A DNA stretch of 64,000 nucleotides, from NCBI GenBank assembly GCA_000934665.2, contig KZ538305.1, forward strand, positions 1-64,000, read 5' to 3'. Positions 1 to 64,000 of the stretch are shown one piece after another. This stretch comes from Catajapyx aquilonaris (taxonomy: Eukaryota). The translations under genes and the position numbers were made by a program. A model generated the notes under the pieces. It was not told the DNA's origin. It ran no database searches and worked only from the letters and a program-made list of their open reading frames with translations. Each line of letters opens with the position of its first letter. The stretch's first letter is position 1.

Positions 1-1
1 A

Positions 2-247
2 TTCCCTAAACTGAAGGAGCACCTCCGTGGGACGCGTTTCTCCAGTGATGATGAGGTGATAAGTACAACGTATCAGTGGTTGGGTGGGGTCGAGAAATAT
101 TTTTTTGTACACGGAATACAGAGGTTGGAGCACCGATGGGACAAATGCATCCTGGTTCAAGGGGACTATGTCGAAAAGTCGTAATAAAATTTTGACCATG
201 AAACATGTCTTTCAATGTCAGGCTCAAAACTATTTGGACAACCCTCG
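2..247 (+). mobile_element. 3' end of a mariner (Tc1/mariner) transposon: transposase C-terminus plus right TIR
   Basis: Frame from 2 reads FPKLKEHLRGTRFSSDDEV...FFVHGIQRLEHRWDKCILVQGDYVEKS* (stop 182-184), the typical mariner transposase C-terminus. The element ends ...GACAACCCTCG at 247, followed by TA. Confidence 0.9.
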
Positions 248-1449
248 TATTTGGCCTTTTTTTGGGATAGTTTTTGAACTTTTTGACGCCATTTCGGGAC
301 TTTTTGGGCCTATTATGGACATATTCATTCAGAGGCATATTTGGTTTTTTTTGCGGAGTATTTTTTGTGCTCCTGAAGGACCAATCGTTGAGGAGTAATA
401 CGAATCATGTTTCCGTGACACGTATGCCAAATAGTTTTCTAAATTTTCCTCTGATTGGAACAATCAGAGAAAATTGCAGAAAAATATTTGGCAACATATT
501 ATGCAAGTGGAAACTGGCTATGAGCGGTCGAGTCCAGAGCAAGTGACACTTGCTTGCACTTTGTCTTTTGCTCAAGTTTTGTGATTTCCTGTCAGTTTAT
601 TGTTGTTATTCGGTTTTTCCTATGGTCTGTGACCTTACTATAGGCCTATAAAATTCTTCTAGATTTTTATATTCTGTATCCTCCATCATATGCCCGAAAA
701 AGTAACAATTTTGTGCCTATTTGAGGTTTTTTTCGTGCCTATATCGGGGGTTTTTCGTGCCTAAAAATCCGGACTCTATTCATGGGTCTACACAGGATAT
801 TTAGGTTCGAGTAACGGCCAGGAAAAAGGTAGGTCACAGCACCTGCCATCCAGCTTGTGACCAAGAGCCAAATGCACTGGTTCTTCTGGTTCTTTGTTAG
901 TTCTTTCACAGAAAACTTACAAAATAATGTGCCCACAATTTTTTTGAGGATATGAAATGCATTGCGATAATAGAGTGAAAACCTGTGTGTAGGGGAGTCA
1001 CTCCCTTCTGTACTGAACAAATGCTGATTTTGTAAATGAAACAAAAATGAATCAAAAATAATTTTTCAGGACCAAACAAAATTCAATATTTGAGAAGTTT
1101 TTTCCTACGAAGAATTAAGTGGGTAGCAAGGAAGGGGTGGGCTGATAGGGAGGGAAAGTGTTTTCTTTTCTAGTGTACATGGACAATCCCTGGTTGACTT
1201 TAAAAGATTTAGTCACTTAAAAGTGACGATATAGAATATGTGCTACATATCCATGGATCTCGCTGAATTTAACTAATATCTCCAGTTCAATAACTGTCAT
1301 GGAAATGGTTTTTAGCTGAAGTTAAGAGTTACTGAAGATCAATCTATGCAAATGAAGAAGTATTAACCATGTCTTTGTGGGAAATCATGCTTTTTGAAAG
1401 GAATAGTTGTTATTGCTCTTGTTGGGAGTGACATGAATGTTTGCCATAC

Positions 1450-2837
1450 CTTCTTCAACACACTTGGAAATGCCAGTCTCAATGACATCATGTGTGTGGT
1501 GATATTCATAACCAGAAAAAAATGTGTCGGCCACCTGCATTGAATATGGCCAGCCATCCTCATTGAGCTGTGGGATTAAAATGAGATCGATCAACCCATT
1601 ACAGATCTATCTAATGCGAACTATATAGCATGCACTTGTTACAGAGGAGAGACTATTGTGTACTGTACCTGGATTCAAAATATTTAAATGTTGATTTTCC
1701 ACACAATATTTACTTTTATAAACGCATCTTAATTTTGTGAATATGAGAGAAGACTTATCAAAAAGCATAATTCAATTTTTAAAGTGTGACTGTTTCCGAA
1801 CTTTTTATAAGTCAAGTAACTATAGCATGGTTCAGTTTCAGAGTAGTATATTATAATATTAATGTACATTACATTAGATGTAAGAGCCCATCTGTCAATC
1901 TTATGTGGTGTTGGTTCTATGAGCCCAAAACCAACAGGCAATTAAAAATGACTTGTCATTTGTTTCAGACTGTGAGTTTTAAGAAATGTTTTTATGAGAC
2001 TTACTGTAGCTATTTCATAGCTCACACAATAAATGCCATGTACTGTAGATGTAGCCTACTCAAGATAAGAATGGGAAGTGCCAAATCACTGATTTGCCAC
2101 TTTCAATATGTGTCAGGCTCTCCTAGACAAGAAGTGGGAGACTGTTAGCAAGATAGGCAAATGATACTGTGGGGTAAAGGACAACGATCTCCAGTTGCTG
2201 GATGAACGGGACCTTGATAAGTTCTTATTTCAGGTTTAAAGAAATGCATAGGGCTTAGTAGCATTTGGTGACTTGAGTCTTCTTATAAGAAGTACCAAGA
2301 AGATGAACAGGTAGTACAGTAAATGCAAGTTGTAAACTTACCAAGTCCAACTGTTCCAGCAAGCAGCTCATGAAGCACTGAAAGTTATATAATGTTAGGT
2401 TTTCACATGTGTATAATCCAAATGGGATAGGTTGTGAACCACAGCAAACTGTTTATCACATGAGAGAAGTCAGCCAATCTCTATTGCTGCAAGCAGAATT
2501 TTCTGCTTGCTGTCAATTGATTTCATTAAACTGGACAGCGAGATTGGCATGGTCAAGTGCCAATTTACTATTTCTGACACGTTACTTGTGCGTTACGTTG
2601 CAGTATGTGTTGAATGCAATACCTCTTGACGTCTCCTGCGGCTAAGTTGACGGCCACACTCCTCTGATGCTTGTTGGACTCTTCGTGGAAATACATCTGG
2701 GACGAGGCACATGTTCTCCTACAAGGTAGGTAATCAGACTTAATTTTTGTGCAGACTTATCAGAGAAGAATACGTACATTTTGAGCTGCCACGCAAGTTA
2801 GAAATATTCCAACAAGACACAGCAGTGTGAGTTTCAT
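1450..2837 (-). CDS. Putative odorant-binding-protein-like secreted protein, partial (exons 2837-2778, 2718-2623, 2377-2342, 1567-1450; 3' exon(s) not found)
   Basis: GT-AG spliced, phase-compatible exons give MKLTLLCLVGIFLTCVAAQN|ENMCLVPDVFPRRVQQASEECGRQLSRRRRQE|CFMSCLLEQLDL|LNEDGWPYSMQVADTFFSGYEYHHTHDVIETGISKCVEE. Features: signal peptide, C-X3-C, an 'EDGxP' turn, and 42 residues to the next Cys, matching the OBP C2-X3-C3-X~40-C4 spacing. First intron is 59 nt. Confidence 0.62.
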
Positions 2838-3960
2838 CTCATCAATTGGAATGGTGTAGGCTCTGTAGAGAGAAATCTCGACTGTTCACTAATCTGGCAG
2901 GGTTGCCTATGTATTAAGCAAAGAACAGTTCTGATTATCCACTTGTAGCAGTGACAAATTCCATTTCCGGTTTAGACTAGTGCCCACACATTCATTCACA
3001 ATATCAACATCGTCCGTGGCTGAGATATTACATGTGAATGTATTGCATAACAGGAATTCATCCCACGTTTCACATGAATAATTACAGCAGTATGATTAAC
3101 TGAACTAATGATGTGGCAGATTGTTACCACATGCTTCAAGGTATAAAATTGTGACATTTCAATTTTTTATAAATACTTCTCATCTTACACAATTTGAGCC
3201 TTCTTCCGAGTCTAAACTGAAATTAGACTTCAGCATATAGCTTGATACCAATCCCCCCTTTAAAAAAAAATTAGTTTGTGTGACTTTTATGAAGATAACT
3301 TAGAGAGTAGGAGATAAGTAAATGCACAGTCAACATATGAAATCACTGCCTAATATCATGTAGTGAATAACTTTTCTTTATCTCTAAGAGATTTTCCGGC
3401 AGTATCGAACTATTTTTAAAACTACTATGGAGACTGTCAGGTAAGATCAGGATTTTCTATATTTTCCCCCACCTTTCATACGATTCAGAATGATGTGAGG
3501 GATGAATATCATTTTTGGGAATAACCTGCAAGGTACTAGGATCGGGCGATAAAATTACGTGGCCACTGAAATCACAGTTTGTATGCATGTTATTACAGTA
3601 TGTAACTGTGAATTGACGAGATGTGTCTAAAATTAAGAATAATCATCGCAATCAAACCTCGATTAGTTCAGGTGTCAGTGATGTGAACCCTGGCAGCAGC
3701 CCTTTTTCAATTTTTCGGCTGTCGTGGTGAATCCTGAAGTTATTGCAGTCATTAAAGTAAACATTGTAATCTGGACACTTCATCATCAACCTGCAAAACA
3801 AACGCTTAGCAACACAGATAAATGGATTAGTGATAAGTGCCGTAAGCAGAACTGTTCATCCCAATGGGATACGCGATCCTGAAACACTTCTCAACCTGTC
3901 AAAATCTCATTTTGTCAAAACTGCTTCGTACCTGAGTTATTTCGCCAAATGCAGTGCTAT

Positions 3961-3962
3961 AT

Positions 3963-4009
<47 letters not shown>

Positions 4010-4010
4010 T
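3961..4010. repeat. (ATTT)n microsatellite
   Basis: Direct tandem ATTT run. Confidence 0.9.
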
Positions 4011-4747
4011 ATTTTTCCATTCCTCTCGGGGGAGCCGGGGCAAGCTAGGCCATGAGATAAGGAGATGGAGGTAGACGTGGCCTTTTTTGCGAGATAAGCC
4101 CCGGAAGAGTGACCATGGGTTGTAAAATTTCATGCAAATGGCTTCAGTAAAAAAATAAAGCCTCATTCACCCCCTTCTATTCCCTTTTCAGTTCAACGAC
4201 CTTTTCGCTGTAACTGAAAAAATATTAATTTGCAAATATTGCAAATATGGTTGCGCTATGCTTTTAGGACAAACTTTTGTTGGAGGGGGAGAAACTGAAT
4301 TGCACAGGATAGAGCATAATACTTCATAATAATAAATAAATAAATAAATAAATAATAATTAGAGTATTTCCTCGAGCATTTTGGTTCATTGAGAATTTAT
4401 GAGTTGAAATTAGTAGATATTGGCAATTTCATCCTCATTATGCGGAGATATTGTTAATGTTAGTTTCGTTACCCGTCAGCAATGCACAGGGGTCATCATA
4501 CGCATCATGCGACCACTATGGGGCGTACATTGCAACACTGAATAAATTCAGAAGGGACAAGTTTAGGTAAGAGTGTATCGTCATGCGACTATTGTCACCA
4601 CTTTATTTTTCACATATAGTGGTAAGTTCATACATTTGTTTATCACTTAGTTGTGGATTTTCAACAACACGATGATTTTAAAGAAACCCGCCGATATACA
4701 GTAAGATAACGATTAAAATACGTATAGCATGAAAGCTACCGTGAGTA

Positions 4748-6781
<2,034 letters not shown>

Positions 6782-6830
6782 GATTAATGACTGACAGATC
6801 TACCAAGTAATAAGTTAGATTTCACGTGTG

Positions 6831-6870
6831 CCTTTTTATACTACGGATGTTATCTCTTATTTATCGGTGA
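6831..6870 (-). promoter_or_regulatory. TATA box and adjacent GATA sites upstream of the aspartic protease
   Basis: Minus strand reads TATAAAAAGG at 6840-6831, about 50-60 nt upstream of the ATG. AGATAA and CGATAA lie immediately upstream (about 6850-6866). Confidence 0.55.
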
Positions 6871-7942
6871 ACCTTTGGAACAAACACCTGGGAAACTTTT
6901 GTTCCGTCACTCTTTGAGGAATATATTGCACAGTTACCAATGTCAAATCAGGAACAGCGATAAATATAAGTGTCTCCTGCTGCTGTGTCAATATTTATCG
7001 CTTTTAAAAGTACTCAGTACAGATTGGTGAGGGAATGCCCTGCATGCTGTATGATGTAATATAGGACATGTCTTTTTTCAATTAAGTTTTATTAAAATAT
7101 CATGAAATGCTCTTTAACAAGTCTTTATTGGCTCTCTCAACAATAGTGTAACATAAAGAACTTCTCTATCTCTCTCGAATTGTCTGACATTCTCCTGGCA
7201 TAAAACATATTTACTATAATTATGATCTAGTCGCGACTCTACTGGGAAAGATAATGCAGTAAAAAACCCAGTAAGACCCTACCCACGTAACAGATCATTC
7301 CATGCACAACATACTGTAACCATATGTGCCACACATGTAACAAACAGATCTACTCCAACATACTGTATAATTATGCGGTTTGGGCAGTGTAATCTACATT
7401 TTCCAATGCACATAACTGACTTGGTACAGGGCCCCTGTCGCTGGGACCCATCAAATATTTGGCAGCATATCCGGTCAGAACTGGTATAACTCCGGACACA
7501 CAACAGTAGTACATTACAGCATGTACATAACATACATCATATCAGCCGGAATCGTCCAGCAGCGATAAAAAGCAAAAACTCAATCCTTTGCAAATAATTC
7601 ATTTTTGTACCATCTTATACAAACATTCGGTCCGACCCCCAGCATCACTCTCGTCTTACTTTTTTTTTGCGTAGAAATTGCCTAGTAAAGTTTACAAGAG
7701 GTGCCTGTAATACTTCGTGTGATTCTTTAATGGAATGAGGAATAGGTGTATGGGGAAGACAATAATTTTTTTTTCCACCTTGGTTGATGCCACCGTCTAC
7801 CTTATTGTACTCTATAGAGCCGTCCTCTTCGTGGGGGGAGGCCGCCATACCTACACCTAAGGCACCTACTGAGTAGGAAATGTGATGTGGGGCTCGAATA
7901 ATAATATTACAAAAAACGACTGCATTTTGTGGCGAGACCACC

Positions 7943-10900
7943 TTATGGCGATGGCATGCACTTGAGTCTTTCGAAAGCCGCCTTCTCCAGTGCCTCTCGA
8001 TGATTTGGGTGAGCGATTTGGATGAGGGCGTGTGCTCGCTGGCGAATGTTTTTGCCGAACAGGTATGCTATCCCATGCTCGGTCACCAAGTAGTGCACGT
8101 GAGCACGGGTGGTCACCACTCCGGCACCTGTCAAACGCACCAGTTATATTTTTTGTGGGGGAAAAAAATTGGATTCATGCAAACGCACCTATCTTGACTG
8201 TAGGGACGATTTTGGATTCACCCTTCTTGGTAGTAGATGGCAGGGCCAGAATCGGCTTCCCCTTTCCGTCCAGTGCCATTCCAGCACCACGGATGAAGTC
8301 AACCTGGCCTCCAAATCCGGAGTACATGAGAGTCCCGATTGAATCCGAGACCACCTGGCCGGTCAGGTCAACCTCGATACAGGAGTTGATTGCGGTCACC
8401 TTTGGGTTTCGAGCGATGTTTGGAGGATAGTTGACGTAATCGACCACAGCCATCACTGATCAGGAAATTTCAGCGTTTTATCAGTGAATCACGGAGCACT
8501 TCAAATTATTCTGGGGCACTTACTAACGAAAGGGTTGTTGTCGAGAAAGTCGTAGAGCTTCTGGGTGCCGACCGTGAAGCTGCTGACGATTTTTCCTGGG
8601 TGAAGCTTCTTGTAGTGGTTGGTGATGCAGCCTTTCTCCACCAGGTCCACCACCCCGTCGCTGAACATTTCCGAATGGATGCCCAGGTCCTTGTGGTTGC
8701 TCAGCGCGTTCAGAACCGCGTCCGGAATGGTGCCTATCCCTGCAGAATGGTAAGGTGTGTCATCCTGCAGACTAATGAGAAAAAAAGGCGAACTAACCCA
8801 TTTGCAAGGTGGCCCCGTTCTCGACAAGGTTCTCGGCGATGATGTGTCCGATGCGATCCTCCACCTCGCTGAGCGCCTTAACAGCGTGTGAGGACAATGG
8901 TGTGTCCACAGGGACCATGGCGTCCAGGTGGGACTTGTGGATGATTCCGTCCCCGAATGTCCTGGGCATCCTGGGGTTCACCTGGCCTATGATATGCTTG
9001 GCGCTCATGAGAGCAGATCGAGCGCAGTCCACGCTTGTTCCCAGGCTGCAGTACCCGTGCTTGTCTGGTGGCGTTACCTGGAACATTATGAAGAATTACC
9101 ATCCGGTGGCTGTATAGAACATTCGGTCAGCAACTTTTTTTTTTTTTTTGACGCAATGTGTGTTTTGCATAGAAGTGATTTCAGCTAAATTAGTGCGACT
9201 TAGATATCATTTGGCCATACTGAACATGCTACAATTAGAACATCTGTTATCAAAATGTTCATATATAGAAAATATCATTACTTTTCTATTTTTGGACGGA
9301 TGAATATATCCAGATGCAACCTGTGTGTTATCAGTAACTGCGAAGCACACAAAGCTTGTATAATTAGCTAGTGTATATCTGGTCAGCCTGGGGTTACTTG
9401 CCTGCTCGATTGTAAATACAGGTTGATTCGGTTAACTTTGGCAAAAATCACAGGCTGGGTAGAGGCCTCATATATAGGCAAGTATTTTGAGCTTCGTTAC
9501 CCATGTCCGGAGGGGGGGGGGGGGGNNNNNNNNNNNNNNNNNNNNCATTTCCGGACATGGGTACCGAAGCTCAAAATACTTCTCTATGGAGCCCCTCTAC
9601 CCACCCTGTGATTTTTGCCAAAGTTACCGGAATCACCCTGTATACTCACGTGTATGAGAGCCACATCCACCGGGATGATGTTCCTTGTGAACAGAAGGGG
9701 GATTTCGGAGAGAAAAATGGGTACGCAGTCTGCTCGTCCCTCCCTGACAGCCTGGCGAACATTTCCTCCCATGAAGAACGAGTTGGACCTAAAGATTTCT
9801 GTGGAAGTCGGCATTTTATTTTTCCAAGACAAGGGCGATTGCGGAGGAACCTCATGTGTTGAAAACCTTGCACTCACTTTCGTACTCAGGTTTGCTGTAG
9901 ATGGCGTCTCCTTCTGTGTGGATATGGCAGACTTGTACATTTTGCAGGTTGGCTTGTTGGCCATGCTTGGTCATGGCCTCGATCAGTGCTATTGGAGTTG
10001 CTGCTGCTCCATGAACAAACACGGTGTCGCCTGCATGGAAGAAAATGGTTTGAGGTACCACATCTCATTCATATACACAGCTACTTATTTTGGTGTGCAG
10101 AGAGACAATCTGATTCTGGCAGGGTCAAGGATAGGTAACACTTTTTTGGACTGTTGGCAAAGCGATAGCGTTACTTTGCATTGCGTGCGCCTGTGATGAT
10201 CTGGGTGTTTGCAAACATTTGCTAATAAGATAAAGTGATGTCTCTGTTTGCTTTGACCCCGAGAGTGCGTTGCCTCCTGTCAGCATAGAGAGTGATTGAT
10301 TCCTTTAATGATATAATAGTTCATAATGGTGTGACACGAGGGAAATTGCTTATAAACCGCGAGAGGGTGCTTCAAGTGACAGCTCGAGGACATCTGCAAA
10401 TCTGAGTAACCATTTTTTTCTCTCTTATTCGTGCATGTGGGAGTCACTTCGTATTAAAATGAAACTGTGGCTTCAGATTATCCTTTATGAAATTTGATGT
10501 CACCCCAGAGCACTTGAAAATATTGAGCAATAAAAATCGAATCTTATCTACGAGAACTCTGTGTACAAAAGGTATTGTAACCTGGTTTCTCGCAAGGCCT
10601 ACATGGAAATCGAGTTATCGGGAAATCCGAGACAAGGCTTAGACGTCATTTGATATCCAGGTGGGAAATACCAAAGTCACTTTGGGGCAGTCTTGCCTAG
10701 GAGATATAGCTTTCATGAGCGAAATTCCGCGCAGAAGCAGAACCGAGTGCCAAAATATCGATCCAGCAAACTCTGGTTTGCTCCGTTTGGATTTTTATAG
10801 CGACGAATAGAGCGAGACCCATTCAGTGCACGCTTAAAAGTAGACACGTCGTGTCACTGGAGTGCATAACCTCAATTTAGGGCTGCTGGAGAGGGCTATT

Positions 10901-11931
10901 CCCTTTAAGCGGATACAGGATGCGTCCACTTAATCAAAGCTTCACATCCACTTCCCCCACCTTGATTTGGACCAGTCCCCAACGAACGTTCTGGTGTCCC
11001 AGGTCCTCCTCCTATACACAGCACTTCCTTTTATCTGCACAACTGTGGCGTAGGTCATGCATTGTGCCGCCCTCGTTGGGATTCTGATTGAGGCAGGGGA
11101 TGATCAAAAGCATCCCGACTGGAATTCTTTTTAGTGCTTTCAAATGGGATGTTTGATTGACAAGATGCGCCGATTTTTTAAAGGATCGAGACAATTTTGA
11201 TGGAATGCTTTTAAGGAGTATTATTGGAGGGAATTAGTTGTTTTTGTTTGCGAAACGTTGCGTATAATTATGTGATACTAAATTCTTGCTGTGGTTTCTG
11301 ATTTTTGTTAAAATGTCTGAATATATTTGGCAACATCTTGGAATTTGAAAAGACCACTTTCAGGAGCATTACAGCATGCTCTTCGTATCATATGTATGTA
11401 TCAGATCAGGTGTCAATGTAAACAGATGACCAGGTGATGTGTAGCATAGTCACTGACACATAGGCTACTTTATAATGGTAAAGTATGTCTTTGAAAACGA
11501 AAACAGTTCAAGTCCACTGGAGAAATTGCGAAAATCAGTTTTACCTAAGAGGGTTAACTTAATCTTAAAGTTGCAAACCCGCACATCTCAAACTCATTCG
11601 GAATTCCAGACTTCACATTATCCTCGTGTACTTCACAGTGAACAGCTCTAAGTTAATTCATGAATTATAGTAATGGCATTATAATTATGCGAATGGTCAC
11701 AGAATAGTTAGCTGCAGTTTGTGCTCTAAAATCATAAGTATGAGGATCCCATTTTCCAAACAGTTCTCAATTGACGTGAAACAAAAAAATTCAGGTGATA
11801 GGCGTAACGATCAATAAGTGGTTATCACCATATCTCAAGCACTATACAGATGAAGTCCAGTTTTGAAACTGATGTGCATGTTTTGAGTTGATGGAGCCTT
11901 GAACCATCTAATTATCTTATCATCATCATCG

Positions 11932-11984
<53 letters not shown>

Positions 11985-12886
11985 TTCGTCACGGCTTTTC
12001 CCAAAAAACTGAGGTGCCAGTGTAATAATTTACTGGTTTTGAAAGTGACGTATTCATGTCAAGAAATCAAATGCCAAACAGGCACATTTTGGTCGCAAAT
12101 TAAGTGTGGCATTATTAATTATGCCCCTCGATGCATACCGGTACTTTCTGATGGTCAAATCGGTTTTGCTCTGCAGCAGCTACAATCTATTAGAAAAGAG
12201 TTAGCATATAATATGTCTACGGATATACTTGCTCGGACAGAATCATGTGCTCCTTTATTAAGATTGTATTGTGATTAATCAAAGCATGACGTGAGTTAAT
12301 TGAATGCACGATTAATGGCGTATTCTATTAATACGTTCTTTTATCGCTTTGCATTTATATGGTCGGACTATGTGCAGCGAGCTTCTGCCGTATTTTATGG
12401 GCCGAATTTATTGCAATAAAAAGCAATGTTTAGTGCATCGTGAAATAAATTTTATAGAGTGGTTGACGTCAGCGCCGGGTCGGCGCACGCCTAAACTGAT
12501 TACGAAGGACAGCCATTTGCCACTCCTCCAACCCACACCCATCGGAATCTCCCTGCCTTGTGTTTACCCTACGAAAATGACACCCTTCCGCGCATCGCAC
12601 TCTAATGGCACGTCACATCGCTCAGAAATTGATTCGTGTCAAATCTGTTATCTTTGGCATGAAAATTAGTGGGCAACTCACCCGACTTGATGACTTTGAC
12701 CGCATCTTCGGCCGTGACCACCGGTGGGTCCCTCTTGATCGGATGGAATGGTTCCCTGGAGTAAGAGTAGTAGGACCGTCGGATCTTCCTGGAAGGCGCG
12801 TTGGGTCCTTGCGATGGCCTCAGGAGGAACCGGGCCTGCAGGAGTACGGCGCAGGTACGCTGGAACAACGACGAAGAGGTGGCCAT
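7943..12886 (-). CDS. Family I CoA-transferase (acetyl-CoA hydrolase / 4-hydroxybutyrate CoA-transferase / acetate:succinate CoA-transferase type), probably mitochondrial, 484 aa; exons 12886-12682, 10030-9878, 9798-9650, 9077-8798, 8739-8524, 8455-8189, 8127-7943
   Basis: GT-AG, phase-consistent, 1455 nt CDS. GCCATGG start and an Arg/Ser-rich N-terminus lacking acidic residues. Motifs VFVHGAAATP, GRADCVPIFLSEIP, PPDKHGYCSLGTSVD, GATLQMGIGTIPDAVL, LGIHSEMFSDG (catalytic Glu), YSGFGGQVDFIRG, VTEHGIAYL and IAHPNHRE. Confidence 0.96.
9419..9640. mobile_element. Tc1/mariner-type fold-back MITE spanning an assembly gap, in intron 3 of the CoA-transferase
   Basis: TA|CAGGTTG...CACCCTG|TA ends. About 90-bp imperfect inverted arms (e.g. 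TTTGGCAAAAATCACAGG / CCTGTGATTTTTGCCAAA) flank a poly-G run and the N gap at 9526-9545. Confidence 0.8.
11919..11983. repeat. (ATC)n microsatellite
   Basis: Direct tandem run. Confidence 0.9.
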
Positions 12887-14518
12887 GGCGTCGTCGGTGA
12901 GGTCGGATCGGGACTGAGTGTTTCAACCGACACACCGCACCGGGAGCTGTTGGCGGATCTTTGGTTCCCTCGATCGTTAGGTTCGCGCAGGGTCGACTCT
13001 GTCGGATGCTGCTGCTGCTGCAGCTGGCTCTAGACCTGGTTGGAATCTGGTTGGTCCGGGTTCACTGGCTGGCACACAGAAAGTCGGTTATTCCAGATCG
13101 ATACTGGTTCAATTGCTGCTGAATGATACTCGGGTCTGCAGGCTGGGGAGGTGAAACAACACATGCCTCTCTATTTTCAAGGGCAGTGCAAATTAGACTA
13201 GATTGTCGGATTAGTAAGGCGGCTGAGAATATTGGGTCTATCAGCCTCCTGACGTAACGCGAGCAGATCCAGCAGCCTTGAGTCGGATCTTGACCGGGTG
13301 CCAAATATACTTGGCCTCCACCTGACATGTACTTAACGCAGGGTCACGGGGGCTTACGGTCTCGACTAGATCCTTCTCCGATGTGGATACAGAGGGAACG
13401 GGGATATTGCAGGGGGAAGATCCCAATCGGATGATGGAAAAAAATTAATAACCCTGCCACTCAGCATTTACGAGGTGACATTGTCGTGTGTTAGGAACTG
13501 AGGAAAAGCTCTGTCTGGTGGTCGGTGCGACAAAATTATACCCAATGATACATGTGTGATTTATTGTGGGTAGTGCAGTCACCTTGGTTGGTGTTTTGAT
13601 TTTAAAATTAATGGCTGTTGCATGTGCAATTTCTTAGCAATTTAATACTGTGTGCAAATAATAATTCAATAAAAAGTAATTAGGTGTTGCGTAATTATGC
13701 CGCGTATTTTGTCTACAAATAAGGAATCCAATAAGAGATAATAGGCTACATAGGGTACAAATGATAAGTTGTGCCCTTATGCTTTAGCATTTTATTTAGA
13801 GGCGGATATCCGCCCGGATGCGGATTTACAAGCAATGTTTGCAAAATGGTATCAAAATAGTACTTCATTGAAGTGTAATCTGATTTGAGTCGAGAGGATT
13901 GCCTTCCTTGCGTAACCCCCTCTCGTCCGTCTGTTGAACGCGAGTTATCTTGCGCGTAAAATTGCGTTATTATTTTTATCCCCTAATTGACTAAGCGTTC
14001 GACCAGAAGTTGAACTCCTGGCTGCGTCTTATCTTTATGCGAAAACTTTGTATTACATTTTGTATCATCGCAAAAACCTAATTGTTTTTGAAGGGGGAGA
14101 TATAAATTGCTTCAAATTAGTTTCTGTCCCGCTCTGGCAACGATCGAAAGAAACATATTATGTACAATATCGTCATGGGACCATCTGCGCAATTACCATC
14201 TTTCTTGAATAAGCTTTGACACAGTACGTACTGTACTTGGCTAGGTAAGGAGCACAATCCTACATAGACACTATTTTTCAGGAAAGGTGAACACTGATTT
14301 TTGGACTCCGGAACTTATTGAAAAATCGGTTGTTAATATTGAGGTTTTTATTAAAATCCCAAAGGTGTTGATCCCTGAGAGTTGAAATGCCATATAATTA
14401 AGCATGACACAACACAAGTTGACCATTAAAATCAGTATGCGCCTAATGCATCTAATGCTTATCGGACATCACCTAGATACGCCCACTTAGGGTCAGAATC
14501 CGGGCCCAATTAAAAATA

Positions 14519-15220
14519 CGGGGTCATCGAAAAAGAATGCGCCGATTTAAAAACCCTATAACTCGAAAACCTGTAGACATATCTAAATGATTTAAGTTTT
14601 GATATGCTAATGAAGATCTAAAGTTTTGGTCTTACTATAGTTTGTTTCGATGTGAGCTCCATTTGTCGCTTGAAAATGTAAATACGGTAATAGGTGTTGT
14701 GACTGACCTGTTCAGACATGTCTGGCGTTACCTGTGCAGTATTTCCCCGTAGGTGATGGAGATGCCGAATCTTTTCACCATACATGTACGAGTCGTGTCT
14801 CCACAAAAAAATCAATTGGGGTAAGACCTGGGCTTCTGGGAGGGCAAGGCATTGGGTAACTTCTCATTCTACACTTCTCACACTGGGAGGCTGAACAAAT
14901 GAAACTTCCTATACGGCAGGTTTGTTTCATGGATGGGGGCGACTTTTTATTAGAATCTTCAAGAACAATGTGTGTGGTGTAAATATCCATCATATCCAGC
15001 ACCTACGGATAGGATTACAACGGTAACTCCAGAAATGATTGAGCGGGCTTGGAACAAGACCGAATGCCACCTTTAACTCTGCCAAGCGCCAAATGAAGCT
15101 CACATTAAAACGAAATAAAGTGAGACCAAAACTTTAGACCTTTCTTAGCATTTCAAAACTTAAATCATTCAGATATGTCTGCAAGGTTTCGAGTTATAGG
15201 GGTTTAAAATAGGCGCATTC
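14519..15220. mobile_element. Decayed Tc1/mariner derivative with long inverted arms
   Basis: TA|CGGGGTCATCG left end. Inverted arms at about 14540-14755 and 15000-15220. The minus strand gives PPRSPGLTPIDFF..LWRH..HLRGNTAQVTPDM..ATNGAHIE (frameshifted DDD/E transposase C-terminus). The right terminus is cut off by the LINE fragment. Confidence 0.8.
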
Positions 15221-16617
15221 CCCCATTTGTCCACATCATTGACGTATACCCCTATAATCTTCCAAGTCAAACACTTGTCCTTAAAAACAATGAGAACTCC
15301 CTGTTCCTTTTCCGTCACTGATATTTTAAATCCCCTTCTCCATCCTACAACAATCCCACCTTTAGCTCTCCCCCACTTGCACTCTCTTGTAGCCCCTTTA
15401 CAATACCATTCCCATGATTGAGACAAACCCCACTTCCACTTATCAAAAACAATTTTTTCCATCCATGTCTCTTCTAAAATTACCAAATCAAAAACATTGA
15501 TATATTCCCAAAACTCAGTTCCCTTGCTAAGTAGACCTGCAATATTCCAAGATAGCAATTTAAAATCCTCACCCATAATCTTACTATTGCAGCCCTCTTT
15601 GAGCACCCCCCTACCATCATCTCTTCACAATACTCTTTCCCATCTTCTTCCTCCTCCAGTTACAGCACTCTCGCCTCTTCTCCGTCCACCCAACTGCAAC
15701 TCATCTCCAAGCAACATTCTCCCTCCTCCTCCTCCTCCTCCTCCTCCTCCTCCAACATTCTCTCCTCCTCTACATCCATCCAACTGTAGCTCCCCTTCAT
15801 GTTTCTTCCTGTCCAATACCACATCCGCTTTCTCTCCATCCCATCTATACCAAATTCCATCACATATTATCTTGTCCATTTTTACAGAGCAGGATTTCCC
15901 CGAGGCCCTCCACATTTTAGCCACCTGGAACAACTGTCTTCTCACCTCTCGGGTCTCCAAAGAAAAATCTTTATCCACATATACACTGCTTCCTTTCAAC
16001 CGAATCTTCTCCCGCATCATCTTCTCCCGCTCCTTCCCATCACTATCAAACTTACAAACAATCTTCCGATCTCTACCTGGGGTCTTTGGCCCAACTCGAT
16101 GAGCCCTGGAGATGGACTTGAGCACCCACCCCATCCTCTCCTTGACCATCTCTTTCAGCTTCTCCTCTGTCCTAGTCCAGTCCTCTCCCACCTCCTCTGG
16201 TATTCCAGAGATAACAAGATTATCCCTTCTACTTCGATTCTCCAAGTCCACCAATTTCTTCCAGACCACATCCCTCTCCTTTCTCACTCCTGAGACCTCA
16301 TTCCTAAGTTGGTCGACCTCCTGCTCCAGCTTTACCGCTCTCTGTTCCCATCGTTCTTCCATGTCATGCATCGACTTCTGCAGATGAGCCACCTCCCTGG
16401 ACATCCACTCATCGATCTTCCTGAAATCTGCAAACAGGCCCTCCATCTTCTCCATCACCTGAGCCATCATAGCTTTCAGCCCTCCTAAAGAACAGCTATC
16501 CTCTTCGTCACCTTCTCTACCATCAGAGCTGGTTTTTTGTTGCCTGCTACTCCCTGCCCCACCAGTTGCTCCAAGTTTGGCCTTGCTAGATATCTGACTT
16601 GCTATTCGATCAACCAT
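15221..16617 (-). mobile_element. Non-LTR retrotransposon (LINE) fragment: complete ORF1 (16617-15625) and N-terminal AP-endonuclease of ORF2 (about 15576-15221), 3'-truncated
   Basis: ORF1 (330 aa) has a coiled coil followed by DLENRSRRDNLVISGIPE...RAHRVG...IVCKF...VYVDKDFS..TR..RR.L, the L1-like RRM/CTD pattern. ORF2 reads LLSWNIAGL...DLVILEETW...GRAKGGIVV...IIGVYV (APE motifs). No RT domain is present. Confidence 0.9.
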
Positions 16618-16682
16618 GCCTCCACTCTCTTGGCAAAAAACATCTATTTTTGACTGGCCTACATCAACCCAATGGTATAGTA

Positions 16683-16911
16683 CAGTGGTTTCCCACCTTT
16701 TACCAACTGCGACCCACTAAACATGTTTCCATGAATGTGTGACCCCCCCGCCACAATCCCCCTCCCTCCGGCCCCTTCTACAACTGACCCATTTCCAGAA
16801 AACATACACTCTGTACGGCCGCAAAAATGGTTCAATTGACACAGAAATTGCAAAAAAAAGTTGAACAAAGGCTCGCGACCCTGCCGGCGACCCCCTGGTT
16901 GTAAACCACTG
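16683..16911. mobile_element. hAT (Charlie-like) MITE
   Basis: TIRs CAGTGGTTTCCCACC / GGTTGTAAACCACTG, internal GCGACCC motifs, and an 8-bp TSD GTATAGTA (16675-16682) / GTATAGTG (16912-16919). Confidence 0.85.
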
Positions 16912-17372
16912 GTATAGTGACTGAGTAAATTGTTAGGCCTATCGACTTTCTGAGAGCCGGACGATTCTAAAAAGTTTATTTCCGTGACACCCTGTAGATG
17001 AATTTTTCCCCGGGATTTAAATGCTTAATTTTGGCGCAAAGTTGTTCTTCATTAATATCACTCCTACATCAAATTTTGAACAAAAAGAAGGAAATAAACA
17101 GCCCAAAAACCTGCCAATTGTTGGTTCCCAGTTGTGCCAACTCAATAACATTTACTGACTGTATAGTGATGTAAACAACCTGCCAGTTGGCACAACTGGA
17201 AAACCAACAATATATACATTCCAGGCTGATTGGAACGTGGGGAGATTTGCACCCCTCCTTCTTACGTTCGATTCTACGCATTCGACGATAGTCAGTTTCC
17301 GACACTACACCGAAAGAAGTGCCTCGAAGACAGTGTACTGCACTTCCCATCTGTGAAAGCACCGCATGGGAA

Positions 17373-17606
17373 GTCAAGTATGTGGGACATTCACCGAATC
17401 AATTAGGATACAGTACCTGCGGCTTGCCGACCCTTTCATTCGTTGTTTTGCTTCTGGGTTTGAAGTCGGGGAAGTGACTAGAGACCCCGGAATTAATTCC
17501 TCAAGCTTGACCAGAATACAGATGGGATCATTGTCATCTGTTAGGTCGAATCGTAAGTTGCTGGGTTACGAACAAATTGATTCGGTGAATGTCCCGTATA
17601 CTTGAC
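17373..17606. repeat. 32-bp inverted repeat pair (possible MITE)
   Basis: GTCAAGTATGTGGGACATTCACCGAATCAATT (17373-17404) matches the reverse complement of 17575-17606 with 2 mismatches. No clear TSD. Confidence 0.65.
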
Positions 17607-18431
17607 ATGAGCCACCAGCGCACCGCTGCGAGGGGGGGCAGGGAGGGTGGGTGGGGAAGGGGAAAAGGTCCGGCAGGTGACGATGACGGCGGGAGAGACG
17701 AAAAAAGCGACCTTCGCCCTCGGAGGTCAACATGCAACTGTACGTGTCCCACCCCCCATTGCGCAATGCTCGGAGCGGTGGCCAATCGGAGGCGTCATGG
17801 TAGCAATACGTCTTCAATACGTCGCAGCAACAACGGACGNAAATCAGAGGGCTCGGTCATAGTCCGCAAGAATTTTAATACAGTGTGATTATCTCGAATG
17901 GAAACCCAAACATTCCTCAATAACCTTTTAACTATGGTATGGTTCCCGATGAAAATTGCCATGTACTTACCTTGTATCATGCCAAACAAGGTCTGACTAA
18001 AGAATATACCAAAAGTGGTCCCCTCCAGCATCCAAAAAATTTTAAATGCGAGTCTGCATATTGCCGAAGACTCCTGCGTATTCCCGGCGGGGATTGCCCT
18101 CATCCCCGCCGGCCAGCCTATCTGGCTGGCGGACATCTCAAGGCAACGGGCCCGATGCCTTGAGATGCTATAGGTCTCTAGGTCTATAGGCCTCTATAGG
18201 TCAAATGTCACAATAGTTATTATGAATAATTCATGGGCACCAAAATTGTAGCGCTATGATTCATATTTACCTCGCTGGACACTGACAAGTGAGTAGTGAA
18301 ATGCACTTTTTCGGGCTGCGCGGTTTTTGCACTGCCAGAAAATTAAGTCAAACTTATTTGGCCAGCACAATACCACATGCCAAGTTCAAAAGCAATAAAA
18401 AATAAAGGTGACCTCTGTGGGTGATCTCTCC

Positions 18432-18464
<33 letters not shown>

Positions 18465-18648
18465 TATAACCAATATTTTTAATGAAGCACACACTAATGA
18501 AGCTTCTGCAGCCAGTGAAAGGTAGAGTGACGTCAAAATGGGAAGCAGTGTCCTCAATTTTTTATTATTATAATTCTGACGCTCTGTCGAATGATCTGTC
18601 TACACACGTGAGCTGTGGAACACGATGTGCATCGGTTTTTACTACACT

Positions 18649-21600
18649 TTAAGCGCCAATGTTAATTTTTTCAGCGACCTCAACGTCCACTCCTTTGGCC
18701 AAGCCTTTCCCCCTCATGCGGCCGAAATTCATGGAGCACCCGCGGAAGCAGGCCATAATGATGTCCAGGAAAGACGTATCGGAGTTGTACACTGGACAGA
18801 CGGGGGACTGGGACGTCCAGCTAAAGTTTCTGAAAGCAGCGAAAAATCAAGATTAGTCATAATTTAATACAAGGCCTGGTCTTCAGAAATGAACTATTCT
18901 GGCGGATCCTAACTTTAGGATGAAGGAGACCCCCACGGGCAGGGCGTAAGGACTGCTGTGCACCAGTTCTTCCATGGTTTCGCCAGAACTGGACTTCACC
19001 TTCCACATCTGTAGACCACGTTCTTCATCAGTTCCTACCGAACAGAATGCAATGTTATAATCCATACGATGCGACTTGAACGAAAAAGTGATTCCAAGTG
19101 AACCAAAAGAACAATGTTTTCAAAAACACAAAAGCGTTAATATGCAGAAAAAATGGCGGACAATATGCAGGAATGCTCGAAACACCTGCCTGGAACTGTG
19201 TTGTCCAAAATGATTGCCAGCAGGACCGACAAATCCGATGGAGAGGTCAAGATGTGGAAGGTCAGGTCGTCTAAGAACCACTGTCCTGTTGTGAGGTAAG
19301 CTTTTTGTGTCTTGTTCAACAGCATTTCCGGTAACGCCTGCGCACATAAGCAGTGAAGTAAAATACAAGTAAGCTTACCAGTTGGTAGATGGACTCGACG
19401 TGAACTCGAAATGAAAATATGAAAAGGACAGCTGAAGTAAATAAGTAACGGGCCCAGGAAAATTTACTAACCCATGCTTAGATTTAATCCTAATAATCCC
19501 CTGCAACATTACTACTCATTTATGGACCCTGCCTGCATACCAATTTTCAAGCACACAGAATCTTGCAGTTTAGTACTAACCATTGATATGGCCACGGTGA
19601 TTCCTATGATGGACCTGTTGCGCAGTGAATTCATGTCCAGGAAGTAAAAGTAGTAGAGTGCTGTGGAGAAGGTAGGAATAAGCAGAATAGTATTTGGACA
19701 CTTCAGGAGACTACTGACCTTGGGAAAGGTTGAGAATGAGGGTGACGCAGAAGATGGCGGTCAGCAGTGGGAATGGAATGGAGGTGAGGAAGTAGATAAT
19801 CTTGGGCGAGCAGCCTGAGAGCATAGTGAGTACGCCCACGGCGAAACCGAACCGACGGGCACCCAGCCCGGTCAAGGTGACTACAGGTCCCGAGATCTTG
19901 TAGGCCCCGATAGCCCCGATGCACCCGAAGAGCCCGCTGATGGCGGCTATCAGGTTGTACACCACGGCTGACCGGTTGATTGCATCTGCCGGGGGGTTCG
20001 GTATCCCCATGTAGGAGGCGGCCAGGTTCAGAGAAAAGGTGCTCTCGATGCAGTTGGAGATTGAGTTCAGGAACAACTTCCACATGGACCTCATACCCGG
20101 GAATATGGGCGAACCGAATGCTCCTGTGGGGGATACACGTGCGGAAGAGGATGAGTTAACACAGTGGTCCAAGCATTTGAGTAGGTCGTTATCAAAACCA
20201 GGCTACCTTCTTTCAATCGAACACTTAAAAAAAAAAAAAAAAAAAAAACAGCAGCAGCAGCAGCAATTTCAGATATAGTGAGTCTCTTCACAGCGCAGGT
20301 TACCTTGCCCAATGGGAATTGGACCCGAGGTGAAAACGTTCCATATGCAGCGTGTTCCCGAATTCGTCTGACAAAATGGTGGTAGGGGGGTGCGTATGGC
20401 GAAAAGGCATGGCATGGGTCCGAAAAGCCGGCGACGCTGCGTCTAGACAGTGTAGACATCGACGATGTGTATCCTTACAAGTATGGATACTCCCGTGCAT
20501 GCCTGCATTGCAGGTTGCCAGAATCAGGTGGTTGAGCAATGATCTGGTGGTGCGAGTGCCTGGCCCCGCAACCAGCAATGCAGGTATGTACGGGGCTATC
20601 CGTACTTGTCAGGATACACATCGTTGACGTCAATGTCATCGTCGACCTTTCGAACCCATGCCATTCTTCTTCCATACGCACCTCCTACCACCCGTATCAT
20701 TTTGGCAGACGAATTCGAGAACACGCTGTATTGGGAATACAAATTTAGCATTGAGTAACCAGGAATTAACACTTTTGAAAAAGTAAGGTACCCTGGTTTT
20801 GATAATGACCTACTCAATTTTGCTGGGAGCTGGTCAGGAAAGGATTTGATCATTGCCTGGAACAGGGAAACTTATTGTGGGTATGTCCTTCGAATCGTCT
20901 GCTGGAGGGCCAATAATATCTCCTGCTTGAGTGACGGTGTCTGTTGGGACAATCCAGCCACCAACGTTCCAAGTCAGGTATCCCAATGACGTTGTGATGA
21001 GTATCTAAACAATAATTAATTTTAATAATGTTGACCAAGATCAATACACTATTTGTACAGTGCTGGACATAATTATTAGCAGTCCCAGTTCCGCCAATGC
21101 CAAAAAACAAACATTTAGGGACTGCTAATATGTCCAGCACTGTAGTGTACATCATTTTTAGAATTGAGGCCGTGATTGAGTTACAACGTGCGGCGGAAGC
21201 GAAGTTTTTGACTCATCATTTATTAAGACTCCAAATATGGATTCTGTATTATTTTGAAGTTTGATGCCAATTATTCCAATGGGCTACACTTTGTAATCGG
21301 GAAGCTGCAAGTCAGAGCTACGACACATGATTAAATTCGGCCAAACTACTAAAAATGTGTGCAGTAACAACTACTGTTTAATGACAAGCAACGTAGTTGG
21401 TGTCAAAAATAATACAAAAGCAATCGGGGACAAGTATATTTCTGATCACCACGTATAATCCATGTCAGAACATAATCGGGCATATAAAATAATCAAGGCA
21501 CTTTACAACCACCAATGGCTGGTGTGCTGAGACAGAAATACAAATGTTCCCTTAACCATCACGCCTTGCTAGAGTGCTGGTGGTCATACAGCGGCAGAGT

Positions 21601-24600
21601 ACGTTTGTTTCAAACTGTTTCGACATACACGCAAGTGATGTTCGTTTCTGAATAAGTTCTTACTAACGCCATATCCCAAAGTAGGATGCTGTTACAGTAG
21701 TTTATTTCTGGCCGTAGTAAATAGGTTTCATGCACCCGAGAAGGAAGCGAGTTTGTTTATGCCAGCTGGTGGGCACAAGCGCAAATTAAATAAATGCCGG
21801 TAAAGTCCCTTTGCGGAGAAAGAATTTAACGTTGAAGAGAAGGAAAACGCTTTCGTAAAAACTGATTATGTAAACGCAGTTAGGGTGTTTCCTGTAACTC
21901 TGTAAAGACTTGCAGGAGTAATAGAGGAGACCACGACAAGTATTTTTGTCATATAGGAACCCATGTCCGGAAACGCCATCTAGAGGGGGTTCATAGACGA
22001 GGAACGGGTGCACTCAGACGCTTCACGCAGGAGGGGTAGGCGAGCGGACTGTTTTGTTGATAGATGGCGCGCAGTAGTTGCCAGGTTCGTTGTAAGCAAA
22101 CAACGACGCGATGAACCATAACCTGGAAACAACAGAACCGTTGTTTACTCTCTGCTCGTCTCCTAGGAGGCGGACTTCAGTTGCTAGATGGCTCTGCTGT
22201 TGCCAGGTTATGGCACATCGCATCGGTGTCTACTATCCGAGCGCCATCTATCAACAAAACAGTCCGCTCGCTAGCTAACGCCGCCGCCCGCCTGACGCGT
22301 CTGAGCGCACCCGTTCTTTGTCTATGAACCCCCTCTTGATGGCGTTTCCGGACACGGTTGACGGTTTCATATGTCAAATATGTTTGTCTTGGTCCCCTCT
22401 ATTACCCCTACAAGTTTTGTCGGTTGAATTCAGAAACTCCCTGTATAAATCCCCCTGACGAGGATATAGGAGGGTATAGGAGGAGGAGGAGGAGGATGGA
22501 AAAGATTTCGCACTTCCCAGCGTCACAGAGATCTCGGAGTTACACCGTTTGATTCCTTGCAAATCGAGTACATTTTAGTATGTCTTCTGGAAAATGTCGC
22601 TTATATTTCGTTGTTTGCGAGACATATTGAAATTTTTCGGACTGTTATTTATTTTCATTTGTTTTGGCGACGCACGGATAATCTGCACCCGGATAATCGG
22701 GAGTTCAGTGTAGTCCTACTCGAATAATCAAAATAGGTTGTAACGCTATAGTGAGGTACGTGGGGTTTGAGGACAGAGCGGTGAATTTATTACGGTTATA
22801 AATAAGCGTATTAAAGTAGAGCTGCCTTCAATGCCCCCATGTACCATTTAAAAAATCGTTACCGAAAACATGTAGAAGATTCGAACACGTCTGACACGAA
22901 ACCCTTCCTTGGGATGGGGAACCATCACTGGAATGTGGAAGTGGCCGAGTATGAAGGCAACGAATCCTAGTACGCCGATGAACCTGAAACAGCATTTAAA
23001 ATGTCGTGAATAAGCATACAATGAAGGCCTCCAAGTTGTAATATGATTATGATGGTGATGAGTGCAGCCGCAGCAATCAGCCTCTCCACAGAAAAAAAGC
23101 ATGTGGGATGAACCCTACTAAGAAACACAGAAGCAACAATCAAGGCCACATTTACTGTTGTCGTGACTGCCATTTGCAGGCTGAAATAATCTGTAACTTC
23201 TTCGTCTAACACTCTACACCATCATGTTGCACTGGGGCCTATATGAGTGTATCATTATCACCTTGTACTGTACGTATGTATGCCATTGCACGACGCCATA
23301 TTTGTCAATATGAACGTGAATCCGATACCAATTACAGTACAATATGGTTAATGCATATTTTGCGTTGAAATATCTGGACTCTAAAAGATATATAGATTAA
23401 AAGATAATGGGCTGTTCTTCCATAATAATTGCAAGTTGACAGAGACATGAATACATGATGTCTTACATGAACATGAAGTAGGTGTTGCTTCCGTCCGTCA
23501 TTTTCCCGATTTCACTCGAGGTTTTTGCTGAATGTATGATTAGAAGAAGCGACAACACCAGTGGAGAGAAGGCCTTCTGAAGCAAGCCCACCAGACCTGC
23601 AATAGAAGTGATGAATATTAACAACCAATACAACGCTCCGATTTGCTATTTTGTCGCCAACGGCTCGTGGCGCCACCAGTACGACACCATTAATGTCTAG
23701 CACTAGACGCACATTTCTCGGTCAATTTACCCCCCTTCCCTTCCCGATTTTATTAGTGCTTGTTTTCCTCTTGCAAGCAATGTTTTATCTCTTCAATTCC
23801 CATTGAGCCTGTTTATCTAAATGCTCAAAGCTCGATAAACTGTTCAAAGCTACAGACCGTCTCATCACGTGACCCTTGTTCGGATTCAATTCATGAAAAT
23901 GGGTTTCTTTCATGAAAATAACTAAGAAATGCCAATATTCTCGCTGAGACTTGAAACCCCCCGAACATAATGCACTGACGCAACTTCCCACTAATATATC
24001 TTGACTCTTCCGTGGATCTGTTGCTATCTGGTAACAGAAAGTTTCTAATTCATCTGACATAACTGATAACATAATGACAAGAAGGCATCTACCACCCCAC
24101 AATACGCGACTTCATTTTTGCATCATGTCGCTGCTGTTCCCGTGGAATTACCTTTAACGCAGTCCGTAAGGGGCCCTATCCTCGGCGAGAAAAACACATG
24201 ATGTAGCCTAATATAAAACAAGATTGCCAAATCACGCGAGCGTAATAATTCAAGTATGCCTTTTCTCATTAATTTTGGGCAGCGGCAATGAGGCTGACAA
24301 CATTCTACGTCATTATTGTCGGATTTGAATCGCATAGTGTCGTATACATGTTGTCATTGATGTGACGTTGGACATTACGTCCGAAATACGGAGTTCTTCA
24401 TTCTGACATGCACCTAATATAATTTTAACTCAAACGATCCGGTTGGGTGATTTATCCAGTGACGTCATCGTCAACCCAAAATTCGACTCAACTACGCAGA
24501 ACCGATTATTATTTGGTCAGGCGTTTAAAGCCGTTAAAAGTTTAAACCAACTGTTTTTCGAGTGTATACCTAGGACTCCCCAGATGAAGCGCATGATTCC

Positions 24601-25627
24601 GATGGATATCACGACTCCTTGCCAGATGTTCATGCGGTGTCTGAATCGAGACTCGGCGATGTGATGAAGCGTGGGGTTCAACCTCAGGGTGTCACAGGGG
24701 GTGGCATTGAAAGGGCCGTCGAGTGATTCAGCCTCGGCCAGCACCACCTGATTGTTGCCACCCATTTCGCCGAGGAGCGGCCCTAATACGACAGGCAACC
24801 TGCATGGACCAAATTCACGTCGAAATATTTTGCTAGTAAGCTTATATACAGCACTGTACTTGTGACGGCGGCGATCCACTCACCTGCTTCCGATGAAGTT
24901 GTCCACCAGCATCGCGAATCCCGAGAATAAGAACGTAGAGGATGTGTATTGCATCATAGTGGTGATATCAGGAGGACACATGAACTTATTGATGAGGCTG
25001 AACACAACATTATAAGTCATGGCACTAACGATAAAGCCCTGAAATAACCAGGCAATAAACATCATGTTAATATAACCGCGTCATTACAAAGTGAGTGAAG
25101 TCGATTCACCTGAAATCCCGCGAGGAGCGTGAAGATAAATGATGCAGAGTCCTCAAAGTTGTAGAGAAGAAATCTTTTCTGTCCATCGATGAGATAAGCC
25201 GCTCGTGCACTCTTGTGGGTGTCAACGCTCGTAATGGATCTCTGGTCCGCCTAACAGGTTCGGGTGAAGAAACATGTGTCGGTAATCATCATCACGCAAT
25301 GGAATCTTGATTGGTACCAATCAAGATTCCAGAATTAGTTCATAAGTGACAGAAGCGAGACTTTTAAGAGCAAGGAAGAGACTTGTACTGTGTTGTGATT
25401 ATTATAATAAGCCTGTGTGTTAGCATTAGTCCAAACTTTTTCAGATGCGTGTTTGTTATTTTAACAAATGAAGGCAGTTCTTAGGATTTAAGTGATTTAT
25501 TCTACTCCCGGTAGCAATTAACACTTGGTGTCTGGTTATTGCTTCGTAAGCTACGCTGCTTTATTCCAGAAGGATACTGATGTATCCAGTGACTTACAGA
25601 ATCTTCGGATACCACAGACTTCCTCAT
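18649..25627 (-). CDS. Divergent SLC23 / nucleobase-ascorbate transporter (NAT/NCS2) family protein, 629 aa; exons 25627-25598, 25250-25110, 25038-24884, 24799-24570, 23596-23467, 22983-22863, 21004-20857, 20123-19719, 19660-19581, 19337-19190, 19034-18914, 18829-18649
   Basis: Phase-consistent open 1890-nt CDS that requires two GC-AG introns. Family motifs appear in order: LLYNFED..LAGFQ, STFLFSG..GSRLPVVLG, RMNIWQG, FSPLVL, IES..PPADAINR, SIPFPL, LDMNSLRN, LAIILDNTVPGTDEERGL..W, YALPVG, WTSQSPVCP. The first (10-aa) exon is the least certain. Confidence 0.88.
20162..20833. mobile_element. Fold-back (palindromic) MITE filling most of SLC23 intron 7
   Basis: Outer arms at about 20162-20216 and 20775-20833 (TTGAGTAGGTCRTTATCAAAACCAGG). 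Inner arms at about 20348-20518 and 20568-20728. The left end begins CAGTGG (Tc1-like). Confidence 0.75.
21881..22443. mobile_element. Tc1/mariner-type fold-back MITE in SLC23 intron 6
   Basis: Ends TAGGGTGTTTC...GAAACTCCCTG|TA. About 200-bp imperfect inverted arms, e.g. GTCCGGAAACGCCATC / GATGGCGTTTCCGGAC and GCGAGCGGACTGTTTTGTTGATAGATGGCGC / GCGCCATCTATCAACAAAACAGTCCGCTCGC. Confidence 0.8.
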
Positions 25628-26017
25628 GATGGCTGCTGGTGTGACGAATGCCCACCGACAATCAAGATTCTCGACGAGAGACAAGAACCGTCATCTCCCG
25701 GGAGACGCAACAGAGCTTCCAAGAAAACGCACTGTGGCATATTATTGCCATTGTCGACTGTGTAGAACTTGAACTGACAGTGAGTCTTCAATATTGTTGA
25801 CGTGATTGTTGAACTTTTGTTTGGAGGCTGTCAAGGTGGTCTCGGTCACAGTGGGCCGCCACTATCAGTTACTCATAAGTCTCGGATCAGGTATAATAAA
25901 ACCAGTGCGGGCGAGGTTTATAAGCTCATCTCGGAATAAACATGCCTGGGAGGGGGGAAAAGTGCACCTCAAGCCAGGGAATGTGGTGGCTCGACCAAGT
26001 TCAATTTCCTTTAAAAT

Positions 26018-26080
<63 letters not shown>

Positions 26081-26190
26081 TTTGATATCCCGTGCTGGAG
26101 CACGGTCAGGATCGCCGGCCCCGGGACTCGAACCCAGGACCTCCCGTTTAGCAGTCGGCCGTCTTATCCACTCCACCAACCTGCTTCGTT
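26018..26190 (-). mobile_element. tRNA-derived SINE with (AAAT)n tail
   Basis: Minus strand has an A-box-like TGGTGGAGTGG, a B-box GGTTCGAGTCC, a short body and an (AAAT)n tail. Exact 14-bp TSD ATTTCCTTTAAAAT at 26004-26017 and 26191-26204. Confidence 0.88.
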
Positions 26191-29100
26191 ATTTCCTTTA
26201 AAATATTTATACAGATATACTGCATATGGCCGATACACTTTGAAATCCGTAGTTTCCCGCTCTGCATGACAAAACGAGTTTGAGTTACAGAGTACGTTAG
26301 CCTACTGCAATTTTTATCTTCCCTTAGAAGTCACACTCTCCACATAATTTCATTTTTTTAAAGATAATGAATAGACTACTCGTAACTACACTACTACACG
26401 TCAGCATCATTTCATGTCATAATATGATACGTACGGTATATTTGGTTTCCACCAGTAATACGGGCGCATCGAATTTTTTAGTGAGGCTCCAATTGTGAAT
26501 GTCGCCCTGCACAGGGGGAATCTCCTCATGTAGAATTGCGCGACAATAATTCTGCAAGAAACTACGGGAAATGTATAGACTACAATCTAACATATCTTGG
26601 GGATATGTATATAGACTGTGGTAAGCTTCTTATCGTATTTACTCATCCATTCACTTGTGCAAGTAATAAAATGTCGATTTTATCCATTTTCATTATCACG
26701 TATTCAAATTATGTTTACGAATATGCTCTATTACATGCCTGTTCGTTTTCAAAAAAATCTGCATATCTTCGTCAAGGAGAGGAATAATAATTTCGTACGT
26801 GTTGTTCCTAGATTGTTGTGAAGAAATGCGAGATAATAAATTTCGAATTTTCTCGGGAAAATGCTATCAGTATGCTCTCAAAATCGATTATTATCTCTTA
26901 TTGCTTCACAGCCGTCTATAGGGACTCAACATACCAAATACAGCTAGGGGAGGACTTGTGTAGCCTGCCATAAAAATCAATGGTTGTCTCACACATTGGG
27001 AGACTCTTTTTATCTTGTGGATGCTTTTGGATATTTTAGTACTCATTATTAAATTATTATTTTGTTGTCCATCTGAGGCCGAAAATCCGGAGTGCCAGGA
27101 GGAGCAAAATAATTTTAAAATGTGAGAGTTGGAAATGTGCGTATGGATTCCTACAGTTAGATTAGCTTCAAATTAGAAGCAATTATCTCTCCCTCCCAAC
27201 CTCCCCTCCTCACAAATTGATCGAATTATATCAGTTATAATACCCATTGCCCCTGAAGTGCATGAATCTGCATTTATCTTATATCTAATCAAAACATTGC
27301 ACCAGCATGAGTTGGTTCATCAATGAATTATGACTTCCATGTACATAAATAAAAACGAGTTATAAATTACTATCATTGCTCTTCTAAATATGACCATCAA
27401 TTCGTATACTTTTGTGTCACACTTGCTAATTGTTTTTACTCTGATGAATTGTGGAGTGATGTGATGCTATTGATCTCTATTTTATAAAGTAGATGGCGCC
27501 AAAATAAAATAGTGCATTATATTTCTCCGACGAACAGTGCTGTTCCATCTGGCGTTCCTTCTTCCAACTCTTGTCGTGTGTCTGGACCCGCTGGATGGAG
27601 CAAGTTCTGTGAAACTGCTGCTGACATTTTTTTAAATACTTGTAAGAAACATAACACGAATGTACCATTTACACATGCCTTGTAATTTGCACAGTAACAC
27701 TTGTTGCAAGCGCATTTTATCACATATTGAACATTCGCACATCACAGTCCAACCGTATAATTCAACGATGACAAGTTGGCATAATCCGGCACCAAATTTG
27801 CCTGGAGGACGTTTTTCATTGTTATGGATTCGCCATCAGGGGGCCTGCGAGAACAAATAGCGTGATCGCATTTTTAAAGTGCGTTAAATGCAAAAGTAGC
27901 AATGCGGGAGGTTGCCCCCATTGCCATCTGGCGGGTGTAATCTATGGCTTGGACGCCATTCAGCCCAGGCTTGAGCGTTCAATACTCGTGGGCAGTCAGC
28001 CTGTTAGAATGGATGCAGATGCTGCAGGACCTCTCCCTAGGTCGCTCATTGACCGCATCAGGTCATTTTTGTGACATGATATTCAAGCCGATTATGCACC
28101 ATTTCATTTGGATGGAATAAGGCTCGTTGGGCAATTATTATCAGATATGTTGAAGATTGTGTTGTGCATTGTACATAGTAGTGAAATATGCAAGCACATT
28201 AATTGAGGTCGGATACTTCGTGCTAGATTTTATTTCCGCTTACCTGCTCTACCCACAGGCAGTCGACCGCATTCCAGAGTGTATATTTGCATTAAACGAT
28301 CTGCAGAGGTTACATCCGAATGTAGGCTATACTGAAGTACCAAGTGCTCTGGTAAAAACGAGCGCTTCATTTTTAAGCATCATTCATTACTACAGTATAA
28401 CCGTACGCGTTTTAAAAATTGCAAATGGAATCAATGTTACTTTGTGCATGGTGTCTGTCAGGAAGCACTTCCTGGCTGGCGAATTATTTCAGCAAAATAA
28501 TGTGAGGTTTGCACTAATACGACGACTAAATCAATCAGATCACGTTAACCGTATTGGCGGCGCAATTTGAACAAGGCCAGATGACACCCGGAATTTGTGG
28601 TGGCAGTGATCAAATCCTGCCCTGCACCAACGTGTAAAGACCACCAAATCCCAAACCGGGCCAATTTCATGGTACACGAACAATGGGAGTGTTTAATTAA
28701 CGGGATTACCCTAGGCCCAGACTTTGCCTGTAGCCTGCACCAAGAAGGGGCGTGGTCATGGTAGGGACAATTTTTTGTTGTTGGCCACGGGGCGTCAATT
28801 TCGCCTTTGTTACCACAATTAGTCGACTCGACGTAAACAACAGGAAGAACACATGTCGATTTACTGTCTTATCATAACGCCATAGAGAGGTGTAGCAAGT
28901 GGCCAAAAGTTCAGCTTGAAATAAATTTATTTGTTTGTGGCATATGACGTAATTTTTTAAATAATTTGTTAAATCAAATAATTCATTCATTGGCTATTTA
29001 TGGCACAAAAAGAATAACACTGGCTATGCCAACAACATCAGATATTTCTCACGTATTGAAGACGTTAATTAGCCTACCTTGACTCAATGTCTGTCTAGTA

Positions 29101-29689
29101 ACACACCCCACGTGTTAAAATTTCATCATCACAAGAGCCTGGAGGGTTTCTCAGAATTAGTTCATAATGCAGAATCTCAGAACTTGCATGCTCTTCTGCC
29201 TAAAATGTTTGGCAACAGTTTGCTCTTCGATCTGGTCTCACTTCCTAAGCCTCTCTGGGTGTGGCTCAATAATAACACTTCATAGTGTTCATATGGACAA
29301 TTAAATATCTCCCATTTACAATACTGACAGTATTTCCAACGTCTTTGATTTAAAAAAAATTGCAGTCCAAGACTCTGGAAGACAGCCACCAATTTTAATT
29401 GTCGATTGTGACTTTTTCCCAACGATCACTTGTGATTTTAATTTTGGGCGATGCGAGTTAAAAGCGAAATAAGTAAGAGGTTGACTGATTGCTGGTGTTT
29501 GTGTTCTGTGTTCTTGACGTCTCCATCCGGATTGCAAAGTGACATTGTATTTGCATAATTCACGTTTTTCCGTGGGAGTAAAAGGTGCAAGAAAAAGTTT
29601 CTTGAAGGTCTCCGGTCGAATAATATTCATTCCTTTTCCGAGGCCCCGATTCCCTTTCTCATTATGCATGCATGAAGTAATTTTCTCCA

Positions 29690-29900
29690 ACTCATTTCCG
29701 CTGTATCCTCTAGCTGCTCTTTTGATTTTTTTTTGTCTCCTTTTGTCACCCGCCTCTTTCCTTCCGTCCTTGTTTGTCCCCCAACATTATCCGTTTCCTA
29801 CTTTGGTTATCCAGGTCCCCAGAGTGCAGAATTACCTCGTGTCATCTGTCACCCACTGCCTATCTTCAAAATTATGTATGCATGTCTTCACATTGTCACC
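29690..29900 (-). pseudogene. Possible highly decayed LINE reverse-transcriptase remnant
   Basis: A stop-interrupted frame contains FCTLGTWITKVG, resembling the F.YLG..I motif of non-LTR RTs. The match is weak. Confidence 0.3.
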
Positions 29901-32900
29901 AACAAATATCGCTGGAAGCTTTGCAAGAATCAATTTCAAGAGTCGGCCAGGCGATTAAATACGCATAATGCACTACCGGTATATGAGAGACGAGGACACT
30001 TTTTCAGACACACTTTTGCCCTCCCGGCACTCTTTTGTCGCTTGTTGTGAAAGAAAGCGTTACGAAGCGACTGAGCCTTCTTCCATCAAACTGGTAAAAA
30101 GTTTCGTCATTAGTAGGGATTTTCCTGCATAGAGCTACAGCTTTTCTTTGGTGCTTGGAAAAAAAAAGTGTCGTCTGAAAAGGTTGACGAAGTAGGTGAG
30201 ATTCGCAAATGGTTACCTTCCAAGAAATTGAATGGGACTGCTTGTGATTTGCGTTTATTTTGAAAAAGTGTAAGCGTCCGGAATGAATTAATGCGCTCGA
30301 TCCTTTTGTTAGGACGCTATTTTTTAATATGAATGCCGGCAGTCACATGCAGTAGGACTCTATTTCCACATTCTGTTCTGCAGGGCGTTAATAAATAATA
30401 ACAACCTAGCAGGCGGCACAGTGCAATATTGATTTTAAAAGCTGCCTATCCGGCCTGGCGGGCTTGTTGTCACGAAGTTGCGAACATGCGCGCACTTGCC
30501 CGAATTTTTACTGCCACATAGGGCCATCCATCAAATTTGATCGACGTCAAAGTCGGTGTTTTTTTCTTCAAGGTTGCACTAAAACCGTCAGTGTACAGTA
30601 GACTTGACATTCATCCCACGCTTTTCAAAATTAGGATCTCCACCTCTTCCTTTTGTCAATTGACAAAGTTAAAGGCTAAAGATCAGCACACCGTGAACGA
30701 AACTTTTCTAGTGTACTGTGTAAACGTACATTGCATTCAGGATCCGGCGATGATTTTGTCTGGACCATTGTGCAAGAGTGACCTGTGGTATATGTTTGTT
30801 GGTTGGATGGAAATCTGCAACCGTGGGTTTAATGGGCGTGGAATTTTGTTCTCATCGCCATTCGTGGCCTAAGCAGGCCTTGCGGCGAAATGTTGCGCAC
30901 GTTTCAAGGCGGCGCAGCTCCTCCCGTAATCTAATTTTGTTTCTGGAACTTTTGTGACGACGGCTAAGGTTGGAATAATAATCGAGAGGACGGACGGGCC
31001 TGCTGGTTTTGCTCTGGCGCCAGGTGCTTGCTGCTGCAGCAAGGAGGAAACTTGGTCTTCCCATCATCTCACACCCTGCTATTCGATGGATGAATTCCCT
31101 ATCGCCTCCCTTTGCATCGGCGATAAATCTCTACTGACGTGACACTGACATGGTGGATTCTTTCAGTTGGATTACAATTTAACACAATTTCGTGCACAAT
31201 CCGACACTTATATCTGAGGAGCTCCCAAGAAAAATCAGCTACTGTATATCCTACCGTGGGAAAAAATTACTTTGAAATATCATATGCCATATAGGATTCG
31301 TTGTCCTCTACCTAGTACCAAAATATGGTGGAGCAGATCCATCTAGAAGTGTGTGTAAAGTGGCTCCAAATATGGGTGTCCTAAGCAAAAACAGCTAAAT
31401 CCAAGCCGTGAAATTCTTTTGTTTCATGCAAAAGCAGCTTGATCCAAGTTTGTGTGCATATCAAGCCGCTCCAATGCGACACATTTTTTTCATAATGTTA
31501 AATGTGTTACATTTAGTTTTTTTCGTATCTATATGAAACGTATACATGAGACTGTCTCATGAGTGATTGAATCAGCATTTTAACACTCTCCATATTATTG
31601 TTAAAAAATAATTTATGTGGAAAAAACACCTTATTTCAAGCAAAACCAGCTATATCCAAACTGACCTCCAAAGTGGCTCACTAACAAGCCACGATTTTCA
31701 CAACTTACATTAAAAATGCATAATAAGGCCATCTCATGAGCTACTATCAGCTACTTTCAGTTTGCAACCGTTTCCAAATGACAAGTTTTTCTCCTCTCCT
31801 GTACAGTTTCTGTATACTATACTGTATACTCTACAGTTTCCTGTACAGTTTCTTATGGACTTAGCTGCTTTTGCTTTCGAGCTCCTTCTGGTCCTTGTCT
31901 ACAAATTACGACGGTTGCAGGTTTCTGAGAGGTCACCGATAATTGCATACTTACGCATTATAAGATGTGTACTCTCAGGTTTCTGTGGCTTCAGTCCTTT
32001 GATTATGTCAGGCCCCTAATGTGTGCATGGTGGTAGAGTCCTGCTATGGTAATAAGCCAGCTTTGAAGCAGTTTTGGGAAGCTTAGTGACCTGCACGGTG
32101 GAGCATGTCACCTGTTATGGGATTATTTCCTGGCCAGCTTCTCCATCCTGCAAGCTACCTTTGGAACTGTCTGTGCCGTATCATCATAAGTGGTGCCAGA
32201 TAAATTCAGTGCTAATTTTACTTCGACCAACTTACACTAATTAGCTTTATCTTGCAGTGCAATGACATTGATGTTCTTGTTCTTGGTTAGTGTATAAGCG
32301 GTATCACTGCCAGTTTAGATCGCTTCACTAGTAATATTGCCAAGGGATATGCTTGTTATACACCGAAGCACAACTTGAGAGGAAACGCTTCGCCTCCCTA
32401 AGTGGATTCATATTTATGAATTCTGATCGTCAAAGCACACTTTATAGCTTATTTATTAGCGTTGTGAGCTCCGTATCGGTTTGTAACTACTTTTCCCCCG
32501 GAAAATCTTCGAGAGGAAAAAGTGTTGGTAGAATTAATTCCGTCGGTACGTATCTCCATCACCCCAGGCTCCCCTCATCTCCCAGATGATTCTTCGGGCA
32601 ATTAAATCGCATTAATTAAGGTGCCCTGTACCGCCTCTCTCCGGAGCGATCCTGCGCAACCACCAAGAAGTCTCCAGTTTCCTCCTCATCCCCCCTCCTC
32701 ACCCCATTTCCTCCCATCCACCCACACCCCCTGGGGATTAGTTGTTGGGCAGGTTCCAATGTTTCGAAGCATATATAGCCCTGGTTGGAAAAAAGAGAAA
32801 GAGGAACCGGAAATCCTGGGCGAAGAATAAAACCGGAGAGAATTAGCTTTGGGGGGATCCAAAGTTGGGGGCTCCCGGAAAACTTCTGGAGCTCTCTTGG

Positions 32901-35411
32901 TAGTAAAATGTTTGGCTCCTGTTATTGGAGCAGACGAATCCGGACCTGACCGCTTCCAGACAGTCGTGAGCAGAGCCTGAAATTTTTTGGCAAAGTTATG
33001 GGCCGGGATATACGCACCAGTTTGTTTACTTTTTGTCAGGGAATGTACGATATAGCGAGACACCAACGAGAGAGCTTGGATTTGTCGAAATTTGGGGTGG
33101 AAAAAAATACACTGTCATGTACCGCTATAGAATTTCGAAAGGAAGCAGCCTGCACCATCTACTGATTTCCTTCCCAACTTATATTAGCAAAACACAACTA
33201 ACAACGGGCATTTATGACTAGTTTAATTTGTATGAATTTGGACCGATGAGTAAAGGGAAGGGTTATGTAATCGCTGAAATTACCCCTCTTGGTGTCCAAG
33301 TTTGGACCCCACTTTAGTCTCCGCCCATGCCTGCGACGCGCCTTTTGCTGATCTCCAATTGATTTCATTAGTATGCCATCTTGGATGGCAGGGGAAATTT
33401 TTTTTTAAAAAAGATTTGGCATTTCATCCCACAGAGGCGGACTTTGAGTGGCGCGCAATTATGAAAAAGGCTCTCGGACACGTCTCCCGGAAATTAGTCT
33501 CTTGATGAAGGCGTCGCATCGTGTCCCCCCCTTTTTTTTGAACCATCGATTCTTGAGGGACATTGCCAATCTGCAGGGACTTTGGAACCGGTTTCTGATA
33601 ATTGGATTCACAGCAGGACCTTTCCTTTCTTCATCAAAATGTTTGAAGTATGGCGAGTAATTAAAGGGTTCGCATAACTTGATTTTTATGAAAACACTGT
33701 GGCTTATCTGCCCTTTCTGGCACGCGCAATTTAAACTTGGGAGTAGTTCAAAGCTGCGGATTTCCAGCCTGAAATGCTTAATCCAACTAGGTATGCGTAA
33801 TCTGACCCGAAACTGATGCCCACGTCAGCTCCCATGGACCTGAAGATAGCAGCTTATTTTGCACCTGGTGAATTCTTCTGGGGAATTCAGACCTTTTTTT
33901 TGTTCCTGCACGTGTTCAGTTACTCTCCGGTGGTCCTCGTGTAATTTGCTGGCTATATCGATTGCTTTGTGCGGACCGGAGAGATTGTGTTGTCCATGCT
34001 ATTCATGCAGTCTGCGGAGCTGCTGATCCTCTCGCATTGACAGATGACACACAAGGGCTCAGGTGATGGCGACCTCCGCGACCAAGTGGGAATTAGCGAG
34101 AGGGTCTTCTCGCATACATGCGGCTTTAAAATTGCAGCGGATTCGGGGCCGTCTGAATAATAGAAAAGGGACTGCAGTTTGAATTTCAAAGTTGGAGCTG
34201 AAGTTGACAGGGAATCCCGTGTAATATCCTTCAAGCTCCGTACCCTCCCAATAATGACTACCGTACATATTCAGATGGGATAGTTCGAAGAGGATCTGCA
34301 TTAAAAGTTGGATTGCTGCCGTTACTCTATAGGACGAGTGCTTGCTGCATATTATGATAACGGGAGGCACTCACTCACTTATGGGATGAAAGCTACAAAT
34401 TGACTCTTTCTGTGGGAGGAAAAGAGATGGGATCCCGGCTTGCTAATGAACGCAGAAAGGAGCGCATATATACCCGCGATGCCTGCTTTAATTAAAATTG
34501 ATATATAAAGCTTGCCAAAACCTCGTCACTAAAGAATAGTGCGGCCATTGCCCTTTTGTCTTCCGCACCAAACTCTGCAGCATATGCCGGGCCCAGATGA
34601 AGGCAATTTGAATCCAGATAATTACACTCGTTTTAACACGATTTGTCAGATGATTTAGGGGAAAAAATATGTCGAATAGTATATATATGTATCCCTTTCG
34701 AAGTGAAAGGACTATCATTATGTAGGAAGACTCTATATAAATGCCAGTTTCGCTAGTCTCATCTTCCAGCTTGCGAACCAGCAGGCGGCGGCAGAAACGG
34801 AAATCGATTCCTGAGGATCGGTTATAATTAAGTTAGCACCGAGGCAATAGTGGCCAATATCCTCTCGTTTATCCGCGTCTCGACGACAGGACCGGGGCAG
34901 GCTGGTTTAGACTTGACTGATTGATCCTCTTCCCACTTATCCCTTTCCCATTGGAAATCCAAGCTGCTGCGTTGTCCGCACCATTGATGGCGTTTTCATG
35001 CTGACGTTCCCCCATTTCAATTGGGGGAGACTCAAGATACGTAACATCATGGTCACTAACATTAGCGCTGTGAAACAGGTTTATAAAAATGCCTTTGTGC
35101 CGCCATATAAAACCCATTGAATAGCTGTCCCGTGGCGTTTTGGGGACGGTTTATGGTTCCCCGGATAGCTTGCAGGGGCGGGGGTATCTGTCGTTTCGAG
35201 GGAAATGGGTGAATTATGTTATGGGAAGGATGGGAAGATGCATGTAGGACTATGTTTCTCGTCCAACCTGATTACTTGGATTTGTAATTCATAAGTGCTG
35301 AGACGACTTCATGTCAAATCTAATCACAAACTGGCTCGTCACCAGGATCACCTTTCACACCAGACTACCCAATATATTTGTCAACCCCTATGAAGAATTG
35401 TCAAGAGTGAG

Positions 35412-35415
<4 letters not shown>

Positions 35416-35485
<70 letters not shown>
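35416..35485. repeat. (TA)n microsatellite
   Basis: About 70-bp TA run. Confidence 0.95.
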
Positions 35486-35489
<4 letters not shown>

Positions 35490-38400
35490 AAAAAGATAGC
35501 CCTACCATTTAACTTTGGATGGGACATACCGAAACTCCATTCCCCAGGACAGGATTTATGAGTCGGAGGGAAATGTGCTGCCCGGAGAAAAGTTTGGTGG
35601 GAAGCATCCAAAACGGTCCAGATTGGGATCAGTCGTAGGAGACAGAAAAAAAAGAAGAGGACCTTGTCGGTTTTAATACGAAGAAGGAGACGTGATCAAG
35701 CATGAGAGTTTGCAAGGCAGGTTCTAGTGTACCGTTAGCAAAAATTGTGTGCAACAGAGACAAAAAAGTGCAAAAAACTCCCCTTTGTCTGGCGGCTAAA
35801 ATCGATAGGTGGGGCTGCAGGCAAGGGAACCATGCAGCCAGAGAGAGAGGCAGAGACCGCTATTATTCTAGAACCAATGGCCAGTTTGGATCTCATCCCA
35901 ATGGGCCATTTTGCCTTTTCTGGAATTTTCTAACCTGGCAGAAAGGAAGGTTCCGCGAACTAAAACCGCACCCTCCGCACACCCCCCACTTTCCATTTAA
36001 TCTTTTATTCGCGAGGAACTCTCAAGATTTCCCAACGCGCGTCACTTTAGGAGCAGCCGAATGCGAATTTCCAGGAGAGATCCATCAGATTTCCGAGTAA
36101 CCAATGAGAATTATTGCAAGTGCATAGAGAGGAAGGTGTCCGGACCCAAAGTTTCGGGAGGGCACAAAGGGCAATCTTTTTATCCAATTAATCCGGGACC
36201 TTTTCCATGGCCGGTGGATTGCTATCTCCAATTAGGCGCGCCTTGATAAGAACGTCTTATTTCCTCTAATGCCAGAGTCTCGGAAGACGTCTTCATTGTA
36301 CAGGCGACCTTGGCAGTGAGATGCAGTCGGGAACAATTCGTGGCCAGGTTCTCCTGTAAATTTTAGACACATTACCCGGGAGAGTAGGAGTGGTGCACTG
36401 GCGCGAAATATTAATGTGAAGTGCACCAAGACCCACTTATAGGGCCGAGAACTTGGTGGAAAATTATGCGGATTTTATTTATGTAAAATGTATCGTAAAT
36501 ACAGCCTGAATTACACGGCTGGCTGCTTTAAATGATTACTTTCACGAACCTATTCAGAAGTAATGTTAACACCCACACTGTGCATGTTATGAGGAGATAT
36601 TCTTATGTAAATTGCTGCTTGCAGGTAACAAAGCACTGATTTACTGTACTTTCAGAGGATATGCACGCACAGGTTGGTAAAAGCTACAGTTGCATGTGGC
36701 TGAAGTACTGAACTGAAAGTGACACATGTTAACGCATTCTGAGCCGTGCAATAAATTATAGAATTATGTCCAGCCGAGCCCGACATTTTCTTGGAAGTGC
36801 ACATGGTGGAAAACTATACAGTGCCGTGGATGCTTTTATGGAGTTGATGTGTAAAAGTCATAATAGGGAGCGACCGCAATAAAGCCCGGGAAGAGTGGGA
36901 AATTTAAACTTTTATTACCTCGGAATTAGTCACGGTGTGCATTGTAGGAAGCCAGTTACTGATACCCACTTAAAATTTAGTGCGCAAAATTCTCATTAAA
37001 GGGAGGCGGAAGGGGGTTGGGGGCGCAACAAATAATTCATAGTTCTCTGCAGGTTACCTTCCTGCTTATAATTTCTTAATCAGGTTTTCTGGGCATGATC
37101 ACCTACCACCCCGACCAGACATTAATTCTGCAGCGAATACCCCCACTTTCTGTTGTCGTGAGCTCGGGTCATGATCGAGGCTTAAATGGGGCAAACAATT
37201 TACCACTAGGTAACTCTATGATCCGGAAATGACGAGCGAAAATGTATATCCGCCATGTAAAACTGTAGAAGCATATAATTAATGCCTAGAATGTACCCCC
37301 TGCGAGAAAATTCCGCTGACAAGAGCAGCCTCTTCTGAACCGCTGAAATTGCCGCAGTGCGTAGCTGGGCCAGGCGTATATCTGACGCAATTATCTCTCC
37401 CAAAACGAGGCTTTGAATTCAAGGTGAGGCCCCATTTCCACTTTTTTGTGGATAGTCGAAACCACTGGGCAGCTAGCGTCCTCCCTTTAAAATTAATCAC
37501 TGTCCCATTTAACATTTTTTTTTTCTTCAGTTCCTCGAGGGAGGTGGTATGCGAGTAGGATCGTCCCTAGTGATTGCGGGCGATGTGAGGCGACAATGAA
37601 TTTTCCTCTGGTGTTGACCCCATTTCGCAGACTATGGCGCAGAAGACGTATCCCATTGCAGTCAGACGGGAGAAATCTGGCGAGGAAAGCCAGATCCGCA
37701 CCTCACTCTTTTTCTCTCTCTCTCCCTCCCTCTCCTCTTTTCTCTCCGGAGCACTCTCTACTTCTCCGCAGTTTCCTCCAGGGAGGTCTCGTCATGACGT
37801 GAGAGACCCTGGGTGTTAACGTTTTCCTCGCCCATTCTTTTGCACCCACTGAGCCTCTCTGCCTCGAGGAAACGCGGGGGCTCCCAAGCGATACATACAT
37901 AGGGAAGAGGTGCCTCGTAGCATAATGGATGCAGAGGTGGGGAAAAGTGCATGGTTGGAACATGCGTGGCCGGGCATATAGCTTTGTTCAAATACACACA
38001 CAAAAAGTCGGTTCTGTTAGTGGCGGCGGGGTTTTGGTATGGAAATAATGATAGGGCACGCCCAAGTCTGCCTGACCAATGTTATGCTTTGAAGCCACGG
38101 TCCACAGGCATTGTCCCAGTGTGTATTAAATTTTGATAGCCTGTGATGACAGCCCTTTGTAGGTTTGGGAGTATAGGTATCTTTCCTCTCCGAAGGTGAC
38201 ACATAAGAAACACCTTCGAGTTTTGATGTGTGAGCGGGAGTGTGTATTAATGGGAACCGTTAGAACAGGGGCCATTAATGCCATTTTTCAATTTCTTCTC
38301 AAGTGTGTACATGGATGTACAGCCCACTTTGTTCCGGAGGATGGTGTGACAAAGGTGCAACCCGGACCTCGTAGCACATCCCAGACACCAGGCTAGGGAA

Positions 38401-41400
38401 AAGTGGACTTGTGGGAGCACGTAAAGTCGAGCGATAGCCAAGCATTTGTGCTAAAAGCGGTACAAGCACCCAAAGGGTAGGGGGGAGGGGAGGGGGAGAG
38501 GTTTCAGGAAATAGGGGAAGGCGCCATCATGGTGCAAAGGGAGCACCCATCTCATCATTCCTGCGGCCATTCTCGCCTCCAGACCGCCCCACCATGCCAC
38601 TAATACGTTTACTGTAATTGCCCTCGCCACTCTGGAAATGCCCTCAGAAGGCACGCCGCCATCCCTTATTCCCACTGACTTCTTCCAGAGGGAAACTGCA
38701 GCGTCACTAGGCAAATCTTCGGGAATGAACATGCTCGTTTGATGGTCCTGAGGGAGAGAAAAATTCGGATCAGAGAATGGGGACGACGTGGCAGGTCGTT
38801 TCATGCTCATTTATTGATTGCAAAGTGAAACTAATCCGGAAGTTCCAGGGCGGAGATTATGCACACCTAGGTGGATCCTGTCCGGAAGCGGGACCCTTAT
38901 TGTGCGGCGGTCCTTTATATTAGGAAAGAAGATTTTTATCTTCCCGGAGCGCGGAATTGGAGCGGAACGTTTCTGCTGTCTAGTCTTTTGTTACGGTTAT
39001 TCAATAGGGGGCCAAGATGGGGCGTCTTAACTACAGGGTTGAGTCAATTGCTTGCTTTCAGACGGTGTTGTGTCTTTTCACTTTGTAGTTTCAAGCTGTT
39101 TCCAGCTTCTTGCTAACAATGTTCGTTATGTCGGTTCGGCTACTGGCCCTGACCGTTCTGGCTGCATATATCCAATGAGCTTTCGTTTTATTTGGCCAAC
39201 CGCAGGTTTGTTGCAATCATGCAGTATTTACCATCTGACAATGGCGGCTACAAGACGCTGCTGTTAGGGGCATTATTTAACCGTCAATAGTGGAGCATGC
39301 ATGACCGAGTGTGTTAGAGTTGCTAACTAACCACATTTTGCGTCATTAAATGGGTCTTTGTGTTTCGTACTTGGCCGTACCGTTCGATAATGAGGCAATT
39401 TTTGTGCCCAATTTTCGTCGATTGAAGAGCAGCTTTGTGGCGAACGTATTTTTTTTTTCGAGGTGTACACCGCCTCTTTGTCCGCTCTAGTATAAAGTGA
39501 TTTGTATTTTTTGTGTGCAATTCCTGGCATCCAGCGGCAATGCAAACGTACGTATATATACAAATATGTTCTTGGCCCGCGGAATTTCCTGCTCAAAAGC
39601 GTGGTATGATGGCAGAAAAATTGTTGAAAAACTGGAGGGAAAAAGAGCCGCATCAGGACTTATTCGATTTGCCAGATGCCATGGCTCTGTAAGCGACACC
39701 TAATTGATCTTGGCAGCTGCGGTTCTGCAGCATTCAAGCTGTGTAGCAGGCGGCGAGCTAGAGGTGGTTTTGGGAGCCATTTGGAGCCTCTTCTTCAAGG
39801 GGGCAGCCAGACATTTGGCGGGGGAAAAAAAAACCTTTTTGGGGGGGAAAATCCCCCCACTTTCCATCATTCAGATGCAGATGAGGACCACGAAATCAGG
39901 TCGCGTCTTGTTACTCCAAATTTCGAGGGGGCATTGTGATATGTTGGCATGGTGGATGCAGGCGGATGTTATTTGCATGTACTTTGCGTAATTCCCTGCT
40001 GTAGTGTGTGAGCGGTTAATATGCCCTGGAAAGCCTGGGCTTCCTCTCGACCAACTTTTTAGCTAATCCCTCTTCCAAAATCCCAAGAAGAAGCAGATGC
40101 TTCAGGAATAATTTGGGGAGTAAACTTTGGGAAGGAAATTTTATTTTCATGCATTTCCGGCCGATGAGGGCATTTTTTCGATGGTTCGCACTCGGGCCAT
40201 TTGATTTGCAAAATAGTTTTTACAGTTTTTAAAATCGAGTGTTTCAGAAAGCTTTGTAAATATTCGGCAATCCTTTTAATTTTCGTCTGAAAATCTTGTT
40301 AGACGTCTGGAGAAGTGCCTCAAATCACACGTTGACCATCGTCTTTTGGTGGTAAAAGAATTTGGTGTCTCAGCATCGGCTCGCCTTGTAACCAATCCTG
40401 CTTTTGTCGGAGGGAACCCAAGGGCCCTTTGCTCGGAAAAAAAGAGACACTTCTCGCATTTCTTTCTCCATTCGTCACAGTCGTTTGGCCACAACAGCTG
40501 GTGCTTTTCGCCAGGATTTATCTTTGGGGAGTTGAGTTCTCTTCTCCTTTTTTGGGGGGAAGGGACCACGTTCTTTTCCCTTTCTATATGTTGCAGAGCC
40601 CCCCTCGAGGCTGAGATGGCTACTTGTCAGGTATATGTGTCGTGGGTGTGGTGTAGGGGAGAGTTTGGGTTTTCCTTACGTTTCCGGCTGGAAATGTTGT
40701 TAGAGTTAGTGGTAAAGTTCTTCTAGGATTATAGCCGACCCAAGTTGCGCTCGGTTGCTCAACTGCTGGAAAATACAGTCGAGATGCAGTTGCGACATAA
40801 GCCCGTATAGAATTTCGATGCTGCAATATGCGTAAAGAGGGTCGGGGGTTATAAAGCTGGAAGTTTACTTTCGTTTGCTCCGGTTGGGCTGCCCTGGGCA
40901 GTTGGGCACTTAGTTAAAATGGAATTATTGTGCGGCAGAATGTATCCTTGTTGCTCTGTAAACATAGTGGAATGGGTTCTCCGCTCATGGCCAACATTCA
41001 GAGATGGGCTCACCATGTAATTTGCAAAGTTAGTCAGTGCCATTTGATTTATCACTATTAATATGCCAGGTGTTATAGGCACATTCTGTGGCACAAATAC
41101 GGCTAATATGCGAACTATGTCAGGTGTTCCAGTTTCCACTTTATTTTTGTGTGTGAAGAAGAGCACAATGATTCAAAGGTACCGAGTGCATCCACCATAA
41201 ATATTTCTCTTGTACTTGGGCTTTCATCTGATTTAGATGGTTTGCGCAATATTCAGTTAGTATAACACAATCAAAATTAGATTCAGGTTCCGCCTGGCTA
41301 ATTATATTTGACCAGTGTTCAAAAGCATGTTTTCAGCCTGGTCGTGAAAGTTCCGTAATGGCGCCCCCTTTGTTTGTGTCATTTTGAAGTCTAGTTTTCT

Positions 41401-44400
41401 GCATATTCGAACATGCAAAATTTCCCACAGTGGTACTGATGTTTCCAATCAATGCTTATAATTGGATCGTTACAACAAAGGAAGCTCTGCTGCACTGACA
41501 AAGCCATCGCCTCCGACGCGGGGCTTCACTTTTATCTCCAGCAACCTAACTGGGATTTACTGACTTGCTCACTGCGCACAGTAGTATGTGCTGGATCTAC
41601 TGGAGAAAAAAAACACTAGACATCGGCATCCTCTTTTCTCTTAGAAACGCCACCTTTTTCTTACCTCTCCGAGGGATCCCTACTCACCAAACACGGCAGA
41701 TTTGAAATGTAAAATATTTTTGCAAGATCCTCCGGGACGCCAGTGGCTTTATGGCAAGTAAGAGCTGGGGAAAGGCCCTCCGGCCCCCCTTTTCTTGGTG
41801 AAAGTGGTGGAGGAATCCCCAACAACCTCAGGCGCGCAAAAATATTTCCATCCTTTTCTTTCTCCCAAGCCGAGTCAGCCGGCCTGCAAATTTTTCTTCG
41901 CCGGAACACCAAAGCTACTCCAGACATTTTCTTTTTATTACTTCGACCCCACAAAGTAAATAATGTGCTTTTGTACAGTGTCGTCCGGGTATTATTGCGT
42001 ACATTTGGGTTAACGAATAAGTATGCGGAAACACTCCCAATTAAAACACACTCACTAACAATAATCGATCTAGGTGGTTGAGGTATCTGGCTTGTGTGGG
42101 GATGGATAGAATGTATAGAATGGATATAACGGTGTAAAGAGGGCCAGTGGCGGCCTTTTTCTACCGCGGACCGACCCCTCTTGGAATCCGATAAATTTGT
42201 GGAGAAAGATCCATTCCATGAGGAGGAGCATTGTACCTCGTCGACGGCCCCAAAGTTGTGCAGTGATTAACTCTCCCAGAAGAATGGTTTTTCCAGGCAC
42301 TCGCGTGGATCACAACCAACGCAAAGTGGCCATTACTACAACTGCTCGTTATTCCGGAGGAGGATTTTTTTCTGCGAAAAAATATCTATCTCCCTCTAAA
42401 TTCCGCTGCGGAACTCAATGCGATATTTTTCGTCTCAGCGGTTCGTTTTGTTGTGTTCAGGTACTTGTCGGTTTCTATGACAAGATCCTCAAGTGCTCTT
42501 GTTGGGATTTGCGAACTTGTACAAGGGTATAAACTTTTCAAGTAGGTGCTCACTTTGGATATAAAACCGTAATTATATAGGTAATAGTACCATGGTTTCT
42601 GTTATGTCACTGCATGACACAGAATCGACAAACATGGTCCGGAATGGATAATTTTGCTCAAAATTCAACGAGCCCCTTTTTGGGCTGTACGCAGGATGCT
42701 GTAAGACGCTTGGATTTTTTTAAACTAGTTATGCACGCAAATTAACCAGGGAAACCGACCAGTCGAACACCCGTGGTCCATAGATTCCACGGGTCAAAGG
42801 ACCCCGGAAATATGGTCTGACCCGCAGAGAATAGGGTACGTGTGCTTATCGATTCACGAAACGGAGACTAGTTTTATGGCTAGTTAGCCAGTCCCGTGAC
42901 CATCCCACGTCCACGCTCGGGCTCAAATTACGAGTATGTCATGAGTGCTTGAGATAAGGTTTCCCGTTGGTGCATGTTTAAAACCGACCTTGTTAACAAC
43001 ACCATTGAAATGGCCCGTAATACTGTACATGAATGGCACCCCTCACAGAGTTACACACTCGGGTAAAACAGTATAACAAGCCTGGTAGATGCAATATTTG
43101 GGCGCCCGTAGAGAGAACTGGCTTTTCGTTGACATATAACTCCACCGGCAACCGAGTATGTAAAGTTGATGTTTAAATATTATGAAGGGTAGTCCTGTAG
43201 AGAATGATTTTTTGCTATGTGCATAGCCAATGTGGGGAAATGTATGACTATACGTGAACTCTATATATGTCTATCGATGTGGTTCGTGTTATACATTCAT
43301 AATTTTGTACTACACTTTTTCTGGCAGTTAGCATTTAATTGCGAAGAATAATTTCAAGCAACTTCGAATAACGCGGAACTAATAACAACTTACTGCTACG
43401 ACGAAAATGCTCCATCTGTTTTTGCCATTAATATTCGATTTTCCTGCTTACTGACGATTAGAGCAATTCCAATTTACGGCTAGTTGAATAATTTGGTTTT
43501 TGCAGAGCCTCTGGCGCGATGTCCACAGTTTGCGCTGATTGTATGAATGTGAACATTGCGGTGAATTAATGGCGACGGACTATATCCATATAAATTTTTG
43601 CGCAACGTTGGACTTTTGAAGGAGAACTGCACACACTGTCGTGTAGATCAGAAGCATTGTCATATCCGTCACGGGTGCGTTGAAACTGAGGCAGAAACAG
43701 TCGGTTTGAAAGTGACGTTACCGGTCGAAATCATAAATACATTTTGAAAGAGCTCTTTTGTGCGACTGGAAATGTGCTAGCCGCATAATAAAGCAGAAGA
43801 CTCACAAATTCTGGCCAGGGAGAGTACCTCACTGCAGTTGTGGACATTGTACGAGCGTAATGGAACCAGGATTTGATGGAAATGAAGCGATTCTTACCTA
43901 GTAAAGATGTAATTGGATTTAACGGAATGAACAATGAGTGTTTGAAGCTGCCATTTTCTCTGTTTCTTTACATCGCATCGTTAGGCACTGTCATTTTGCT
44001 ACAAGCAAACACCCATTATACCTGTCGACAATAATATTTTTTACAACTGAATTCGTTGCAAGTGTGAGGAGAGTGTGAGTTCCTGTCAGTTGAGACACAT
44101 TATGATTTTTTGGATAAAGCAAGTCCTGCAACCTGGACTGCGCTGTTTAAGGCGTAAAAGTGACGGATGATGCCAGATATTTCACACTTACTTCGAACCA
44201 TGTGTGGGTGCTGCCTCATGGCCGTTACTTTCTTCGCACCTGCCCGGCCTTAAGCCATATTAATGGTGTGCAAGCTGTCGCCTTATATTTTGATAAACGC
44301 AGAGTAACAGTTGGAGAGCAACTCCTGGTCGCGATAGGCGGCGGATCAGCCCCGAGATGAGGATGGACGTAGCGGTTTTCGGCCAAATCCAAGGTGGACG

Positions 44401-47400
44401 AAAGTAATGGAAGTGACGGGTAATATAGAGGAGATGTGGGGAAAAGCATCGTCTTTTCCCGGGGGCAGATGACTCCTTTATCCGGGGCGCCCGGGCCCTT
44501 TCCCCTGGGCAAAGTGAAGTAGGCGCGATGAATGGAAATGGGCAGCAGAGGTGGCGGATCCCAATCGGGGCTAAAGGAGCCCCATCGATTATCGAGGTCG
44601 CAATTCGGTACAGTCAGGGTCTTGGCTGCTACTGGGAACTCGGCTGGCTGCATTATGGGGGAGGCTTCCATTACATCCGATCCGAAGTCTGGGAAGAGGA
44701 TCCGTAGTGGTCTTCGTAATATATGCGCGTGGCTTTCAACAAGGTGGGTCAGAAATCCCTAGATTGCGGCAGACCGATTAGATCTCAAGTGGTGCAGCCG
44801 GAGTGGAAGAAGTGTATGATTCCAGGGGTTGCAGCGCTTGGAAACTATCAGAAGCTGCAGATTTGTCCTCGTAGAGTGAAGATCACAGGGGATGTCATTA
44901 GGGCACGAAAAAGTCATTTTCTCTGTTTGTCCGGAGGGACACTAAATTCATGTCAGTGACTGCCTCCCAAGGTGTGAACGCCCATCTCTACTGCAGGTGG
45001 CTAAAACTGGCCGCAGAAAATACTGAGGACTTGGGAAGGGGCCACTGTCCTGTATACTCCATTCAGACTGCGTCAGGATATCTCCGCAATACAGTATTTA
45101 TAGTGTCATATTAAATTATACGTGTACCAAGTTACTACACAATGGCATTATCAAACTGCCATTTTTATGACAAGCGTAAATAGGAAGAGTGAACAACCTG
45201 CAGACTAATGAAACAGGGTTTTGCGATTTACATAAAACAGTAACAGCTGCAATTAAAAATTAAAAATAATAGCGACAATGCATATCAGTGGACAAGATTT
45301 GCTTTATTATTAGTAGAATCCGCAATACCATGTGTAATATTGTAGGACAGGGTTGTCTGCTTTCCTGATCTAATGCCTGTGAAAATAAATGGGAATTTTA
45401 TAATGCCATTGTGTGGTATAGCTTGTGAAGGGAATTGGACTAGAAATATTGCATCATAATGATGTTCTGCTGCAGTGTGAATGCAATATGAAGGGTGGTG
45501 CAGTGTCCAAGTGCACAATACAGTCATAAAGAGGGCGGGAGGAACAGTTAGGTGTTGCAACCTCTATAATGAGAAGCAATAATATTTAGACCAATGAATT
45601 CTGGTGTGATTGTTATTCGATGTAAACTAGTTGCTGGGTTAAACCATTCACATCTTATTCGGGTATTCTCTTTTCGATTGCAGACTTGGCCATTGCACTT
45701 CCCTGCATAATCACTCCATACCCTGCACTTGTTTGAGGAACCTGGTTTGGCACACGAACGGCCGTAATTTTAAGGTACTTGGCCTGATCTTGCTCTCACA
45801 AACATATTGATCGCAGGCATGATCATAATGTAAAGTCCAAACCACCGAACACTCCACACCCCCGGATAATAATTTCAGGGTGGTGTATCCGGCGGAAAAC
45901 CAAAAGACTTCCTGAAGTGCTAAAGTTGAAGGAGAAGAAATCTAGCAGCGGGTTTGCTGTTGGCCTGGTACTTTTTTTTTGAGGGACCAAACACTTGAAG
46001 GAAAAATTGAGATCTGCCAGTGTTTGTAGATTAGGTTATTCGTGCAGATGGGCGTGATGGAACTACCCCGCAACACTAGAGCCAGATGAAAAAAAAGAAA
46101 GCACAACGAATGGTTTGTTTGTTTCCACTTGAGAGAGCGAGATGAAAGCCGCAAGATGTAGCTGGAAAATAGGATAAAAAAAGAGAGAGCTCGGTCTTGG
46201 CAGAGAATTTTGTTCGAGTCTCTTCCAGGACCCTCCCTTTTGTGGAAAAGTTTGGAGGGATCCTATCTGAACCGGCACGGTTTGCTTGTGACCCGCAGAA
46301 TCTCCTCATGTTTTATGAGGACTTTAACCTCCCTCAAGACCCTCGTAGTCTTAGGAGAAGCGCACCAGACCGTTTGCGCTCCATAAATACTTGATACGTA
46401 GGTTGAGGTCACGTCCTTTCGGGCAGAGGATTCGTCAACCAGGTCTTTGTCGCGCTTCTCCATGTGTCACCTCTCAGGAGACGTGTGTCTGCTGCGAGGA
46501 TTAATAGTGCTCCACTGTTACAGTGAGAGACGAGGAGCAAAGTGCCGGGACATGACCGCCATATTAATGAGTTGTTCAGAAAGCGCTCATTAAATCTACA
46601 TGTATTCGGTTGTTTAATCTGGTATTAACATGATTATCAGGTTATCGCGTACTCGTTAGTAAATTTTTTTCGCTCAAAGAGTAGTCAGCTGAAAATAGTC
46701 TCATTACTAAATTTTATTCATGTTGGTAAAGAGTGGTGTCCGTGCTGGTCAGTTTTATTGTGAGGATTATTAGGTCTTTACCATGTAGTTAATGACAGTG
46801 ATTATTATGCATATTTGGTACATCTCGGCCTGTTAGTACCGAAAAACTGGAGTGAAAAGCGTGTAATTTTAATCGAAATTGAGTAAAACAAAGTGTGTTG
46901 CGTAAGGTTGCACGTTCCGATGGTCAAATCTGTCGAACGCTAGCACAATTATGCAGATATGCTTACAGTGGATCCCAGAAAGGGTGATGCAACTATCAAA
47001 TTATCTCATCCCTCGTAATACTTATAATTCAATTTTGCTTCTCATTGTTATGCAATTTAGGTCTTCAATTGTTGCATGGACTGAAAATTCCCCCGAGTAT
47101 ATTAATGTGTGGAAGAGTGTAACTATTTTCACCTTTATCCATATAATGTAATATAAAATTAGTCTCAAACCAATATTTGCCATTTTTGGGTTCATGCGTA
47201 CAGTAGAGATAATTGCGTCAATTTTGCCTGTGAAGAGATTGGCTATGTCCAACGTTCATTGAAACGACATTTATTGTGAGGAACATATGCAGTGTTATGT
47301 TAATTTGTTTTAGCCGTGACTTGTACACTACACAATATGCACAATAATAATAATATGCCGTAATGTGCGTATAGTGTACGCAACTTGGCCGTTGCCTGGG

Positions 47401-48339
47401 GCTGTTGGCATTCTTAGCTTGTTCATAGCCCCTGAGTTTTAGTCTTCCCGTTGCACAAGAGAGACTGAAGGGTTGCTCTGAACGGATAGGATAAACTTTC
47501 TTGTCTGATTTTACTTTCAGAATTATTATATCATGCCTGCACATTGTTGTGTGCTGCACAGGTGCTGCAAGGAAAAGCTTGTAAGTTACACATTGTTGTT
47601 CAGCAAAATGATAGCAGATTATAAGTACTTCTGCATCGATAACGAATGCAATATGATAAATTTTTCATGTTCCAATGACCATGCGACAAACAAACTTACA
47701 CTACAATCGTAATTTTATTGTTTGTACTGCTATGTGGCAACATATTTCTTTCGTGTGTGATCATGTCATCACACGAATTGACATGCAATACCATATATGG
47801 GTTTATTAAGTCATATTAGTAATATGTGAACCTGTGGTGTTTTGGCTTACGAGTTAGTATTACAAATGAGCTCATGTTGACATATCGGTTGGGGCACGTG
47901 TACGAGTAAAATGGTTATTGAAACTGTATTTTATTAATAATTGGTATGTACGTACTGAGCATATTTGCATCACGGTTCTATCGTTATTGATGCCGTATCG
48001 CAGGCATTGTTGGTATTTCCCTTTATTTTCGTTTAATGTAGGCCATACTTGATATTCAGCGATAGTTATTCGTCGAGGGGAACTCAGAAAGCAATGTGCT
48101 TAACTCATGTACTTTTTAAAAATATTCAATTTTTATTGAAATACTAATACGTCTCAAATACATACATTTTTGCACTATATCATACATTAAAAATTAATAC
48201 CTAGAAAGCAGTTTATCATGCGCATTTCTGCATGCAGATAAACAGAGCAAAAGTTTTTTTATTTCCAGCATATAGTATTTCATGAACAAATTTTATTGTG
48301 GGAACTCTAGTTATTTCGACAAAGTAAGCCCCATAAATT

Positions 48340-48545
48340 ACAAGGTGGAACTGTCATGCAACAAGATGGTGTACCACCCCAATAAGGTCTCATGGTGAGG
48401 CATCTTAATCATGAGTTGTCTTGGGAATAGATCGGCAGAAGTGGGACAGTTTCTTGGTCTGCTCAGTATCTTCCAGGTCGCATGACTTCGGATGACTTCG
48501 CTGCATTTTCCCTTTCAGACCATTTGAAAAACAATGTCTCTAAAC
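48340..48545 (+). mobile_element. Decayed Tc1/mariner transposase fragment
   Basis: Frameshifted remnants QQDGVPP..., HLNHEL, *IGRSGTVSWSA, HLKNNV match the QQDGAP.H...WIGR.G...WP.RSPDL...LK..V pattern. Confidence 0.7.
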
Positions 48546-48820
48546 TCTATATCGAGGTTCATAAGGTCAGAAGTAATCATATGCAGTTTACAATAATTCT
48601 CAAATAGGATTTGGTGGCAAAGTTACACAGAACAGCTTACAAAATACGTTGACTGATGTCGAAAATCGCCTGTTTGTTCTAACGAACTACTGGATAGTAC
48701 CTAAATGTTTCCGCAGTGGAGTTTACTGAAGATCTAGTATAACTCTGAATCCTTATCATTGAATTTACACCAGTTAGATATCTGAATGATAAACTGACCC
48801 AAGGGGCATTACAGGGTTAA

Positions 48821-48975
48821 CCCTGTAATGCCCCTTGGGTCATATCTGGCACACCATTTAGTGCAATTTGTCACTTACAGGAGATATAAAAATTGCAATA
48901 ATTGCAAAAATTGCACTAAATGGTGTGCCAGATATGACCCAGTGGGCATTACTTAGATTAGTGGGCATTACAGGG
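48821..48975. mobile_element. piggyBac-type MITE
   Basis: TTAA|CCCTGTAATGCCC...GGGCATTACAGGG|TTAA, with near-perfect internal inverted arms (CATATCTGGCACACCATTTAGTGCAATTT / AAATTGCACTAAATGGTGTGCCAGATATG). Confidence 0.85.
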
Positions 48976-51900
48976 TTAAGTTATGTGACTTATGACTTTT
49001 GAGTTGTGCTTCGTAATCACCCGGACACTCTGTCACACTCAATTGTGATTTTCCATTATGCCGACAAATGCATTACATCCAGCAAAACAAGGTGACATTT
49101 TGGCTAGCGTGGGTGTTACAGGTGGTAATTATTATGGATTTTGGTTGCAACAATACTGATGAAGGGTTTACTCTCTCGATATTTTATTATTTATTACAAA
49201 AAATATATCGGATATACAATAATGTATGTTATTGTCCCTGGACATCATGGGAAGCATGCCTTTTTGGACATTTATACAGCCACTTTTTGACCCTTTCTTG
49301 CAGTTTTTGAAATTTAATCAGCGCATTTAAGAGCGCAACACCAAGAAAATAAACTTCACCAAGGCGAGCTGCACCTAGAAGGGAATTACAGGTAGTGGGT
49401 CCTGCCGCCTAAGAAGTCACGAAGATGGGAACATGGCAATATGTATTACAACATGATAAGAATGATCAAAGGAAAGGAACATCATTCAGAATTTTCTAGA
49501 GTGTGTGCTGTACATTATTCCAATTAATGAGTATTGAGACAAAGTGCAAAGTTCAACAGTCATATTCAGTATTGTCTATAATCTATATGGATGTACTCAT
49601 GAAATTAATTTGTTTGGAGAGAACCTCGTGTAGGCTAAAGTCTACCGTGTACAGGTCAGCTACACACTGCACTGGTGGAAATCTCACGCGCTGCCAGGTT
49701 GGCAGCCTGGATAAGGGGTCGTGCAGATATCACGAGCATGAAGTTCGCCACTGCTCAACAAAACTGCCAACTTCACTAAGAAGCTTACCCGGAATTTCCT
49801 CCTGTACGGACATGAGCTGACTTATAAGTGCAACTGAATCAGTGACACTAATTCTGAATAATAAATCCAATTCTTTTGGGACGCGATTGCATGCAAAATT
49901 ATATTTTGTGCGGCTGCATTTAATAAATTGGCATTTCCTATTTAGAGGTTTTAGAAAGATACACCATGTCTCCGTGTTGGAACCTCTTCGGACCACTTTT
50001 TAAGGTGACGTTGAGTTAAGAACACATTTACTATAAACGCAACGATTTAACGGTGTCTGTAACTGAATCAAGCTTTCTAGAGAGCTGTCGCATTGGCCGT
50101 ATCCGACCCCACATTTTCCCAGGCGGGTGAGAAAAAAAAATTGCTTCAGATTCCTCATCTCTTTTCCATGATCCCCTAGTGGATTTTATTCTTCGTGGTA
50201 AGAAATCGGGTCAAATCTGATATGACCAGCGGGACATTTCTCTCCGAGCTATCTTTTATTACACAATTTATTACACTACATAGATAAGCTTATTTATTGT
50301 AGCTCGGTGCCGACTATTGGTTACTGTACAGCCTTCTGAATGAATATTTATACTGTAGACATGATTGACCTTAGCGAATACGCGTATATTAAAATGTGTA
50401 CAGTTACAACGTCGCTCTATTACTTTGTCAGATATAAATTGCAAGGTAAAGAAGTACTGCTCAAATTACCTTTTCATGCAGTGTAATATGACGAATATCG
50501 CGCAATGAGATAAAAGAATTATATTTTTGAAACTGCATGTGCCATAAAAGGACTATGGGTATATTATTCCCCTAATGCCTTACAGTTTCACATCATATTG
50601 GATCCTGAAGGCAAGTTAAGAATTCCCGCGAAAACCTGCACTTATTGCCTATTAAGAGTACTCACTGTAATGTGACATTTTATATTCAAGGTACCGTATA
50701 TCACTTTCTGCAGAAAAAAACTAGAATTGTCCCAGGGTAACTGTAACTGTGTGCTGATAGAGTTAGGTCTATTTTTACGCCGTCATCCAACATCTTTTCT
50801 CTCCCTCACAAGTAAAGCTCTTGTCGAAGAATGTTTGTGGACCGAATTTGAGTGGCTGTCCGGTGCAAGAGCAGAATGCGAAATGATGACTACAAGGCGT
50901 GTGATTGGCGACGTTTTGAAAGGTTGGGTAGCTCACCGGTCCGTCGTTTATCAGCATCGAGGGAGAGAGGAAGTTGTGGAGGAAATCGCATTTCCATATC
51001 GGCAGGATGATGCACGATAAGGGATGATGTGATTTCCTAGAACGTCAGAAGGGTGGGTTGACGTGTAACCCCCCCCCCCCCATACCACCCACTGAAAAAA
51101 AACTGGGGAAAAAAGACCTTCAGGTTTTCTGCGGATCTGTGTCCCATCCACACCGCATTAACCTTCAGGCTCCATGCTCATGCTGGCATTCCTCATTTAT
51201 AATGTCTCTGGAATTGACACTTCCGTCGATAAAAGCGCCACTTCTCGTCTGGAAGGGCCAGTTGTTTGGACTGACCGGACAGCTTTTGAAGGGAAGCTGC
51301 CGCTGCAGAATCCATCGGGGGATGACCGACCCCACAAAACGCCTCTTTATTATTAACGGCCATGGTTGTAAATATCGGCGGAGGTTGTGATGTGCCAGCC
51401 ATTTTTTCCCCTCCCTCCCAAAACTCTCTCTGCCATGGGGCGAATATTCGAGCAAATCGCTATTCATGTTGGGTTCCGTTTCGGCCCGTTTAACACGTAC
51501 CTGTTTATTCACAAACGCATCTGTCTTCCGGAGCGAAAAGAAGGTAGCGCCAGCGACAGACTTTGTGCTCCGTTTAATTCTCCATGAGCATTTGATATTC
51601 TGTCTGTTCTCCTTGGTGAAATATTAGTGCCGCTGTTGTGTTTGAGGTGCATCTTCATATCCCTCATGAAATATCCACTGCTATAAAGTCCGACTCGAGA
51701 TGCGGAGCGGGTAATTCGTCCTGGGAGGCAGCAATTTAAGTAAACTGCGTAGTTTGAGTTTTCATTAGCTGGCGAAGCTGAGCTAGACACTCTTAAGTAA
51801 TGCACCTTTATTTTTCTATGTCACGTGAAAATTGCCCACTTTGCGCAAAAAAGGAAGATTCAATCTCTGTACTCCCCAGCTCCTCTTTTTAAAAAAGGGA

Positions 51901-54115
51901 AGGACCGGGCATTTTAAGATAATATTTGAGAATGGTTTTCTGAGCATAACTTATGCTGATGTGACATAGTGGTATGCTACAGAAAGACTCCGTCTTGCAA
52001 CATTTCACGACCGTTCTCAATTTACGGCCATGGGTCAATTCGTCGCAGTAAATCACAACTCGGTCGGAAGGGTACAGCATTGTGGCGATTACAAAAAAGC
52101 AAGATTGACAACTGGATCGTGCAGTGGCTCCAGGGATCAGACGGCTAATCTTCCACCTCTATAGTATCGTTGATATCAGACAAGATTTGTTTTATTGTGA
52201 AGGAGAAAAGCCCGCTTTTTACAGTTTGATGCACTGGCCAAGTCCCCAGTTCAAAAGAGGGTAAAGTGATGGATTGTGCGCTCAAGCAATCGGTTTAAAG
52301 GGAAGCAGCATTTCAGAACAGATTTATTATTCAACAAAATTTCCTGTCGCATGTGCTACGTGCCCGGTCCTCTGAATACCGTATTAGCAGCTTCCCTTAC
52401 AATCAAAGGAATATAAATGTTCTATGACCAGTCTCTTGGTGCAGGGCAGCCATGCGGAAACGGGGAAGGAAGCTGCGAAGTGGGGCAAGTGCGGTCGTTT
52501 TTCACCGTTTTTGCCGACCACGTCCTCAGCTCAGCCTTGACTTTTATAAAACGCGGTGTAATTTCATCGAGGGGGCAAGTGACAAAGCGTTACGCAATTT
52601 TTTGCCCAGCTGAATTAAAGATGAAACGCTGCTGGTCACTGGGAATATTCTTTGTGTTGCATTTCTGGCAGCGAACCCAGGTTTTGCGACGTCGTTTCTG
52701 CCAGCCAACAAAGAAAGGGCTTGAGGGAGAAAGTGGTAGTGAAATGGAAAAAAATGGTGTCCCTTTGATAATGAGAGAATTCCTAGTCATAGACGACGGT
52801 TATTGTACACACCTGAAACGAGGAAAATAATACATGGGCTTGTCGGCGGCGCATGATTGGAATTTATTCATTAGGGGACAGAACTGACGGTAACCCAAAC
52901 CGGTCATGCTGCGGGATTGGCTGGGGCAGATTATTTCTCGGCCAGACACGTATATACAGAGTACCAATCCATTTCGACGAACCCCTCGCAAAATGAGCTT
53001 ATTTTTCATATCAAGCTCGAATAGCATCGAATTATCGGATTGGTGGCTGCTAGATGCTCCCAAAATTTCAGGGCTCGCTGTCGTCACTCCGCATGACTGC
53101 TTTATTGTTCCAGACAATTTTGACAAGGAATTAATGGCTGTCCAGTTGCGCGCAGGAAGTACCGGAGTAATTTGCATTGTTCGGGTCTAGCTAGGCCGGA
53201 TTCCTGCTAAATGCACGTCACAGTATTAGTTCCACGAAACCCCTCCATTGTTTTTTAGCTTATGTTTGGAGGTAGTGTGGGTGGGTGGGTGGACGGATAA
53301 AAAAAGTGGCAATTTCGGGTTGGCTTCTTGGAAATGATCGTTCTAAGCAGAGCTATTGCTCATGCAGGCGATTCCCATCTCATATACACGCTTGGGAGAG
53401 AAGGTGGTATCGCCTGTAATTTTTCACCCGCTCCATTACACCGTAGGCTATCACCATTTTTCCACCATTTTTTCTCTCTCTTCCTCCAGTTAATGCGATC
53501 CACCCCAGCATCCTTGCATCGCAGCCGGTGTCGCAACAGCAAAACAAAAGGGAAAGTCGTGGCATGGGACCCATCTCCCATGTGTGTAGTCCTCTACCAT
53601 CCCCCACCCCCCACACACAAAAAAATGTGTGTGTGTGTGTGTGTGCGTGGGCGGTTGCGGGGGTGGGTGGGAAGGCATGGGAGGGGCTGCTTCCGGGAGC
53701 CCGAGCCTGGATTTTGGCGCAGACTCCGGGATGCTGAGGTCCATGGGATCGATTCGGGAGGCGTCCGCATGCAGAGAGAGCTTCTGGGAGGAGCGCCCAA
53801 TCCATGTGGCGGCGCGCGGGGAGGACGGTGGGCCAGGAGGAGGAGGAGGAGGAGGCGGAGGAGGAGGAGGAGGAGGCGGAGAAGGAGGACTCCGAGGGTT
53901 CGGACCAGGTCACCAGCTGCAGGGGTAGAGGTCAGGAAGCGGTGCTGGCAGTGGAGGAGACCTGCAGAGAAGAAGGCGGAAGTGGTCAGAGGAGTGGGCC
54001 GGATGAAGAAGAGGCAGCGGAGGCGTCCAGGGCAACAGCAGCAGGGGCAAGGGCAGCAGACTCGGAGGCGGCGGTGACCCTCCGGAAGAGTGGTCTGCTC
54101 AGCTGCAGAGAGGTC

Positions 54116-54200
54116 ATGGCAGCGGGGCCCGGCGGCGGGGCGCCCGCCCGCCGTTCGCACCCGCTCTTCCTCCTGCTCCTCTTCTTCTGTCTTCCACACG
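54116..54200 (+). CDS. Probable first coding exon (signal peptide) of a large secreted or cell-surface protein gene continuing beyond the window
   Basis: GTCATGG start gives MAAGPGGGAPARRSHPLFLLLLFFCLPH, then G|GTAAG (phase-1 donor). It lies in a GC-rich island preceded by a strong acceptor (polypyrimidine + CAG at 53489), suggesting an exon of 53490-54200. No downstream exon was recognised. Confidence 0.55.
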
Positions 54201-57200
54201 GTAAGAACCATCAACAACCTAACAACACCCAGAGATTAGCAAAAAAAAAAAACAACAACCGCAACTGTAATCTGCAGTTGCGGCTTTTTTGCTAATCACG
54301 GCTTGAACAGACAACCAAGCCCGAATCGATACGACGGGCTTTTCATTAAAATGCTTCAAGTGATGACAAGTGTTTGTTCGCTCGCTGAAAAAATTACGCT
54401 GTTATTTGGGCGTAAACCAGGTTGTAAAGGTGTTGCTGCAGACCTCTATAACGCATCGGCTTGGAAAATGGACCCGTTATTGGTTATTATTGCTTCAAGG
54501 TCGTAACTGGCGTTCTAATGACACCAAAACGGCGATGTAAGCTGTGCGTCATGTTGCTGCACCAGTTGCAGTGTGGAAACGCTTTTTAAATGGCCCCCCC
54601 AGTTGACCCCATGTCACGCAATCGAAGTCCTCAAAGAGGATTTTGTTAGCGACGTTATATGGGCGATACCTAAAATTATGATGCCGAAGCAGCGCTCCCT
54701 GCGAGCCGATACTGCATGACGCTATATTTGCCAACAAGCTACTTGGCCATGCATGAGAATATTGGTCGTAAATTTCAGATGGCAGCTGCATAACACGATT
54801 AGTCCACGGGTGCCCCAGACAGCCCCGCCCCAACTTTCTTATACACGGTCCGATTCCGGGTCTATTTCAATACCGGAGAGAGGCTTTAGGTAAAGCGCAA
54901 TGACGTCATTCGAATTCCCGGATGCAAATGGTGGGCATAATTCGCCCAGGAGGAACCGTCGGGGCAGGGCTATATAAGAAGGCGGGAGGAGATTTGGGAG
55001 ACTACGAAAGGAGATTTGGAAGAGAAAAGCTTTTTCAGCACGAATGTTGTATACCGTTGCGTCGCCAGGACTTTTATACGATGTCGTTACAGGGTAGCTG
55101 TGTTACTGGGATTTCATTTCCGGGGAGACTCATTCGAGCGATGTAAATTCAAAAGGTTGTCACTCGAGAAAGTGCAACTTTTTTAAACAAATTTTGAAGG
55201 TCGATGACAGGAATCGCATTAGCGAGCTTTGCGCTAATTGATTCTTGTTTCCCGGAATTTGCACCTTAAGGGCATTAGGGGATCAGCCCTCTTCCAATCT
55301 AGGTTCATCGCCGGTGTCCTTTCGAGGGAATCGCTAATCCCCAACACTTTGCAGTGCAAACACATTTCCGACGTCAAGGTTTTCCAGGCATAATAATTTT
55401 CTTAGTTTGCTGGCAATAGAAAATAGAAATTGCCTTGTAATACTCTATCTCTCGGAAAGAGCCTGGTGTCTGTTTAGACTGCACAGCTACTTGGGGAATT
55501 GTAATCCTATTGACTCCGAACTGCAAGTCTGCGCTCCCGGAAACGTTTCCATAGTTTATTTCACACTCGGCGATACCGTTTTGAATGCATCGGGAATCGG
55601 ATTATCCGTGGAATTATGAAGGAAAGTGAGACCTCTGTGCTCTTTTCAGGAGGAATCGGATTCCGATTTTAGTCCGTTATGCTTGTTTTGTTATCACTGG
55701 GACCATAACGCCAAAATGTGAAGAGTGGAAGGTGGCAAGTGTCTTTCTAATTGACCACTTGGAAAATTATCAGCACTTGCATGCCATTGCTCATAAAGAC
55801 GTTTGCTTTCCAAACCTGACTTTATGATTTCCCGTCTGCAACTTTGAATAGCCTGTCATTTAAATGTCAGGTGTCGTTTCTGGAGAAGATTTAGAGCTTA
55901 ATTAATCCGGGAGCATTCTGAAATTTTAGTATCCGTCTGCTACAGTGGAGAGAGAGAGAGAGGCGAATTAATTGCACAGCGGTTACGCGTCAGGATTTAC
56001 TAGGTGTGTTTTCAGCGAGCTCATTTCCGCAACCCCAATTTCTGATCCATTTGGGGAGAAACAACGGAATGTTTTTTGAGGGGTTCAGAGTTATTTCATT
56101 GAAAAGACGAATGATTTTCCATCCGAGCCTAGAGCTCTAGGGAAAGATTTTTGAAGCGGAAGTCATCTTCTTATTGCTCTTCTCCATCACATTTTTTTCC
56201 CCTCCTTCAGGGAAGCCTCGGACTAAAAACTGTATCTCTATACCTCCGAAAATTCGAACATTGTGCAGCCAAAGTTGGCAAACAGAAGCAACAAAAGGAA
56301 TTCGCCTTGGCCTCTTCCTCCTTCATGCTGCTACAAACAGCTAGATGAGGCTTGAGTCTCTGGAGACCTCTAGCTCCAAGCATGTTTACAGGCCTGAGCT
56401 TGGACATTGTCTCGTTCTTCCGATTCTTTCCTTGAGGGGAGAGCTCTCTCAAGTATTCTGTTAGAGGTTGCTAGGGTCAGCAAGACGTATTTCCAGAGGC
56501 CGACCTGCACTCAGTCTCTGTGTCTGCCCTTCGAATTTGCGGGCGCGGTCTCATCAACTGAGGCTGGGATTCAGTCGACCTAGATCCGGCTCGCCGCATG
56601 AAACCGTTCCCTTCCTGGATAATCCTCTCCTTGCCGCTTATTTACTGCCAGGAAATTATCCCGGATGGATGGTGCATGACGCCTATCATTCTCCGGGACT
56701 AATGAGCAGGTTGGGCGTTAATCGTCAGGAGAAGGGAGGAGGAATTGTCCGCAACGTATATTGTGTAGATCAACAAAGATGCGGGAGACAAACAAGGCTT
56801 GCGATTGGATTGATGCAGAAAAAAATATAGATAATATTTTTAGAGTGATAACTGTACAAATAAATTGGTGTTGTTGTAGTGGGTTGTGTATGCAAACAAA
56901 ATTGATATTGGGTCAGCCAAACGTTTGGGTTAGAAGGACGAAAAAAACATTGCCAGCAGGGTTTTGCAGCACATTGTAATTTGGTAGATTAAACAAAAAT
57001 GCGGTTGGCAAGCAGTAAATGATGCACAAATGATGCTGCAAAATGTGGTTTGATACGGTCATTAAATTTTATTATAATTAATTGTCCAGTAAGTAATGTT
57101 GCCCTGCTCTTTAGCACGTTTTTTTGTTGCCGAAGTGAAAAAAAGATAGAACGTGTAGCCTTGAAAATCAATTGTCAATATGCTAACAGCTAGAATTATT

Positions 57201-60200
57201 GATTACTCTGTGTGTATTAGTATTGATCGAATTTAGCATTCAGAGAGTACAGCGTTTGTTTTCAGCAAGTATGTGATTTAATGTGAAAGTCACGATATTG
57301 CATCCAAGTGCGAAGATAAAAATCTGACTTGAAAATAATACAAATATCATTTATTTGCATTGACTTTTTATATCATGCGTTGAGGTATCATAAAAACATG
57401 GAAACTGCTATTCTTTTGCACTGATGCACAGTTCAGTTAAACGTAAGAATAAGGAAAGAAGCAGAAATATGTGTTTTAGTGCTTGTTTTTTCATTTGATA
57501 CTTTATTTTGAAAATTAATGACTCCATTTGCATGGCCACAGTAGTGTTCATTAGGTCAAATATTCTAACTTTCAACTGCGACAGTACAAAATTTCGCTTT
57601 CACGGAGAAATCATGTTAATTGACTATTGCGTCAGTCAGTCTTCCTCAAAATACCGAAACTCTGCAACAATTAGCGTTCCAATTCGCTTGAGATTGAAAA
57701 TTGGCTCAGCCACACGTCATATTGCCCGGCTAATATTGCCACGGGATATTAACATTTTAAAATATGAGCCAGTACCATTTTGTCATCCTTGAGAGCGACT
57801 GGTTCAAAGTGGGCGAAAGAAATGGAAAGTGTAGGCAGTAACTTTCAAAGTGTCCATTGAAAATTAGCTTTCAGTTGTACTGTAGAGTTTAAGGCTTCGA
57901 GAGCAAAAATATTTCATGAAAATAGAAGTATACCGTTTGTGATCAGCAAGCTGTGTAGTTCAAGTTGTCGTGCTATATACCAAAAATAGTTCTCAAAAAG
58001 GTTATTTTTTGCCTTTAAAGCCTGTGACGATATTTTTCAAACTTTGGCTATCTGGAAAGTAACTGTATAAGGAAAATCAATAATGCGAAGGAGGAATAAA
58101 TTTGGTTCCTCATTTGAATTATTTCCATTCATAAAATCTTTTCACAAGATCATCACTCCTACTATGTATCAGAATTTAATACTTAGCTTGACTCATCATC
58201 AAGGAGACAATTACATGTCCTTATAACTAGAGTTTGTATTTGGTTGCTTCGCACTCTTGCTTATCATTACCGACTTCTGTACAATTCAGTCTCGCATTAT
58301 AATAACTACCAGTGTGATAGTTTCCAACTTGAGAAACTTGCACTTGCTAATTTGTGAGAGTTGTCCTCGTTATATTTTATCGAAATGGTGAAGACTTGGT
58401 TTCTTGCATAAGTACCCTATGTAGGTTTAGTTCGTTCCAGTCGTTTAAGACTGGCGGCACGACGCGACGGTCTGTACAGATTTTGCATCAAAAGTTTCCT
58501 TAAACTCCTTGATGGATTACTTGCCTACAGGCTCTGAGGTAAGAATAATGGAAGAGAACACCGACGAGAAATTCTGCGGAATGAAACTTCGTGCGGTTTA
58601 TAGCCTATTTTTAGGCAACAGGTCCTTCAAGAAAGCTTTAAACCCATGTCATTCGTTGGAATTGTTTAAGGAAATTCACACTATGCATGATGAAAGTGAT
58701 ATATTAATATTTTGTGAGAGGGACTAGCAGTAAAGTAACCAATACATTATTGTCACTTTACACCGTCACCCTTGGGCACAAAATGATGGCAGTGAGTGAA
58801 CACCTTTTTGAGGAAAATGAGAGCGATGTCGATTACTTGCAGTGACAAAATGATGTCAGCCAGGCGGTACTGTAATGGCAACTATTCTGATTACAACATA
58901 AAAGGGACCGCATGTTATTGATCATGCCAACAAGGTGTGACATCAATATTAAGGGACATGCAGTCCGCAAACTAAACGAGGATTGCGCCATAAAAACCTG
59001 TTATGACTTTGTTGCAGTCTCGTGTCTTAAGTGGCGTACATAATCAATACAATCCAAAAGGGAATCTAGTTACATCCCATGTCAGTTTACTCGTGACACA
59101 TGAAATATTGGATCCCCGCCTATGGCTAAGCTGCATTAAATCCGACTCTTGCAATGAAGTCATTTTAATAAAACCAGTTTTTAGGTATTGTAAAATAATG
59201 TTGTGAGGATACTGTCCCACTTTTTTTTGTCAGCTAAGCCGGCTTAGCTAGAGTCACACCAAATGCAATCTCAATCAAGTCCGGATGTCGCAAAGGGAAT
59301 CAGGAAAAGCGGGGTAAACTTCTCTCGTCCCGCGTCATTTCCGTCCTTATCTCTATCCCAGCAAATGAGGACAAACAAAATGGAATAACTTTTCAGCATT
59401 TCTCCTATCCGGCCAGCATCTTGCGCATGCGTTTCGAAAACTGGGCAAAAAAAAAATGCCATTTTTTTTACACTGGCTCTCATCAAGTGGGCTTGCTTAA
59501 TTTCCTGCCGGAAAACGAATACCTGCACAGTTTTGTTTCTAAGACGCCTCAAGTTTGCGTCTACCCCTGCACGCAACCTGTGCTGGGACAAAAGGCACGA
59601 ACCGTGCATTGTCGTGCACTCTGACGAATATAGTCGAGGCCATTACATGGCGGCGTGAAGGAAAGTGCCTCCCCTCGAACTCTGTGCCCCTCATCTCCCC
59701 TCTCCCCCCCAAGCTTTGTGTGCGTTTTCTCCCAAAGTGGTTTCCGTGGAACTTAGAGTCGTCTATTTAGGCGATGGAGACGATTCAATTTCCAAGTGGC
59801 GCCGTGCCGAAACAGGGCACGACTGGGCCATTGTCGCCAGGGCACTCTTTTCTCCTACGACCAGGGTGTCGAAAAGTGTTCACTAGAAGGAGGGGGAAAA
59901 AAAATAAAGTTGTGCCACTGTGAACATTCATGGCATGCGTGGAGCAACAAAAAAATATACAACGGTTTTTGGATTGAAAATAGTCTTGAATCTAAGTAAA
60001 TGGATGTGTATGTCTAGGGAGTACAATATTTTGATAGTTCTTACCAGAGACAATTATCGGACTCGATGTAATTTTTTGTGTCTGACTTTACATCATTTTG
60101 GGGGATTTAATTATGGAGGATGAGGGCAAATGTGAGGACTCCATGCTTCGTATTTTCACTTTGTAAATGGCTCCCATTCCAGAAAATTGCAAATAGCTGC

Positions 60201-60951
60201 CTTGTTACCCAGTGTGCGCTTATTAATAGCTGTAATTGTCTGGCACGTCCACTTTCAGAGGGGGACTCGATGTGAGTGTTCTGTCCTCATTTTCGTGCTA
60301 AAGTGAAGTATAAAGTGAGCTCTTACGTGACCCCCTCAAAGCACACCAAAAGCATTAAATGAAATGGGCCATTTCCACTGACCATTGACCTGGGAAAAGG
60401 CGACATTAGCAATCACCTGCTCTTACAAATAAAAAAGGACGATTCACTCTATATGTCGCAGTATGTGCTCTGCCTTAAGACTTCGCAACATGTGGAGTTG
60501 AAATGAACCGCAGAAGTGTGCATTCGTCTTGTCCAGTACAGCCAATTTACTGGGACCCAGTAGCAAACAATTTCCCCTCAGAACAAGATTACACTTCATA
60601 TAGAGCCCAACACCGTACTTAACTGGCCTTGTCCGAACTAGATGTCGGAAAGACGAGAGTAATTTGACAACGACACACAGCGTGAAATGTCATCCGAAGC
60701 GGAGGTGACGCTGGTGGGTGGGCAGCATTATTGCGTTCCTTGAGCTGCACATGCTGGAATGCGGATTCATCATCAGAAAGTGACCAGCCAAGGTTGTCGA
60801 TGGCCACCCATTTGTATCTTGGGGAGTTCTAAACCCCTCCCCCACCCAAGCTCCACTATTTTGGGAGGGGAGAGAGAGGACCCAATTTGGGGCGACGGAC
60901 ATTAGCGGACAAAATCCCCGCTGAGGAAATTGGATTTTTGTTTGCTGCTGT

Positions 60952-60985
<34 letters not shown>

Positions 60986-63900
60986 GTTGGAGAAGAGCTC
61001 GTTCCAGATTTTTTTGTGTGTGTGCACTTCTTTTTTTTGTAATCCTGCAGAAACTGAGGAAAACGTATTTCTAGTATCTTCATTCCGAGCGACTCTCAAG
61101 TAGAAAATGCGACCGACTGGACCTCGTCAAGGATGATAGTCCTGGTGTCTCCAGTCGAGTCCTTTTATTAGTAGGGACTGGCCACTTGGAATTGACTGCC
61201 TGGAACCCAAGGAGTCGTTTCGAACCAGCCCCGGTTTGTTTGGTCCCAATGTCCTGCTTCATTGCGACATACGTTTGTGCAGGTCCGGAATTTTATCCTT
61301 AATCTTACCCTAGCAGGAAATGAAATCCTCCCTTTTTGTTTATTGCTGGTGACACGCTGATTCGTACCTATTAAGTCCTAGAAATTAAATGTGTCGCATG
61401 GGACGGTACTGTACGGCAGGTCTGCGTATAAATGCGTGTCGGTTAGAGTAATACAAAAATTCGCCTTTGCCTGTACCCCCGAAAAACCAGGCTTGAGCTG
61501 CTGCGGTTTTTCACTTAGTCCCTGGTTGGCCTAGGCCTCCACTCTAACGGAATTACGTGTGGGAGGGTGAGGTAGGGAGGCCAACTCTTGCGGCAACTAA
61601 TCACGAAAGAGGCAGGAAGTTTGCTGTCTCAGTTTTGAAAAGCTTGGAGAGAGATTTTCCTCCGGGGAGATTTGCCTGCAACTTGGCCGAGCATTGAAGC
61701 GAAGCTAAAGGGAAAAGCCTGGGTACCGCCCTAGTCCACACATGACCGACAAAGACAAGTCTGCTGGGACCATCCCAGACCATTTGGACGGAAACCTTGT
61801 CCCAACCCACATGCACTGTACAAGTGTACAGTACACCCTACTAAATGTTGGAAATTGGGCAATTTCAAAGGGGTAAAATGCGAGATGATATTAAAATTAC
61901 AAACGGTTGGCTGAACCTGTTTCCTGCACCCACTCGTTTACTCTCATAGTTAACCGGTGTAAAACATAGGGCAGGTACCCCCTTTTTTAACAGTTTAGAA
62001 ATTAAATAATGTGAAGCTAGTGCCATGGTAATCCCAGCATAAATTGTAAATTTGTTTCAGGTTTAGGCAAATTGATGTAGTGGTCACGTCCAAACGATAC
62101 ACCGTTACGGCAGATTAGCCCTCCAAAGTGTTGACACATCGACCAAAAATAATGCAAAATAACAGGATAGTTTTTGGGATGGTATGTTATCTCCGTTTCA
62201 CGCCCGGACCTGGCTGGCGGGGCTTGTTGACGCAACTCTGTGTGTGCAACCAGCAAGGTTCACTTAATTCTCATCTCACGGCGACAAACCGTTTGGGCCG
62301 CGGTCCGCTTTATAAAATCCGGGGGAAACTTGCACTCGCTGCAAATCCAATTTGCAGCCAGTCGAGATGCGAGGGTAAGGAACACACTATTTCGCCACGG
62401 AGACAACCCCAGCCTGGATGCAGAACAATAGACTTTGCAATTGACTCCAATCCCACAGAAAATAATTGGTTAGACTCACACCTACTGGCACCTTTTCTGA
62501 ACAAGCAATCCACGATTTTCATTTAGATGTTGTCGGAAAAGCGGTGCATAAAAACTGCGAGCGAGCCCGGGTTTTCCTGAATCAATTTTATTGAAAGCTT
62601 AGCCTAATCCAATAAGTGTAAAGAGAAGTCTGACGGTGAGTGAAACGTTTGCTTCCATAGGAAGTTTTGGGGGCCGAGTGTTGAGGGGTGGTGGGGGGGG
62701 GGGGAAGGTTGCGCAGATTTCAATTAACCGACTTGAAGAGGAACATTTTCGGCGTGAAAGAGGGAAGCAAGGTTTTGAGGGCTTGCCTGCTTCTGAATCT
62801 CCGGGAACCAATCCTTTATTTACTATCCTGGCTGCTCCCCATCTGATGGAGTTATTTAATGGAGGAAGTTTGGGACGGCGGTGAACACGCGTCCTGCTTC
62901 ATTATGTGTCTCCGAATGTTGGCACATCAGGAGACAAAAGGGGCCCAAGCCTTTTGTGTCGATTTCTCCGCAAGGACGACCCCCCGGCTGGCTGGCTCTA
63001 TTGAGGCCTAGATAGGAGAACCTGAACACCTCCGCAAGATCGAAGTTCCAGATGTTAATAGACCCGAGCTAGACAAGCTTGGGCGGATGCGCCACTGTTT
63101 ACGGCCCTTGCTACGTGTTCCAAATGGATCGGCTGAAGTGTTTTTCGAGCCGGAAAAAAAACTGGAGGCCAAAGGATGTGACCTGTGAGGAAACGGAATG
63201 ATTTCCCCCGGAAACACGACCAGATATCGTGCCAAATGAGTCGAGCTTCTCCGATAAAGACTCCGAGCCCCGCTTTGCATTTTTGTGTGTCCCTGATATC
63301 CCGAAGACGGAAAAAAGAGCTTGTCTTTTCTCAAGTGTCTTTTCCGGAGCAATTTGTAAGTTGCAGAGCTTACCAGCCTAATCCCGTCGCACATGTAGCT
63401 TCAGAGGCAACGGCAGAGAAATATTATTCGAGATGCGCACTCTCTCTCTCTCTCTCATTACCATCAGCAGCCTGGGAAGGGTTAGTATCAGAAGCACACA
63501 GCTATGGGAAAGGGGAACAGGAGCCAGGCCACCAAGTTAAGAGATTGGATGGTTGTTCGTGCAAGGAAGGTAGGCGAAGGAGGACCAAGATAATGTTGTC
63601 ATCACCTGTGGGAATTAAGCTCGCATTCTGCTTCCCAAACTAAACTAGTAAGCCGTAAAGGGAGGGCTTATCGAAGATAGAAACGCTCGTAAGTGTTCAT
63701 AAGGGCTGTTTGACGATGTGCAGCTTCGGGGCAAAACCGGAGCTCCTGTAACAAGATGTTACCCTCTTCTCTCTTTTTTAAAGAAAAAAAAGTGTGTATT
63801 CCAGCAGGGATCTCAAAGTTTGGAGAAATCTTGGCTGGCAAATCTGTCCCGTGTTGACGCCCCCCAATAGTGGCGTGACCTGCACTAATGCAGAATATCC

Positions 63901-64000
63901 AAAAAGAGTGTCCCGCAATGCGGAAGAAGCGCCAGCTTGGCAAAGGAAAAGGCGTCCGAAACACTAAACGCTTGGTTGTATTCTGCTGCTCCAAAAATTC

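Follow-up and report, generated by a model that had tools for sequence, protein, structure and literature searches.

The window, a stretch of 64,000 nucleotides of Catajapyx aquilonaris contig KZ538305.1, contains an SLC23 gene on the minus strand (25627–18649), with 12 exons and 1890 nt encoding 629 amino acids (Table 1). The original prediction of an intact, uninterrupted 12-exon frame held: the 629 codons include no internal stop and are followed by one terminal stop. Introns 7 and 10, on which the gene model depends, are GC-AG, with donors CAG/GCAATG at 20856 and CAG/GCAGGT at 19189; these two GC donors are absent from that prediction. We checked the splice structure independently with a spliced alignment, using a profile built from 16 canonical database proteins only and without supplying the gene model. 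Introns 2–10 (nine junctions) were reproduced base for base, including both GC donors. Furthermore, introns 2–11 have positions and phases common to 6–14 of the 14 paralogues, the junctions of introns 7 and 10 being common to 6 and 8 of them, respectively. The paralogue models stop short of exon 1 (10 codons) and intron 1, which have no homology support. Among 17 GT sites examined as replacement donors for exon 7, two in-phase, intra-exonic ones (20961 and 20871) were rejected because they would remove conserved loop residues and because the canonical-profile alignment picked the GC site; for exon 10, none of 17 sites gave an open frame longer than 546 residues. A scan of the assembly for another near-identical exon 8 found none.

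Table 1. Exons and pocket residues of the window SLC23 gene.
Feature	Positions	Strand	Basis
Exon 1: ATG, 10 codons, GT donor, phase 0	25598..25627	-	Start context and donor plausible
Exon 2: N-terminal tail, TM1 start; last residue Q57	25110..25250	-	Gene model, profile alignment
Exon 3: first residue G58 (canonical His); TM1-TM2	24884..25038	-	Gene model, profile alignment
Exon 4: TM3 (P116, L118 at SVCT1 Na2 Ser/Phe positions), EL2 loop, TM4	24570..24799	-	Gene model, profile alignment
Exon 5: TM5, gate domain	23467..23596	-	Gene model, profile alignment
Exon 6: TM6	22863..22983	-	Gene model, profile alignment
Exon 7: TM7 and loop, then GC-AG intron	20857..21004	-	Gene model, profile alignment, paralogue junctions
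Exon 8: core TM8-TM11, remodelled pocket inside	19719..20123	-	Alignment to SVCT1/UapA, Pfam, AlphaFold fragment
E345, kept TM8 Glu (mouse SVCT1 E341, UapA E356)	20044..20046	-	Alignment
S349 at Na1-binding TM8 Asp (mouse SVCT1 D345); small residue in 5/5 clade genes	20032..20034	-	Alignment
Y393, kept stacking aromatic of nucleobase NATs (UapA F406)	19900..19902	-	Alignment
K394 at Na1-binding TM10 Ser (mouse S390, human S383; UapA A407); Lys/Arg in 5/5 clade genes	19897..19899	-	Alignment
NAT signature region 395-404: I, S, P for Q/E/P, N, G; T403, G404 kept	19867..19896	-	Alignment
Exon 9: TM12	19581..19660	-	Gene model, profile alignment
Exon 10: TM13-TM14, then GC-AG intron	19190..19337	-	Gene model, profile alignment, paralogue junctions
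Exon 11: cytosolic tail, strongly conserved in clade	18914..19034	-	Gene model, clade comparison
Exon 12: tail end and TAA stop	18649..18829	-	Gene model, clade comparison

Judged by its Pfam match, full-length homology and common gene structure, the gene is a member of SLC23/NAT (PF00860) by descent. Exon 8 was the only one of eight exon pieces scanned to match PF00860 (Xan_ur_permease), scoring 38.5 bits where the curated threshold is 27 (E 7.4e-10). BLASTP aligned residues 2–584 with P0005 (E 1e-42), and identity to the best canonical database proteins was about 22–26% over the full length. The best PDB matches were to SVCT1 (7ytw, 8jew; E 1e-6, and E 4e-22 in the profile search), and profile matches to UapA and UraA ranged from E 3e-7 to 1e-5. 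The AlphaFold model of exon 8 alone (134 aa) had a pLDDT of 84, and its structural similarity to SVCT1 was weak, both in Foldseek (top row, E 3.4) and in VIA (Z 4.4–4.7, rmsd about 5, 132 residues aligned). The protein has PF00860 in common with SVCT1 (SLC23A1) and SVCT4/SNBT1-type transporters, and the gene shares intron positions with the canonical genes of this genome.

Motif registers come from gap-free alignments across TM8 and TM10 with SVCT1 (mouse and human) and UapA. The three motif changes called in the original prediction were borne out: TM1 Gln-His reads Q57-G58; TM8 ESIGD reads ESTFS (345–349), keeping E345 and replacing Gly and Asp with F348 and S349; and in the TM10 signature [Q/E/P]-N-x-G-x4-T-[G/R/K] the Q/E/P, N and G positions have become I395, S396 and P398, so that only T403 and G404 fit. 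By the motifs that PMC5972032 sets for canonical NATs, the protein is non-canonical. A realignment bringing back the canonical signature was rejected because the stretch from TM9 to the Arg-Arg anchor is gap-free. The accompanying claim that the substrate-binding residues are nearly all replaced was too strong, as four of nine scored TM8/TM10 positions (E345, Y393, T403 and G404) are kept, in addition to Q57. The broader proposal of a conserved-fold paralogue with altered chemistry thus stands as regards an intact gene under purifying selection with changed ion and substrate chemistry, but not as regards near-total residue loss.

The losses are patterned. The protein keeps the TM8 Glu, TM1 Gln and TM10 Thr of SVCT1 and SVCT4/SNBT1-type transporters, the TM10 aromatic of nucleobase-type SLC23 members, and, in comparison with Aspergillus UapA and Escherichia coli UraA, the equivalents of UapA E356 and F406; the TM8 Glu and stacking aromatic contact the nucleobase in UapA (PMC3405029, PMC5972032). 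Unlike SVCT1, it lacks the TM1 His, the TM8 Gly-Asp, the Q/E/P-Asn-Gly of the signature and the TM3 Phe, and carries Lys at the Na1 Ser; unlike UapA, it has lost the equivalents of Q408, N409, G411, H86 and D360, and has Lys for A407. UapA pairs H86 with N409 and Q85 with T416 (PMC3405029). On alignment, both partners of the His-Asn pair have been replaced (G58/S396), and the Q57-T403 pair is retained along with the TM8 Glu and TM10 aromatic.

In human SVCT1, Na1 is bound by the side chains of Glu334, Asp338 and Ser383, and Na2 by Phe112 and Ser110 (PMC11219872); in mouse SVCT1, E341A, D345A and S390A each abolish transport (PMC10011568). As read from the aligned residues, both SVCT1-type Na+ sites are dismantled in the window protein, Na1 by Ser349 and Lys394 and Na2 by Pro116/Leu118. 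In the AlphaFold fragment, K394 lies in the unwound stretch directly before the TM10 half-helix (local pLDDT about 70), which in SVCT1 is occupied by the TM10 Ser (PMC10011568). In substrate-free SVCT1, the TM10 side chain at this position touches the TM8 acids directly.

We modelled 15 SLC23 genes in the genome, three fully canonical and 12 eroded; therefore, erosion alone is common in this genome. In a quick tree with these paralogues, a check that the original prediction had suggested, the window gene fell into a five-gene clade (SH-aLRT 100) whose measured gene pairs are 30–46% identical. The original prediction is silent on this clade, the 15 paralogues and the patterned losses. Purifying selection on the clade genes is supported: omega, a whole-clade average rather than a measure of the recent past, was 0.21–0.24 within the clade and 0.16–0.17 among the four genes at C61:128–145k, with paralogue NG86 values close to saturation (dS 1.4–1.8, dN about 0.8). 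The best explanation is that the clade is old and part of a lineage-specific expansion, with canonical nucleobase/Na+ symporters retained at other loci.

Position 394 is Lys or Arg in all five clade genes and in none of the 10 other paralogues; the single basic residue among the 150 best database matches occurred in a fragment that diverges from the family exactly there, and is an artefact. Asp at 349 is missing from all five clade genes, whereas 131 of the 150 best database matches have it. In other words, two of the three SVCT1 Na1 side-chain ligands have changed jointly across the clade (a small residue replaces Asp, and Lys/Arg replaces the TM10 Ser). Both positions belong to a set of 10, out of 551 gap-free clade columns, at which the clade keeps a single residue class that is rare across the family. 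Additionally, the window protein has 16 Lys/Arg residues at columns rarely basic in the family, and only that at 394 is basic in all five genes. The signature positions adjoining 394 vary freely across the clade. The basic residue is common to the five genes by descent, that is, by one gain rather than five.

We searched for orthologues of the clade. None was found at E 0.001 among 673 candidates scored, and none of the best 150 of 1529 matches of a clade profile to 1.84 billion representatives had the clade features. Scoring 8000 candidates gave six matches, of which the five inspected were canonical decapod-type proteins, and a further search of 8000 gave one match, of microbial type. In a leave-one-out control, the omitted clade member ranked first in four of five trials and fourth in the other among 150 matches, indicating that a clade member present in the library should have been among the matches listed. 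A TM10 of S-x-P-N type without TM8 acids occurs in database proteins such as P0052 and P0057; these fell outside the clade in the tree, so the window clade has a separate origin. Divergent NAT branches without canonical motifs are already known, namely SVCT3 (SLC23A3) and fungal UapD-like proteins (PMC5972032). SVCT3 likewise lacks the TM8 motif, but its TM1 motif is intact and its TM10 motif resembles that of SVCT1 (PMC5972032); the clade has lost both of these, neither being present in the window protein, and has gained a basic residue. In titles and abstract openings, with few subscription journals covered, we found neither this clade nor Lys/Arg rewiring of the SLC23 Na1 site.

With roughly even confidence, we read the window protein as an intact, selected, non-canonical NAT-fold elevator-type carrier that would be Na+-independent, with an altered substrate and a tethered amine in place of Na+. 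Of the three roles originally offered, the patterned losses together with the gain of Lys/Arg point toward a putative uncoupled transporter with an altered substrate more than toward a sensor or regulatory subunit. The Lys394 amine may reach the former Na1 position beside E345 and take the place of the cation, the role that Arg730 has in AE1/Band 3 (SLC4A1), a Na+-independent exchanger with the 7+7 elevator fold of SLC23s. NDCBE binds Na+ between TM8 and TM10 via Asp800, Thr804 and Thr847, NBCe1 is of the same fold, and Arg730 of AE1 makes this Na+ unnecessary (PMC8478935); the Na1 binding mode of SVCT1 has been described as similar to that of NDCBE (PMC11219872). AE1 nevertheless belongs to another sequence family (the core exon of the window gene matches PF00860 only, and SLC23 structures, which places it outside SLC4 by sequence), and by our reading of PMC8478935 Arg730 follows the Na+-binding TM10 Thr by two residues, which makes the parallel a mechanistic analogy at a neighboring position rather than an identical one. 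The solute would then move without Na+, downhill or by exchange. A flat anion such as urate or another oxypurine is a low-confidence guess, made because E345 and Y393 remain and the Gln/Glu responsible for recognizing the purine edge has been lost. Tentatively, and at less than even confidence, the clade may be a natural, long-conserved SLC23 lineage in which Lys/Arg replaced the coupling Na+ and converted a Na+/nucleobase symporter to an anion carrier or exchanger that does not depend on Na+, independently repeating within SLC23 the switch between NDCBE and AE1. Several points weigh against the tethered-amine reading: loss of the TM8 Asp need not abolish coupling, a K394-E345 salt bridge could equally lock the pocket, and pocket charge differs among the clade genes, as position 345 is E, E, D, T and Y (acidic in three of five). 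The single gain of the basic residue and the long terminal branch of the window gene likewise count against it.

All characterized NATs in the literature surveyed are Na+ or H+ symporters. How they bind the coupling ion is still debated, for UapA D360, for PurT D276 (which we take to be the same TM8 Asp as in the SVCT1 and window column) and for two SVCT1 Na2 positions. A clade without this Asp and with Lys/Arg at an Na1 ligand, beside canonical paralogues in one genome, offers a ready comparison for whether a tethered amine uncouples the SLC23 fold, as proposed for AE1; if it does, this would provide a two-residue recipe for probing the gain and loss of ion coupling in the SLC4/23/26 fold. 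Twelve rewritten pockets in a 15-gene set also hint at animal SLC23 solutes beyond nucleobases and vitamin C. If proton-coupled or inactive, the window protein would be another divergent paralogue like SVCT3.

The protein might still be an ion-coupled symporter, using H+ via E345 or a different site for an ion; its substrate would then be changed or broader, and K394 would tune the E345 pKa or touch the substrate. We consider this unlikely, if well short of negligible. E345 is kept, UapA D360A remains proton-dependent at low transport, UapA binds substrate at the K394-equivalent position through a backbone NH and tolerates replacement there, and the introduction of PMC10438392 describes invertebrate NATs as proton-driven. 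However, two clade members without an acid at either TM8 position (T/T and Y/A) retain the basic residue, and neutralizing the TM8 Asp of PurT (D276A/N) keeps purine binding but ends gradient-driven, proton-coupled uptake (PMC10438392). A non-transporting paralogue, for example a regulatory dimer partner, sensor or scaffold with its pocket plugged by a K394-E345 salt bridge, seems doubtful. SLC23s are obligate dimers, so a partner role is possible, Q408P or Asn/His changes cripple UapA, and the cytosolic tail shows strong conservation specific to the clade; yet clade-wide constraint at 393, 394, 349 and 397 fits a binding site in use, five long-diverged genes have been retained, and hypoxanthine transport has since been reported, as cited in PMC13265694, for the motif-poor SVCT3, long considered inactive.

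Recent inactivation or lack of expression, with a lesion yet to accumulate, appears improbable. The window gene has the longest terminal branch of the clade (1.43), its omega is the clade average noted above, and it has two GC donors, but such donors also occur in the paralogue models C3493 and C61:133k, GC3 is 0.65 against an intron GC of 0.42, and in substitution-only simulations of neutral decay the frame and splice sites stayed intact in 55 of 1000 runs at 0.03 substitutions/site and in none of 1000 at 0.1. Least probable by our estimate is that the protein works, despite its substitutions, as a conventional Na+-coupled transporter of nucleobases or ascorbate: drift in the motifs is frequent among animal SLC23s, all nine positions being kept in only 51 of the 145 scored database matches, but just one of the 145 keeps as few as the window gene (4/9) and none fewer, single mutations at mouse D345 or S390 suffice to abolish SVCT1 transport, and the three fully canonical genes persist in the genome.

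We modeled the SLC23 gene of the window as 12 exons joining into 1890 bases, or 629 codons with a single terminal stop, which bears out the uninterrupted frame of the original prediction. Introns 7 and 10 are GC-AG, a feature that had gone unmentioned, and the other nine are GT-AG. In a model-blind check, a purpose-written spliced aligner, supplied with a profile built from 16 canonical SLC23 proteins of the database, recovered introns 2–10 exactly, including both GC donors, and the position and phase of introns 2–11 were common to 6 to 14 of 14 paralogues, two of whose models also contain GC donors. Exon 1 (10 codons) has only sequence context as its basis. Exon 8 matched PF00860 above the curated cut-off, as well as mouse and human SVCT1 in PDB, and the whole protein is 22–26% identical to canonical animal SLC23s across an alignment of about 580 residues. 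Modeled by itself with AlphaFold (pLDDT 84, pTM 0.64, 84 sequences), exon 8 is predicted to form TM9 after a long TM8, and then an unwound stretch that precedes a short TM10 half-helix; in fold searches with this single-exon fragment, SVCT1 ranked first with a weak match. At the sequence level, the gene is real and intact, and is an SLC23 by descent.

The genome contained at least 15 SLC23 genes by genome searches and spliced modeling, with no internal stops in the modeled parts, some models being incomplete at their ends. A quick IQ-TREE tree of 15 genome SLC23s and 34 of 52 full-length database proteins (two were excluded for aberrant N-termini and the remainder to limit run time) resolved the genomic genes into three groups, each with an SH-aLRT of 100. 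The window gene falls in clade A with paralogues on contigs C1373, C327, C3493, and C61 (about 60k); these five retain 1–5 of nine TM8/TM10 motif positions, and the closest relative of the window gene shares 33% identity with it. A profile from the five sequences also found UapA and UraA. Among four tandem genes on C61 (128–145k), the second (about 133k) is the one with 5/9 positions, and its model places a GC donor at the junction of window intron 10. Six intron-poor genes retain 2–5 of nine positions and mirror the window gene: TM8 Asp is retained in five of the six, whereas TM8 Glu is replaced by Asn or Met in all six.

Coordinates of the window gene, features around it, and related SLC23 genes (window positions unless a contig is named)
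Feature	Position	Strand	Description
Window SLC23 gene	25627-18649	-	12 exons
Frame	4678-5064	-	presumably aspartic protease (cathepsin D-like)
Frame	8501-9970	-	presumably acetyl-CoA hydrolase/CoA-transferase
Frame	15169-16716	-	presumably LINE-type ORF1/endonuclease remnant
Q453 codon	about 19720-19722	-	end of exon 8
Intron 7 element	20177-20817		nested fold-back, most of the intron
Intron 6 element	21905-22418		different fold-back; probably another MITE
Upstream element	26098-26165		short tRNA-like stretch after (ATTT)n run; resembles a SINE on visual inspection
Four tandem canonical-type SLC23 genes	G000:C61:127000-148000 (L039-L041)		three with 9/9 motif positions, one with 5/9
Six intron-poor SLC23 genes	G000:C61:46000-57500, C1014:17000-21000, C2718:700-13000 (L037, L038, L042, L045, L046)		3-6 introns in models

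Residue register was set by gap-free alignments. The substrate-binding residues had been described as nearly all replaced, and the losses stand for the TM1 His (G58), the TM8 Gly and Asp (F348, S349), and the Q/E/P, Asn, and Gly of the signature (I395, S396, P398), to which the TM3 Phe (L118) is added; however, Q57, E345, Y393, T403, and G404 are retained, leaving four of nine TM8/TM10 positions. By its sequence, the predicted protein departs from the canonical NAT on all three motif criteria of PMC5972032. The retained E345 and Y393 matter because, as reported, two main contacts bind the nucleobase, one of them the TM8 Glu, and the TM10 aromatic stacks on the ring (PMC5972032). Compared with UapA, in which H86–N409 and Q85–T416 are described as pairs (PMC3405029), the former is gone on both sides, whereas the latter is retained on both. 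In TM11, Q453 occupies a column with Gln in 5/5 clade A genes and 0/52 database proteins, and may provide a new contact in the pocket or in packing.

In human SVCT1, Na1 is reported to be coordinated by Glu334, Asp338, and Ser383 through their side chains, and Na2 by Phe112 and Ser110 (PMC11219872); in mouse SVCT1, E341A, D345A, and S390A each kill transport (PMC10011568). The window counterparts are E345, S349, and K394, and L118 and P116, respectively. All five clade A genes encode Lys or Arg at residue 394, compared with none of 10 other paralogues and one of 150 database matches (the best 150 of 1529); this sole match, P0136, is a fragment whose sequence departs from the family at that point. 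Residue 349 is Ser, Ala, or Thr throughout clade A, and Asp in 131 of the same best 150 of 1529. Of the 551 gap-free columns of the clade, just 10 combine class invariance in clade A with rarity in the family, and these include 349, 394, and 397, the last in the first turn of TM10 and the exception among former signature positions 395–398, which otherwise vary. Furthermore, among 16 window Lys/Arg at columns rarely basic in the family, only 394 is basic throughout the clade. Since the five genes have the change by descent, it represents one gain kept over long branches rather than five events. The original prediction included the residue losses but not this pattern: the alignments show the Na+ ligands gone and a basic side chain conserved clade-wide at one ligand position.

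We give about even chances to a Na+-independent carrier, in which the K394 amine would take the place of Na1 beside E345, and neither substrate binding nor the elevator stroke would then need Na+. A precedent exists in the same fold: Na+-independent AE1 has Arg730 at this site, and NDCBE, for lack of that residue, reportedly depends on a Na+ coordinated by Asp800, Thr804, and Thr847 (PMC8478935); the SVCT1 Na1 site is likened to that of NDCBE (PMC11219872). AE1 has the same fold, but by our own reading Arg730 lies two residues downstream of the K394 equivalent, so the parallel is an analogy. Given the retained E345 and Y393, our guess for the substrate is a flat anion, e.g., urate or another oxypurine. 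Several observations count against the Na+-independent carrier. The E345 position is acidic in only three of five clade A genes, and UapA D360A is reported to keep low, proton-dependent transport (PMC3405029). In PurT D276A/N, purine binding reportedly persists and proton-coupled uptake is lost (PMC10438392), an outcome consistent with uncoupling but also with a carrier that no longer works. The TM10 side chain at the K394 position touches the TM8 acids directly in substrate-free SVCT1, so K394–E345 could instead be a lock. Among the rival readings, a proton-coupled carrier with a changed substrate seems unlikely, and a non-transporting partner or sensor is somewhat less likely still. Codon models gave omega values of 0.21–0.24 for clade A, 0.24–0.28 for the six intron-poor genes, and 0.16–0.17 for the four C61 neighbors, all rough because synonymous sites are near saturation. 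GC3 of the window gene is 0.65 against 0.42 GC in its introns, and in 7 of 1000 simulations frame and splice sites stayed intact when neutral substitutions reached 0.05 per site. The gene is not an old pseudogene, and a very recent one is highly improbable. Least credible is an ordinary function: 145 of the best 150 of 1529 database matches were scorable, with 9/9 in 51, five in 11, four in one, and fewer in none, which puts the window gene at the extreme of a family in which drift is frequent.

Non-canonical NAT branches (SVCT3, UapD-like) and lineage expansions (6–14 NATs in Caenorhabditis) are already known (PMC5972032), hypoxanthine transport by SVCT3 has since been described (as cited in PMC13265694), and bivalves are described with up to 10 SLC23s, long-branch sequences having been removed before tree building (PMC9233358). 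Titles and the openings of abstracts revealed no publication that describes a basic residue occupying the Na1 site of an SLC23; supplementary alignments could contain such sequences. Sequence and profile database searches, the best 150 of 1529 matches among them, yielded no clade A orthologue in other organisms, and a leave-one-out control indicates that any clade member in the database should have appeared among the matches listed. A C-terminal search matched decapod proteins at 31–37% identity.

Within intron 7, the fold-back has arms 79–94% complementary, and its inner 400 bases are a MITE-like dispersed repeat with matches at 65–84% on dozens of contigs; in the intron 6 element, one arm pair of 31 bases matches perfectly and another, of 74 bases, does so at 88%. 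Finally, the cytosolic tail of clade A (residues 530–590, exons 11–12) is the best conserved part, above the transmembrane core, at about 47–58% identity in tblastn pieces.
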